DNA from: Octopus sinensis
Taxonomy: Eukaryota
Direction of reading: 5' to 3'
DNA length: 64,000 bases
Assembly: GCF_006345805.1 (NCBI RefSeq)
Contig: NC_043003.1
Location: 806,001 to 870,000 of the forward strand
The position numbers and the translations under genes were made by a program. Shown here in pieces: positions 1-64,000 of the stretch (positions are counted from its first letter, which is position 1; the number at the start of each line of letters is the position of its first letter). The notes beneath the pieces are model-generated. The model was not told the origin of the DNA. It made no database searches and saw only the letters and a list, made by a program, of their open reading frames with translations.

Positions 1-161
1 TGTAAGCCTAGTACTTATTCTATCGGTCCCTTTTGCCGAACCACTAAGTGTTGGGATCGTAAACACACCAGCATCGGTTGTCAAGCGATCTTGGGGGACA
101 AACACAGACACACATACATATATATATATACATACATACATACATACATACATACGTACAT

Positions 162-192
<31 letters not shown>

Positions 193-353
193 TATATACG
201 ACGGGCTTCTTTCAGTTTCCATCTACCAAATCCACTCACAAGGCTTTGGTCAGCCCGAAGCTATAGTAGAAGGCACTTGCCCAAGGTGCCATGCAGTAGG
301 ACTGAACCCAGAACCATGTGGTTGGTAAGCAAGCTACTTACCACACAGCCACT
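1..353 (-). mobile_element. tRNA-derived SINE family A (octopus OK/CORE-like SINE), 3' end cut by window edge
   Basis: Minus strand reads AGTGGCTGTGTGGTAAGTAGC (A-box-like)...GGTTCAGTCC (B-box-like)...CACCTTGGGCAAGTG (CORE-like), internal TA/CA microsatellite, then tail TTGACAACCGATGCTGGTGTGTTTAC; >20 copies in window. Family name is from recall, not a search. Confidence 0.85.
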
Positions 354-355
354 CA

Positions 356-720
356 GGTGTGATCATGTGGTAAGAAGTTTGTTTTGCAACCATTGGTTCC
401 AGGTTCAGTCCCACTGCATGGCACTTTGGGCAAGTGTCTTCAACTATAGCTTCGGGCCATCCAAAGCCTTTGTGAATGTATTTGGCAGATGGAAAACTGA
501 AAGAAGCCAGTCGTGTGTGTGTGTGTGTTTCTCTTCCACCACTGCTTGACAGCTGATGTTGATGTGTTTATGTTCCTGCAACTTAGCAGTTCAGCAAAAG
601 TGACCAACAGAATACCAAGTTTACAAAATAAAAGTACCGGAGTTGATTCATTGAAGTAACATTCATCAAGGCAGTGCTGCAGCATGGCCACAGTCAAATA
701 ACTGAAACAAGAAAGACACA
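356..720 (+). mobile_element. SINE family A copy, head-to-head with the 1-353 copy
   Basis: GTGTGATCATGTGGTAAGAAG...GGTTCAGTCCCACTG...TTGGGCAAGTGTC...GCAGCATGGCCACAGTCAAATAACTGAAACAAG. Confidence 0.85.
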
Positions 721-1239
721 TACACACCCACAATACGCTTCTTTAAGATTCTGTCTCCGAAACTCACTTCCAACACTTTGGCCAGTCTAGAATCCCCAAA
801 CTGCTGTACAGTTGGAATGAAGAAATGAACCCGAGACCTCAAGGTTGGGAGGCAAGCTCCTTAACCACACAGCCAACCTATTCTTAGTGTATGTAAATAA
901 ACTGACATTCACATTATTTGTTTATGTTAGAGAGAATGGATAAACTCTGGCGGCCAATTCCAGCTAAACATGACAATCTACCAATGTTTATACATCAATA
1001 AAAGTGTATTTCAGTTTATTTCAATAAATACTCAACTCAAATCTCTGATCTCTTCATCAGTTCAGCTTTTTATTTATATGAGTAACTTTTTTTCCCTTTT
1101 CTTTTTTTCCCTGCCATTCTTTATCGTGTGTTTGTGTGTATGTGTGTGTTTGTGTGTGAGTGTGTGTTTGTCTGTGTTAATTTATATGTGTATTATCAAC
1201 GTTTTTGTGGTGCTGTGTATATGTTATGAGATAAGTTAG

Positions 1240-1365
1240 TTAGGATAGGGAGATAGACAGAGTGGCAGATAATAGAGTGTTAAGTAGACAGACAGACAGA
1301 TAGATAGAGAGAGAGAGAGAGAGATAGGCATATAGATAGATAGGCAGATAGATAGATAGATAGAT

Positions 1366-1399
<34 letters not shown>

Positions 1400-1497
1400 G
1401 CATATAGATAGATGGATGGATGGATGGATGGATAGATAGATAGATAGATGGATGGATGGATAGATAGATAGATAGGCATATAGATAGATAGATAGAT
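1240..1497. repeat. Compound (GATA)n/(GA)n/(GATG)n microsatellite
   Basis: Direct reading. Confidence 0.95.
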
Positions 1498-1685
1498 TGT
1501 GCGTGTGTAAGTGTGAAAAGTGAGAGAGAGTGGGAGGCAAGTGGTTGCAGAGTCAGAAATAATAGCCAAGATCTTAAAGCTAGATTTCAGTTAAACAATA
1601 CATATATATGTACACACACACACACACACACACACACTTACACACACCTATGTGTGTGTATTTAGATACACAAATACACACACAC

Positions 1686-1725
<40 letters not shown>

Positions 1726-1926
1726 GTTGCAAGGAATTTCAGAGTTGCAGAATTCCAGGCCAGCAGTCTAATGATAGCATTGCTAGAGATGGTGTGTGCA
1801 TTGGCAGAGAAGTGTGTGTGTGTGTGTGTGTAGATCTGTGTGGGTTGGTTGGCTCTCTTCAGTATATTAAAACAGCTGCTACGCAAACATTGACCCCCCT
1901 CCACTGCACATCAACCATCCACTCAC

Positions 1927-1944
1927 CTGGCTGCAGGTTGTTAA
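1927..1944 (-). CDS. Candidate 18-nt microexon of an unidentified minus-strand gene
   Basis: Minus strand: ...ttactttcatttctatgtttacctgtcagtttag|TTAACAACCTGCAGCCAG|gtgagt; pyrimidine-rich acceptor, consensus donor, length divisible by 3, open in phase 1 (xNNLQP). An alternative upstream AG gives 23 nt. Confidence 0.35.
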
Positions 1945-2199
1945 CTAAACTGACAGGTAAACATAGAAATGAAAGTAAAATCAGTCAGTAGCTACCCCCA
2001 CCCCCACCTCTCATCTCTCATCCGACTTCCAAGTCTCTCGATGCTTCTGCTTTCACTTTTAGTTTAGTCAGACTGTTGTTAATGGTAAGGAAAACGAAGA
2101 ATGAGGAATTGGTCTGGAATTTCGGATGGAATATTCACATGGACTTCTTAACAGGATGGCAGAGGGGGCAGAGAGGGTGCAACACAAAATCTAAAGTTC

Positions 2200-2247
<48 letters not shown>

Positions 2248-2510
2248 AGCAGCATTTTCATCATCATCGTTTGAACAGCTATTTTATGCCATGTTTGCAT
2301 AGACTGGAGAGAATTTGCTGAGATGGAGGTGGATTTTTATATTTATTGCTGGATGCCTTTACTATCACCAACCCTCACCTGTTTCCAAACATGGAGGTAT
2401 TCCCCCATGACCAGACATGTTTTCATGGAAGATTGGAAAAGTAGGACACTGCTTGTGTGCCAGTGACGCTCGTTTACATCCATCATGAGAAGTCATGGCA
2501 AGGAGACAAT

Positions 2511-2545
<35 letters not shown>

Positions 2546-4064
2546 TTATATGGTTTAGTCATGTGATGCAGAAGGATGCCAAATCAGACTGGAAGAGGCT
2601 GCTGCAGCTTGCCGGCCCTGGTCAAACTGTCCAACTCATGCCAGGATGGACAGCGGACATTAAATGATGATGATGATGATGATATACGATGGGTTTCTTT
2701 CAGTTTCTGTCTGTCAAATCCATTCACATAGCATGGGTCAGCCAGGAGCTAAAGTAGGAGACCCTTAACCAAGGTACTGCCATGCAGTGGGACCGAACCC
2801 AGAATCATGTGGTTGGGAAGCAAACTTCTTACCACACAGCCACAAAAACACCCATATGTGTGTGTGTTCGTTTGTATTTCCACACTGTTTGACAACCGGT
2901 GTTGGTTTGTTTATGCCCCCATGACTTAGTGGTTTGACGAAAGGGACCGATAGAGTAAGTACCAGAATTAATAAAGAATAAGTCCAGGGTTTGATTTGTT
3001 TGATTGAACCTTTCATGGCTGCACTCCAATGACTAAGTCGAATAAAAGATTAAAGATTTACTGAGGTAGTTTTCAAGACTGGTGCCATGGCAAAGCAGCA
3101 AAAGAATGCTGCTGTTCAAAGTGTTGAATGGTTTCAAGACTTTGGAATTGGATTTGTTTTGGTATTTCAAGGGATTTCTTTAGCATTATTATTTGTTGAA
3201 AGATTTGTAGATTTGGTGTGTGTCAGTTCTTTTAAAGTGTTACCGTGAAAGAGTTTTAGGGATTAAAAGCATCGAAATGGGTGAGTGTGTGTGTGTGTGT
3301 GACAGTGGGGTGTGAATAGGAAGACAGAAAGAGAGAGGGTAGGAGAGAGAGATAGAGCGAGGGAGGGAAACAGACAGAAACAAAGAAAGTAGGAGAGATA
3401 GGAGGGAAGGGAAGAGAGAGACAAACAGAGACAGACAGACAGAAAATGAGGGAGAACAAGGGGGAGTGGCAGATAGAAGGAGAAAGAGAACAAAATTGGT
3501 CAATGGAAGGTTGTGATTTCAAAATTCCTTGCAATCTCTTGGCTGAAGCCATATGTAAACATTTATAGGTAAACACTTTAAACATCTCGTAGAAACATAT
3601 CTAATTTATCTACTTTACATGGCAGTACAAACTCCCAATAAAAAAGGGTGGTTTTTAAACAGCATCATGAGCCCCTAGGCTAAGCAATGAGCTATGCTCT
3701 AGGGCTTCCACATATTCAACTTGCCACAATATACATAAAGTAGCATTGGGTCCCTAGAACCCAACTGGCTACTGTACTTCTATACCTTAAGACATCTCAA
3801 TAAGGCCACAACGAAAATCACAAAAGACACCCTGGGGCCAATTAGTCATTGTTTTATTGCATTCCATGCAGACCCCCCGCCCCCCACATCTCCAGTCATC
3901 TTGGGTTTTGAGCTTAGGCCCCGGCACATTCCCAGATTTCAGATTTTCTTCTTGGCTCTGCCTCCTCTTCCTTCATCCTTCTACTGGCACCCATTGTCTT
4001 AGGTATTTGTTCTTTTGGCAATTGGAAAACATGACCTGCAAGTCTTACTCTTCATTCCACCACA

Positions 4065-4109
<45 letters not shown>

Positions 4110-4611
4110 GCTGTACAGATCAGATTGGCTCTTCTCAGGACTTTAGAGTTTGTGATTCTGTCCCTGTGTGTAACCTTGAGTAGAGATGAATAAATTTGGT
4201 TTGCATCAGCAGATTTCATCAATGATATTATGCAAATTGAAGATGAACAGCTGACATGATAATGTCACGATAAGAGATATTGGTCGTGACTTTAAGAAGA
4301 CACACAACATCATGTTGAATCTGTGATATGAGAGTCAGAAGTGACAAAGCACAAAGTTTTGGCTGAAACCTGACCAACTTTGAATTCTCTTTTCACTATC
4401 AGGTTCTATGAAGCTTATTCACAACAATTTGTCTAAAACTAAAATATATGTAGATATGGTGTGGGTGCAGGGGCGGTTCAGAAGCTTGCTTCCAAACCAC
4501 ATGGTTTTTGGGTTCAGTCCCACAGTGTGGCACTTTCTATAATCCTGGGCTAACCAAGACCTAGCAAGTTAATTTGATAGATAGAAATTGAAAGAAGCCC
4601 AATGTGTATGA

Positions 4612-4663
<52 letters not shown>

Positions 4664-4666
<3 letters not shown>

Positions 4667-5082
4667 TTATAAAATGGAGGTGGAAACAGCAGAGCAGTAA
4701 ATTTAAAACATTTCAATTTAGAAAGAAATTAATAAAATGATTTTTTTTTTTTTTTGCTTATATAGAAAATAGAAACTACTTAATAAAATGATTTAAAATT
4801 TATATTTTATATATATAGAAAATAGAAAATATATTTTATATTTTATATATATATGCATAAAAAATTTTATAAAAAATTTATATTTTCTATATATATAAAA
4901 ATAAAATTTTAAAATCATTTTATTAAATATTTTATGTTTTCTATATATACAAAAAAAATTTTAAATCATCATCATCATCGTTTAACGTCTGTTTTCCATG
5001 CTAGCACAGGTTTAATTTCTTTCTAAATTGAAATGTTTTAAATTTACTTCTCTGCTGTTTCCAACTCCATCTTTTATAAATA
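4664..5082. repeat. AT-rich foldback (long imperfect palindrome) with a SINE-tail fragment inserted in the right arm
   Basis: GGAAACAGCAGAGCAGTAAATTTAAAACATTTCAATTTAGAAAGAAATT mirrored by AATTTCTTTCTAAATTGAAATGTTTTAAATTTACTTCTCTGCTGTTTCC; (CAT)n-GTTTAACGTC insert at about 4966-5012. Confidence 0.8.
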
Positions 5083-5146
5083 AAAATTTGATTTGAATAG
5101 ATCTCTAATCTCTTTTCAGCCTCTCTCTCTCTCTTTCTCTCTCATA

Positions 5147-5214
<68 letters not shown>

Positions 5215-5512
5215 GTGTGTATGGAACAAAAACACAATAGAGGACAAGAAAACATTCAGACAGATAGACAATACAAAGGTGGACAGGAGAAACAACAATT
5301 AGAAGGAGAGAAAAAAAAGACCGGGGGGGGGGGTCAATGGTGGCCTTCTTTCCTCAGTCAGGTTACCAGAAATCCTTACTGTTTCAAGCAGTTACACTTA
5401 AGATAGTTCGATCTGGTTGCCCCGAAAAGGGTTTAAGCTTAGAGCATTATATTTTTTGTAAGAAAGCTAGTGAATATGTGCGGCAACAAAGACAAAAAAC
5501 AGAGAACGTGGT

Positions 5513-5543
<31 letters not shown>

Positions 5544-5556
5544 GATAGATCTTAAT

Positions 5557-5594
5557 CCTTTCTGTGAAAGAGCATAGGCTCGAAACGTAAAAGA
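5557..5594 (+). ncRNA. Degenerate minimal hammerhead motif, family B (PLE-type remnant, about 5551-5685)
   Basis: CCTTT CTGTGAA A GAGC atag GCTC GAAA CG TA AAAGA; homologous to 23546-23583. Confidence 0.5.
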
Positions 5595-6215
5595 CTTTTC
5601 CATTTTTCCTGAGCATTAAACTAATACACTTGCTTGTTGTTCATACACCTGTCTTCGTCTTGTTTTTCTATAACTTCCAACTACATATATATATATATGT
5701 GTGTGTGTATATGTGCTCATGTGTGTGCCTGCCTGCTTTGACATCATGTGACAGTTGTAAACATGTATCACTGTCATGTACATGATGCTGCTTGTTTCCA
5801 ATCTTTCACAAAAAACATGTTTGGCCATGGGGCACTATCATGCAAGCAGGGTCTTTCATTACCAATCTTCTATGAAAGCATATCTGTTTATGGGGGAACA
5901 TTACCTTATTTGCAAACAGGTGAGTGTTGGCTACATGAAGAGCATCCAGCTGCAGAAATACCTGCTACAACAAATTCCATCTGACCCATGCAAGCAAGGA
6001 AAAGGGGACATTAAAAAGATGAGGATGATGATGATGATGATATGTAAGTGTCACCGCAACAACAGGATTATTAAAGAAATTCAAATTTTGAACTGGGTTA
6101 GCTAAAATGGTTCCCTGTCACTATAGTCCAGTGGTTCCACAGACCCCCGGTGGTCTACAAAAGTAGTACTGGGGGTCTGTGAACTAAATTCAAAATTTCA
6201 CACACACACACACAC

Positions 6216-6271
<56 letters not shown>

Positions 6272-6272
<1 letters not shown>

Positions 6273-6640
6273 GTCGTGGCTCTCTATCGGTTACGACGAC
6301 GGATGTTCTAGTTGATCTGATCAACAGAACAGCTTGCTCGTGAAATTAATGTGCAAGTGGCTGAGTACTCCACAGACACATGTACTCTTAATGTAGTTCT
6401 CAGGGAGAAACAGTGTGACAAGGTTGGCCCTTTGAAATACAGGTACAACAGAAACAGGAAGAAAGAGTGAGAGAAAGTTGTCGTGAAAGAGTACAGCAAG
6501 GTTCACCACCACCTTTGCCAGAGCCTCGTGGAGCTTTATGTGTTTTCGCCCAAACACTCACAGCACCCGGTCTGGGAATTGAAACCGCGACCCTATGATC
6601 ATGAGTCCACTGCCCTAACCACTGGGCATTGTACCTCCAC
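6272..6640 (-). mobile_element. tRNA-derived SINE family R1 (OR1-like), copy 1 of a tandem duplication
   Basis: Minus strand GAGGTACAATGCCCAGTGGTTAGGGCAG...GGTTTCAATTCCC head; tail GTGGAGTACTCAGCCACTTGCAC; homologous to 16427-16750 and 56856-57190. Confidence 0.85.
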
Positions 6641-6657
6641 TGTATATATATATATAT

Positions 6658-6728
<71 letters not shown>

Positions 6729-6729
<1 letters not shown>

Positions 6730-7097
6730 GTCGTGGCTCTCTATCGGTTACGACGACGGATGTTCTAGTTGATCTGATCAACAGAACAGCTTGCTCGTGA
6801 AATTAATGTGCAAGTGGCTGAGTACTCCACAGACACATGTACTCTTAATGTAGTTCTCAGGGAGAAACAGTGTGACAAGGTTGGCCCTTTGAAATACAGG
6901 TACAACAGAAACAGGAAGAAAGAGTGAGAGAAAGTTGTCGTGAAAGAGTACAGCAAGGTTCACCACCACCCCTTGCCAGAGCCTCGTGGAGCTTTATGTG
7001 TTTTCGCCCAAACACTCACAGCACCCGGTCTGGGAATTGAAACCGCGACCCTATGATCATGAGTCCACTGCCCTAACCACTGGGCATTGTACCTCCA

Positions 7098-7100
<3 letters not shown>
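6729..7100 (-). mobile_element. SINE family R1, copy 2 of a tandem duplication (period about 457 bp)
   Basis: Nearly identical to 6272-6640. Confidence 0.85.
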
Positions 7101-7135
<35 letters not shown>

Positions 7136-7271
7136 GTATATATATAAAGAAATAACTGAGATTCAGTTGAATTAGGTACTTAAGTTGAAGCACCAAGTCA
7201 GTCCGGTATTATCCACACAGCATGAAGTTAGGTGAATAAAATCAAAATAAGCAACAGGATATCATGTAGTG

Positions 7272-7359
7272 ATGCAGTATTACCATTTCATGTGGCTCCA
7301 TTTAATTGAACAATGCAATCATTACGTCAGTTTAAATGCAGTGCTATCTTCAGCTGCAC
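7272..7359 (-). ncRNA. Hammerhead-like motif with long stem II
   Basis: Minus strand GTGCAG CTGAAGA tagcactgCATTTAA...TTAAATGgagccacat GAAA tggtaa TA CTGCAT; 6-bp stem I and 7-bp inner stem II pair. Confidence 0.45.
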
Positions 7360-9927
7360 AAATGAATAAATAGAATTTTAACAAGTAGGACACATTAATA
7401 TAATTTTTCTCATATATAATATATATACATAAGGATAAGTATATTAAAAGGGATCTGTGGAAAAACTCATTTAAATAAAAGGGGTCCTCAGTAGTGAAAA
7501 GATTGGGGACCATTGCTATAGTCAAATGGCATATTTTTAGTGTGTCTGAGAAAATAATAATAATTGTGTGAGGTAAAGGGGAAGAGGGGAGTAATTTGTT
7601 TTTTTCTTCCATAACCCATAAAAAATGTTTTGAGCTTAGCATTGCAGACAAATAAAAGGTATTACAATTGTTAGCATGGCTGTGTGGTTAAAGAAGCTTG
7701 CTTTGCAACCACATGGTTTCAGGTTCAGTCCCACTGAGTGGCACATTGAGCAAATGTCTTGTATTTTAGCCCTCGGCCAATTAATGCTTTGTGAGTGAAT
7801 TTGGTAGACGGAAACTATGTGGAAGCCCATCATGTGTGTGTGTATGTGTGTGCATGCGTGTGTGTGGCTATGTGTTTGTCTCTCCTATGCTCCCACACTA
7901 TTTGGCAACTGGTGTTGGTTTGTTTATGTTTCTGTAACAGTTGTTTGACAAAAGAGATGGATACAATAAATAACAAACTTTAAAATAAGTGTGCCCCAAC
8001 ATGGTCGCAGTCCAATGAGTGAAACAAGTAAAAGATAAGGTCAATCAAAAAAAGCAAAAATAAATAAATAAATAGTAAGAGAAAGAATGTGATGGTCACA
8101 TTTGGAACATCTTTGATTACACATCAACAAGATAAAGAGCGACAGAGTTAAACTGGAGCTGACATATTCCACATCACAAAAAGCATAGAAAGAACAGTAA
8201 ATCTTTAGTCTTATAATTGAGATCAGAAGAATCTCTCATTGATAAAAGAAGCTCGAAGGACAGAACTGCGAAATGAGAAAAGGTTAAGAGAGAACAAGGT
8301 CAGCTTAAAGTGATTACAAGGGTTGAACATGACTGATTGAGTAAGAGAGGGAGGGCATGGGAGACGCAGACACATTGGCACAGGCATACGTACAGACACA
8401 CACACACACACACACGCACAGACACACATGCATGCGGGGTTTTAAATTGAAACATGTTTGTATAGTGAAGATGAAGTTTGTGGTTATGCAGTGAAAACGA
8501 TGTTAGTGTGTATATGTTGTCTTTGTGTATATGTATGCATTCATACATAAGCATATAAGCACACATATATACAGTGATATAGATGGATACATCTATATAA
8601 ACATCAATCCATCCCTCTGCCTGCCTGCCCATCTATCTACCTGTTTGTCAATTTAATTACCTACCTATAAATATGCAAACACGTATCTGTCTGTCTACCT
8701 ATCCATTTATCTATCCACGCATACATGAAAAGCAATATACATATACATTCATAGAGCTTGACATCTATACACATACACACACAGACACACTTGTACATAC
8801 ACATATACACTCACCATACAACATATATACAAGTGTGTTTGTGTGTGTTCAAGAACATTCTGTATAACATGTGACCTGACATTTTCATTAAGTGGAACAA
8901 TGGATTTGTGTATGTGTGACTCCCTGCCTGGCTGTTGTTCTCCCATCATGTACACTTATGTATGTATGTGTGTGTGTGTGCGTGCATTGTACCCTGTCCC
9001 CACCCCATAAACGTTTTCAGTTGTAACTGTTTTAATGGAAACCTTTCATCTTAATACAGAGTGAAAGATGCAACTCAGCACCTTATTAAAACCTTAACAC
9101 ATTCTCAAACCATTGACCACGTTTGAATTTGTAGACAAGAATAAAAACGCTGTTTCCATTTTCTTTTTCTTTATTTCATTTCGCAATTATTTCTCGTTAA
9201 CTTTGTCAATGTTCAGCCACCTCATTACATGAAATATGTTAACACAAATTTAATTATTTCTTTATATTTCAGATGGCATTTCTGCGTTATTCATTTCCTA
9301 TGAAATTCTAACGACACAGTCCTCCAGTCACTAGGAACTTGTCAAACCATCAAACACATGCCATCATTTAATGTCCCTTTTCCATGCTGGCATGGGTTGA
9401 ACAATTCAACAGGAGCCAGCAAGTTAAAGGATTGCCTTAAGCTCCAAGATCTGCTTCAGCATGGTTTCTACAGTTGGTTGTCCTTCCTAATGCCAACCAT
9501 TTTACCAAGTGTACTGGGTGCTTTTTACATGATTCTGGCACCAGTGAAGTTACCAAATAACCTGCAAGACAAAACCATCAACTTAACATTAAAAAAAGGA
9601 CGAGATTAGACAATAATAACTCGCCATGGCGTAGCAGACAAGAAGCTGCATGGAATATGATCAGGGACTAAAATCTTACACTACCAGGTGGATTTTGGGT
9701 GAGATCAAGAATAACAGTTCTCAAACAGCAAAATTCCAAGAAGTAATCCCCAGAATATTTGTGAGAATTTTTGCCTTCATGTTTCTTTGATGAATTTCTC
9801 TTTGAGCTGAAGAAATAAAACACCTTTGACCTGGTCAAAAAATGGAAAAGAAAATGGAAACAATGTCTTTATTCTTTTATACAAATCCAAGCCTGATCAA
9901 TGGTTTGATAATGTGCTAGGGTTTTAA

Positions 9928-10147
9928 CCCTTTCATTACTGTATTTCTGTTGAGATGCTCTGTGTTTCTTTCAATTACTTTAAATATAACAAAGAATTTA
10001 GTAAAATGACTTAGTTATCATTAAGCTAGTTTTAGGAACATAAATTGTGACTAATGTTTGGTGGAAGATTTTAATTCAAAACTTTTGAAAACAAGACATT
10101 TGTATTCAGAGCCAGAGGCAGTTTTAGCTGGGTTGGTATTGAAAGGA
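9928..10147. mobile_element. piggyBac-like MITE
   Basis: TTAA|CCCTTTCATTAC...GTATTGAAAGGA|TTAA. Confidence 0.7.
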
Positions 10148-10530
10148 TTAATAAAGGGTGCTGAGTTTCAACTTTCACTCTATAGAAAGGTTTTCATTAA
10201 AACGGTTCCAACTGAAAGTTGTTCTGCTTCATGATTTACTTCCAGCTTTTAACATTTGCCCAGGAACCAGAAATATATACTGTCTGCATTTATTTTTTAC
10301 TTGTTTTAGTCGTGGACTGTGACCATGCTGGGGCATTACCTCGAAGGGTTTTTAGTTGAACAAATCAAGCCCAATACTTGCATATTAAGCCTGGTACTAA
10401 TTCAATCGGTCTAAGTTATGGGGACATAAACTGATTGTCAGTCAGTAGTGGATGACAAAAACACACACACACACAGACACACACACGTGCACGCACGTGC
10501 TAGTTTACAGTTCCATTAAGATAGGATCAA

Positions 10531-10598
10531 CAATATGGCATAGTGGTTAAGAGCACGGGCTACAAACCCAAGATTACCAGTTTGATTCCAGGCAGTGA

Positions 10599-10658
<60 letters not shown>

Positions 10659-10832
10659 CATTGAAAAATACCTTAGGAATGAGAACCCAGGTTCAAAATT
10701 TCCCCAAGACACCTGATGAAGGCTGGAGGGTATATCAGCCGAAACATTGTGTTAACAACAAACAAGATGAGGACAAATATCCATCAAATGTAAATAATGT
10801 AAATAATTCCTCATTTCTTGAATATAGAACTG
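10531..10832 (+). mobile_element. tRNA-like head + (AAT)n + hammerhead cassette (family A PLE-derived, SINE-like element)
   Basis: A box TGGCATAGTGG 10536-10546, B-box-like GTTTGATTCC 10580-10589, (AAT)n about 10603-10655, HHR 10708-10753; homologous to 28321-28485 and 14834-14948. Confidence 0.7.
10708..10753 (+). ncRNA. Minimal type-I hammerhead ribozyme motif, family A
   Basis: GACAC CTGATGA A GGCTG gagggtatat CAGCC GAAA CA TT GTGTT; stem I GACAC/GUGUU and stem II GGCUG/CAGCC pair; the copy at 14848-14893 keeps CG in the stem III position. Confidence 0.75.
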
Positions 10833-11708
10833 AGCAAAAAAGCACTCCATCTGGTGAGAGATAAATGCCATTTATTGTAGACAGTATAAAGGAGAAGAGC
10901 CGCAAATAGTTTCTTGCCGTGAAGATACGTGGCCAGGAAGGCTTTTCTAATGTGCCGTGTGTCTCTAAGCGATATTTGGGCTCTGAGTGCATGGTCGGTT
11001 CTGTTTGAAAATCAGGAGTAATGTGATGGCAAATGATGACATAAAATGATTGCTGCATACAAATAAGGACCAGGTTGAATTTGTGTCTAAACTCCATATT
11101 TAAATGCAAGGAAGTGATGGTTGCCTGAATGAGAATTGGCTGAAGGCAACGTATTAGTCAAGATGGTATGTGGAGATTAGAATGTGAGTGTATTTCTCCC
11201 TGGTTTTCAGTGTTCGTTTGTTTATGTCCCCGTAACTTCATGGTTTTGTGTATTTCTCCTGAACTGTTTTTCAATCAGTGTTGGTTTATTTATGTCCCCG
11301 TAACTCAGCTGTTTGGCAAAAGGGGCCAGTCATGCCAGATATATAGGGTGGTAGTAATACAAAAAAAAACCCAGAATCCATTTCTTTGCTAATTGTCCCC
11401 ATCACCATCAACATTGCTGTTATCATCATCATCATCATCATCATCGCTTAATAGTCTTTAGTATGAAACATATTAACCCTCAGCCTCCCTGCTCCCCCTT
11501 CGTCACCCCCCTCCCATTCTTTCTACTTAACAGCATCTGCAAAGTATAACCAATATATTAGTAATATGGAATGGCTTCATACAGAGCCAACCTAAATAAC
11601 ACACACACATAAGTGCACATTACATGTATATATGTATGTATGTATATATATTTGTATTCATATATGTATATATATACACACACACACATATGTATACACA
11701 TGCACACA

Positions 11709-11753
<45 letters not shown>

Positions 11754-11794
11754 CATAAACACACATATGTATATATATATATATATAAACACAC

Positions 11795-11827
<33 letters not shown>

Positions 11828-12214
11828 TATGTACATATGTATATACACATGTACATATGTATATACACACATATATATACGTATACACACATACATATGT
11901 GTATATACACACACACATCTTAATTAATCAGGATTCAGAGTAGAACTACCATGCTGATGAGGAAATAGCTAATTAAAATAGCAATCTTTGTGGGGCGATT
12001 GGTAGGCGGGGTATGAGTGAGGGGGGGGGGGGCAGCACATGTAGCGTATGTATTTCATGCATATACTCGCATGCACATACACACACACACATATATATAT
12101 ACATGAACACGTAGCACACAAATCTATATATGCACACTTACAGGTACATTTGCACACATTTACACATATATATACATACATTGTGTATGTATGTGAGTGT
12201 GTGTGTATGTGCTC

Positions 12215-12592
12215 TTTTATTCTTTTATTTGTTTCAGTCAGTTGACTGTGGCCATGCTGCAGCACCGCCTTAAAGAGTTTAGTCACAGAAATCGACCCCA
12301 GAACTTATTCTAATGGTCCCTTTTGCTGAACCACCAAGTTACAGGGACATAAACACACCAGCATCGGTTGTTAAGAGATGGTGAGGGGGACAAACAGACA
12401 CACAAACACATAAATATATACATATATATATGATGGGCTTCTTTTCAGTTTCCATCTACCAAATCCACTCACAAAGCTTTGGCTGGCCTGGGGCTATAGT
12501 AGAAGACACCTGCCCGAGGTGCCACGCAATGGGACTGAACCAGGAACCATGTGGTTGGGAAGCCAGCTTCTTACCACACAGCCATGCCTACG
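12215..12592 (-). mobile_element. SINE family A, full-length copy
   Basis: Same head, CORE-like segment and tail as 1-353. Further copies at about 7672-8040(+), 13930-14287(-), 20730-21095(-), 25965-26340(-), 32115-32385(+), 38430-38780(-), 38965-39590(+), 41015-41455(-), 54440-54830(-), 58535-58903(-), 63420-63603(+). Confidence 0.85.
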
Positions 12593-12678
12593 CCTATATA
12601 TATATATATGTGTGTAATATATCTTGATTAATTAGGATGTGTGTGTGTATATACACAAATGTATGTGTGTATACGTAT

Positions 12679-13117
12679 AAAATGCACCATCCGAACGTGG
12701 CCGATGCCAGTGCCGCCTCAACTGGCTTCTGTGCCGGTGACACGTAAAAAGCACCGTTCGAACGTGGCCGATGCCAGCGCCGCCTTGGCTGGCTTCCGTG
12801 CCGGTGGCACGTAAAAAGCACCGTCCGAACGTGGCCGATGCCAGCGCCACCTTGGCTGGCTTCCGTACCAGTGGCACGTTAAAAGCACCAACCGATCGTG
12901 GCCGATGCCAGACACCCCTGGCACCTGTGCTGGTGGCACATAAAAAGCACCCACTACACTCGCGGAGTGGTTGGCGTTAGGAAGGGCATCCAGCTGTAGA
13001 AACACTGCCAGATCAGACTGGAGCCTGGTGCAGCCCCTGGCTTCTCAGACCCTGGTCGAACCGTCCAACCCGTGCTAGCACGGAAGATGGATGTTAAACG
13101 ATGATGATGATGATGAT
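12679..13117 (+). mobile_element. Retroposon 3' part with four tandem 62-67-bp GC-rich units and a (GAT)n tail
   Basis: Units start at 12679, 12746, 12813, 12880 (AAAAAGCACC..CGAACGTGGCCGATGCCAG..GGTGGCACGT), then GGTTGGCGTTAGGAAGGGCATCCAGCTGTAGAAAC and GTTAAACGATGATGATG; related fragments at 2200-2680, 5740-6040, 9350-9560, 24868-24960. Confidence 0.75.
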
Positions 13118-14833
13118 GTGTATATATAGTATACTATAGAGCTTCATGTTTCACAGGATAAAGAAAACGTTATAAGACTTGTGCTAAGCGGTATATACAT
13201 GCATACACATGTTCCTATGTGTGTATATCGTTCTGTTGCCGTTTGACTCCCTTCCACACGGCTTAACAACCAGTGTTGGTGTGTTTACGTCCCTGTAACT
13301 TAGTGGATCAGCAAAAGTGAACGAAAGAACAGGCACTGAGCTGAAAAAGAAAGTAAATAACGGTGGGGGGGGGGGCGATTTTTCCGACTCAACTTCCTCA
13401 AGGTGGTGCTCCAGCATGGCCGTAGTCCAATGACTGACACTAGTAAAAAGGAACACAAACAAACACACACACACACAATCAGAAAAATTGAAATAAGTTT
13501 ACATAATTAAAATTGATTATTTCCTTCAAAATAACAAAGAATGGTGTCACAAGAATTGGTTTCTAGGCTGCTGCTGCTGCTGCTGCTGGTTAAGTGTGAT
13601 GGTGTTAGAGAGTAGTTGAGATCATAGTGGTGGTGGGTGGTGGAGGGTGACGCTGTTGGTGGTGGGGGAGTGTTGCAGTTTGTGGAGGTGGGGAAAGTAA
13701 CAAAGATAGGTGGTGGGGGTGGGTGATGAGGATACCTTGAGGGGAGAGGAGGAGTGTGGTGACAGTGGCAGTGATGATGGGAATGGTGTTGAGAGTGGGG
13801 ACGATGGCGGTGGAGGTGCTGGGGGTGGGGTTGAAGAGGGGAATGTTGGGATGCAGGTAAGGCTGGTGGTGGTGGTGGTGGAGGTATTTGTGGTGATGTG
13901 TTAACTGGAGTGATGTCTAGTCAAACAAAACTTATTTTTTGAAGGCTTGGAACTTTAATTGTCTCTTTTGCTGAATCAAAATGTTACAGGGATGTAAACA
14001 AACCAACACTTGTTGTCAAGTGGCTGGGAGACAAACAAGCACACAGACACACAAATTACATATGTACATGCATATGTATGTCCATATATATATATATATA
14101 TACATGCACACAAACACACACACACAAGACAGGCTTCCACACAGTTTCCATTTACAAAATTTTCTCATAAAGCTTTGGTCTGCCTGGAGCTATAGTAGAA
14201 GACATTTGCCTAAGGTGTCATACAGTGGAACTTGAACCTGAAACCAAGTGGTTGGGAAGCAAACTTCTTACCACACGGCCATACCTGCAAAAGAGGGGGG
14301 CAGGAGTTGCGATGGAACTGAAAGGTTTGCTTTCTGCTTCTACACACCAAATGCTGGCACTGATGGCACTGTCATGGTGGGTTTGTCTTTTCTGTTGTTA
14401 ACATTCCTGTTCAGTCTCAGATCAACCATTGTTGAAGCGAGTCTAGGACATTTAGCCCCACCCCACCCATGGACAATAACCTCCCCAAGGACAACGGATG
14501 ATGATTTAAAACTTCTTAATATATTGGAGAGGGGGTGATTAACCAACAGGTGTAATTGTCCTTGGGGTTGGGTAGTTGTCGTTGGTGGGGATTGTCCTGA
14601 TACGAGTGAAGCAGACCTATGATCAAAGGGGTTACACCAGAGACCCTTCCATTGTTTTTGGCATATTTAGTGGTACATTATTCCAAGTTTGCTGAGTTCT
14701 TTGGAGACAGTAGGGTATGATTTGAGGGAGAATTTAACTGCTATTGTTAGTAAATCAATTAACTATGTACAGACACTTTTGTGTTGGAAGATGTGGTTTA
14801 GATGGAGCTGGAGGCGCTTGGTGATGACAGATA

Positions 14834-14948
14834 GAAATTTCCCCCAAGACACCTGATAAAGGCTGGAGGGTACATCAGCTAAAACGTTGTGTTAACAACA
14901 AACAAGATGAGGACAAATATCCGTCAAATGTAAATAATATGAATAATT
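14834..14948 (+). mobile_element. Family A PLE-derived 3' fragment with degenerate hammerhead (14848-14893)
   Basis: GACAC CTGATAA A GGCTG gagggtacat CAGCT AAAA CG TT GTGTT, followed by the same tail as 10754-10810. Confidence 0.7.
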
Positions 14949-16141
14949 GACTTTTCTTTTCATTCTCTTGGGGTTGATAAAATAAGTACCAGTTGAATGC
15001 TGGGGTTTATGTAACTAACCCAACCCCTCCCTCAAAATTGCTGGCTTTGTGCCAAATTTTGAAATTGTCATCATAGACGGAGCACTAGTAGACTACAGCT
15101 TGTTGGAAAAGGGTCAAAAAAAAGGGACAGGGAGCAGCAAAGAGTCGAATAAAGAAAGACGGGAATGAGTGTGAAAAGGGTAAGGGGACCTGTTTAATGC
15201 TGGAACTGACAGACACACAGACATTATGTATGATGGGGATTCTCTTTGTCTCCCACAGAGAGTAACATGAGCAGCCAACAGTGTGATCAATTGATCAACT
15301 TACTCATTGGATTGGCATACAGTGTGGCTGAGTACTCCACAGACAAGCAGGCAGAATTATACATATGTAGATAGAAAGAATGTGGGAGAAAGTAGAAGAG
15401 AGAGAGAGAGAGACACACACACACACATTAAAATGTCAGACATCAAATAAATCAGAATCGAATCAGCAATGCCAAATAGGTGGCAAGAAAATGACGGTGC
15501 CAAAATGTCTCATACCTTTCTAGAAATACCATCCAGTGGGATCAAACCCAGGGCCTCATCATTGGCAAACATACTTCATAACCACACAGCTATGTCTGCA
15601 TCCACAACTATCTATAATGATTATGCAATTAAACCTTTGTATGAAGTGTTACCACCATGTTCCAGTGATCTGATGAGCTAGCTTTCTTGATCTGCATTGA
15701 TTTGTGAATATACCATGGTACTGTATAATGATGAGCATACATGTAAATGCAAACATGTAGGCATAACGTTTTACACACTGCAGTTAATTCTGTATGAAGA
15801 AGGTTCCGAAACAACTGTAAGCCTATGGAAATCAGTTGGTTATATAAATAAGTATAAATTCAACTCTCAAACCTCATAACTTCATGTTTTTCTATGTGTG
15901 TGTGAGAGAGGGAGTGTGTGAGAGAGAGAGAGAGAGGGAGAGAGAGAGAGAGGGAGGGAGAGAGAGAGAGAGAAAGAGAAGGTGTATGACCAAGTGGACA
16001 GGGTGTTTCACTCACAATCACTAGATCCTGGGTTCACTTTGTTTAGCCAGTGGGGCATCATCATTCAAAAGCTAAAACAACAACGTGAAGTGCATTGTGA
16101 CCAGTGATGTATAACAGCTGACAGTCTTGTCGATATTGTAA

Positions 16142-16177
<36 letters not shown>

Positions 16178-16320
16178 AAAGTAAGCAAGGTGGGTAAAAA
16201 ACAGTACTCAAATACCGGAGGTAGAGTAATAGGCTTTATTATTATCAAAGCTGCAAAAACATCACAAAAATATCAAAAGAAACAGCTACTCAGAGTTTTA
16301 TGGTTTAGATTAGGAATCTA

Positions 16321-16362
16321 AACTGTCTGACAAACAGGAATGGCAAACTCTGAGTAGCAGTT
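16321..16362 (+). ncRNA. Degenerate hammerhead motif within an inverted duplication (16232-16392)
   Basis: AACTGT CTGACAA ACA ggaa TGG CAAA CTC t GAG TA GCAGTT; 6-bp stem I and near-palindromic stem III intact, core positions 8 and 12 mutated. Confidence 0.5.
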
Positions 16363-16426
16363 CCTTGTGATATTTTTCCTGCTTTAATAAAGTGTGTATA
16401 TGTGTGTCTGTGTATATATATTTGTT

Positions 16427-16750
16427 GAGGCACAATGGCCCAGTCGTTAGGGCAGCAGACTCGCAGTCATAGGATTGTGGTTTCGATTCGCAGACCGGGC
16501 GTTGTGAGTGTTTATTGAGCGAAAACACCTAAAAGCCCCACAAGACTCCAGCAGGGGGTGGTGGAGAGCCCTGCTGTATTCTTTCACCACAACTTTCTCT
16601 CACTCTTTCTTCCTGTTTCTGTTGTACCAGTAATTCAAAGGGCCACGTGTCTGTGGAGTGCTCAGCCACTTGCACGTTAATTTCATGAGCAGGCTGTTCC
16701 GTTGATCAGATCAACTGGAACTCTCGTCTTCGTAACCGATAGAATGCCAC
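16427..16750 (+). mobile_element. SINE family R1
   Basis: GAGGCACAATGGCCCAGTCGTTAGGGCAG...GGTTTCGATTCGC head; shared R tail. Confidence 0.85.
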
Positions 16751-16802
16751 AGAATATATGTGTGTGTGTGTGTATTTGTACATATATATATATATATATA
16801 TG

Positions 16803-16845
<43 letters not shown>

Positions 16846-16870
16846 GTATGTATGTATGTATGTATGTATA

Positions 16871-16915
<45 letters not shown>

Positions 16916-16931
16916 TATATATATGTATATG

Positions 16932-16967
<36 letters not shown>

Positions 16968-17659
16968 ATATATATATATGTATGTATGTATATGTATGTA
17001 TGTATATGTATGTATGTGTATATATATATACTTTATTCAAATGCCTAGAATGCACTTTTCATCTATCTTCTTATCTATCTGAGCACATACGAGCAAAGCA
17101 ATCAGTAGTTTTAATTAATTAGTTATTAAGAAGCACAAAGCTAAGTACTTCCTACAACCTATACGCTATATGCATATGCAAATTAATTTCATATTGATTT
17201 GGTTTCTAATAAATTAAAACTGGAGATATAAACATGCATACATATACACACGTGTATATGTAAGTATACACCAACTTATTATGCATCAATACTCCAGGTG
17301 ACCTTTGATTCCAAGATAGACGGGGTTAATATAAAACAATACATTATACTGATGAGATTTTTGTAGTTTTCTCTTAAATACTATTTTTATTCTACTTTTT
17401 TCTTTTTCTTATTAAGTTTTTTGTTTTTGTTGTACATTAAAAAAAATATGGTTCTTGTTGTAGATATTCTTTTACTTGTTTCAGTCTTTTAAATGTGGCC
17501 ATGCTGGAGCACCGCCTTTTAGTCTAACAAATCGACCCCAGGACTTATTCTTTGTAAGCCTAGTAATTATTTTATTGGTCTCCTTTGCCAAACTGCTTAA
17601 GTTACAGGGACGTAAACACACCAACATCGGTTGTCAAGCAAATGGCGGTGGGACACAAC

Positions 17660-18265
17660 ACACACACACACACACACACATAAATGTATATACATCTACT
17701 ACATGTGTAGGAAATTATGTCTGTGGGTGTGTTTGTGGAGTTGTTAGCTAACTCCTACTATATTGCTTTTTTTCAATTTTGATGTCAGGAAGCCTCATGG
17801 CATATTCAGGTTGTTGAAAAAATCGATAATAGGGGCCTGGAAGGGATCCTTATATATATCTAATATATTTTATTTTAAAAACCAAGAGAAATAACCCATT
17901 CGCCTCTGGAAGGAATCCTCATATATATCCAAGGGAAATAACCCATTTGTCCCTGGAAGGGATCCTTATATATAACCAAGGGAAACAACCCATTCATTTT
18001 CCTAAATTATTTAGCAAAAATGAAATTGAGTATGCTTATTTCTTAGTATTTGAACTGTTAGAGTTATTTTCACAATTTATCCAGTACAACCTTTAAACAA
18101 GTAAATAGTATTTTCCTAAACAATAGATCCACTTATTTTGGTTAGTGACTTATTCATGAATATACCAACACTAGCACCGCTGAGGGTAATATTCTCTGGG
18201 AATGCACAAAAGCACAATTATTTCTGTGGGAGGTTTTGGAACATAACACCTGTGATACTCAAGTA

Positions 18266-18309
<44 letters not shown>

Positions 18310-18518
18310 CGAGCTGGCAGAAATGTTAACATGCTGGGTGAAATGCTTAGAGGTATGTTGTCTGTCTTTAAGTTCTGAGTTCAAATTCCGCTGAGGTCAA
18401 CTTTGCCTTTCCTCCTTTCAGAGTCAATAAATTATGTACCAGTTGCATACTGGGGTTGATCTAATCAACTGACACCTTCCCCCAAAATTTTAGGCCTTGT
18501 GCTTAGAGTAGAAAAGTA

Positions 18519-18550
<32 letters not shown>

Positions 18551-19137
18551 TAAATGTATATACATCTACTACATGTGTAGGAAATTATGTCTGTGGGTGT
18601 GTTTGTGGAGTTGTTAGCTAACTCCTACTATATTGCTTTTTTTCAATTTTGATGTCAGGAAGCCTCATGGCATATTCAGGTTGTTGAAAAAAATCGATAA
18701 TAGGGGCCCTGGAAGGGATCCTTATATATATCTAATATATTTTATTTAAAAAACCAAGAGAAATAACCCATTCGCCTCTGGAAGGAATCCTCATATATAT
18801 CCAAGGGAAATAACCCATTTGTCCCTGGAAGGGATCCTTATATATAACCAAGGGAAACAACCCATTCATTTTCCTAAATTATTTAGCAAAAATGAAATTG
18901 AGTATGCTTATTTCTTAGTATTTGAACTGTTAGAGTTATTTTCACAATTTATCCAGTACAACCTTTAAACAAGTAAATAGTATTTTCCTAAACAATAGAT
19001 CCACTTATTTTGGTTAGTGACTTATTCATGAATATACCAACACTAGCACCGCTGAGGGTAATATTCTCTGGGAATGCACAAAAGCACAATTATTTCTGTG
19101 GGAGGTTTTGGAACATAACACCTGTGATACTCAAGTA

Positions 19138-19173
<36 letters not shown>

Positions 19174-19410
19174 CGAGCTGGCAGAAATGTTAACATGCTG
19201 GGTGAAATGCTTAGAGGTATGTTGTCTGTCTTTAAGTTCTGAGTTCAAATTCCGCTGAGGTCAACTTTGCCTTTCCTCCTTTCAGAGTCAATAAATTATG
19301 TACCAGTTGCATACTGGGGTTGATCTAATCAACTGACACCTTCCCCCAAAATTTTAGGCCTTGTGCTTAGAGTAGAAAAGTACACACGTACACACACACA
19401 CACACACACA
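17660..19410. repeat. Tandem duplication of an about 870-bp unit (Tigger-like MITE end + Nin-domain SINE), bounded by (CA)n
   Basis: TAAATGTATATACATCTACT at 17681 and 18551; visible differences are mainly homopolymer or microsatellite lengths; internal 47-bp repeats CTGGAAGG... Confidence 0.9.
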
Positions 19411-19802
19411 CACATACATACATATATATATGTACATACATACATACATGCACGGACAGACACATATGGGTTGTATGTGTGTGTGTGTGTGTGTTTCCCA
19501 CACATCACTGCTTGACAACTAGTGTTGGCTTATTTAGGTCTCCATAACTTAGCAGTTCAACAACAGACACTGACAGAGTAAGTACCAGGCTTTAAAAAAA
19601 AGGAAGAACTGGTGTTGGTTTGCTTCGCTAAAACCCCTTGAAAGACATGGTCCCAGCATGGCTGCAATCCAATGACTGAAGCAAGCAAAAGACAGGGTCT
19701 CAGCTGGAACTGGACTGGCCAGGGGGGGGGGGCGATAAACAACAGCAACAACAACAACCAGGGCAGGAACAGCTGCAACAATAGCTATAACTGTTGAATC
19801 AA

Positions 19803-20050
19803 CAATCATCATCATCATCGTCCTCATCAACGTCATCATTGTCGTTCTAATGTCGTCATCATGTTGTCATCATTGTCTTCATCGTCATCATCGTCTTCGT
19901 CGTCATCATCTTCGTCATCATCATGAGGATGATCATCTTTGTCCTCGTTATCATCATCATCATCATCTTCGTCATCATTATTGTCATCACCATGGTCATC
20001 ATCATCATTGTCGTCATCATCAACAACAACAACAAAAACAGCAACAAGAA
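19803..20050. repeat. (CAT/CGT)n trinucleotide low-complexity tract
   Basis: Direct reading; similar (GGT/GAT)n tracts at 20387-20630, 21730-22010, 44965-45218. Confidence 0.95.
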
Positions 20051-23000
20051 TACTTTTGTCTGATTAATTTTTCGAATTGAATTGTTTGTGTCAATGAAAT
20101 TAGTTTAATTAGGATTGTAAGGTGTAGGGGGGTGGCGGAGTGGGGGGTGGGCAAGGAGTAATATAACGGAAGGAGGGAGGGGGGTAGATAAGTGTAAAGG
20201 GTGGGTGGGGAGGGTGCAGACTAGAAGAGTGGGAGTGAGTGAGGAGGAGGAAGAGGAGGAGGGGGAGTTTGACAGAGAATCATTTAACGAAGAAATGAAG
20301 GAAAGATTTAATGAAGACAAAACAAACAATAAAAAGGAAAAAAAAAAGAAAGAAAGAAGTAAATCAACTTAAAGAAGCCATCTTAATGGTGTGGTGGTGG
20401 TTATGTTAACGATGATGATGGTGATGGTGGTTGTGGTGATGATGGTGGTGATGATGGTGGTGGTTGTGGTGGTGGTAGTGGTGGTGGTGGTTGTAGTGGT
20501 GTTGCTAGTGGTGATGCTTGTGATGATGGTGGCAGTGGTGGCAGTGATGCTAGTGATGATGATAATAATGGTGGTGATGGTGGTGGTGATGGTGGTGGTG
20601 GTTGTGGTGGTGGTGGTGGTGGTGGTGGTTTTTCTGGAATACCATTTTGATGTTTAGTGTTAAAAAATAAAAAATAAAAAAACAGGATTGTTAGAACAAA
20701 CTGAAGAGAATACAGAATACTGCTTTTATCTTCCATCAGTTATTAGACTGCGGCCATGCTGGGGCACCACCTTCAAGAAATTTTTTATCCAATCAACTGA
20801 ACCCAGTATTTATTTCTCTTTCTGAACTGTTGAGTTCTGGGAGGAGTGGGGATGTAAACACACCAACACTGGTTGTCAAGCTGAGATGGACAAACAGACA
20901 CAAAGACACACACACATTATATATATATATATATATAGGATGGGCTTCTTTCAGTTTCCGCCTACCAAATCCACTCAAAAGGCCTTGGTTAGGCCGAGGC
21001 TATCGTAGAAAACACTCACCCAAGATGCCATGAAGTGGGACTGAACCCAGAACCATGTGGTTGGGAAGCAAGCTTTCTACCACACAGCCATGCCTGACCC
21101 TACTAAAGAAAAGAAGGAATGGTGAAATGAAAGAGGGATTAAAGCAATGAGGAAGGAGATAAAAGTGAAAGAGAAGAATAATGAGAATGAAGTGAATGAA
21201 TGGTTAGAGGGAAGGGGTAAGAAATATATGAAGGAAATTGATGAGAAATTGAAAGAAAAAATGAAGAATGAGAAAATGAAAGAAGGAAGAAGAAAAATTG
21301 GATGAAAGAAACAGGGAAAGAAGGAAATAGAAAGATGAATAAATTTGGAAAGGAATGTGAGAGAAATTTAGAATGAAAGAATGTTAGAATGAAAGAAATT
21401 TTGAAAGAGACTTTTTTAATGAATAAAAAAATTTTGAATGAAAAGAGATAAATATGAAAGCAAAATTTAGAATGAATAAAACAAAATAAAAAATAAGAGA
21501 AAAAGAAGGAAAAATGAAGGAGTTTAAGAATGAATAAAATGAAACGGAAATTAGGGGAATGAGGTATAGTGGCTGTCATCTTTTACTGAGGTAGTCTAGT
21601 CTAATTGGGGAAGATTTGAATCAGGAAGGAAATATGATTTTAGAAAAATACGGTCACGAGTTGAAAGGAAATCGACTGAGGTGGAACTAATGTGATTGTA
21701 GATATGGTATCTGACATCATAGCTGGCTTTCTTCATCATCACTAGCACCAGCATCCTCATCACCACCATCATCATCATTGTCTATACTACCATCCACATC
21801 GCCATTGTCATCGTTATCACATTCATCATCGTTTTCATTATCACCATCACACCACACTGTCATCATCGTCATCACCGACATCATCATCATCATCATCATC
21901 GTCATTGCCATAATCATCATTGTTGTCCATCACCATCACTGCCATTGTCATCATCATCATCATCATCATCATCATCACAATACGATCATTATTGTTATCA
22001 TTACCATTTCATTATTCTAAGATTACTGAAACATGACACGGGTGAGGGGGGAGGGACTACCTATTAGTAATCATTTTTAATTACCACAATTGGTTTTTTT
22101 ATTTTGTTTTTATGTTTTGACATGAAAATAGTCAATATCTTCTAGTATGTGTGTAAATGTGTAAATCACTATGTATCTACATGTGTGTTTATACATGGCT
22201 GTGTGTGTGTGTATGGGAGGGGGGAAGTGGGTGCATGTACGCATGAATGAACATGAGTAAATGGGGGGGAGGGGTATAAGTATGTATATGTGAGAGTGTG
22301 TGTATACAAGTGTATATAATCAATCACCGAGCGATGGGAGAGCAGTGAGCTGCTATTGCTACTACTGTTGCTGTTTAGTAAATAAACATTTACATACATT
22401 GAAGATATTGATGAGAGGGAGAGAGAGATTGAGAGAGAGAGGGAGTGAAAGAGAGAGAGTGAAAGAGAGTGATAGAAAAAGAGAGAAAGACGGACGGAGT
22501 TAGTATGTGTGTGTGTTTGAGGTGTGTGTGCATGTGCATGAGAGGTGTGTGTGTGTGATGTGTGAATGAGGTGTGTGTGTGAGAGACAGAGAGAGTGCAT
22601 GTGTGTGTGTTTAGCCCATCCCACTGCTTGACAACCGATATTGGTTTGTTTACATCCCTTTAACTTAGCAGTTTAGCAAGAGAGGCCAATAGAATGATTA
22701 TCAACTGGAACCTCTGTCATCATGGCTGATAGAATGTCAGTTTGTCTGCCAGAAGCAGAAAAAAATATTGGAAAGAAATAGGAAAGAAGGGGAAGAAGAG
22801 GAGGAAGAGGAGAGCAGACAATTGAGAAGAGTTGAAATATTGCTCTCCCATCCCAGGATAATTCAAAGGCAAAACTCGTGAATGAAAAACACGACAATAT
22901 TTAATTTAATCTAGAGAAGTCACGAAAGTTTAATCTAGAATTGTCCTAATTATTGTTCTTATCAGCTTTTGTTGTTATTGTTGTTGTTGGTGTAATTATT

Positions 23001-23209
23001 TTTTTTTAGCTTTGTTATTATAGTTTGTTTTTTTTATATTGTTAAAATTTCGGTTTTAGGCATGGCTGTGTGGTTAAGGAGCTTGCTTCATGACCACTTT
23101 GGGTTCACTCCCACAGCAGGGCACTTTCAGCAAATGTATTCGACTATAGCCCCAGGCTGACGAATGCTTTGTGAGACTGTTTTATAGACAGAAACTGTGT
23201 AGAAGCCCA

Positions 23210-23250
<41 letters not shown>

Positions 23251-23284
23251 GCAGTCACCATGATTGACTGCTAATCCCTATTTC

Positions 23285-23490
23285 TTTACTACCCACAAGA
23301 GGCTAAACACAGAGAGGACAAACGGATTAAGTCGATTATTTCAACCCCAGTGTGTAACTGGTACTTATTTAATCGACCCCGAAAGGATGAAAGGCAAAGT
23401 CGACCTCGGAGGAATTTGAACTCAGAATGTAGTGGCAAACGAAATACTGCTAAGCATTTTGCCCGGCGTGCTAACATTTCTGCCAGGTTG
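23285..23490 (-). mobile_element. SINE family N (Nin-domain-like)
   Basis: Minus strand ...GAGTTCAAATTCC..GAGGTCGACTTTGCCTTTCATCCTTTCGGGGTCGATTAAATAAGTACCAG; other copies at about 14955-15065, 18308-18515, 19172-19380, 33150-33560, 44060-44258, 45855-46300, 48797-49022, 53570-53760, 62658-62810. Confidence 0.8.
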
Positions 23491-23545
23491 CGGCCTGCTA
23501 ATTCCACAAGTTTTTTTATTCTCTCTCTGTTTATTTCCTCGTGTT

Positions 23546-23583
23546 CCTTTCTGCTGAGGAGTGTAGGCTCGAAACGTAAAAGA
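23546..23583 (+). ncRNA. Minimal hammerhead motif, family B (non-A at core position 6)
   Basis: CCTTT CTGCTGA G GAGT gtag GCTC GAAA CG TA AAAGA; copies at 5557, 25568-25604, 63148-63176 (5'-truncated) and about 23965-24062 (minus, truncated). Confidence 0.6.
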
Positions 23584-23712
23584 CTTGCTCACCTTCTCGA
23601 GTGTTAAACTAATACACCTGCTTGTTGTTTATACACCTGTCTTCGTCTTTTGGTTCTCAACTATATATATATATATATATATATATTATATTATATATAT
23701 ATTATATATACA

Positions 23713-23933
23713 CAGGGTTGGTCAAAAGTCACCTGACAGTAAATCAAAACCATTTAATTCCAAGATTAAAACAAAAAATTATTTTATATGAGACAAATAT
23801 TGAAAACAAATGGTAATTTTAAACCACAGCATTCAATTATTAAACATTCATAATTGGAAATGAATAAATAAAATTGAATATTAAGTATTTATGGAATTTT
23901 GATTTACTGTCGGGTGACTTTTGGCTAACCCTG
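23713..23933. mobile_element. Tc1/mariner-like MITE
   Basis: TIRs CAGGGTTGGTCAAAAGTCACCTGACAGTAAATCAAAA / TTTTGATTTACTGTCGGGTGACTTTTGGCTAACCCTG, inserted in a TA/CA microsatellite. Confidence 0.8.
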
Positions 23934-24265
23934 TGTGTGTGTTTATATATATATATATATATAGTTCAAATTTGTACAAAAACAAAGACAGGTGTAGTAA
24001 CAAGTAAGTGTATTAGTTTGACGCTCAGGATAAATGGAAAAAGTCTTTTACGTTTTGAGCCAAAATGTGTTGTGTCCAACATATATATATATATATAGAT
24101 ATATATATATATGGGTGTGTGTGATTGTGTATAGAAGAATATATTAATAAAAGGAATTCCAACCTTGTCTGATTTTCACGTTTATTTACAATCTTATAAT
24201 GATATAAGATAATATAATATAATAAAATAAAATAAAATAATAGAATGTTAAATGTTCATTCTGAT

Positions 24266-24310
24266 TGAACTAGTACTTTCATGCATTAAATTCTGCAATC
24301 TTCAGGTTCA
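24266..24310 (-). ncRNA. Minimal type-I hammerhead ribozyme motif with intact core
   Basis: Minus strand TGAAC CTGAAGA T TGCA gaatttaa TGCA T GAAA GTAC TA GTTCA; perfect stems I and II, palindromic AGUACU stem III. Confidence 0.8.
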
Positions 24311-24344
24311 TGTAGTAGTGGTGACAGTCATGCTTCACAATTTT

Positions 24345-24396
<52 letters not shown>

Positions 24397-24470
24397 TCGC
24401 GGGCTGTGATGAGTACTTGATAATTATAAGCACCTGTGTATACCGTTTGGTGGTGTAGGTGGTGGAGTAA

Positions 24471-24766
24471 ATTGATCAAAATAAAAACATGATGCCAAGG
24501 ATTCAGCGGTACATATGTTCGGGCCTTTATTAGAAGTTATAACAATGCCTATGTATGTCTGTGGCCTTCTTCAGCGCGCACAACAGCTTCCACAAGGACA
24601 TGTGTTACATCAAAAAGTACTTGTGTACACATGTCCTTGTGGAAGCTGTTGTGCGCAGCTGAAGAAGGCCACAGACATACATTATGCATTGTATAAATCT
24701 GTCTAATAAAGGCCCGAAACATATGTACCGCTGAATCCTTGGCATCATGTTTTTATTTTGATCAAT
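24471..24766. mobile_element. About 296-bp palindrome of two inverted PLE-type ends, each with a family D hammerhead-like motif
   Basis: Arms 24471-24605 and 24627-24766, 21-nt spacer; plus-arm motif GTGCG cag CTGAAGA AGGCC...GGCCC GAAA CA TA TGTAC (24651-24728); third copy 29063-29180. Confidence 0.75.
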
Positions 24767-25803
24767 ATATATATATATATATATATAATATATATATATA
24801 TACAACTTATAAATTAGGGCTAAAGAAAATTATTTCAATGCCAATATATATATATATATATATATATATCATCATCATCGTTGTCATTATTTAATATCTG
24901 CCTTCCATACTGGCATCAGTCGGGCGGTTTGACCTGAGCTGGCCAGGCAAGAGACAGCACCTGCCTTCTGGGACTGTTTCTAGATTCAAATGTCATGGCT
25001 GCTCTTGTTTAAGTTAAATATTGTCTGTGAGTACAACAGGCTAACAATATTGTTTAGATTGGTAAAGAACTCTGCACGTTTGGTGGCAGGGTCCAAAGTT
25101 ATAGTTCCTCACCATTCTATATTGTGAATTCATGGCTGCAGTCCTTGTCAGACTGACCTTTTACCCAAAGTGATCTACAAGACAAGGTTAAAATAAGGGT
25201 CATTACAATCAATTAATATGTCCTGTCTTCATCTTTTGTTCTTTTTCCTAAACTCTCCCTATATGTACATCACACGCTCACGTAGTCACACATGTTGATC
25301 CTATCATTTCTTACCACTACGAACTTCTCCACTGGACTCTTTATCTACTATTTACGGATTCTCGTTTGGTCATTCACCCTCCGGCTGCACCTCTCCTACC
25401 TACGGATCACAGTGGACGCTACTCTTGATAAGAAATCCTTGCAATACACCGCAACGTTAAAAAACCTTTGAACTTTACGTAAAATTGTTATTATTGTCAT
25501 TACTTTATTTTTATACTTTCCTGTAGCCACTACACACATTTTTTTCTCTCCTTGTTTTATCTGTGTCCCTTTCTGTAGAAGAGCGTAGCTCGAAACATAA
25601 AACACTTTTTCTATTCTTGAGCATTGTACAAATACATCTGTTTGTTTTGTACACCACCTGTCTTCATCTTTTGTTTTTTTCGTAAACTCTCCCTATATAT
25701 ATTTATATACATACATGTATATATACATACATATATGTATATATACATACATATATGTATATATACATACATATATGTATATTATACATACATATATGTA
25801 TAT

Positions 25804-25848
<45 letters not shown>

Positions 25849-25920
25849 CATGTATATATACATACATACATACATATATACATACATGCACACATACATA
25901 TATATATATACATACATGTG

Positions 25921-25961
<41 letters not shown>

Positions 25962-26699
25962 TCTTTTATCCTTTTACATGTTTCAGTCATTTGACTGTGG
26001 CCATGCTGGGGCACTACCTTAAAGGATTTTAGTTGAAGAACTCGACCCCAGGACTTATTCTTCGTAAGCCGAGTACTTGTTCAATTGTCTCTTTTGTCAA
26101 ACTGCTAAGTTACGGGGACATTAACACACCAACATCGGTTGTCAAGTAGTGGTGAGGGGGACAAACAAAGACACACACACATACATGATGGGCTTCTTTT
26201 CAGTTTCCGTCTACTAAATCCACTCACAAGGCTTTCGTTATTGAAGGGCTATAGAAGACACTTGCCCAAAGTGCCACACAGTGGGACTGAACCTGGGACC
26301 CTGTGTTTGGGAAGCAAGCTTCTTACCACACAGCCACGCCTATATATATATATATACATTATATATATATATGGAAGGGATTGTCCCACAACTACCACCA
26401 CCACCATTGTTGCTTGACACCTGTTATATGACTGGAATAGCTTTGATCACAGGCCTACTCATTCAGTGCTGCCTTGGGTTAAACAATAGCAAAAACATCT
26501 GAAGTGAATCCTCAGAAGCTAGAAAAATAATGAACATTGGATAATTGGCAAAAGGGGATTCAGGGGATTAGGGTAAGTGCTATGATGTGAGTAGGGTGTG
26601 GAGGAGAGAGGGAGATGATGTGGAGAGTAGGAGTGGAGGAGAGGTGGAGAGAAGGAGAGGGAGAGGGAGTAGATAGATAGAGAAATTGGGTTAGGGTTA

Positions 26700-26796
26700 G
26701 AAGGGGAGGAGAGAGGGGGAAGAGAAAGAGGGGGGAAGCAAAGAGAGAGAGAGAGGGGGAGATGCACAGAGAGAGGGTGCAGAAATGAGACGGGAC

Positions 26797-26836
<40 letters not shown>

Positions 26837-27340
26837 GGCAGAGAGACAGGACAGAAGAGAGAAGGGAGGAAGAGAGAGAAGGGAGGAAGAGAGAGAAGGG
26901 AGGAAGAGAGAGAAGGGAGGAAGAGAGAGAAGGGAGGAAGAGAGAGAAGGAGCAGAAGAGAGAAGGGGCAGAGAGACAGGACAGAAGAGAGAAGGGAGGA
27001 AGAGAGAGAAGGGAGGAAGAGAGAGAAGGGAGGAAGAGAGAGAAGGGAGGAAGAGAGAGAAGGAGCAGAAGAGAGAAGGGGCAGAGAGGGCAAGAGAGGG
27101 GGGAAGAGAGAAAGGGGAGAAGAGAAAGGGGGCAGAAAGAGAGAAGGGGCAGAGAGATAGAGAGAGAGAGGGCAGAGAGAGAAAGAGGGAAAGAGAGAGA
27201 GAGGGAAAAAGAGAGAGAGGGAAAGAGAGAGAGGGGAAAGAGAGAGAGAGAGGGAAAGAGAGAGAGAGAGGGAAAGAGAGAGAGAGAGGGAAAGAGAGAG
27301 AGAGAGGGTGGAAAGAGAGGAGAGAGAGAGAAAAAGAAAG
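26700..27340. repeat. Polypurine GA-rich minisatellite (about 19-bp GAGAGAAGGGAGGAAGAGA and about 16-bp GGGAAAGAGAGAGAGA units)
   Basis: Direct reading. Confidence 0.9.
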
Positions 27341-27448
27341 ACATGCTAGACATTAAAGAGAAAAGACGTTTGGTAATGGTGATGTGATTCTAATAAATTC
27401 TAATCAGTTAAGGTTTTGCTTCTTAGTCAAGTGAAACAGTTTACTCAC

Positions 27449-27604
27449 CTCTCGTTAGAAGGGCATCCAGAGAAAAAGTTTGTCTTTTTTTTTTTTTCAG
27501 TAATAGCACTGGAATGAGGAAAGAAAAGAAAGGAAATGAGTGGAAAAGAAGAGAAAACGCCATCTTCACAATCACAACAATATTCTTAATCTGTAAAACA
27601 GCCC
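27449..27604 (-). other. Candidate exon of a minus-strand gene (156 nt; a shorter 60-nt form 27449-27508 is possible)
   Basis: Acceptor ttttttattttgctcttttccccttcccag|, second acceptor ...ttcctcattccag|, donor GAG|gtgagt; contains aagATGGCG opening MAFSLLFHSFPFFSFLIPVLLLKKKKRQ... Confidence 0.3.
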
Positions 27605-27867
27605 CTGGGAAGGGGAAAAGAGCAAAATAAAAAATGTCTATACAAGGGACCTCACAATGACACACACAGATATATATATATACAGAGAGAGAGAGAGAAG
27701 GAGGCGAAATATAAGCTGAGTAAATTCACAAGATTTGCAAGTCAAGCATTTGGTAAATGTTGTAAATTAAAGCTTGATATAATTGGAGATTAAGGTTTCA
27801 TGCACTGCTGGTTTCACCAAGGTGGGAAGTAAAAGGTTCACTGCCCTCAGAAAATGTGTGAGTTTGC

Positions 27868-27907
<40 letters not shown>

Positions 27908-28156
27908 TGTGTGTGTGGTGTGTGTGTGTGTCGTAGTGCTGAAATTACTCTGTGTTACCATTTAATGTTATAAATAATTTTCTAGGATTATGGCATGGAG
28001 TTCATGATATAACCAGGAAGACATGTATCGCTCTGTGTAAAAGGTAACCGGATTAACTGAGGAATGCAACTATGGATTTACAAAGATGACTGGTGTTGGA
28101 CTTCAACTTCAGATCTTGCCTTAGGATTATTTGGAGTTGTATACCAATCTGAGGAC

Positions 28157-28485
28157 AGTTCTATATGTGGGATGAAGTTAAAATAATAGACAGAGAACAC
28201 CAGTGGAAAATGCAAGAAGCAGCACAGATGTTAGGACACAACAACCTCCTGAGCAGACCGAGTGCAGATATGAACAGCATATGGGAACCGGTATTAAGGA
28301 AGGATAGGAGAATATTACAGGCATATGGCCTAGTGGTTAAGAGCATGGGCTACTAACGCCAAAATTCCGAGTTCGATTCCAATAATAATAACATCGAAAA
28401 ATACCTTAGGTTCGAAATTTCCCCCAAGACACCTGATGAAGGCTGGAGGGTATATCCGACAAATATCCGTCAAATGTAAATAATG
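28157..28485 (+). mobile_element. 5'-truncated Penelope-like retroelement: GIY-YIG endonuclease C-terminus + tRNA-like unit + (AAT)n + partly deleted hammerhead
   Basis: 12-bp TSD CAATCTGAGGAC at 28145-28156 and 28486-28497; translation WDEVKIIDREHQWK..EAAQMLGHNNLLSRPSADMNSIWEPVL resembles the PLE EN tail (WDxVKILDRExxW..KEAxxI..LNR..WxPLL); A box 28326-28336, B box GTTCGATTCC 28371-28380; GACAC CTGATGA A GGCTG at 28428-28445. Confidence 0.75.
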
Positions 28486-28593
28486 CAATCTGAGGACTTT
28501 TTGATAGTCTGGTGCATTTGTATCAGCGGAGAGCTGAAGAAATATTTTGCCCAGATTTCTAATGCCTTATTAACAACCCCTTATGTATATATA

Positions 28594-29036
28594 TGGGTGT
28601 GTGGTTAATCATGGGTGTGTGGTTATATGGGTGTGTGGTTAATCATGTGGACATGAGTTCAGTTGCATTGTGTGGAAACTCTCTAATCTACTATAGCCAT
28701 GGGTTGACCAAAGCCTTGTGAGTGGATTTAGCAGAAAATCATCATATGTATGTGTATGTGCCTGTGTGTGTGTGTGTGTGTGTGTGTGTTTCTGCCTGTC
28801 CTCTGTCTAGACATCCCACGATGGCTATAAATGAGCTCCATTGCCATACAAGCAATGTTGTTTATTTCCAGTCTTCCATTAAAATTTGTCTGGCCATGGA
28901 GAATATTACCTTGCTTGGAATCAAGGGAAGGTTGGTGTCAGGAAGAGCATCCAGCTATAGAAAAAATCTACCTCAATAAATTTCTATCTGACTATTTGAC
29001 TCATGCAAGCATGGGAAATTGGATGATAAATGATGA
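28594..29036 (+). mobile_element. SINE family A head joined through (TG)n to an alternative (GAT)-ending tail
   Basis: Triplicated head ATGGGTGTGTGGTTA, GACCAAAGCCTTGTGAGTGGATTT, (TG)n, then ...GGTTGGTGTCAGGAAGAGCATCCAGCT...GATGAC. Confidence 0.65.
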
Positions 29037-31377
29037 CAAGGAAATTACATATATATGTAATTGTGCGCTGTTGAAGAGGGCCATAGACACACATTATGCA
29101 TTGTTATAAATCCGTCTAATAAAGGCCTGAAACATATGTACCGCTGAATCCTTGGCATCATGTTTTTATTTTGATTAATTTATGTATATATATATATATA
29201 GAGAGAGAGAGAACAATTAGCGAGGGATTATCAATCTGGGTAAAATACTTCATAAGCTCTCTGTTGGCACACCAGATTAACAATATTACTTAGGTTAGTG
29301 AAGAACTCAAAGTAATCTTCTGGTAGGGTCCCAAATTATGGTTCATCACAATTCTATATTGTAAATCTGTGGATGGGCTTCAGATAAACTGGTTTATCAC
29401 TCTCTCTCTCTCTCTTTTGCTCTTAGCTTAGATTTTTGGGGCCTCCCAATTTTGAACAGACTCAAGTGTAATAGGCCAAAACTGTAATGATGATTGGAAG
29501 CTTGACTGATGAATAGAAGGCCACAAATGATCCGGGCTAGGTTTCTCTGTCCGTCTTTGTATCGTCTATCTGTCCATATGTTTTTATTCTCGTCTCTTAC
29601 ATTCTTATTCGTTTTTTGGGGGGAGGGGGGATTTATATATACATATAGCAGCGTATGTATACCTTTGCTCACCTTTTAAGTATATATATATATGTATGTA
29701 TGTACGTCTGTATGTAAGTATGTATCAAAGCCACACACCTGATGATGTGCTGGTACACAATTGCTTCTAGATCATATTTACTTACGTAATTATTTATATA
29801 ATATTTCATGTAATTGTATAATATGGAAAACTCAGCAATTAACAGAAACAATTGTCGTGATTTGTGATTAAAGCCTCTTCATTCTTGTTTTAGAAATTTA
29901 TAAAACTTCTTTTATAAATTTAGTTATGTGTGTATGTGCACATGTGTGTGTGTATGTGTATATGTGTGTGTGTGTATGTGTATATGTGTGTGTGTGTATG
30001 TGTATATGTGTGTGTGTATGTGTATATGTATGTGTGTGTATGTGTATATGTGTGTGTGTGTGTATGTGTATATGTGTGTGTGTGTATGTGTATATGTGTG
30101 TGTGTTATGCATGTTGTGGGCCAGTTTCCTAATTCATTTTCTGGATTTATCTCACTGATGAAAACTGAAAATAATGTATATTACATACATAGAAATACTT
30201 CACGCTTCTCTCACACACACACACGTACACGGGGTGGGGAAGGGGGCAGTGGTGTTTATCTGAGTGATAACCAACAGTAAACCACATAATCACTAAATTA
30301 GTGAGTGTCGAGTGAGAGGGGTGGGTGAGGAGTGGGTAATGTAAACCCTGGGGTATCTCTGAAGATGATAAGAAGTTCTGCAAGACAGATTTGAAGGACA
30401 GGGTGGCAGGATTTTGAATGAAAGGAGCAACAGCTGAGTAGTGAGGGTGGAAGGGGTGGAGAATTCCCTAGGGAGCTTTGGAACGGGGTGGGGTGGGTGG
30501 GGTGGATGTCATATGCATTCACACACAAATACATGCATATATATACCAATACATCTCTACATATATTCAAACATTTTTACGTATGCATATACATATATAC
30601 ATACACACATATAGCCATGCACATACACACACACACACACACATAGTCATACACATACATTTTTACATATGCATGTAAATACATATACACACACACATAC
30701 CCATGCACACACACACATATATACTCATATACACACGTATATGGACACATGCACCCACACAAACATTTACACACACATACACCCACACAAACATATAAAC
30801 ACACACACACATAAGGATGACTGCTTTCTCATTGTGGAAGGTCACACACACACACACACACACCCGCAATTTCCCTCCGCCTTATCTACAAATTCACCCA
30901 GTCCCCAGCTTCCTCCTCCTCCCCCATGCGCCAACACACCATCGCCACCGCACCGCCTCTCCCATCCGTTACATCCCTCCATCACCCAGCCATGGCATGT
31001 CTTATTTGTAGACATTACCACCACATCTGTAATTCCATTCCTTACTTTCCAGGAACAGCTGCCCCCCACCACCACCACCACACCACACACACGTCTATTC
31101 CTCCAAGATACCTATCTAGCCATCTTCCCTTAGGGCCATCCCCCCCCACAACACACACTCTCTCTCTCTCTCGTTCCCTAACATTCTACTTAACTCTCTC
31201 TCTCTCTCTCTCTTAATACACCAATACATCAGTCTGTCTGTCTATATGTCTGTGTGTTTGTCTGTCTGTCTGTCTAGCTGTATTGTCTGTGTCTATCTAC
31301 GTCTGGCTGTTGTCTGTCTGTTTGTGAATGTCCATGCCTGTCTGTCTGTATGTCTATGTGTTTGTCTGTCTGTCTGG

Positions 31378-31419
<42 letters not shown>

Positions 31420-32555
31420 GGATCTTATACTCCTTCACTTCCACTTCTAATTTGCAACACACAGACCGGGTTACATCGATTATAAACACCATCGCGTGAA
31501 CAACAGTAACAAAAATAAATACATCATCAACAACAACAATAGGAAACACAACAAGGCAAAGAAAGGAGCAGCTACGTAGTCACTCGATCTGCTAGAAAAA
31601 GCAGTAAAGTCTGAAACCGAAATCATAGGCTTGCTTGATCAGGAATAGCCTGGGGCCAAACGACAACAACAACAACGAAAGCAACAATGCTGTCGAAAAG
31701 AGGAGCTGTTTAATTACTCTCTAGGCTATATCAAACAACAATAACAAGATCTATACAACCTGAACAGCGCCGCCGCCATCATCGCTGCTCTATAGCCATC
31801 ATTGCTCCTCCCCCCCCTTCTCTTTCTTATCTATGGTGTCGAAGATGGAGACGATAAACATTGAATAATAATATTTTCTTAGCACCGAATCTGAAATCAA
31901 TTCTACAGACCAATGTCTAAAAATAGCAACAACCCACCCGAATTCTTCGCGTCGAAAAGACGGTGCTGAAAGAAAGTTTCCTTCCATGTTGATTGTTGCC
32001 GCCATTGGTGTTTAGCACCAAGTCGTCTCTGAACAAGTCCTACGATCAAAAGGAATTCCAGCCGTGACCATCACCCCGTATTTTAATTTTTTTGTTAGAT
32101 GCAGTGAATGCAAGCATGACTATGGTAACAAAGCAAGCGTTGCAGCCGTGTGGTTTCGAGTTCAGTCCCACTACGCGGCACCTTGGGCAAGTGTCTTTAC
32201 TACAGCTTCGAGCTGACCAATGCCTTGTGAACGATGACTGACGGAAACTGTATGGAAGCCTTCCCGTGTGTGTGTGTGTGTTTGCATTTTTGCTTGACAA
32301 TCGAAGCTAGTTTGTTTACATCCTCGTAACATAACCGATCAGTAAAAGAAGAGGCCGATAGAGTGAGTACCAGACTTTAGAAAAAAGTAAAAAACACAAA
32401 GATAATGTTTCTAGGATCCTATTATCCAGTATATCCTTTTCTATTAAGGCAATATGGTAAGATTTCAGTAATCTGGTTGCTATTTCTAGCCAAATGAATG
32501 GCTACATAGACGTTCTGTTGAGGATTGTAAGCAGAGCAGTTGATAGTAAAGGATA

Positions 32556-32878
32556 GGAGGTGTGTGGCTTAGTGGTTAGGGCATTCGGCTCACGATTGTA
32601 AGGTCGTGAGTTCGATACCTGGCGGTGCGTTGACTCCTTGAGCAAGACACTTTATTTCGCATTATTCCAGTCCACTCAGCTGGCAAAAATGAGTCGTACC
32701 TGTAATTACAATGGATCATCTTGCCGCATTCTGTGTCACACTGAAGCTTTCCGAAAACTACGTTAAGAGTACGAATGCTTGTGGAGTGCTCAGCCACTTG
32801 TACGTTAATCTCATGAGCAGGCTGTTTCGTTGGTCGGATCAACCGGAACCCTCGTCATCGTAAACGACGGAGGACCAG
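32556..32878 (+). mobile_element. tRNA-derived CORE-type SINE family R2 (OR2-like), sharing its 3' tail with R1
   Basis: TGGCTTAGTGG A box, GAGTTCGATACC B box, CCTTGAGCAAGACACTTTA...CCACTCAGCTGGCAAAAATGAGT CORE-like domain, tail GTGGAGTGCTCAGCCACTTG; second copy about 42170-42455 (-). Confidence 0.8.
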
Positions 32879-34474
32879 TTAAAGTATGGTATAGTGTGTG
32901 ACATAACTGTTGATGTTGTTGGTGTTATTGTTTGGCACTAAATCAGATAAGCCAAACCTTTTGAGCGTCGACCAAAATATTTTACAATATTTGTTCCGGA
33001 AGATTATATTCTAAGTTCTAATCCATCTGAAGCCAACATCCCCTTTCAAGGTCATTAAAATAAAGTACTAGTCAAAGACTGGAGTTGATTTTAACCAAGT
33101 AATCTCTAAACCCGAAATTGTCGGCCTGCTACCAAAACGAGAAATTATTATGGAACGGCAAGCTAGCAGAAACGTTAGCAGGCCGGGCAAGAGTTTTAGC
33201 GGTAATTCTTCTGACTTCTTTCTCATTTTAAATAGCACCGAGGTTGACTCTGCCTTTCATTTCTTTCGAAGTCGATAAAATACCAGTCATGTACTGGAGG
33301 CGATGTAATCAATTTAACCCCTTCCCTAAAACTGCTGTCCTTGTGCCAAAATTTGAAACCATTTTGAGGGTAGTGGTGTGGATTCGCAGAATCCTTAAAT
33401 TTATTGCGCATCTATTCCCGCTCTTTACATTTCGGGTTCAAATTCTACCTCAAATTTGCCTTTGAGCCTTGTGGAATCGATAAAATTAAGTACCAAAATT
33501 AAGAACTGACGTCGGTTTAAACAACAGGCCTGCTCCCTTCAAAATTTCAGGCGTTGTACTTCTCTACCAACATTAGGAACGACTGTTTTGGTCTAATGTA
33601 GTCTTTCTTTTAAAATGGCAGTGTGACTTCAAGATTTGGATGTTTTGCTATTTCTAGTAGATCGAGAGATTGCGTATGAAATTTCTCATTTTCTCGTGGT
33701 GTAACAGATATTTTGTGCGCCGGAATGACAGACATATTATAGCAGCTTATAGCAGTACACTATAACGGGCATATGGGTGATGTTGAGCTTTGTCAGAGAT
33801 ATTTTGATTTTATTATCACAAATATCTGAACACTAACGGCGTTTGGTTACGTGTATCTCCCGCATAATCATTGGTACACGGAGAATTGCTGATGATAAGG
33901 GAAATAATTGCGTGTCTGTGTAACTCGGTGCAGAATAAATATCAGTAGGAAATTCCATTTGCAAAGCACCGTGTTTTGTACTTTCTCGCTCATGCTTAAA
34001 CCCTTCCCTAATCTGTATCAGCGAAGATCCCTTCCCTCCCTCCACCTCTCATTCTCATACATTGCCAGTACTGTATTGATTGACACTTCTTGGTTGCTCA
34101 CATCTGATGATGAGCTTTTGTGCCTGAAATGTAAAGATTATTAAACTTTTTCATTTACGCACTGCGAGAAGCTCTCCGTCTGTGCTATTTTGTTATTTTA
34201 CTTATATTTAAATGAAATGAAAATAAGCTATGAGAAATAATCCAGACTGCCCAGTAGCATATATTTGAACAAGAAATGCGGATAAAGGCGTATTGAATAA
34301 CATAGAAGATAATTGATTGATTTATTGAAATTATCTCCATTTCCAGAGATGATAGTCTAATTGACTGGTGACAGTTGTTGATACCAATCCGAATCAGGGG
34401 AGATAATCTGAAGAAGTTTATCAACTTGACGTGCTATTGTGGAAAAGGTGGTCTGATCATCTGCAGAAAAGATA

Positions 34475-34515
34475 GTTGTGGACACGTGTTTCTGCCTCAG
34501 GCGTCATCAGTAAAC
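34475..34515 (-). ncRNA. Minimal hammerhead motif, intact core, 6-nt palindromic stem III
   Basis: Minus strand GTTTA CTGATGA C GCC tga GGC A GAAA CACGTG TC CACAAC; stem I imperfect. Confidence 0.6.
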
Positions 34516-34879
34516 GAAACACATACAAAAAAGAGCACACATTCCACATACATACATACATACAAACATTCTTATAAACAGCATAATTTGCAAAACCAAT
34601 TGTAACCATTAAAAAATTCTGCAAGATTGTAAATCTTTTCTGATAGCAACAACATTTATTTCGTGGGTTTTTTTATTTAAAAAAAAAGCAAATTCTCTCG
34701 TTGTTTAAAAACTTGTCTATTTAGCAGCCATTGCATTTCTCTAAGCAGTAAAAGTTAGCCGAAACTCTCATCCCATATCTTGACATAGATTAAAAAATAT
34801 CAGGCAAGTTAATGAATGTTTTTTAATGAAGCTGGTAATTTTAACTTGTATTACCAGCAGAGTTCCGAAGAAAAGCTTT

Positions 34880-35240
34880 TTTAAGCAGCGAATGCCTCTG
34901 AGTGAATCACGCGGTGAGAGACTGTAGCAGCTTCCCGACTCAACCCTCGAGTTTGACGCCCCAGGGTCCCCCGCCATCCGTTTACAGGCTTATAGAGTCG
35001 ACCCAAAAAGGGACCGTCCCCATAAAAGCGTCGCCCGAAGCTGACTGTCCCCATTGCTGCTGCCCCCCCCTCCCCCGCTACAGCCGCATCTGAGAGAATA
35101 CGTTTCTTCGCCCATCCTGTATGGTTTGTAAGGCTTCCTGATTGGCTCACGCGCGATTTCGGATGAGGCAGAAGAATTTCAGGGATTCTCATTCAAGTTC
35201 TGTAATCCACAAAAGTCACGACTCAGCTTCAGAACGATAT
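34880..35240. promoter_or_regulatory. CpG-rich non-repetitive island; candidate promoter or enhancer
   Basis: GC/CpG-rich; inverted CCAAT (CTGATTGGCT about 35138), CGCGCG, GC-box-like CCCCTCCCCCG; no match to the repeat families seen here. Confidence 0.35.
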
Positions 35241-35682
35241 GAGAGGAAATGTGATACAGTTTGACGCGTTGGTGTTAAGTAATAGGCGTAGTAGTGGTGG
35301 TGGTGGTGGTGGCAGGTTGAAATGAAATTTAGTGGATTGTGGGAAAAAAATTGAAGATTTTGAAATACGAAAAATGTTAAGTCACTAAGTTTTATGAAGT
35401 ATTGAAATGAGAGAGAGGGGGGAGATTGGTGAGCGGTAAAGAGCTGATAGTATTTTAAATAAACATTCATCTACATCTATCTAGACTTGGTTCTTTAAAT
35501 CAAGATTAGTCTTTTTTTACCATTAAAAAAAAACAAAATTAAAAACAAATTCGCCTTCTGCCAATCACCATACTGCCTGCCTCCTCACTCGAACACTCAA
35601 TCATTTATTCAGGCATATTTCAATTCACAGGAATAGTCTGGGTTAAACATACAGCCGCATACAAACAGGGTGACCCCGGGGA

Positions 35683-35815
35683 AAAGGTTACAGGATAAAA
35701 AAAAAGGTCACAATTTATGGGATCCAGACAAAACCCCCCTAGGATAAAACACCCCTGGACAACCCCCCCACCCACCCGGACAAAACCCCTGTGACTTTTT
35801 TTCCGTAACTTTTCT
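35683..35815. mobile_element. Short MITE-like element with GGACAAAACCCC internal repeats
   Basis: AAAGGTTACAGGA..AAAAAGGTCACA / TGTGACTTTTTTTCCGTAACTTTT inverted ends; related motif at 14445-14600. Confidence 0.5.
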
Positions 35816-36033
35816 TGTTTGCCTGGATTCACGTACAAACATACATTCTATTGCCATTTATTGCATACTCCAACGAATTCCTTATCAGAATTAGAAAGTC
35901 ATACACAAATTCATACAAATACTCACCGTGTTTGAGATTGTGTTTGTGTTTGTTTTTTTACATATTAACGGGGGATTCTCATTAACATGTAATACACTTT
36001 ATGGTGTGGACTCATTGTGTACAATGAAGTGTT

Positions 36034-36832
36034 GGATCTTTTCCTTTTGAACAACACTTTGTAACATAATTTCTAGGTAACTAAAAAGTTTTAAACTTTG
36101 TATACTGGTAGAATGTGTTTATAAAACATCGTTTTCTCTTGGCTTTATTGGGAAAATTCTATAGTTTGTAAGATATTTCGCCTGAAATTACTTGCATTTC
36201 GGCAATTTTAACCAATCCATTGACGTAAATAACATTCTGTGCATAATGAATATGTCCCTCCTTTAAGAAACAGATTGGGTTTATTTACATTTGTGAAGAA
36301 AAAAAGATACCCTTCCCCAGCCCCTAACCCTAACTAACCCTAACTAGATTGAAATGCAATAGATCGATACTAGGATTATAATTATGGGTGACAATTTCAT
36401 ACGACACCGCTACGGAAAATGGGATTTTTTTCTAGCAGTGTCAAATGAAAATGTCACCCATAATTATGGCCCTAGTATCGATCTATTGCATTTCAATATA
36501 TTTTAGATTTAGGGTTAGAGTTAGTTAGGGTTAGGGGTGGTGGAAGGGTATATTTTTTCTTCACAAATGTAAATAAACCCAATCTGTTTCTTAAAGGAGG
36601 GACATATTCATTATGCACAGAATGTTATTTACCTAAATGGACTCCAGTGATTGGTTAAAATTGCCGAAATGCAAGTAATTTCAGACGAAATATCTTACAA
36701 ACTATAGAATTTTCTCAATAAAGCCAAGAGAAAATGATGTATTATAAACATATTCTACCAATATACAAAGTTTAAAACTTTTTAGTTACCTAGAAATTAT
36801 GTTACAAAGTGCCGTTCAAAAGGAAAAGATCC
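36034..36832. mobile_element. 799-bp foldback DNA transposon (Merlin-like, non-autonomous) with internal telomere-like TTAGGG repeats
   Basis: GGATCTTTTCCTTTTGAAC...GTTCAAAAGGAAAAGATCC, palindromic over nearly its whole length; perfect 8-bp TSD GAAGTGTT (36026-36033, 36833-36840); GG termini. Confidence 0.85.
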
Positions 36833-36849
36833 GAAGTGTTTTGCTTACT

Positions 36850-36960
36850 GCTTCTGAGAGCCCATCAAAGGTGATGATAGCGTCTCTATTGCATTGTTTC
36901 TCATGGGAGCGGACGTGACTGACAATACCGATACGAGATAGGCTCATCCCGTGGCACTGT
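36850..36960 (-). pseudogene. RTE-clade LINE 3'-end fragment
   Basis: Translation ..CHGMSLSRIGIVSHVRSH resembles the RTE C-terminal SRIGLxSHxRxH motif; adjacent 29-bp tandem repeat 36951-37019. Confidence 0.55.
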
Positions 36961-37437
36961 GGTATTGAGGCTACCGAAAGTGGCACTGTGGTATTGAGGC
37001 TACCGAAGGTGTCACTGTGACATTGAGTCCACTGAAAGGGACCCCGAGCAACAGTCGCAGTGGTTTGGAGTACACAATAAAGCATACAGTGAATGAACGT
37101 ACGCGGTCCGTTTAGCCAGAAAGCTAGCTCTGTGTCGCTAAGCGAAACATCTATGTCGAGAGCTAACCGTAATTTTGTGTTCGGGAAATTTAGTACAAGA
37201 ACTTCACCTGCAACACACACACAAAACATTCGAAAGATAAAGAAAGGCTAACGAGTTAAATAATTCCCTAAAATTATATATTCTAACCAATAGAAATCTT
37301 TTCAAAATTGGTTACACGAATAATTTGTTTTCATTTTGATTGCATTCTGTGAGAAAAAGTTACCATCAGCACATTCACTCGAATATCGAAACACGCACAC
37401 AGACTTTATACAAACATACGGCCATCTCTCCACAAAG

Positions 37438-37476
<39 letters not shown>

Positions 37477-37592
37477 TGTACTGATAATAGATATTAAAAT
37501 ACATATGGAAACATGAAAACTTATGCACAACAACTCAAAGACGTCCATGTGGATGCGAAGCAAATTTCTTAAGAACATCATATATATATATG

Positions 37593-37644
<52 letters not shown>

Positions 37645-39156
37645 GCATGACACACAAACACATGACATGCATACACGCCAATACGCATCAGTACACACAT
37701 AAATACATACATTTCCCCAAACTAATAGAATAAAAAAAAAGAGACACACACAATCATGCAAGCTGGCACAGTTAAAATGGAATCCGTCTGCAGATAGAGG
37801 GACCGGGCAAAGCCGACACACCAGCATATCGCGTACCAACAGCATACATATATCACAGCAATATTTCGACATATGTCCCTACACAACTTGTTGCTATGGC
37901 AGCTTAGCACCACCGACTGAAAAGCTAGCGTTACTAATAGGTTTCACATTCGTATTAAGCGTAGCATAAATCTGTTTAGGGTAGACACCATATTTACTTC
38001 AGTACTTCACAGCGCATCACCCTCACCACCGTCAGCAGCGCCATCATCGTCATCATCCTCATCACCAACACCAATCCTCATCCACGTCGTCGTCATTGTC
38101 AACTTCAGCTGTAGCGCCAACAGCAGCGTGGCATTCTATTTCTAACTGGTTACCCGCGGTAGGCACCAACAACATGCACATAAAAAAAAATACCAATTTA
38201 TATATACTTGAAATGAGTGAAACCCCGCCACACACACACACACAACTATATCCAATAATAAAATAATTTAAGACCCTATTTTTATATGTAAACATCTTCT
38301 GTCCACTGATCAAGCGGGTTCCTGTTGACAGCTTCACTGAGGAGGCCAATATAGCCGAAACCTGTGCGTTTTGTTATTGTTTCAACTAACAATTATTATA
38401 TTTTGTTAGCTGGGACAAGCTTTTTTAATATTCTTTTAGATGTTTCAGTCATATGACTGCGACCATGCTGGAGCACCGCATTTAGTCGAACAAATCGACC
38501 CCAGGACCTATTCTTTCTAAGCCTAGTACTTATTATATCGAGCCGCTAAATTGCAGGGATGTAAACACGCCAACATCGGTTGTCAAGCGACGGTGGGGGA
38601 CCAAACACAAACACAAAGTACATACACGCATACACACACACATGACGGGCTTCTTTTAGTTTCCGTCTAACAAATCCGCTCACAAGGCTATAGTAGAAGA
38701 CACTTGCCCAAGGTGCCATACAATGGGAATGAACCAGGAACCATGTGGTTGGTAAGCAAGCTACTTACCACACGGCCACTGATTAATCTGTAGAAATTAT
38801 CACCCTTTCCGGTAGTGAGCTGATAACAACTACCATTTTTATTTTCCCCCACAGATGTCGTTCTGAACATCAGGATCTACTCGACTGATCTTCGTCTACG
38901 GTATTGGCTTATTTGAGTTATTTCCCTTAGCTTGATTTTTTTGCTTTTTTTAAAAAGAAGTGTGAGTAGCTGTTTGGTTAAGAAGCTTGCTTTCCATCCA
39001 CGCGGTTTCGGTTCCGTCCCAATTCGTGGCACCGACCAATTCCTTGTGAGTGAATTTGGTAGACGGAAACTGATTGGAAGCCTACCGTGTGTTTGTGTGT
39101 GTGCGTTTATGTATGTATGTGTGTGTGTGTATATATATATATGTATATGTGTGTGA

Positions 39157-39219
<63 letters not shown>

Positions 39220-39353
39220 CACGTATGTAAGTGCATGCATGCGTGTGTATGTGTGTGTTAGTGCGTGCGTGTTTGTGTGTTAATGCGCATGTGTGTGTGT
39301 GTCAATGCGTGCGTATGTGTGTTTGTGTTTATGTTAGTGCGTGCGTGTTTGTG

Positions 39354-39398
<45 letters not shown>

Positions 39399-39606
39399 GT
39401 GTGTGTCCGTCCTCCGCTACCGCTTGATAACCGATATTGATTTGTTTACGTCCCCGTAACTTGGCGGTTTGATAAAAAAAGGAGAACATTAGAATAAGTA
39501 CCAGATTTTAAAAATAAGTACTGCAGTCTAAACCCTTCAAGGCGGTGCCCCAGCATGGCCACAGTTCAGTGACTGAAACAAATAAAAGATACACGCTCAA
39601 GCAAAT

Positions 39607-39641
<35 letters not shown>

Positions 39642-40305
39642 CAAGCAAATACGCACACACACACACACACACTGACACACAGACGCAACCCATTTGTTCA
39701 CAGTCCGTGAAATATTGTAGATACAGTTACATAAAAGCTTAAATATATTTACAGCCACCCACGCATGCGCACACCCATTTATATACGCAAGCACAAGAAA
39801 TCTCGGCCATGTTATTAAGAGATTTCCTCCCACAAACATGTGACTCTGGGTTCCATCTCACAATGCAGCAACCTATGCAAGTGTCCTTTACCATGGTCCC
39901 ATGTTAACCAATGTGAGAACGGACGCCAAATAGGTAGCGAAATTGTGATGATATCCAATAGACAACTGACGAAGGTATCAATCTTGTGCATTTCTATTGG
40001 TGCTGTCATTGTTCTCCTCCACAAAACTCCCCTTGCCCGTCTGTATTATCATCTGTTGCAAAGCATAAAGGAAAGCATAAAGGAAAGCCCGACAAGTGAG
40101 TCTACGACATCAATAATAGCTAACGCGATGCTAGTTACTCGTCTGATTTATAAATAGAAATATACTACTCTGCTTCTGTGTATCGAGTTCTATGTATTTG
40201 CTAGTTTTTAAAACAATCTAGCTAACTCCCTCCTGGGATTAAAAAGAGTAGTAGCATTGATCTGTACGAAGCAACCACGTTGAGGTGGTTACAACCATTA
40301 CTTTA

Positions 40306-40410
<105 letters not shown>

Positions 40411-42657
40411 CGTAGTTCATTAATTCATTGAATAATAAATGAAAATATTTATTAAGTAATTTATCTAAGGTGTTCGGAAAAGTTCTTTAATCTTCACGTC
40501 TAATAAGAAATAAATATGGCGTAATTATTGATTTTAAACACACACGAGCGGGCACAAATTAAAAGTTGGTGTACGGTCAATTTAATTAACCGCTGCCTGC
40601 AGTGCTGGGTCTTATTTCTCTAATCCAGGAGGACGAAAAGCATAGGTGTTACCTCCTGGCACGATTTGGACTCCAAAACGCAAAGAAAACGTATACTGTA
40701 TCTACCTTCCTCAGCCCTAATTTGGAACAAATATAAAACGCGTTTGGTAGGTGACACCTGCCACCTGCATTCAATGTAGCATGATGCAATGTCTAGGTAA
40801 AAAGCATACTCAACTAATACTGTTTATATAAACCTATAACGATGTAAATGAGACAAGAATCATTGACTTCCTGCTGCTAAGATGTTTAAATGTGTTTGGT
40901 TTGCTGATGTCTGTGATATAAATTTGATTTCCAGTTGGTTCTCATCAGCTTCTGTTTAATTACCAACACATTTCTTTTTATACTCAAGATTATCCGTTAC
41001 CTGTTATCTATTACCTGTTTCAGTCATTGGACTGCGGCCATGCTACGGTATGGCCTTGAAGGATTTTAGTCGAACAAATCAACCCCTTCTTCCAGTTTGG
41101 TACATACTCTTTCGGCTTTTTGCCAAACCGCTGTGTTACGAGAATATATACAAAGTAACACCAGTTGTCAAGCAGTGTGGGACAATTAGACAATTACACA
41201 CACACACGCACACACACACACACACACACGCACGCACGCACGCACACACACACACACACACACCACACACACACACACACATATAGCTGATGGGTTTCCA
41301 CACAGTTTCCACACAGTTTCTCTCAACCAAATGCATTCACAAGGCATTGGAAGACTCCGTGCAGAAAACACTTGCTTGAAGTGTTACCCATTGGGATTGA
41401 ACCCAAAACCCCAATGGCTGCAAAGCAAGCTTCTTAACCACACAGCCATTCTTGCGCCCAATATTCAGGATGTTAGCTGAAGTAATTTCATCCATAAGTT
41501 GTTGTGGTTGTTGCTGCTGCTTAGCTGGAGGTCATCGTTGATTGAGCAGGTGTATGATCAAAGGTGACCTTCGTCTGTCTTTGTCCCGGACGTCATTCAG
41601 ACACAACCTTCCTTCGTGACACAGATAAAAGGAATCAGTTGAGAAAGAGGGCGAATTGACGTCGTCTCCTCACACCGATGTTCTTTAGACCAATACCGAA
41701 GGAACGCCGTTTCGTGATTTAAGATGTAAGGCTGCGATGCTCTGTTATGACTTAGGATGTCGGTATTTGCTTTGAGTCTCTGCGCTCCGAGTTCAAACCT
41801 CGCTGATGTCAAATTTGCCTTTATTGTTTGTTAGTCGGTTAAACCCTACCAGGGGCAGTGAATTGCCGAAACTCTAAGAACATCAGACCGGATGCATTGC
41901 GGCAGGTGTTCCGGTTGCTTACTTTCTGAGTTCAAATCCCGCCATGGTTTACCGTGTAAGGGACCAACATTTTTACAGGGCTTCCAAGATAAGTGGAAGG
42001 GAGGGTTTGGAAGGAAAGGGTTATCCTCAATTTGGAAACCTGACTCAGATGCTTGCCACAGAATAAGGAGTCCGCTAAAAGCATCACAAGTGAAGGGGCC
42101 ATGCTGGAGTGTTCCTATTTTTGCTCATGTCAGACTTTTCATACTGCACAACACACGCGCAGACATACCGGCACTCCATTGATTACGACAACGAGGGTTC
42201 CAGATGACCCGATTCCGATTAGCGGAACAGCCTGTTTGTGAAATTAATGTGCAAAGTGGCTGAGCACTCCACAGACACGCGTAACCTTAAAAATCCAACA
42301 AGGCCGGCCCTTTGAATTACAAATACTACTCATTTTTGCCAGCGGAATAGAGCAACATGAAATCAAGTGTCTTGCACAAGGACACAACGCAGGCCGGAAT
42401 CGAACTCAACCTTACTATTGCTAGCCGAATACCCTAACCACTAAGCCATGCGCCTTCAAACAGACAAACAGACTCAAATACAGGCATACACAGGAATATA
42501 CATGTACACACACAATCTAGCGGCACCGCTGTCTGAATGTCAGCTACTCAATGTAATTTAGTTAAATTACGTTTAAAATTTCGTGTCCTTTTCCCTCCTA
42601 AATGGCTCCTCCATTAACATGGAAATAAATTAACCAAGTTATAAATCATTGTTCTTC

Positions 42658-42695
<38 letters not shown>

Positions 42696-42800
42696 TGGAG
42701 GAAATGAGTTTGAGAATGTCTGTGAGAAAGTATTTGTAAAAACGTGCGTAGAGTATGACTAAAATAGTGAATGTGAATGCGTATGTACATTTATGTGTAT

Positions 42801-42839
<39 letters not shown>

Positions 42840-42993
42840 TACAGATACATATATGTACATATATATTCATCCGCATATACACATACATGGACATAAATTC
42901 ACACACACACATACTTATGCACGCTCACAAATATGGATATATATATACACATATAGTCATCCACAAAGACACATACATATACATTTACGCATA

Positions 42994-43031
<38 letters not shown>

Positions 43032-43462
43032 CGTCTGCGTGCTTCAGTTTCGGTCGGCTGCCATCTCCGCCCCTCAGAAGAGCAACCAGCATCACCATTA
43101 TAACAATAATATATTTAAAATTTCATTTATTAATTTGTGTGAAAAGCCGGAAGCTGGGGCGTCGGGACATTCGAATGGCTTTAGTAGTTGTAACTATTGC
43201 AGATAATAACTGTTGTTGTCGATGTAACAATTGAACAGAAAACGGGGGAGAACGAGTGGCATCGGACACAGATTGAGGGGGTTGTGTGATTAAGTTACCC
43301 GCTTTGCATCTCTGTGGTTTCAGGTTCGGTCCCTCTGCACAGCAACTTGGACAAGTGTCTTCTACTATAGCCCCAGGCCGGCCAAAGCCTTGAGAATGTG
43401 ACAGACGGAAACTGTGTTGAAACCCGCTGTGTATGTATGTATGCATATATATATATATTAAA

Positions 43463-43988
43463 ATTTCTAAGTCTCTCTAAAGGGGACTACGGCAGCGGTA
43501 CTGGAAATTAACAGTTATCCCCAAGCTAATATGGCAGTCCATAAATATAAGACTAAAGCTGCCGTTGATTAGCTCCAAGAGGCTATCGCCTCTAGCTAGC
43601 TATATGACACACGAACCTGTGGCCATTATAACCTTCGAACCGCTGCCGTAGTCTCCTTTAGAGAAACTTAGAAATAATAATATTTCTATTTTTGAAAACC
43701 AGTGGATGTATTCCACTGAAATTCGGTAAATAATCCTTCGAACAGACGGTCGGCAGCGACGCCTGCTGGGTTTGGCTACTCTGCATTGATAAGGGGCAAA
43801 TACCCTGAAACGTCTGCAGGTGTCTGACCAGCAAGGGAAGCGGCTGACCTCCCCTGTTCGAAGGTTATAATGGACACAGGTTCGTGTGTCATATAGCTAG
43901 CTAGAGGCGAGGGCCTTTGGAGCTAATCAACGGCAGCTTTAGTCCTATATTTACGGACTGCCATATTAGCTTGGCGATAACTGTTAAT
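43463..43988 (+). mobile_element. PLE-type remnant with doubly inverted architecture, inserted in (TA)n
   Basis: 43507-43640 is the reverse complement of 43856-43988; 43463-43499 is the reverse complement of 43639-43675; HHR lies between the arms. Confidence 0.75.
43781..43819 (+). ncRNA. Minimal hammerhead ribozyme with compensatory U3-A8 core
   Basis: CTGCA TTGATAA GGGG caaata CCCT GAAA CG TC TGCAG; perfect stem I, 4-bp stem II, GUC site. Confidence 0.8.
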
Positions 43989-45218
43989 ATATATATATAT
44001 ATATATAAGATTCGAGTATAAACCTTGTAGGATGCTATGAAAATCTCATCCACAGTTATTCTTTTCTATTCTAGGCACAATGCCCGAATTTTTGGGGAGG
44101 GTTCCAGTCGATTAGATCGACCCCAGTATGCAACTGGTACTTAGTTTATCGTCCCCGAAAAGACGAAAGGCAAAGTTGACCTCGGCGGAATTTGAACTCA
44201 GAACGTAGCGGCAGACGAAATACCTCAAAGAATTTCGCCCGGCGTGCTAACGTTTCTCGGCTACCCGATGTCATCATACGGTGTGAATACTTCTACTGGA
44301 TATAATTCAGGAATTCCACCGTATTTGTACAGTTTATATAAATAGATCAATGATAGAAAATGGAATGATTGACACTCTTCGTTTAAAATCACTACAAGTG
44401 TTTTGACACATTTTGACACCCATAGTATATCGGGGAGATGTATAGTTATTGTCATCCGTCCAACGTTCAAAGTGCACTTCCTCAGGTGATCGTTTAAATA
44501 AGTCTTTCATTAGCTCCCACCGTCATTTCACTCAGTGTGTGTGTGTGGTATGTGCGTCCACCGTCGCTTGGCAATATGTGTTGGTTTGTTTACGTCCTTA
44601 TAACTTAGGGATTCGACCTAAACTCTTTAAAGTGGTGTATTAGGCATGGTTGTAGTCTAATGACTGGAACAAGTAAAAGGTAAAAATAAAAATGGGAATA
44701 AATAAAATGTGAAACCGAAGTTGTGGCATGTCGCGGCACATTTGGTAATAATAAGCATTATGGGTTGGTGCCGCCCATCGTCAGCCTCTCCCCTCGGTTT
44801 TTAGAACTGACTGAAAAGACGGTTAGGGCAACGTACTCAGCAATAACAACAACAACAATTTAATCGTTTCTTGTACTAACACCTACACTGTAGCACTAAC
44901 CTTACCAACCACTCCCGAAACGGTTTCAGCTTTTTTACCTTTGCCATAATTACATCATAATCTTCAACACCACCACCACCACCACCACCACCTCCACCAC
45001 CACCACCACCACCACCACCACCTCCACCACCACCTCACCACCACACCCCACCACCGCCACCGCCACCTCCACCTCCACCCCGCCACCACGCCCACCACCA
45101 CCGCCACCGCCACCTCCACCACTCACCCCCACCACCACACCACCCCGACCACCTACCGCCACCACCACCACCACCTTCCCAACCACCACCACCGCCCACC
45201 ACCGCCACCACCACCACC

Positions 45219-45318
45219 NNNNNNNNNNNNNNNNNNNNNNNNNNNNNNNNNNNNNNNNNNNNNNNNNNNNNNNNNNNNNNNNNNNNNNNNNNNNNNNNNN
45301 NNNNNNNNNNNNNNNNNN
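45219..45318. other. Assembly gap (100 N) next to a (CCA)n tract
   Basis: Run of N. Confidence 1.
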
Positions 45319-46707
45319 GGGTTTTGGTCGACCTATGTCGGAGCCAAATTAGCTGCCCTCTTCCTTTAAACGTAACATGTCCTCAACATAAGTTTATCAC
45401 CATTCCCTTTTCCACCGCCCTATACGGGTCACACTTCCCACGATACGTCACTGCATCAAAAGCATTCCAGCCATAGCCATCCCGCCTTTTTAGAGAACTA
45501 GAAGTATTTCAGACCCCATTATTTAACAAGTATACTTATTTTAAGGTGATGTTATTTATAAATAAGGGCATTTGATTGCCATTTCGAGCAATCATAGATG
45601 TCTATTTGTTGGCTGAGATGTCAGGACCAGCTCCAAGTTATTTTGTTTTTCGGTTTGACCTGGTATTTTAGTGCATTCAGGATTTAGCCCAATTCTATAA
45701 ATTAGCTGAGGTTGTTCTAAATAATAATGTTCTGCCTGGAAATCTCCTGGTTGGAGGATAAACAGACAAAGACTGGAATTCTAGAGGGATCCAGTTATTG
45801 GTTCCAAATCATGGACAGGAGCAATAGACTTTAAAATATTGTGTGTCAAATTCTGGCATTAGGCCACCAAGTTCGGGAGAGGGGGCAAGTCAATTGCCTC
45901 GACCCCAGTACACAACTGGTACTTATTTTATCGACCTCAAAATGATAAAAAGTAAAATCGACTTCGGCGGAATTTGAACTCAGAAAGTCAAGACGGATGA
46001 AATGCGGTTAAGCATTTTGTCCGGCGTGCTAATGATTCTGCCCGCTCGCCGCCCTAATAGACTTTAAAATCTAATATAATAATATATTTATATCTCATAC
46101 AAGATAAGATGGCGTGGTGGCAGAATCGTTAACATGTCGGACCAAATACTTCGGGCACTTTACGTACCGAGTTCGACTTCCATAGAGATCTACTTTACCT
46201 TTCAGGGTCAATAAAATCAATACCAATAGAGCAGTGGGAGTTGATGTAATCTATTTACCTGCTTCGCCTAAAAGTGCCGGCCTTGTGCCAACGCTTAAAA
46301 ACCATCTTTTTGTACAAGATTATTCCCTTCACTTCGGTCTCTTTCTGTCTTCAATCGGGTAATGGGAAATGGTGAGGGAGCAAAGCCTCTCACAGTGGGG
46401 GGGTCCCTCCAAGAGACGGAGGAAGTTTGAGCGAGTGGGGTGATGGGGAGAAGCTACCGAACTTTTATCATCTTGTAGACGAAAACCCTTTGCACTCCTA
46501 CGAAAAAAGAAAAAAACCTCAGACAACATGGCGGGCAAAAAACGGATCGATGTAATGTTGATGCACGGAATAGAACGCTTGTGTGTGTGTGTGTGCACGC
46601 GCGCGTGTATGTATGTGTGTATACAAACACACACTATAGCCCCGGGCCGATTAATGCCTTGTGTGTGGATTTAGTAAAAGGAAACTACATGGAAGCCTAT
46701 CATGTGC

Positions 46708-46739
<32 letters not shown>

Positions 46740-48194
46740 TGTGTGTGTGTGTACGTAATCATTCCTAAGATCCCTGTTAGTTCCTTGCCTGCCTTTCTAG
46801 TATCAGATGGCCGTTTCTCACACGTCTCTCTCTCTCTCTTTCTCTGCAAGAGTTGACAAACACAGACTGACAGACAGACAGACAGAAAGATTGATAGAGA
46901 CGAAGAGAAAACACAAGGGTTTCTTTATAGTGTGAGACGCACATTATGGGGGCCGCTTGACAATTTCGCTGCGACACTTCATAAAAAGTCAAGCGACTCT
47001 AGTTTTTCTTCTTCAACGGCGATATTACGTCATCTTTTTCCATTACAGAACAACCGATTAACATAATATGCACGAACGTGTACGCACGCGTGCGCGTCGC
47101 TCACGCGCATGCATGCAGCAGAGTGCAGCCGAGCCGTTGTCGCCAGTGAGCTCGTTCTTGCAGCCAAATGGTTCTGTGTTCGATTCCACTCGGCGCATAG
47201 GTCCACCATAGGTCTCAGTTCAAAACGTTTTCTTTTAAGTAAAATTCGGTAGAAAGAAACTGTACGGAAACCCATCGCTTGCAAATGTATGCATGTGTGT
47301 GTATGTGTGCATGTATGTGTACGTGCATATATTTGCGTGTGCATCTGCATGTGTGCATGTGCGTGTTTGTATATATTTAAGTATGCATGCATACATGTAT
47401 AAGTGTGTGTGTGTATGTATGTAAGTGTGCTTACATGTTTGTATATATGTGTGCATGTACGTATGCAGGTGTGCGTGCGTGTGTATATATATATATATAT
47501 ATATATGCATGTGTGCGTGCGTGTATATATATATATATATGTACCTGTGCGCATATATATGTATGCATGTGTGCATGCACATATATATATGTATGTGCGT
47601 GCGTGCGTGCGTGCGTGCGTGCATATATGTATGCATGTGTGTGTGTACGTGTATGTATATATGTAATGTGTGTGTATATGTAGTTGTGCCATTGACTGTG
47701 CATGTTTACCGTTGAGTCGATAAATGTTAACTGAACCATTCGATAAATAGAGATCGATGAAACAGGCAAAATGATTGATATTATTACTGTGATCGATATA
47801 ATAGTGTAAAATCACCAGAAGGCAGTGCTACAGCATGGCCGCAGTCCAAATAATAAAACTAGAAAAAGGATGTATATGTTTCGCTTTTGTTCTTTATTTT
47901 ATTTTATACAAACAGGAAAACAGTGTCTGTCTGTCTGTCTGCTTAAATAACCGACAGAAGTTACAAAGTGACTCGAGGGCCAAGAATTTCGTGCCATGAC
48001 ACGTATGTGTGCGCATTGATGTTTATGCTTCATCCGACGATGGCCTAACAAGGCGGAACTTCGAAGTCACTGTCAAAACTATCTTTAGTAATGAATTAGC
48101 AAATTTGTACTTCACCGAATTTATTGAGTAATCATTTAACTTAAATGTAAAATTGTTTATTTTTATTATAACATAAAAACAAACTGTTATATAT

Positions 48195-48227
<33 letters not shown>

Positions 48228-48418
48228 ACTATGATAAATATTGAATTATAATCGCGACAAGACACCAAAAAGCCATTAGACAATCCAACGTCAGTTTCTT
48301 GTCTGATGGTCACATGACATGTTGTCTGCCCCTTTTCTGTAGCAACCATTCTCCTGTCTACTCTCACCGTTCCTCACATTCTTTTTTCTTATCTTCCCCC
48401 ACCCTTCGCTTTCTAAAC

Positions 48419-48456
<38 letters not shown>

Positions 48457-49093
48457 CGTATACACATAGAGGCAAACGCGCGCACAGACACACTCAGACA
48501 CATACATAGGCGCGTGTGTAACATATACACATATTTACAATTTATTTTATACACTTTTACTCTCTTTTACTTGTTTCAGGCATTTGACTGCGGCCATGCT
48601 GGAGCACAAAACGAAAAAACAAGAAAGGCTTGAATCTTTTCGTTAAAGATCAACACTTTGTACCCATACACCAAAGTATAAATATATTTTATGCAATTAA
48701 CTTCAACCAATTGTTTAGAAAACAATCAATACACCGACTAATGAAATTCACTTTTGATAAACTAGCCACATACGTGGATACATGCACAAATATATTTCTT
48801 TACTACCCACAAGGGGCTAAACACAGAGAGGACAAACAAGGACAGACAAACGGATTAAATCGATTACATTGACTCCAGTGTGTAACTGGTACTTAATTTA
48901 TCAACCCCGAAAGGATGAAAGGCAAAGTCGACCTCGGCGGAATTTGAACTCGGAACGTAACGGCAGACGAAATACGGCTACGCATTTCGCCCGGCGCGCT
49001 AACGTTTCTGCCCTCGCCGCCTTAAAAAAAGACTTTTATGCCGACCACGATGAGATAAATACACAGTGAAACATGCGCGCGCAGACACACATA

Positions 49094-49321
49094 CAGGGAG
49101 GTACCGAAAAGTCCTTGGCTTAAAGGGTGTCGTGAAAGGCATGGTTGGAGGCCCAACTCCCGAGGGTTTTTCTTTTTCTTTTACAGGGCTTAGAAAAACT
49201 GAAGGACCGCTGCAATAATTGCGTGAGTCTAAGAGGGGAATATGTTGAATAAAATCCTAATTAACTGATCCTCTTTTTATTTTCTTTTACCCAAAACCAG
49301 GAACTTTTCAGCACACCTTCG
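49094..49321 (+). mobile_element. Internally deleted mariner element retaining the transposase C-terminus
   Basis: TA-flanked imperfect TIRs CAGGGAGGTACCGAAAAGTCCTTGG / CCAGGAACTTTTCAGCACACCTTCG; encodes QGLEKLKDRCNNCVSLRGEYVE*. Confidence 0.85.
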
Positions 49322-49399
49322 TAACCTCCCCCCCCCCCCACACACACACGACATATGAAAGAAGTGAATGACTGTGAGATAGAATATTAAGGGCCGTAG

Positions 49400-49625
49400 T
49401 GATTGTTGTTGCTTAGCCCCAGATTAGTCCTGATCGAGCAGACGTATCATCAAAGGCATTCTAAACGTGACCATCCCACCTCTTTCTTCGTATGGGTAGA
49501 GTTAATCCAGGATTACATTGCCCAACGTGTCCTTTTCTAAGATGGTGGAGTGTGCGAGCTGAGGGAAATTTGGCTGCTATTTCTAACAAGCCAAGCAACC
49601 ACATAGAGACTCCTTTTGTGGCCGG
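49400..49625 (+). repeat. Unclassified interspersed repeat (TTAGCCCCAG..CTGATCGAGCAGAC..ATCAAAGGCATTC...TTTGGCTGCTATTTCTAGCA)
   Basis: About 10 diverged copies: about 14605-14790, 31550-31680(-), 32000-32520, 33580-33700, 41510-41590, 45450-45615, 50980-51190, 59500-59660, 60250-60560, 62830-63030. Confidence 0.7.
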
Positions 49626-52600
49626 AAATGCAGTTTTTGTCTTTTTTTGGGGGGGGGGGGGTTAGACAAAGAACGAGATGGTATGGTGGTATCCATCGTC
49701 TCAGTTGGTCACACCTGGGGATCCAACCGAAAAGTATTTCAAATTTGAGAAACATCACATTTACAACAGCGAACAAAAACTTCGAACATGGTTAAAATGA
49801 AAAATAAAGTTCGATAATGTTTCGTTTTGAATGTTAATTTGGAAGTTTATAGATTATAAAGGGGGAGGGGGGGCTATCGTTGGGGAAAAGAGTAGGAAAA
49901 TATCGATTTGTGATAGAGAACAGAGGAATAACCAATTGACTTTATTGGTTTCAGCAAAAATAGGGATTTCAGCCTATTTACGTAGCAAAGAAAAGAAACA
50001 GCCATTGAAGATTATGAGAAGAGCAAAGATTCTTTGAGGGAAAGACGAAAGTAAAAGAAATATAGAAATGAATGGGAAAATGGAGCCATTTTACAGAGAG
50101 GCAAATTAAAGAAATGACAAGGAATGCAACAATCGAATTTATGTTTTCTTTGCAAAACTAACGAATATTGGTGAATGTAGGAATATATTCAAAGAACGAC
50201 AAAATAGAACTGATATTTTTTCAGAGACTGAGAAATTCAACTGAATCAAAGAACAGAATCAGTGTAAAGAAGATTGGAATTTAACTGAAAGAACACAAGA
50301 GGGAAAAAGGCATTTCTTATTACAAAATATGAGAACGGAAGTAAAGAATTACAAGGAATGAATTGGAGAAGTCTGAGGTTTTCGGACAATTTGAATCTTG
50401 TTACATTTCTGTGTAATTTCTAACTGTGTTGAAGCATCATATTTCTTACATATATAAATATTTAGGGGTTAATTGTGAACGTACAAGCATATTTTTTTCA
50501 TTACAGGGTTTCAACGATTTAATCCTTTATGTTATAGACCATTAGAAATCAGGCACCGTAGGAATACTGAAAGCATAATCGCGTGTGGGGGAGAGTAGAG
50601 TTACTATGAAGAAATTTAGGGACGATAGTTGATCCCCAGACTTCAGTGGGAAACGAGAGAAACCTTAGCCAGGAAGGGAAATGACGTAATACTTTTAGAG
50701 AAAGAAAAATATTAATGTAACCTATATTTTCATTGAAAAACTGAAGATGAACAGTTGCTAAGAAGTGAACAATTATTTTCGTTCAAAGATCGGTTAAATG
50801 CAATCGAACGAGAAAATGGAGCGAAGACCATTGGTCAACGAAAGACAACCAGTAAAAAGGTGAACGAAAAAATTGTAGCGAAATTGGAGAAAATTAATAA
50901 ATTAGAAATTGGATCTGGAACATAGATGTACAATTTTCATAGAAATGTCGAAGAATATTACTGAAGATTGCGGTAGGGAGTTGTTGTCGATGTAAATTTA
51001 GCTCCAGATCATCACTAATCCAAGAGAACTGGGACAGCGCTATTCCAACGGTAACCCTCCCATCTTTCTTTTCCCGACAGTGTATCTAGGATTACGTTAA
51101 AAAAAATGTGTCCTTACTTTTAGAAGAAAGCGTGTGATTTGAGGGAGGTTTGGCTGCTATTAACGGCGACCTCGTAGAATTTCTTTCATACTGGCTCTTG
51201 TTGGCATGTAGTTATCGTTTACAGTGAAAACATAGAGTTTACCAGCGAAAGAGAAAATGGGGCCATAATTTTCGTTGAGAGGCGGATTACATGTTAAACA
51301 TGGAAGAATAACCGTCCACCATTAAAGTATGACAGTGAATAAGAATTCATTTTTGTTTTGTCTGTGAGAGGAGCAGGTTTTTTAATGAAAAACTGCAGAT
51401 CTTACCGAGAAAGCAATCATTATTATTATGATCGAAAAATACCAAAATAATATTCTTGAAGGGAAGGAAAGAGAAAAACTAAATAAATAAAGAGTGAAAG
51501 ATGACTTCCATTTTATTGAAAAATTGAACAATGTTAGCAAACGAAAGTTTCCAGTGAATGACAGGAATAAGAAGCAAGATATTTGAAGCGGAAGACATAA
51601 GATGCAAAAGATGGAAGGAGCTTTTGGAGAGTGAGGTGAGAGAGAAAGAGAGAGAGAGAGGGAGGGGAGAAAAATATGGTGAAGAATGAAATCCAAGAAA
51701 ATTGTCGGAATCAGACGAGAGTCAAGAGATTACTTTCCCCTGGACCAATTCAATTTCATTAGACTAGTGGGGAAACAATATCTGTAGTAGTAGTAGTAGC
51801 AGCAGCAGCAGCGGTGATTACGATCTTATGCCGATAATTGTGATTGGGGAATTGATGAAGATAATAGTGATAATGGGGATAATGGCAATCTGGAATGTCC
51901 TATATTGGCACGAGGCCATACGCTTTATTATAGGCCCATTGAGTTAATTGCATCAAGAGTGAGACTCATTTATTTTATTAATTTCGTGGGGATATAAAAA
52001 AAAAATTAAGTCAACCTTGATTGTAATTGAATTGAGAACATAGAAAAATGGAGCCAGAAGGTACCAGATACGTCGAAAACATTCAGGCCCATCACATGAC
52101 TTTCTGCAGCCACTACAATACCTGTTGGGGTTTACAATAATATTTATATTTGATAATTATAAAATTCATCATTGAAAAATTATTTCCCTTGGTGGGGAAA
52201 TAATTTTGAACACTTAATTAAATCGATCCCAAAATATTACAGGTATAATGCCAAATGGCAATTTTTCTTATCTACAAGCAGATTAATGAATGAATTTGAA
52301 ATAAAAACATTTGGTTTCTTGCGGTTTCATTCACAAGAAATATTTAATGATTTATGATTTCATTCGAAAATAAGATACATTATAAAAGTACAAACTGATC
52401 TCAGTACTTGATCGGTACTTTTATTTTATCGATCTGGGAAAGATATAAAAATACATTGTAGACTGCATCAGATCTGAACCACTGCAAAGGTGTCGAAACC
52501 ATAATGATAACCATTAGGTAGCTGATGATGGGACTGTATGTTTGATATGCTTGTTACCAGTGATATTTTTTTTACATCTTGTGGTTTCGTTGTTCTAGAT

Positions 52601-52909
52601 CAGTGGTTCCCAAACTTTTTCGGCCTGCCACCCCCTTGTTACCCAGGCCACATTCCTAGCACCTCACCCCAACTAACCATCACGAACAGAGACCTTTTTC
52701 TGAAGCAAATTCAAAGCAACTGATTTTCACAAATAAAACTTAACCTAATGAACCTATTATTTTGTTGTTTTTGCATGAGTCACTACCCCATTATCTCCCC
52801 CCATTTTACATGAATCGCTACCTCGTTATCTCCCCACTTTTCTTCGACACCCCCTTGGAACTTTCCACTGCTCCCAGGGGGGCAATACCGCCCACTTTGG
52901 GAACCACTG
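52601..52909. mobile_element. hAT (Charlie-like) MITE
   Basis: CAGTGGTTCCCAAAC...TTTGGGAACCACTG; imperfect 8-bp TSD TTCTAGAT/CCCTAGAT. Confidence 0.85.
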
Positions 52910-53342
52910 CCCTAGATCGTCCTTCATTCTCATAGGGTTGAACTTGTTTAAGGATTCTTGGTTTCTGTTGATTATATTCTGCTATGCTGTGACATTACAT
53001 GATGACCCTAGGCTGCGTTGCACACTCACAAACACACACACATATATTACTGGTACATATTTACTAACAGTAGAAAGCAAACTTGACTTTAAAGACAGGA
53101 AAGAATGATTCGTAAAGTTGGCTCAGTTGAATGAAATTACTCTTGTATTTGAGCGATAATTATCTTATTGTAATCGTAAAGTATATTTGCCACCTAAATG
53201 TGGCAGACCCATATGGAACGATGCTACTGTTGTTTATAGCCCCAGGATTACATCTCATCCAGCTCGCTAACGACACACCGTCTGTGCCCGATCAGTATTT
53301 GCGAAGGGAAATCATCGTTCCCATCTCTAGCCTTACGTGATA

Positions 53343-53387
53343 CACACGGACCCGGGTTTCTGAATGGTAACCCGTCATCAGTGTGTG
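53343..53387 (-). ncRNA. Minimal hammerhead motif, intact core, CCCGGG palindromic stem III
   Basis: Minus strand CACACA CTGATGA C GGG ttacca TTC A GAAA CCCGGG TC CGTGTG. Confidence 0.75.
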
Positions 53388-54621
53388 GCAATCAGCAGCT
53401 AGCGACGAAAACTCATTCCAAACGCTAAATACTCTTTGTTTTTTCCAGTGACAAACAATAAAAAATCTCTGATTTATTCTTGCTTATTTTATTTACCTCC
53501 GAGGAGAGGCCACCTTCGTCGAGATTTGAACCTGGATTCTGAAAGCACGTAATAAATAGCGACATCGAATTTTGGCAGGTGGGGGGAGGGGATAAGTCGA
53601 TTACATCGACCCCAGGGCTCAACTGCTACTTATTTATCACCCCTCCCCCAAGGATGAAAGGTTAAGTCAATCTTGAGAGAATTTGATCTCAGACTGTGAA
53701 GCCGGACGAAATACCGCTATGCATTTTCCCCAGCGTGTTAACGATTCTACCAGTTCGCCACAACAGTGTAAAATACTGACTGTGCGGATTGGTTGAGATC
53801 GATAAAACACCCACGAAATATCTTTCGGAAATTAACCATATCTGACACTTCCCCCACAAAAATGCCTCAATTTTTTGAACATTTGGGCGGCGGTGGATGT
53901 GGTGGTGGGGGGGTGCGAAGTCGGGCCCCTATCACATGTTTTAATGCATCAAAAAAAATTTTCCCTCAATATGCGCTGCTGAAATGGGGGGGGGGGTACA
54001 TCTTATACACCAAATTACCTTCTGGATTCAGATCCTGTTTTTAGCATCATTTCGGAGCCAAAAATGAAGCAGCGGTCATACGATGCTGCAAACGAAACAC
54101 ATTTTAACAATATATGGAAAAGGAAAAACGAGGGAAATTCTATAGGTTAGTATCACGAGGTACAGAGTTCAATGCGATGGCTCGGCCAAATGCTTTTTAC
54201 TAAAACAGTCACGGATCGACCCATGTTTCAGAAACTGGATGTGTTGTACTTGCATTTCAAATGTTTCACCTTGTCGTATACATAACTGGGTCACAGCGAT
54301 TTTAGTTCTCAGCTCCACGCTAATTCAACAGACGTCTGTGGTTAGTACACTTGATGGAGCGAGTGGAAGTCCATGACCGGACGTTCAACCAGAGTTCTAG
54401 TTATCACACACACACACACATATATATATATCTTTTTTTTCTTTTTGCTTGTTTCAGCCATTTGACAGCGGCTATGCTGGAGCACCGCCTCGAAGGGTTT
54501 TACTCGAACAAATCAACCCTAGTACTTATTCTATCGAACTCTTTGCCGAACCGCTTAGTTAGAGGGGACGTGAATACACCAACATCGCTGATGAGGGGAC
54601 ACACAAGCACATATGTATATA

Positions 54622-54683
<62 letters not shown>

Positions 54684-55793
54684 GATAGGCTTCTTTCAGT
54701 TTCCGTCTACCACATCCACTCACAAGGCTTTGGTAGGCCCGAAGCTATAGTAGAAGACACTTCCCGAAGGTGCTACGCAGTGGGACAGAACCTGGAACCA
54801 TGTGGTTGGTAAGCAAGCTACTTACCACACAAATATATATAAACTGTATCAAACAGATTAACGGACGTTATATCCCGCTGGTCACAATACGCTTCCTCGC
54901 ATTGTTGTAGCTGGTTAGTCGTCGGGAAGGAAAACATCCCTACTTAATGGAACACCAGTCAGTTAACAGGGTTACCGACTTACAGCCGAGTAGACTGTGG
55001 AGCAACGCGAAATGAAGTGCTGGTATGGAAACCGAAACCGCGATCTCGTGAGCATGAAAGCAACATCTTAACCAACAGGCTATGCGACTTCACATGCACG
55101 TACTGTGTGTGTGTGTGTGTGTATGCTTGTGTTTTTGTTTGTAAATGTGTGTGTTTATGTGTGCGTTTGTGTGTGTGTTTGTGTGTTCGTGTATGTGTAT
55201 GTGAGTGTATGTTTGTGTGTGTCTGCGTGTGTTTTTGTTTGTGTGTGTGTGTGTGTGTGTTTAAGTGTGTATGTGTGTGTGTGTGTGTGTTTATGTGTTT
55301 GTGTATGTGTGTGTCTATTTGTGTGTGATTGTGTTTGTATGTATGTGAGCGTGTGAGTGTGTGTGTGCGTGTGTGTGTGTGTGTGTGTGTACCCGATATA
55401 CGTCCGTTTGCTCTTGTTCGTATCTCGTACTCTAATGGACTACTTTTTTTTGCAACAAAGGCTGAACGTGTAACCGAAAGCCTCTGCTTGGATTATAGAC
55501 TTAATGGCCACACATCATCCCCTGCTTCCCGTGTATCCGTCTCTGGGGTCCTTCCGTGTACTCATGCCTTCTCTGTCTTCATCTTATCACTAACTTCTAA
55601 AAATGTTGCATGAAAAAAGAAAAAACCTGCCGAGTATTGCACTCTCCCGTATTGACTGCAACATGGACGTCCGCCATCTGTTCAGTCGACATCAATAAAA
55701 TATTTATACCTGTCATTTTCCTCGGATCGATTTCATTGATTCGTTACATCATTTTCTGCAAACTTTTGTCTCGTGTCTTACCTCTCCAACCGC

Positions 55794-55838
<45 letters not shown>

Positions 55839-55900
55839 TATTAAGAGAGAGAGAGATATATAGATAGAGAGAAAGAGAGAGGTAGATAGATAGTAGATAG

Positions 55901-55931
<31 letters not shown>

Positions 55932-55963
55932 GAGATAGATAGATAGGAGAGAGGGAGAGAGAG

Positions 55964-56004
<41 letters not shown>

Positions 56005-56699
56005 CAGACAGACAGACAGATAGATAGATAGATAGATAGATAGACAGATAGATAGATAGATAGATAGACAAACAGACAGAATGAGATCTGAAATCATGCG
56101 AAATACACTGAAAATAGAAGCTATACACAATTACATGTATTCTCGGGTATGTACACACACACACACACATACACACAAGACTAACACAAAAGAGCCAAAC
56201 AGCCACCCGTATCTACACAACACGTCCACACGCATTTCTACAAAACGCTTTGTATGCGTGCGTGCACGATGCCCGCATGCACATTACCTCATTGTCACAC
56301 TATATACACATATGCACGCACGCACACACACACACACACCACTATTAGTTCCCTTATTGTAGTATTTCACTTAGATACTGCTAGATGCAAGTTCATGCAT
56401 GCTGTCATACATGCATGTACATGCAGTTATACATGCATGCACACACACACACACACATATATATATATACACACACACACACATATATACACACACACAC
56501 ATATATATATACACACACACACACACATATATATATACACACACACACACACTATATACACACACATATATATATATTACACACCACACACACATATATA
56601 TTACACAAACACACACATATATACACACACACACACAATATATATATATACACACACACACACATATATACACACACACACATATATATACACACACAC

Positions 56700-56732
<33 letters not shown>

Positions 56733-56795
56733 TATATATACACACACACACACACACATATATATACACACATATATATATATATATACACACAC

Positions 56796-56838
<43 letters not shown>

Positions 56839-56855
56839 ACATATATATATATATA

Positions 56856-57190
56856 TGGCCCAGTGGTTAGGGCAGCGGACTCGTGCTCGGAGGATCGCGA
56901 TTTCGATTCCCAGACCGAGCGTTGTGAATGTTCATTGAGCAAAAACACCCAGAGTTCCACAAGGTTCCGGCAGGGAAGGGGTGGTGGCAAACCCTGCTCT
57001 ACTCTTTCACACAACTTTCTCTCACTCTTTCTTCCTGTTTCTGTTGCCCCCGTATTTCAAAGAGGCCAGCCTTGTCACACTCTGTGTCACACTTAATCTC
57101 CCCGAGAACTACGTATCTGTGGAGTGCTCAGCCACTTGCACGTTAATTTCACGAACAGGCAGTTCCGTTGATAGTAACCGACGGAGTGCC
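56856..57190 (+). mobile_element. SINE family R1, CpG-retaining copy between long (CA/TA)n arrays
   Basis: TGGCCCAGTGGTTAGGGCAGCGGACTCG...TTCGATTCCC head; R tail ending GACGGAGTGCC. Confidence 0.85.
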
Positions 57191-57761
<571 letters not shown>

Positions 57762-57933
57762 GGCGTCTGTGTTTGTCCCCACCCCACCCCATCGGTTGGC
57801 AACCGATGCTGGGGTGGTTTATGTCCCCGTAACCTAGTGATCCGGCAAAAGGGCCCGATAGAAAAGTACTAGTCTTACAAAGAATAATTCCTATGCCCAA
57901 TTTGCTCGACTGAAACAAGAAAAAAAATATTTA

Positions 57934-58146
57934 CAATAATCCTTCACCATATCGCGGTTCACTTATCGCGGTTTATTATTTAAGCTTACATCGATTCCTC
58001 CATGGTGTTGTTTTGAATTTATAATAAAATATATACAAATTAAATAATAATTAAACTATATATACAGTACTGTTTCTACTTCGCGGATTTTCACCTATCG
58101 CGGGGGTTTTTGGAACGTAACACCCGCGATAGTCGACGGATTACTG
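57934..58146. mobile_element. pogo/Tigger-like MITE
   Basis: TA|CAATAATCC...GGATTACTG|TA with internal ATCGCGG repeats; its right end recurs CpG-decayed at about 18220-18272 and 19090-19144. Confidence 0.75.
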
Positions 58147-59970
58147 TATATGATTCCAGAGCCTGCTTAGCTAATGTGTAAAGTGGTTGTGTGCATATTG
58201 CATGTTAATTTATGCTAGATTGCACTATGAAGAGGGTACAGGAGAGGTGGGGTGGTATATACAAACATCAGGGTGAGTGTGTGCGTGCGTGTGCTTGGTT
58301 TTTTATGAAAATGTTTCACGCTTCAGTGCGTATTTGTGTAAATGCAAAGCTGTTGGTCTAACAAGTGTGTGTGTGCATGCGTGTGTTTTTGTGTGTGCAC
58401 TCACTCATGCAAAAATATTGTGTCCTGTGACCAGTCAAGCATGCAATTGAGTGTGTGTGTGTGTGAAGAGGGGGAGAGAGAGGAGAGGGAGGGGGAGAGA
58501 CATATACACATAAATGCGTATGTATTTTGTTTTATTCTTTTACTTGTTTCAGTCATTTGACTGCGGCCATGCTGGAGCACCGCCCTTAGTCGAACAAATC
58601 GATCCCCAGGACGTATTCTTTGTAAGCCTAGTACTTATTCTATCGGTCTCTTTTGTCGAACCGCTAAGTTACGGGGACATAAACACACCAACATCGGTTG
58701 TCAAGCGATGATGAGGAGACAAACATAGACACACAAATATACATATATATATGCGAAGGGCTTCTTTCAGTTTCTGTCTACAAAATCCACTCACAAGGCA
58801 TTGGTCGGCCCGAGGCTATAGCAGAAGACACTTGCCCAAGTTGCCATGCAGTGGGACTGAACCCGGAACCATGTGGTTGGTAAGCAAGCTACTTACCACA
58901 CAGCAATCGGCAGAGCGACTCAAGGACCGAGAGTTTTGTTATTGATACTTATGAAGCTTGTGTGTGTGTGTGGGTGGGGGGGGGGTTGATATGTGTCAAG
59001 GTACGAAACTATGCTCTTGACTGAGGTGCATCTGCTGATGTATACAGACTTAGTATAAATGTGTATGTATACACGAACATCCGCATGTATGCATGTATCC
59101 CTCTATCTAAGTATGTGTGTGTGTGTGTGTAAGTGTTGGAGAATATGTTTGTGAGTTTGAGAGATAAAAAAAAATGTGAGCATCAGAAAGTGAGGAAAAG
59201 CGGCCGCACGACGAGGATTGCGCTGCTGTTGGTGGTTTCGAACTGCAGAACTTAGCGATTGCTTGTTGTTGTTGGTTTTAAGTATCAAACACACTTGCTG
59301 AAAGGGCTTTGTTTATGAAATGCATAGACCCAGTTTAATCGAGGTTTTCCGACTCACTATACTATATTACATATATGTGAGATTGTACCGCAGCGTTGAT
59401 GACAGTAGACGGGGTGGCGGCGGCGGCGGTGGCGGCGGTCGTAGTGGTGGTGATGGAGGCGGTGTTCTTTTGTTTTCCTTCGTTTTTTTTTCCTTCCCTT
59501 TTTTAACCCTCAAGCCAGCTCTGATAGAGCAGACCTATGACCATTTTAAGCATCACAATATCTAATGTATTTTTATAAAGGCGGTAAGGTACTGATTGAA
59601 AGAATCGGCTGCTCTTTTTAACAAATCGAGCAAGTCTAGAGACTCCTTCACTTGCGATCGTAATTAAGAATGATGTCGTTTTACTTAGGGCAGCTATGGT
59701 CCATGTAGACTGAGGACCAAAAACCTTTCAGCCTCGTTTTGTTTAACTTTTGCCTGTTTCAGTCCTTTGGCTACAGCCATGCTGGAGCACCGCCTTGAAA
59801 GGTTTTTAAAGTCTTACTTATTCTATCGGTTCCTTGTGTCGAACTACTAAGTTATAGGGACGTCAAGTCCACATTGGTTGTTAAGCGGTGGAAGGGGCAC
59901 AAACATAAAGACACGCAACCATGTTTACGTCATAAGAATTTAGAAACTTCGAGCGAACGTGACATAATTC

Positions 59971-60095
59971 GTTTTTAACGGTTGAACTCGAGGTAGATAA
60001 AGCTATAAATGAGAAAAGTCAAAGGCATCTTTAGCCCAATATTTACACGTTTTTATTTATAGCTCTACCTACTTCGAGTTCAACTGTTAGAAACA
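59971..60095. repeat. About 125-bp hairpin (inverted repeat) nested in a SINE A copy
   Basis: TTAACGGTTGAACTCGAGGTAGATAAAGCTATAAAT / ATTTATAGCTCTACCTACTTCGAGTTCAACTGTTAG. Confidence 0.75.
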
Positions 60096-60698
60096 AATCA
60101 CACACAACGTGCTTCTACACAGTTTGCATCAACCAACTTCACCGACAAAGAGAGCATTGGTCGACCCGGGGGCCATTGCCCAAGATGCCACACAATCCTG
60201 TCTGAAACTACAGTATAAACACTGTTATGTCTTTTTTTAAAAAAAAAGATGTTATGATTTGAGTGCTACTATTTCTAGCAGACAAACCGACTACGTAGGG
60301 GCTGCCTCGTTAACTCACAGTGACAGAAGTAGTGATGTTTATTTTGATCACACCTCTGATCAAAGATATTCCAACCGTGACCATCTCGTCCTTTTTTTTT
60401 TCAGACTATATCTAAAAAAAAAAGAAAACTACCGTCAGTAATATGGCCTTTCTTTTTCGTTTTCTTTTTAAGCATTAAGCTGTGATTTTGAGGAGTAAGG
60501 GGTGGGAGAGCGAAGATTCGGCTGCTATTTCTAGAAGGGCGAGTGAACACACTCGGGTTGCTTGGGTGGTTATGGAAAATGGTTGTTGTGGCAATAATAG
60601 CGATGATGGCTACCGTTAGCGATAGGAAGGCAGTGTCAGTTGAAAGTGTTGACAGCAATGATTTTGAGAAGAGTGGTGGAATAGGAGTAGTGTGGTAA

Positions 60699-61685
60699 GG
60701 CGGCGACGGGCTGGCAGACAGGTTAGGGCGAAATGCTTAGCCGTATTTCGTCTGCGTTACGTTGTGAGTTCAAATTCCGCCGAGGTTGACTTTGCCTTTC
60801 ATCCTTTCGGGGTCGATAAATTAAGTACCAGTTACGAACTGGGTCGATGTAATCGACTTAATACCTATGTCTGTCCTTGTTTGTTCCCTCTGTGTTTAGC
60901 CCCTTGTGGGTAATAAAGAAATAGGTATTTCGTCTGCCGTTACGTTCTGAGTTCAAATTCCACCGAGATCGACTTTGCTTTTCGTCCTTTCGGAGTCAAT
61001 AAATTAAGTACCAGTTGCATACTGGGGTCGATCTCATCGACTGGCCCTCTCCCCACCAAAATTTCGGGCTTTGTGCATCGAGTAGAAAAGAATAATAGTA
61101 TTATCGTATATTAATAATAATAATCCTTTCTACTATAGGCACAAGGCCTGAAACTTTTGCGGAGAGGAGGATAAATAAGTACTCGACTGGAACTTATTTT
61201 ACCGACCCCGAAAGGGTGAGCAGCAAAGTCGATCTCATCGGAATCGGAACTCAGAACAGAAAGTCGGTTGAAGTGCCCTTAAGCAGTTTTGTCCGGCGAA
61301 CTAACAATTGTGCCAACCCGAGGCCTTAATAACAATAACAGTAGCAATAATTATACTAAATTCCTGGTAATTTTTGGCACAAGACTAGCAATTTTGAAGT
61401 GAGAGGGCTAAGTCGATTACATCGAACCCCGGAACGTAACTGGTACTTAATTTGCCGAGCCCAAAAGGATGAGAAGCAAAGTCAACCTCAGCGGGATTTG
61501 AACTCAGACCTTAAAAATCCAAAAATACGAATATTTTTTTTCTACTCTAGGTACAAGGCCAGAAATTTTGGGGGAGGGGGGCCAGTCAATTAAATCGACC
61601 CCAGTACGCAACTGGTACTTAATTTATCGACCCCGAAAGGATGAAAGGCAAATTCGACCTCGTCGGGATTTGAACTCAGAGTGTA
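60699..61685. mobile_element. Cluster of five Nin-domain SINE copies or fragments in both orientations
   Basis: Plus copies 60699-61090 (two, tandem or nested); minus copies about 61125-61330, 61375-61510, 61540-61685. Confidence 0.8.
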
Positions 61686-61833
61686 AAACCCAATAATACA
61701 AATAATGGCGTATAGGTTGTTGTAAGGGGTGTCATAATAAGAATGCTAGAGAGGAGTAGATTTTCGGGTGGAGTGATGGGATTATGAAGGTAGAAAGGGG
61801 TGGATAATGTCTGTCTGTTTGTCTGTGCATGTG

Positions 61834-61864
<31 letters not shown>

Positions 61865-62923
61865 GAGTGGAGAAGAAATTCAGGTCACATCAGACAGACA
61901 ACGAAACACTTGGAAAGGATAGAGTGGGGTGGGGGGACGGAGGTAGGAGGTGAAAGAGGAGGAGGATGAGGAGAAGAAGAAAGAGGGGGGGACATATGAA
62001 AAGGGGACGGAGTGGAGGAATCATATTATGAAAGTTATTTTCATTATCTTAAGCGACTGGTTGACAGCAGATCATGTGTACACGCTGCTGGGGTTACATG
62101 TAGACGCGTATGTGTGTGTGTGTGTGTGTGTACGCCCCTGTTCAGGGTGTAACTCGGGTAGGGCACCGAGAAAGTTTAACAAATACAAGCGAGGTGGGGA
62201 CAAACTACTTTGCTGTACCCCACTTATTTTTGTCTGTGTGTCCGCTACCCCTACTACACCCCACCGTACCCCCATCCCATAAACGCAGGCACTAGGCAAA
62301 GAAAAGGAATAACCCCGGGGTATGGGTGGTGGTCGATAGTGGTGGTTGTAGTTGCGATGGTGTTGAGTGGTAGTTTGTTGTGAAAAAGTGGATGTGATAG
62401 CTGTGATGACGGCCACAAAAATGGTGGTGGTGGTGGTGATGCTACTGGTCATTGTTATGGTGATAGTGGCGCTGGTAATGAAGGTAGTCGATGTTGGTGG
62501 TGGTGGTGGTGGTTGCAATGATTGCAGTTGTCATGGCTGTTGCCATAGGAGACATGATGATGATGGCGTTGCAGCAGCTAAAGTTGGACGGACATCTCAG
62601 ACGACGACGACGATGACGATGATGACAATGATGACGATGATGATGATGATGATGATCCTTTCTACTACAGGCGCAACGCCTCAAATTTTGCGGGAGGGAC
62701 TTAACCGATAACATCGACCCTAGTATTTAACTGGTACTTCTTTTATCGACCCCGAAAAGGACGAAAGGTAAAGTTGACCTCGGCGGGATTTGAACTCAGA
62801 ACGTGAAGATGATAATAACAACGAGATTGTATTTGTTTAGCCCCAGCTCAGCTCTGATTATGATTAAAAGCTTTCTAGCCATGCCCATTCCATAATTCAT
62901 AATATCTACTTTTCCACCGTTAA

Positions 62924-62962
<39 letters not shown>

Positions 62963-63035
62963 TATTCTCATTTAAAGAGATAGAATATGATCTAGAGATT
63001 TAGCTTCTATTTCTAGCAGATCGAACAAGGTAGAA

Positions 63036-63097
63036 CAGTGGTACTCAACCTGGGTCCAAATGACCCTTAAGAATCCAATCATATATAAATATGTGTG

Positions 63098-63144
<47 letters not shown>

Positions 63145-63337
63145 ATATGACGAGCGTAGGCTCGAAACGTAAAAGACTTTCATCACCTTCCCAAGCGTTA
63201 AACTAATACAACTGTTTGTTGTTTACACCCTGTCTTCGTCTTTTGTTTTTTGTAAATTCCAACTATATATATATAACTATAAATAAATAAATATATATAT
63301 AACTATAAATATGTATATGTATGTATATATATATATA

Positions 63338-63387
<50 letters not shown>

Positions 63388-63782
63388 GTATAAATATATA
63401 TGTGTGTGTGCGTGTATGTTTGTGTTTGTCCCCCTATCATCGATTGACAACCGATGTTGGTGTGTTTACGTCCCCGTAACTAGCGGTTCGGCAAAAGAGG
63501 CCGATAGAATAAGTACGAGGCTTACAATGAATAAGTTCTGGGGTCGATTTGTTCGACTAAAGGCGGTGCTCCAGCATGGCCGCAGTCAAACGACTGAAAC
63601 AGGTTAATGAGTAATTAATTCCACAATCAACTGTTTTAATTACAATTCCTAAAAACATTTAATTATAAAAAAATACAATAGTTTTTTTCTTTTTAAACAT
63701 CGAATGGCTTTGAAGATCCACCCGGATTAAAAAAAGGAACCAGAAGGGGTCCATAGGGTAAAAAAAGGGTTGACAAGCACTG
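63036..63782. mobile_element. hAT-like MITE carrying a nested family B HHR fragment and a SINE A tail
   Basis: CAGTGGTACTCAACC...GGTTGACAAGCACTG; degenerate 8-bp flanks AGGTAGAA/ATGTAAAG. Confidence 0.6.
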
Positions 63783-64000
63783 ATGTAAAGGCTCCTTTAT
63801 CGGTTCGTTGTTTGATGAGCGGCGGCGGTGGGGCTGGCGGCGTTGATGGTTGTCATGGTAACGGTGAGGATGCCGACGACGATGACGACAAAGTCTCTGT
63901 TGATTATGGTGATTGTGGTGATGATGGTGATGATGGTGCGAAAGGCAGGTGGTTTTGTAGTTACGAATGATGATGATGGTGGTGGTGGTGGTGGTGGTGG

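Follow-up and report, generated by a model that had tools for sequence, protein, structure and literature searches.

Coding retrotransposons are usually assigned to RNA polymerase II (Pol II), with RNA polymerase III (Pol III) serving non-coding parasites only, an expectation stated in the part of PMC10886601 covered here; the same text argues that the autonomous partners of TRIMp3 elements need Pol II and are unlikely to have long LTR sequence in common with them. Characterized Penelope-like elements (PLEs) have an internal promoter that overlaps a spliced intron (PMC8557442, in part), which points to Pol II and speaks against the Pol III reading proposed below. In rotifer PLEs, terminal repeats (pLTRs) with 5′ palindromes, self-priming and solo pLTRs have been described, with no mention of a tRNA in the part of PMC3846280 covered, and for PAc (Poseidon_Ac of Anolis) internal priming has been demonstrated in vitro (PMC11167929, in part). 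Taken singly, the ingredients are already known: hammerheads in PLEs, pLTRs in solo and inverted form, tRNA-related repeats with a hammerhead (Sm-alpha), and non-coding LTRs with a Pol III promoter. In the published papers searched, we found no report of a tRNA-headed or Pol III-driven coding PLE, and the octopus tRNA-headed element is not described in the parts of PMC13282606, PMC8967140 and PMC4758252 covered; Repbase, Dfam or SINEBase may already list its short form as a SINE.

Results

The cassette at 10533-10832 and its state

The window analysed here is a stretch of 64,000 nt from Octopus sinensis (GCF_006345805.1, NC_043003.1, positions 806,001-870,000 of the forward strand). An earlier note on this DNA had singled out 10531..10832 as a stand-alone cassette made of a tRNA-like head, an (AAT)n array and a tail with a complete hammerhead, and had proposed that it is a distinct non-autonomous retroposon moved by PLE machinery and combining SINE and retrozyme features. 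Judged by its sequence, the cassette is a solo pLTR of an 835-aa Penelope/Poseidon-type element. Family positions refer to the family majority, whose tRNA-like head has its first G at +1; position 0 is counted, so that -6 lies 7 nt upstream. The features of the cassette and of two other copies in the window are the following.

10533..10832 (+): whole cassette, a solo pLTR of a Penelope/Poseidon-type retrotransposon, by alignment to the last ~265 nt of the family unit
10533..10602 (+): tRNA-derived head, first ~4 nt missing, by alignment to genomic tRNA-Arg(CCG)
10536..10546 (+): A-box-like motif, read from the sequence against the box consensus
10580..10589 (+): B-box-like motif, read in the same way, with a CpG-type C-to-T change relative to the family majority
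10603..10653 (+): (AAT)17 array, the 5′ leader of the ORF; its length differs among copies
10679..10832 (+): 'tail', the first ~51 codons of the RT-endonuclease ORF, with the ATG at 10679
10708..10753 (+): minimal type I hammerhead within the ORF start, fitting the min-HHR description in the part of PMC4209133 covered
10708-10712 paired with 10749-10753 (+): hammerhead stem I
10713-10719 (+): hammerhead core CTGATGA, followed by one unpaired A
10721-10725 paired with 10736-10740 (+): hammerhead stem II
10741-10748 (+): hammerhead segment GAAACATT, with the predicted cut after 10748
10788..10832 (+): region with the family's two preferred 3′ ends (~+241 and ~+268), from the 3′ ends of 74 arms
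14834..14948 (+): short 5′-truncated copy, hammerhead and tail to the first 3′ end; AACGTT intact, core mutated (CTGATAA)
28166..28488 (+): copy with the endonuclease C-terminus, the head and an internally deleted tail

All the parts that had been named are present, and head and tail recur in the 28.3-kb copy as described; homology, however, sets in at 10533, so that about 4 nt of the head are missing. No element sequence occurs in the 3 kb that precede this point, in agreement with the lack of endonuclease coding sequence reported there. The tail of the cassette is coding sequence. The pieces of the hammerhead are likewise in place, but the fold is not intact, because stem III reads AACATT, a palindrome broken by mutation that cannot pair intermolecularly. 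At 14834-14948 (92-93% identical to the cassette) the palindrome was read correctly, but the core is mutated. The C-to-T change is likely to leave the B box of the cassette weak or dead, and the copy itself is decayed and likely inert. No target site duplication was seen by eye at this copy. Since Rfam and ARAGORN make no tRNA or hammerhead call in the cassette or in head-bearing loci, the tRNA head and the hammerhead are recognized by motif and alignment. By analogy to PAc (PMC11167929, in part), 10788..10832 likely holds internal RT start sites of the element.

Other repeats occur in the same window. An inverted repeat at 36034-36217 and 36649-36832 (184 nt, 96% complementary, 431 nt apart) is possibly a MITE or a DNA transposon, and a near-perfect long hairpin with a ~55-bp stem, at 24556-24677, has a weak score to a miRNA model. 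Another interspersed repeat is found three times (18319-18489, 19183-19353 and 44087-44257; 84% alike), its first two copies sitting 864 nt apart, which may be a local duplication.

The autonomous element that carries the cassette

Translation of the sequence 5′ of the 28.3-kb copy gives the terminal part of an ORF, the endonuclease end. Walking upstream from this end reaches the reverse transcriptase (RVT_1, E 9e-9 in a natural piece), and on the other side the tail continues in frame into the ORF N-terminus (L085 and loci L091-L120), the pLTR running into the ORF at L085, L100, L107, L108, L110, L114 and L116. The majority sequence is a 2,649-nt unit with a single 835-aa open frame, which has its ATG after (AAT)n and before the hammerhead; the order of parts is ORF stop, ~30 nt, tRNA-derived head, (AAT)n, ATG, minimal hammerhead and tail. 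The head follows the ORF stop by ~30 nt in 25 of 30 endonuclease-end loci, or in 22 of 27 once three duplicates of one insertion are removed (four of the 30 loci represent one duplicated insertion); two loci end before the head, and in three the head is deleted or shortened.

Relatives of 582-847 aa show 54-68% identity in four of six matches and 33-34% in the remaining two, and P0003 and P0010 retain the peptide encoded by the hammerhead core. A GIY-YIG-like motif is visible by eye after the RT; Pfam makes no call for it in three natural pieces, and the relative P0003 matches PF01541 at no better than E 0.23. The pLTRs, partial tandems, inverted 5′ arms and a 30-40-nt optional tail are all present in the octopus family. 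It is because of the ORF, the RT, the relatives, the 3′ ends resembling RT start sites and the head-after-stop architecture that we assign the cassette to the pLTR of a Penelope/Poseidon-type element, the clade name being a provisional one based on domain order and architecture.

Contigs of X17-X20, which bear four other species labels, cover the ORF start, tail, head and endonuclease end; no listed X17-X20 contig bridges the endonuclease-head junction (31-letter rule), and the same architecture is likely in these species. DNA of the relatives was found neither in metagenome contigs (one spurious 18-aa match) nor in viral contigs. In the 2.72-Gb octopus genome, one 20-mer of the tail occurs 11,524 times versus 0 for the reversed control, so the tail repeat is not a product of chance, and insertions are present in 10 of 120 evenly spaced 10-kb stretches, a small sample that corresponds to roughly 20,000 genome-wide.

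In 4-5 of 30 loci (L092, L094, L097, L114 and possibly L106), a new pLTR piece is joined directly to the ORF start 230-265 nt past the tail, each junction being different. This is possibly a further RT start or template-jump zone, its position being biased because the query demanded ~200 nt there. We also observed a two-codon upstream ORF (ATG GCG TAG) at +6..+14 of the family head, which overlaps the A box and precedes the main ATG.

Copies begin at the head and end at two coding positions

The ends of copies were scored in the first 74 of 100 tail matches listed (of 11,524), which come from a single 24-Mb stretch of contig C1; some of these arms have an insertion in common. Among the matches listed, 23 arms begin at +101..+195, 17 in the triplet array, five in the head body, 20 at -12..+9 and nine further upstream. 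Hence 20 of the 29 arms that reach the head start end at -12..+9, a hazard of 0.047 per nt versus 0.002-0.004 elsewhere (binomial P 9e-16), which bears out the possibility raised in the earlier note that 5′ ends fall at the tRNA head beyond what random truncation predicts. Consistently, among 30 loci with the head pattern (+3..+22), ~8 of which overlap the arm set, 23 start at -6..+3, seven run through the spacer (five by script, with L273 and L282 reclassified by eye) and none stops between. Genome-wide 20-mer counts are 858 at ~-190, 896 at -28..-9 and 4,523 at +3..+22, where the pattern admits four CpG variants; about six in ten are exact among the matches listed, and the exact form still exceeds the spacer count ~3-fold. 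The clustering of 5′ ends at the head start, hereafter the wall, is real. The 3′ ends of the 74 arms gather at ~+241 and ~+268, and these two fixed ends, together with the inverted 5′ arms, sustain the view that PLE machinery moves the copies.

The 17 arms that begin within (AAT)n arrays, often the tails of other repeats (loci including L257, L263, L308, L313, L328, L330, L336 and L338), are a separate matter. They suggest that the element targets or anneals to AAT microsatellites, and the array 5′ ends may include insertions into pre-existing microsatellites.

Two kinds of RNA cleavage were weighed as the origin of the 5′ ends. Cleavage by the hammerhead was rejected: only 5 of 74 arms begin at +175..+186, which is near background. 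Alternatively, RNase P or a different nuclease could cleave a long Pol II transcript where the tRNA-like head lies, the 3′ product serving as template. Several arms do begin at +1, as such a cut would have them, yet many copies retain 6-7 nt upstream of +1 and stop there, the cloverleaf is lost (tRNA finders reject the fold), and the terminator deficit described below would be left unexplained, so that we consider this origin very improbable.

No sign of a separate non-autonomous family

Identity to the majority is 91.5% in 44 ORF-linked and 92.9% in 41 head-start alignments. A putative subfamily marker at +249 (8/25 versus 0/24) proved to be a product of the first query, being found in 1/40 of the unbiased loci, and after removal of query-biased loci no diagnostic differences remain between head-start and ORF-linked copies. 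Head-start copies may also be long: L107, L110 and L114 go 230-430 nt further than the tail and enter the ORF, which implies that not all RNAs beginning at the head are short.

A separate Pol III SINE or retrozyme, non-autonomous, with master copies of its own and PLE enzymes acting in trans, would fit the predominance of short copies, the ORF being reached by 0 of 10 insertion loci (in the 120 stretches of 10 kb) and by 9 of 74 arms. Besides, some secondary amplification is plausible, since solo copies whose boxes are intact have the RT start sites and could serve as transcription templates. Yet sequence and age match those of the autonomous pLTR, the +249 marker has vanished, three copies start at the head and still enter the ORF, and neither tandem arrays (in 190 loci) nor an end pile-up at the hammerhead cut site (in 74 arms) was seen; such a family is therefore improbable. 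The distinct retroposon of the earlier note gives way here, because the whole cassette, terminal repeat and ORF start, belongs to the autonomous unit and diagnostic sites are lacking. The short copies are best seen, on alignment evidence, as products of the autonomous element.

The retrozyme features proposed earlier did not materialize either. Among 50 hammerhead cores in 190 loci, one direct pair was found versus eight inverted ones, and no head-to-tail tandem arrays of the retrozyme type were seen. Stem II and AACGTT are retained in 11 of 44 cores, and a dimer stem III is predicted at -4.1 kcal/mol for the majority type, with none for the 10533-10832 copy. The hammerhead is the usual minimal motif of PLEs, is predicted to need dimer formation or protein help, and does not set the ends of copies. 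As for other classes, the cassette has the tRNA-related 5′ head with A and B boxes of a SINE but not the simple-repeat or A-rich 3′ end, its AAT repeat being internal and its 3′ ends lying at two fixed coding positions. Nor is it a non-coding LTR element with PBS and PPT, as TRIMp3 elements are, since the repeat flanks a PLE-type RT ORF.

The tRNA-derived head as a candidate promoter

The near-majority head is identical to genomic tRNA-Arg(CCG) at 48 of 74 positions (z 7.5), and the head of the 10533-10832 copy shows 42 identities to the same tRNA (z 5.8). Arg(CCG) is only one of several candidate isotypes, as tRNA-Cys and Arg(TCT) are nearly as good among 25 genomic tRNAs of six amino-acid types, in which the Arg anticodon types are incomplete. 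An apparently intact tRNA-Arg(CCG) gene, at L009:2213-2287 on the minus strand, lies ~500 nt from an insertion of the pLTR family. By the box consensus, the A box lies at +8 and the B box at ~+53, which is the spacing of a tRNA. The upstream limit of the 5′-end wall falls ~13 nt before the A box, which we take to be a plausible Pol III start distance. The head likely acts as a Pol III promoter, possibly for the whole element.

A hairpin at the wall complicates this picture. It has 4-5 bp (-4.6 to -5.4 kcal/mol), ranks in the top 1% of 2,629 windows and is used by fold-back junctions; hammerhead stem II is a stronger hairpin, yet shows no comparable pile-up of 5′ ends. A hairpin exactly at the wall would suit an ordinary, Pol II-made PLE in which a SINE or tRNA fragment landed as a passenger at the 5′ end of the pLTR, the wall being a Pol II start or a self-priming palindrome. 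The 5′ palindromes, self-priming and solo pLTRs in the part of PMC3846280 covered favour the same account, and because these are described there without a tRNA, the 5′ wall alone does not require Pol III. Against a passenger head, however, the wall stands at its distance from an intact A box with the B box at tRNA spacing, and an RT travelling along a longer RNA would be expected to halt before the hairpin, whereas the copies extend through it to the far side.

Terminator deficit and transcripts

Runs of at least four T (T4), which act as Pol III terminators, number 0 in the sense strand of the 2,649-nt unit versus 30 in the antisense strand. The P value of this absence depends on the null: 0.0011 with the protein kept and third bases redrawn, 0.044 with codons shuffled, and 0.007, 0.073 and 0.227 under Markov orders 0-2, the higher of which absorb the TT/TTT deficit itself. 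Natural copies of the family contain 23 T4 runs in 90.3 kb (0.25 per kb), with no position common to more than two copies, and 21 pieces of the tRNA-headed family contain six in 16.0 kb (observed/expected 0.12). For comparison, 24 other retroelement ORFs of the same genome contain 66 in 28.0 kb (2.4 per kb; observed/expected 0.86); these controls are 24 of 46 long frames, picked by Pfam matches to retroelement-type domains, and three short ones have no T4. At the control rates, the probability of no T4 in the unit is 0.002-0.008. Other PLE-like pieces of the genome have seven T4 runs in 1.8 kb. The absence of T4 is suggestive only, because the family counts as one sequence; a unit without a terminator could let a Pol III RNA traverse the whole ORF. 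T4 runs were also seen in pieces of other PLE-like families (L150, L160, L161 and L179; 26-35% identity to P0003).

RNA-seq runs X21-X23, three runs from one study with another species label, place 5,880-8,805 reads per run on the element, with both strands about equal. Depth over the head is only slightly above that over the endonuclease, 64-68% of the reads continue into other sequence, and in the ~6% of each run covered there is no pile-up of transcript starts or ends. Read-through may dominate the library, which is possibly unstranded, and the 150-nt reads map poorly beside the AAT array.

RNA-seq without a visible Pol III start, and the P of 0.07-0.23 for the T4 absence under Markov nulls, agree with a passenger fragment on a Pol II-made PLE, but a T4 deficit absent from other retroelements and other PLE pieces of the same genome speaks against that account; overall, we consider it unlikely.

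Discussion

Our preferred reading, to which we give a probability of roughly 0.6, is that Pol III transcription begins immediately 5′ of the head and that the enzyme encoded by the element, through internal priming, copies the first ~270 nt of this RNA. Pol III would start near -6 and, from the sequence evidence, probably sets the 5′ end of the copies. The RT-endonuclease would bind the ORF-start region and prime within the RNA, at ~+241 or ~+268 of one or the other pLTR copy. Priming at the 5′ copy of the site would lead to run-off after ~270 nt, yielding a solo cassette, and the small hairpin at the template end would allow the cDNA to fold back, yielding head-to-head palindromes. In its fullest form, the Pol III RNA would read through the whole ORF.

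Production of the coding RNA by Pol III is a more tentative proposal, to which we assign somewhat less than even odds. Equally tentative is the complete picture of an autonomous coding retrotransposon that would be transcribed by Pol III end to end from a captured tRNA promoter, with 2.6 kb purged of terminators, cap-less translation and ~20,000 SINE-like copies of its own 5′ end; the translation of an uncapped Pol III RNA, which it leaves unexplained, counts against it. If true, an autonomous Penelope element that combines a tRNA promoter with an ORF free of terminators would defy the division of labour between Pol II and Pol III, would reveal one way for a coding element to give rise to SINE-like repeats in cis, and would offer a natural test case for the translation of uncapped Pol III RNA. 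If Pol III is unused, the element is an ordinary PLE with a captured piece of tRNA. Thousands of repeats in the octopus group, likely labelled SINEs by annotation pipelines, are PLE ends.

Among described systems, PAc of the Penelope/Poseidon clade is especially close. Like the octopus element, PAc has a single RT-endonuclease ORF whose start is overlapped by a hammerhead, a 'tail' that results from two internal RT start sites separated by ~30 nt, partial tandems and AT-rich targets, whereas no tRNA-derived head or Pol III promoter is described for it in the part of PMC11167929 covered. The minimal hammerheads of metazoan PLEs (PMC4209133, in part) resemble the octopus one in the short helix I, the extra base between A9 and G10.1, G10.1-C11.1 and the palindromic 15.2-16.2, and their copies are likewise mostly solo or in opposite-strand pairs 100-700 bp apart; unlike in the octopus case, the word 'tRNA' is absent from the main text. 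Penelope of Adineta vaga (PMC3846280, in part) similarly has ~200-bp pLTRs with 5′ palindromes, inverted and solo pLTRs and ORFs of 830-842 aa, but no tRNA head ('tRNA' has 0 occurrences in PMC3846280).

Other systems approach the octopus element from the non-coding side. Sm-alpha and Sj-alpha of schistosomes (PMC2770079, in part) are short, tRNA-related hammerhead repeats with tens of thousands of copies; they differ in being non-coding, in having a canonical rather than minimal hammerhead (PMC4209133, in part) and in that no link to PLE terminal repeats is described in the part of PMC2770079 covered. Non-LTR retrozymes (PMC7229834 and bioRxiv 10.64898/2026.07.22.740005, both in part) are ~300 nt long, bear hammerheads and have a proposed origin from PLE pLTRs, yet they form head-to-tail tandems and circular RNA, whereas in the octopus the copies occur singly or inverted, with ends that bear no relation to the cut site. 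Finally, TRIMp3 elements (Cassandra, Helenus and Ajax; PMC10886601, in part) also carry a Pol III promoter derived from a small RNA within a terminal repeat, but they are non-autonomous LTR elements, whereas the octopus head sits on the coding element itself.
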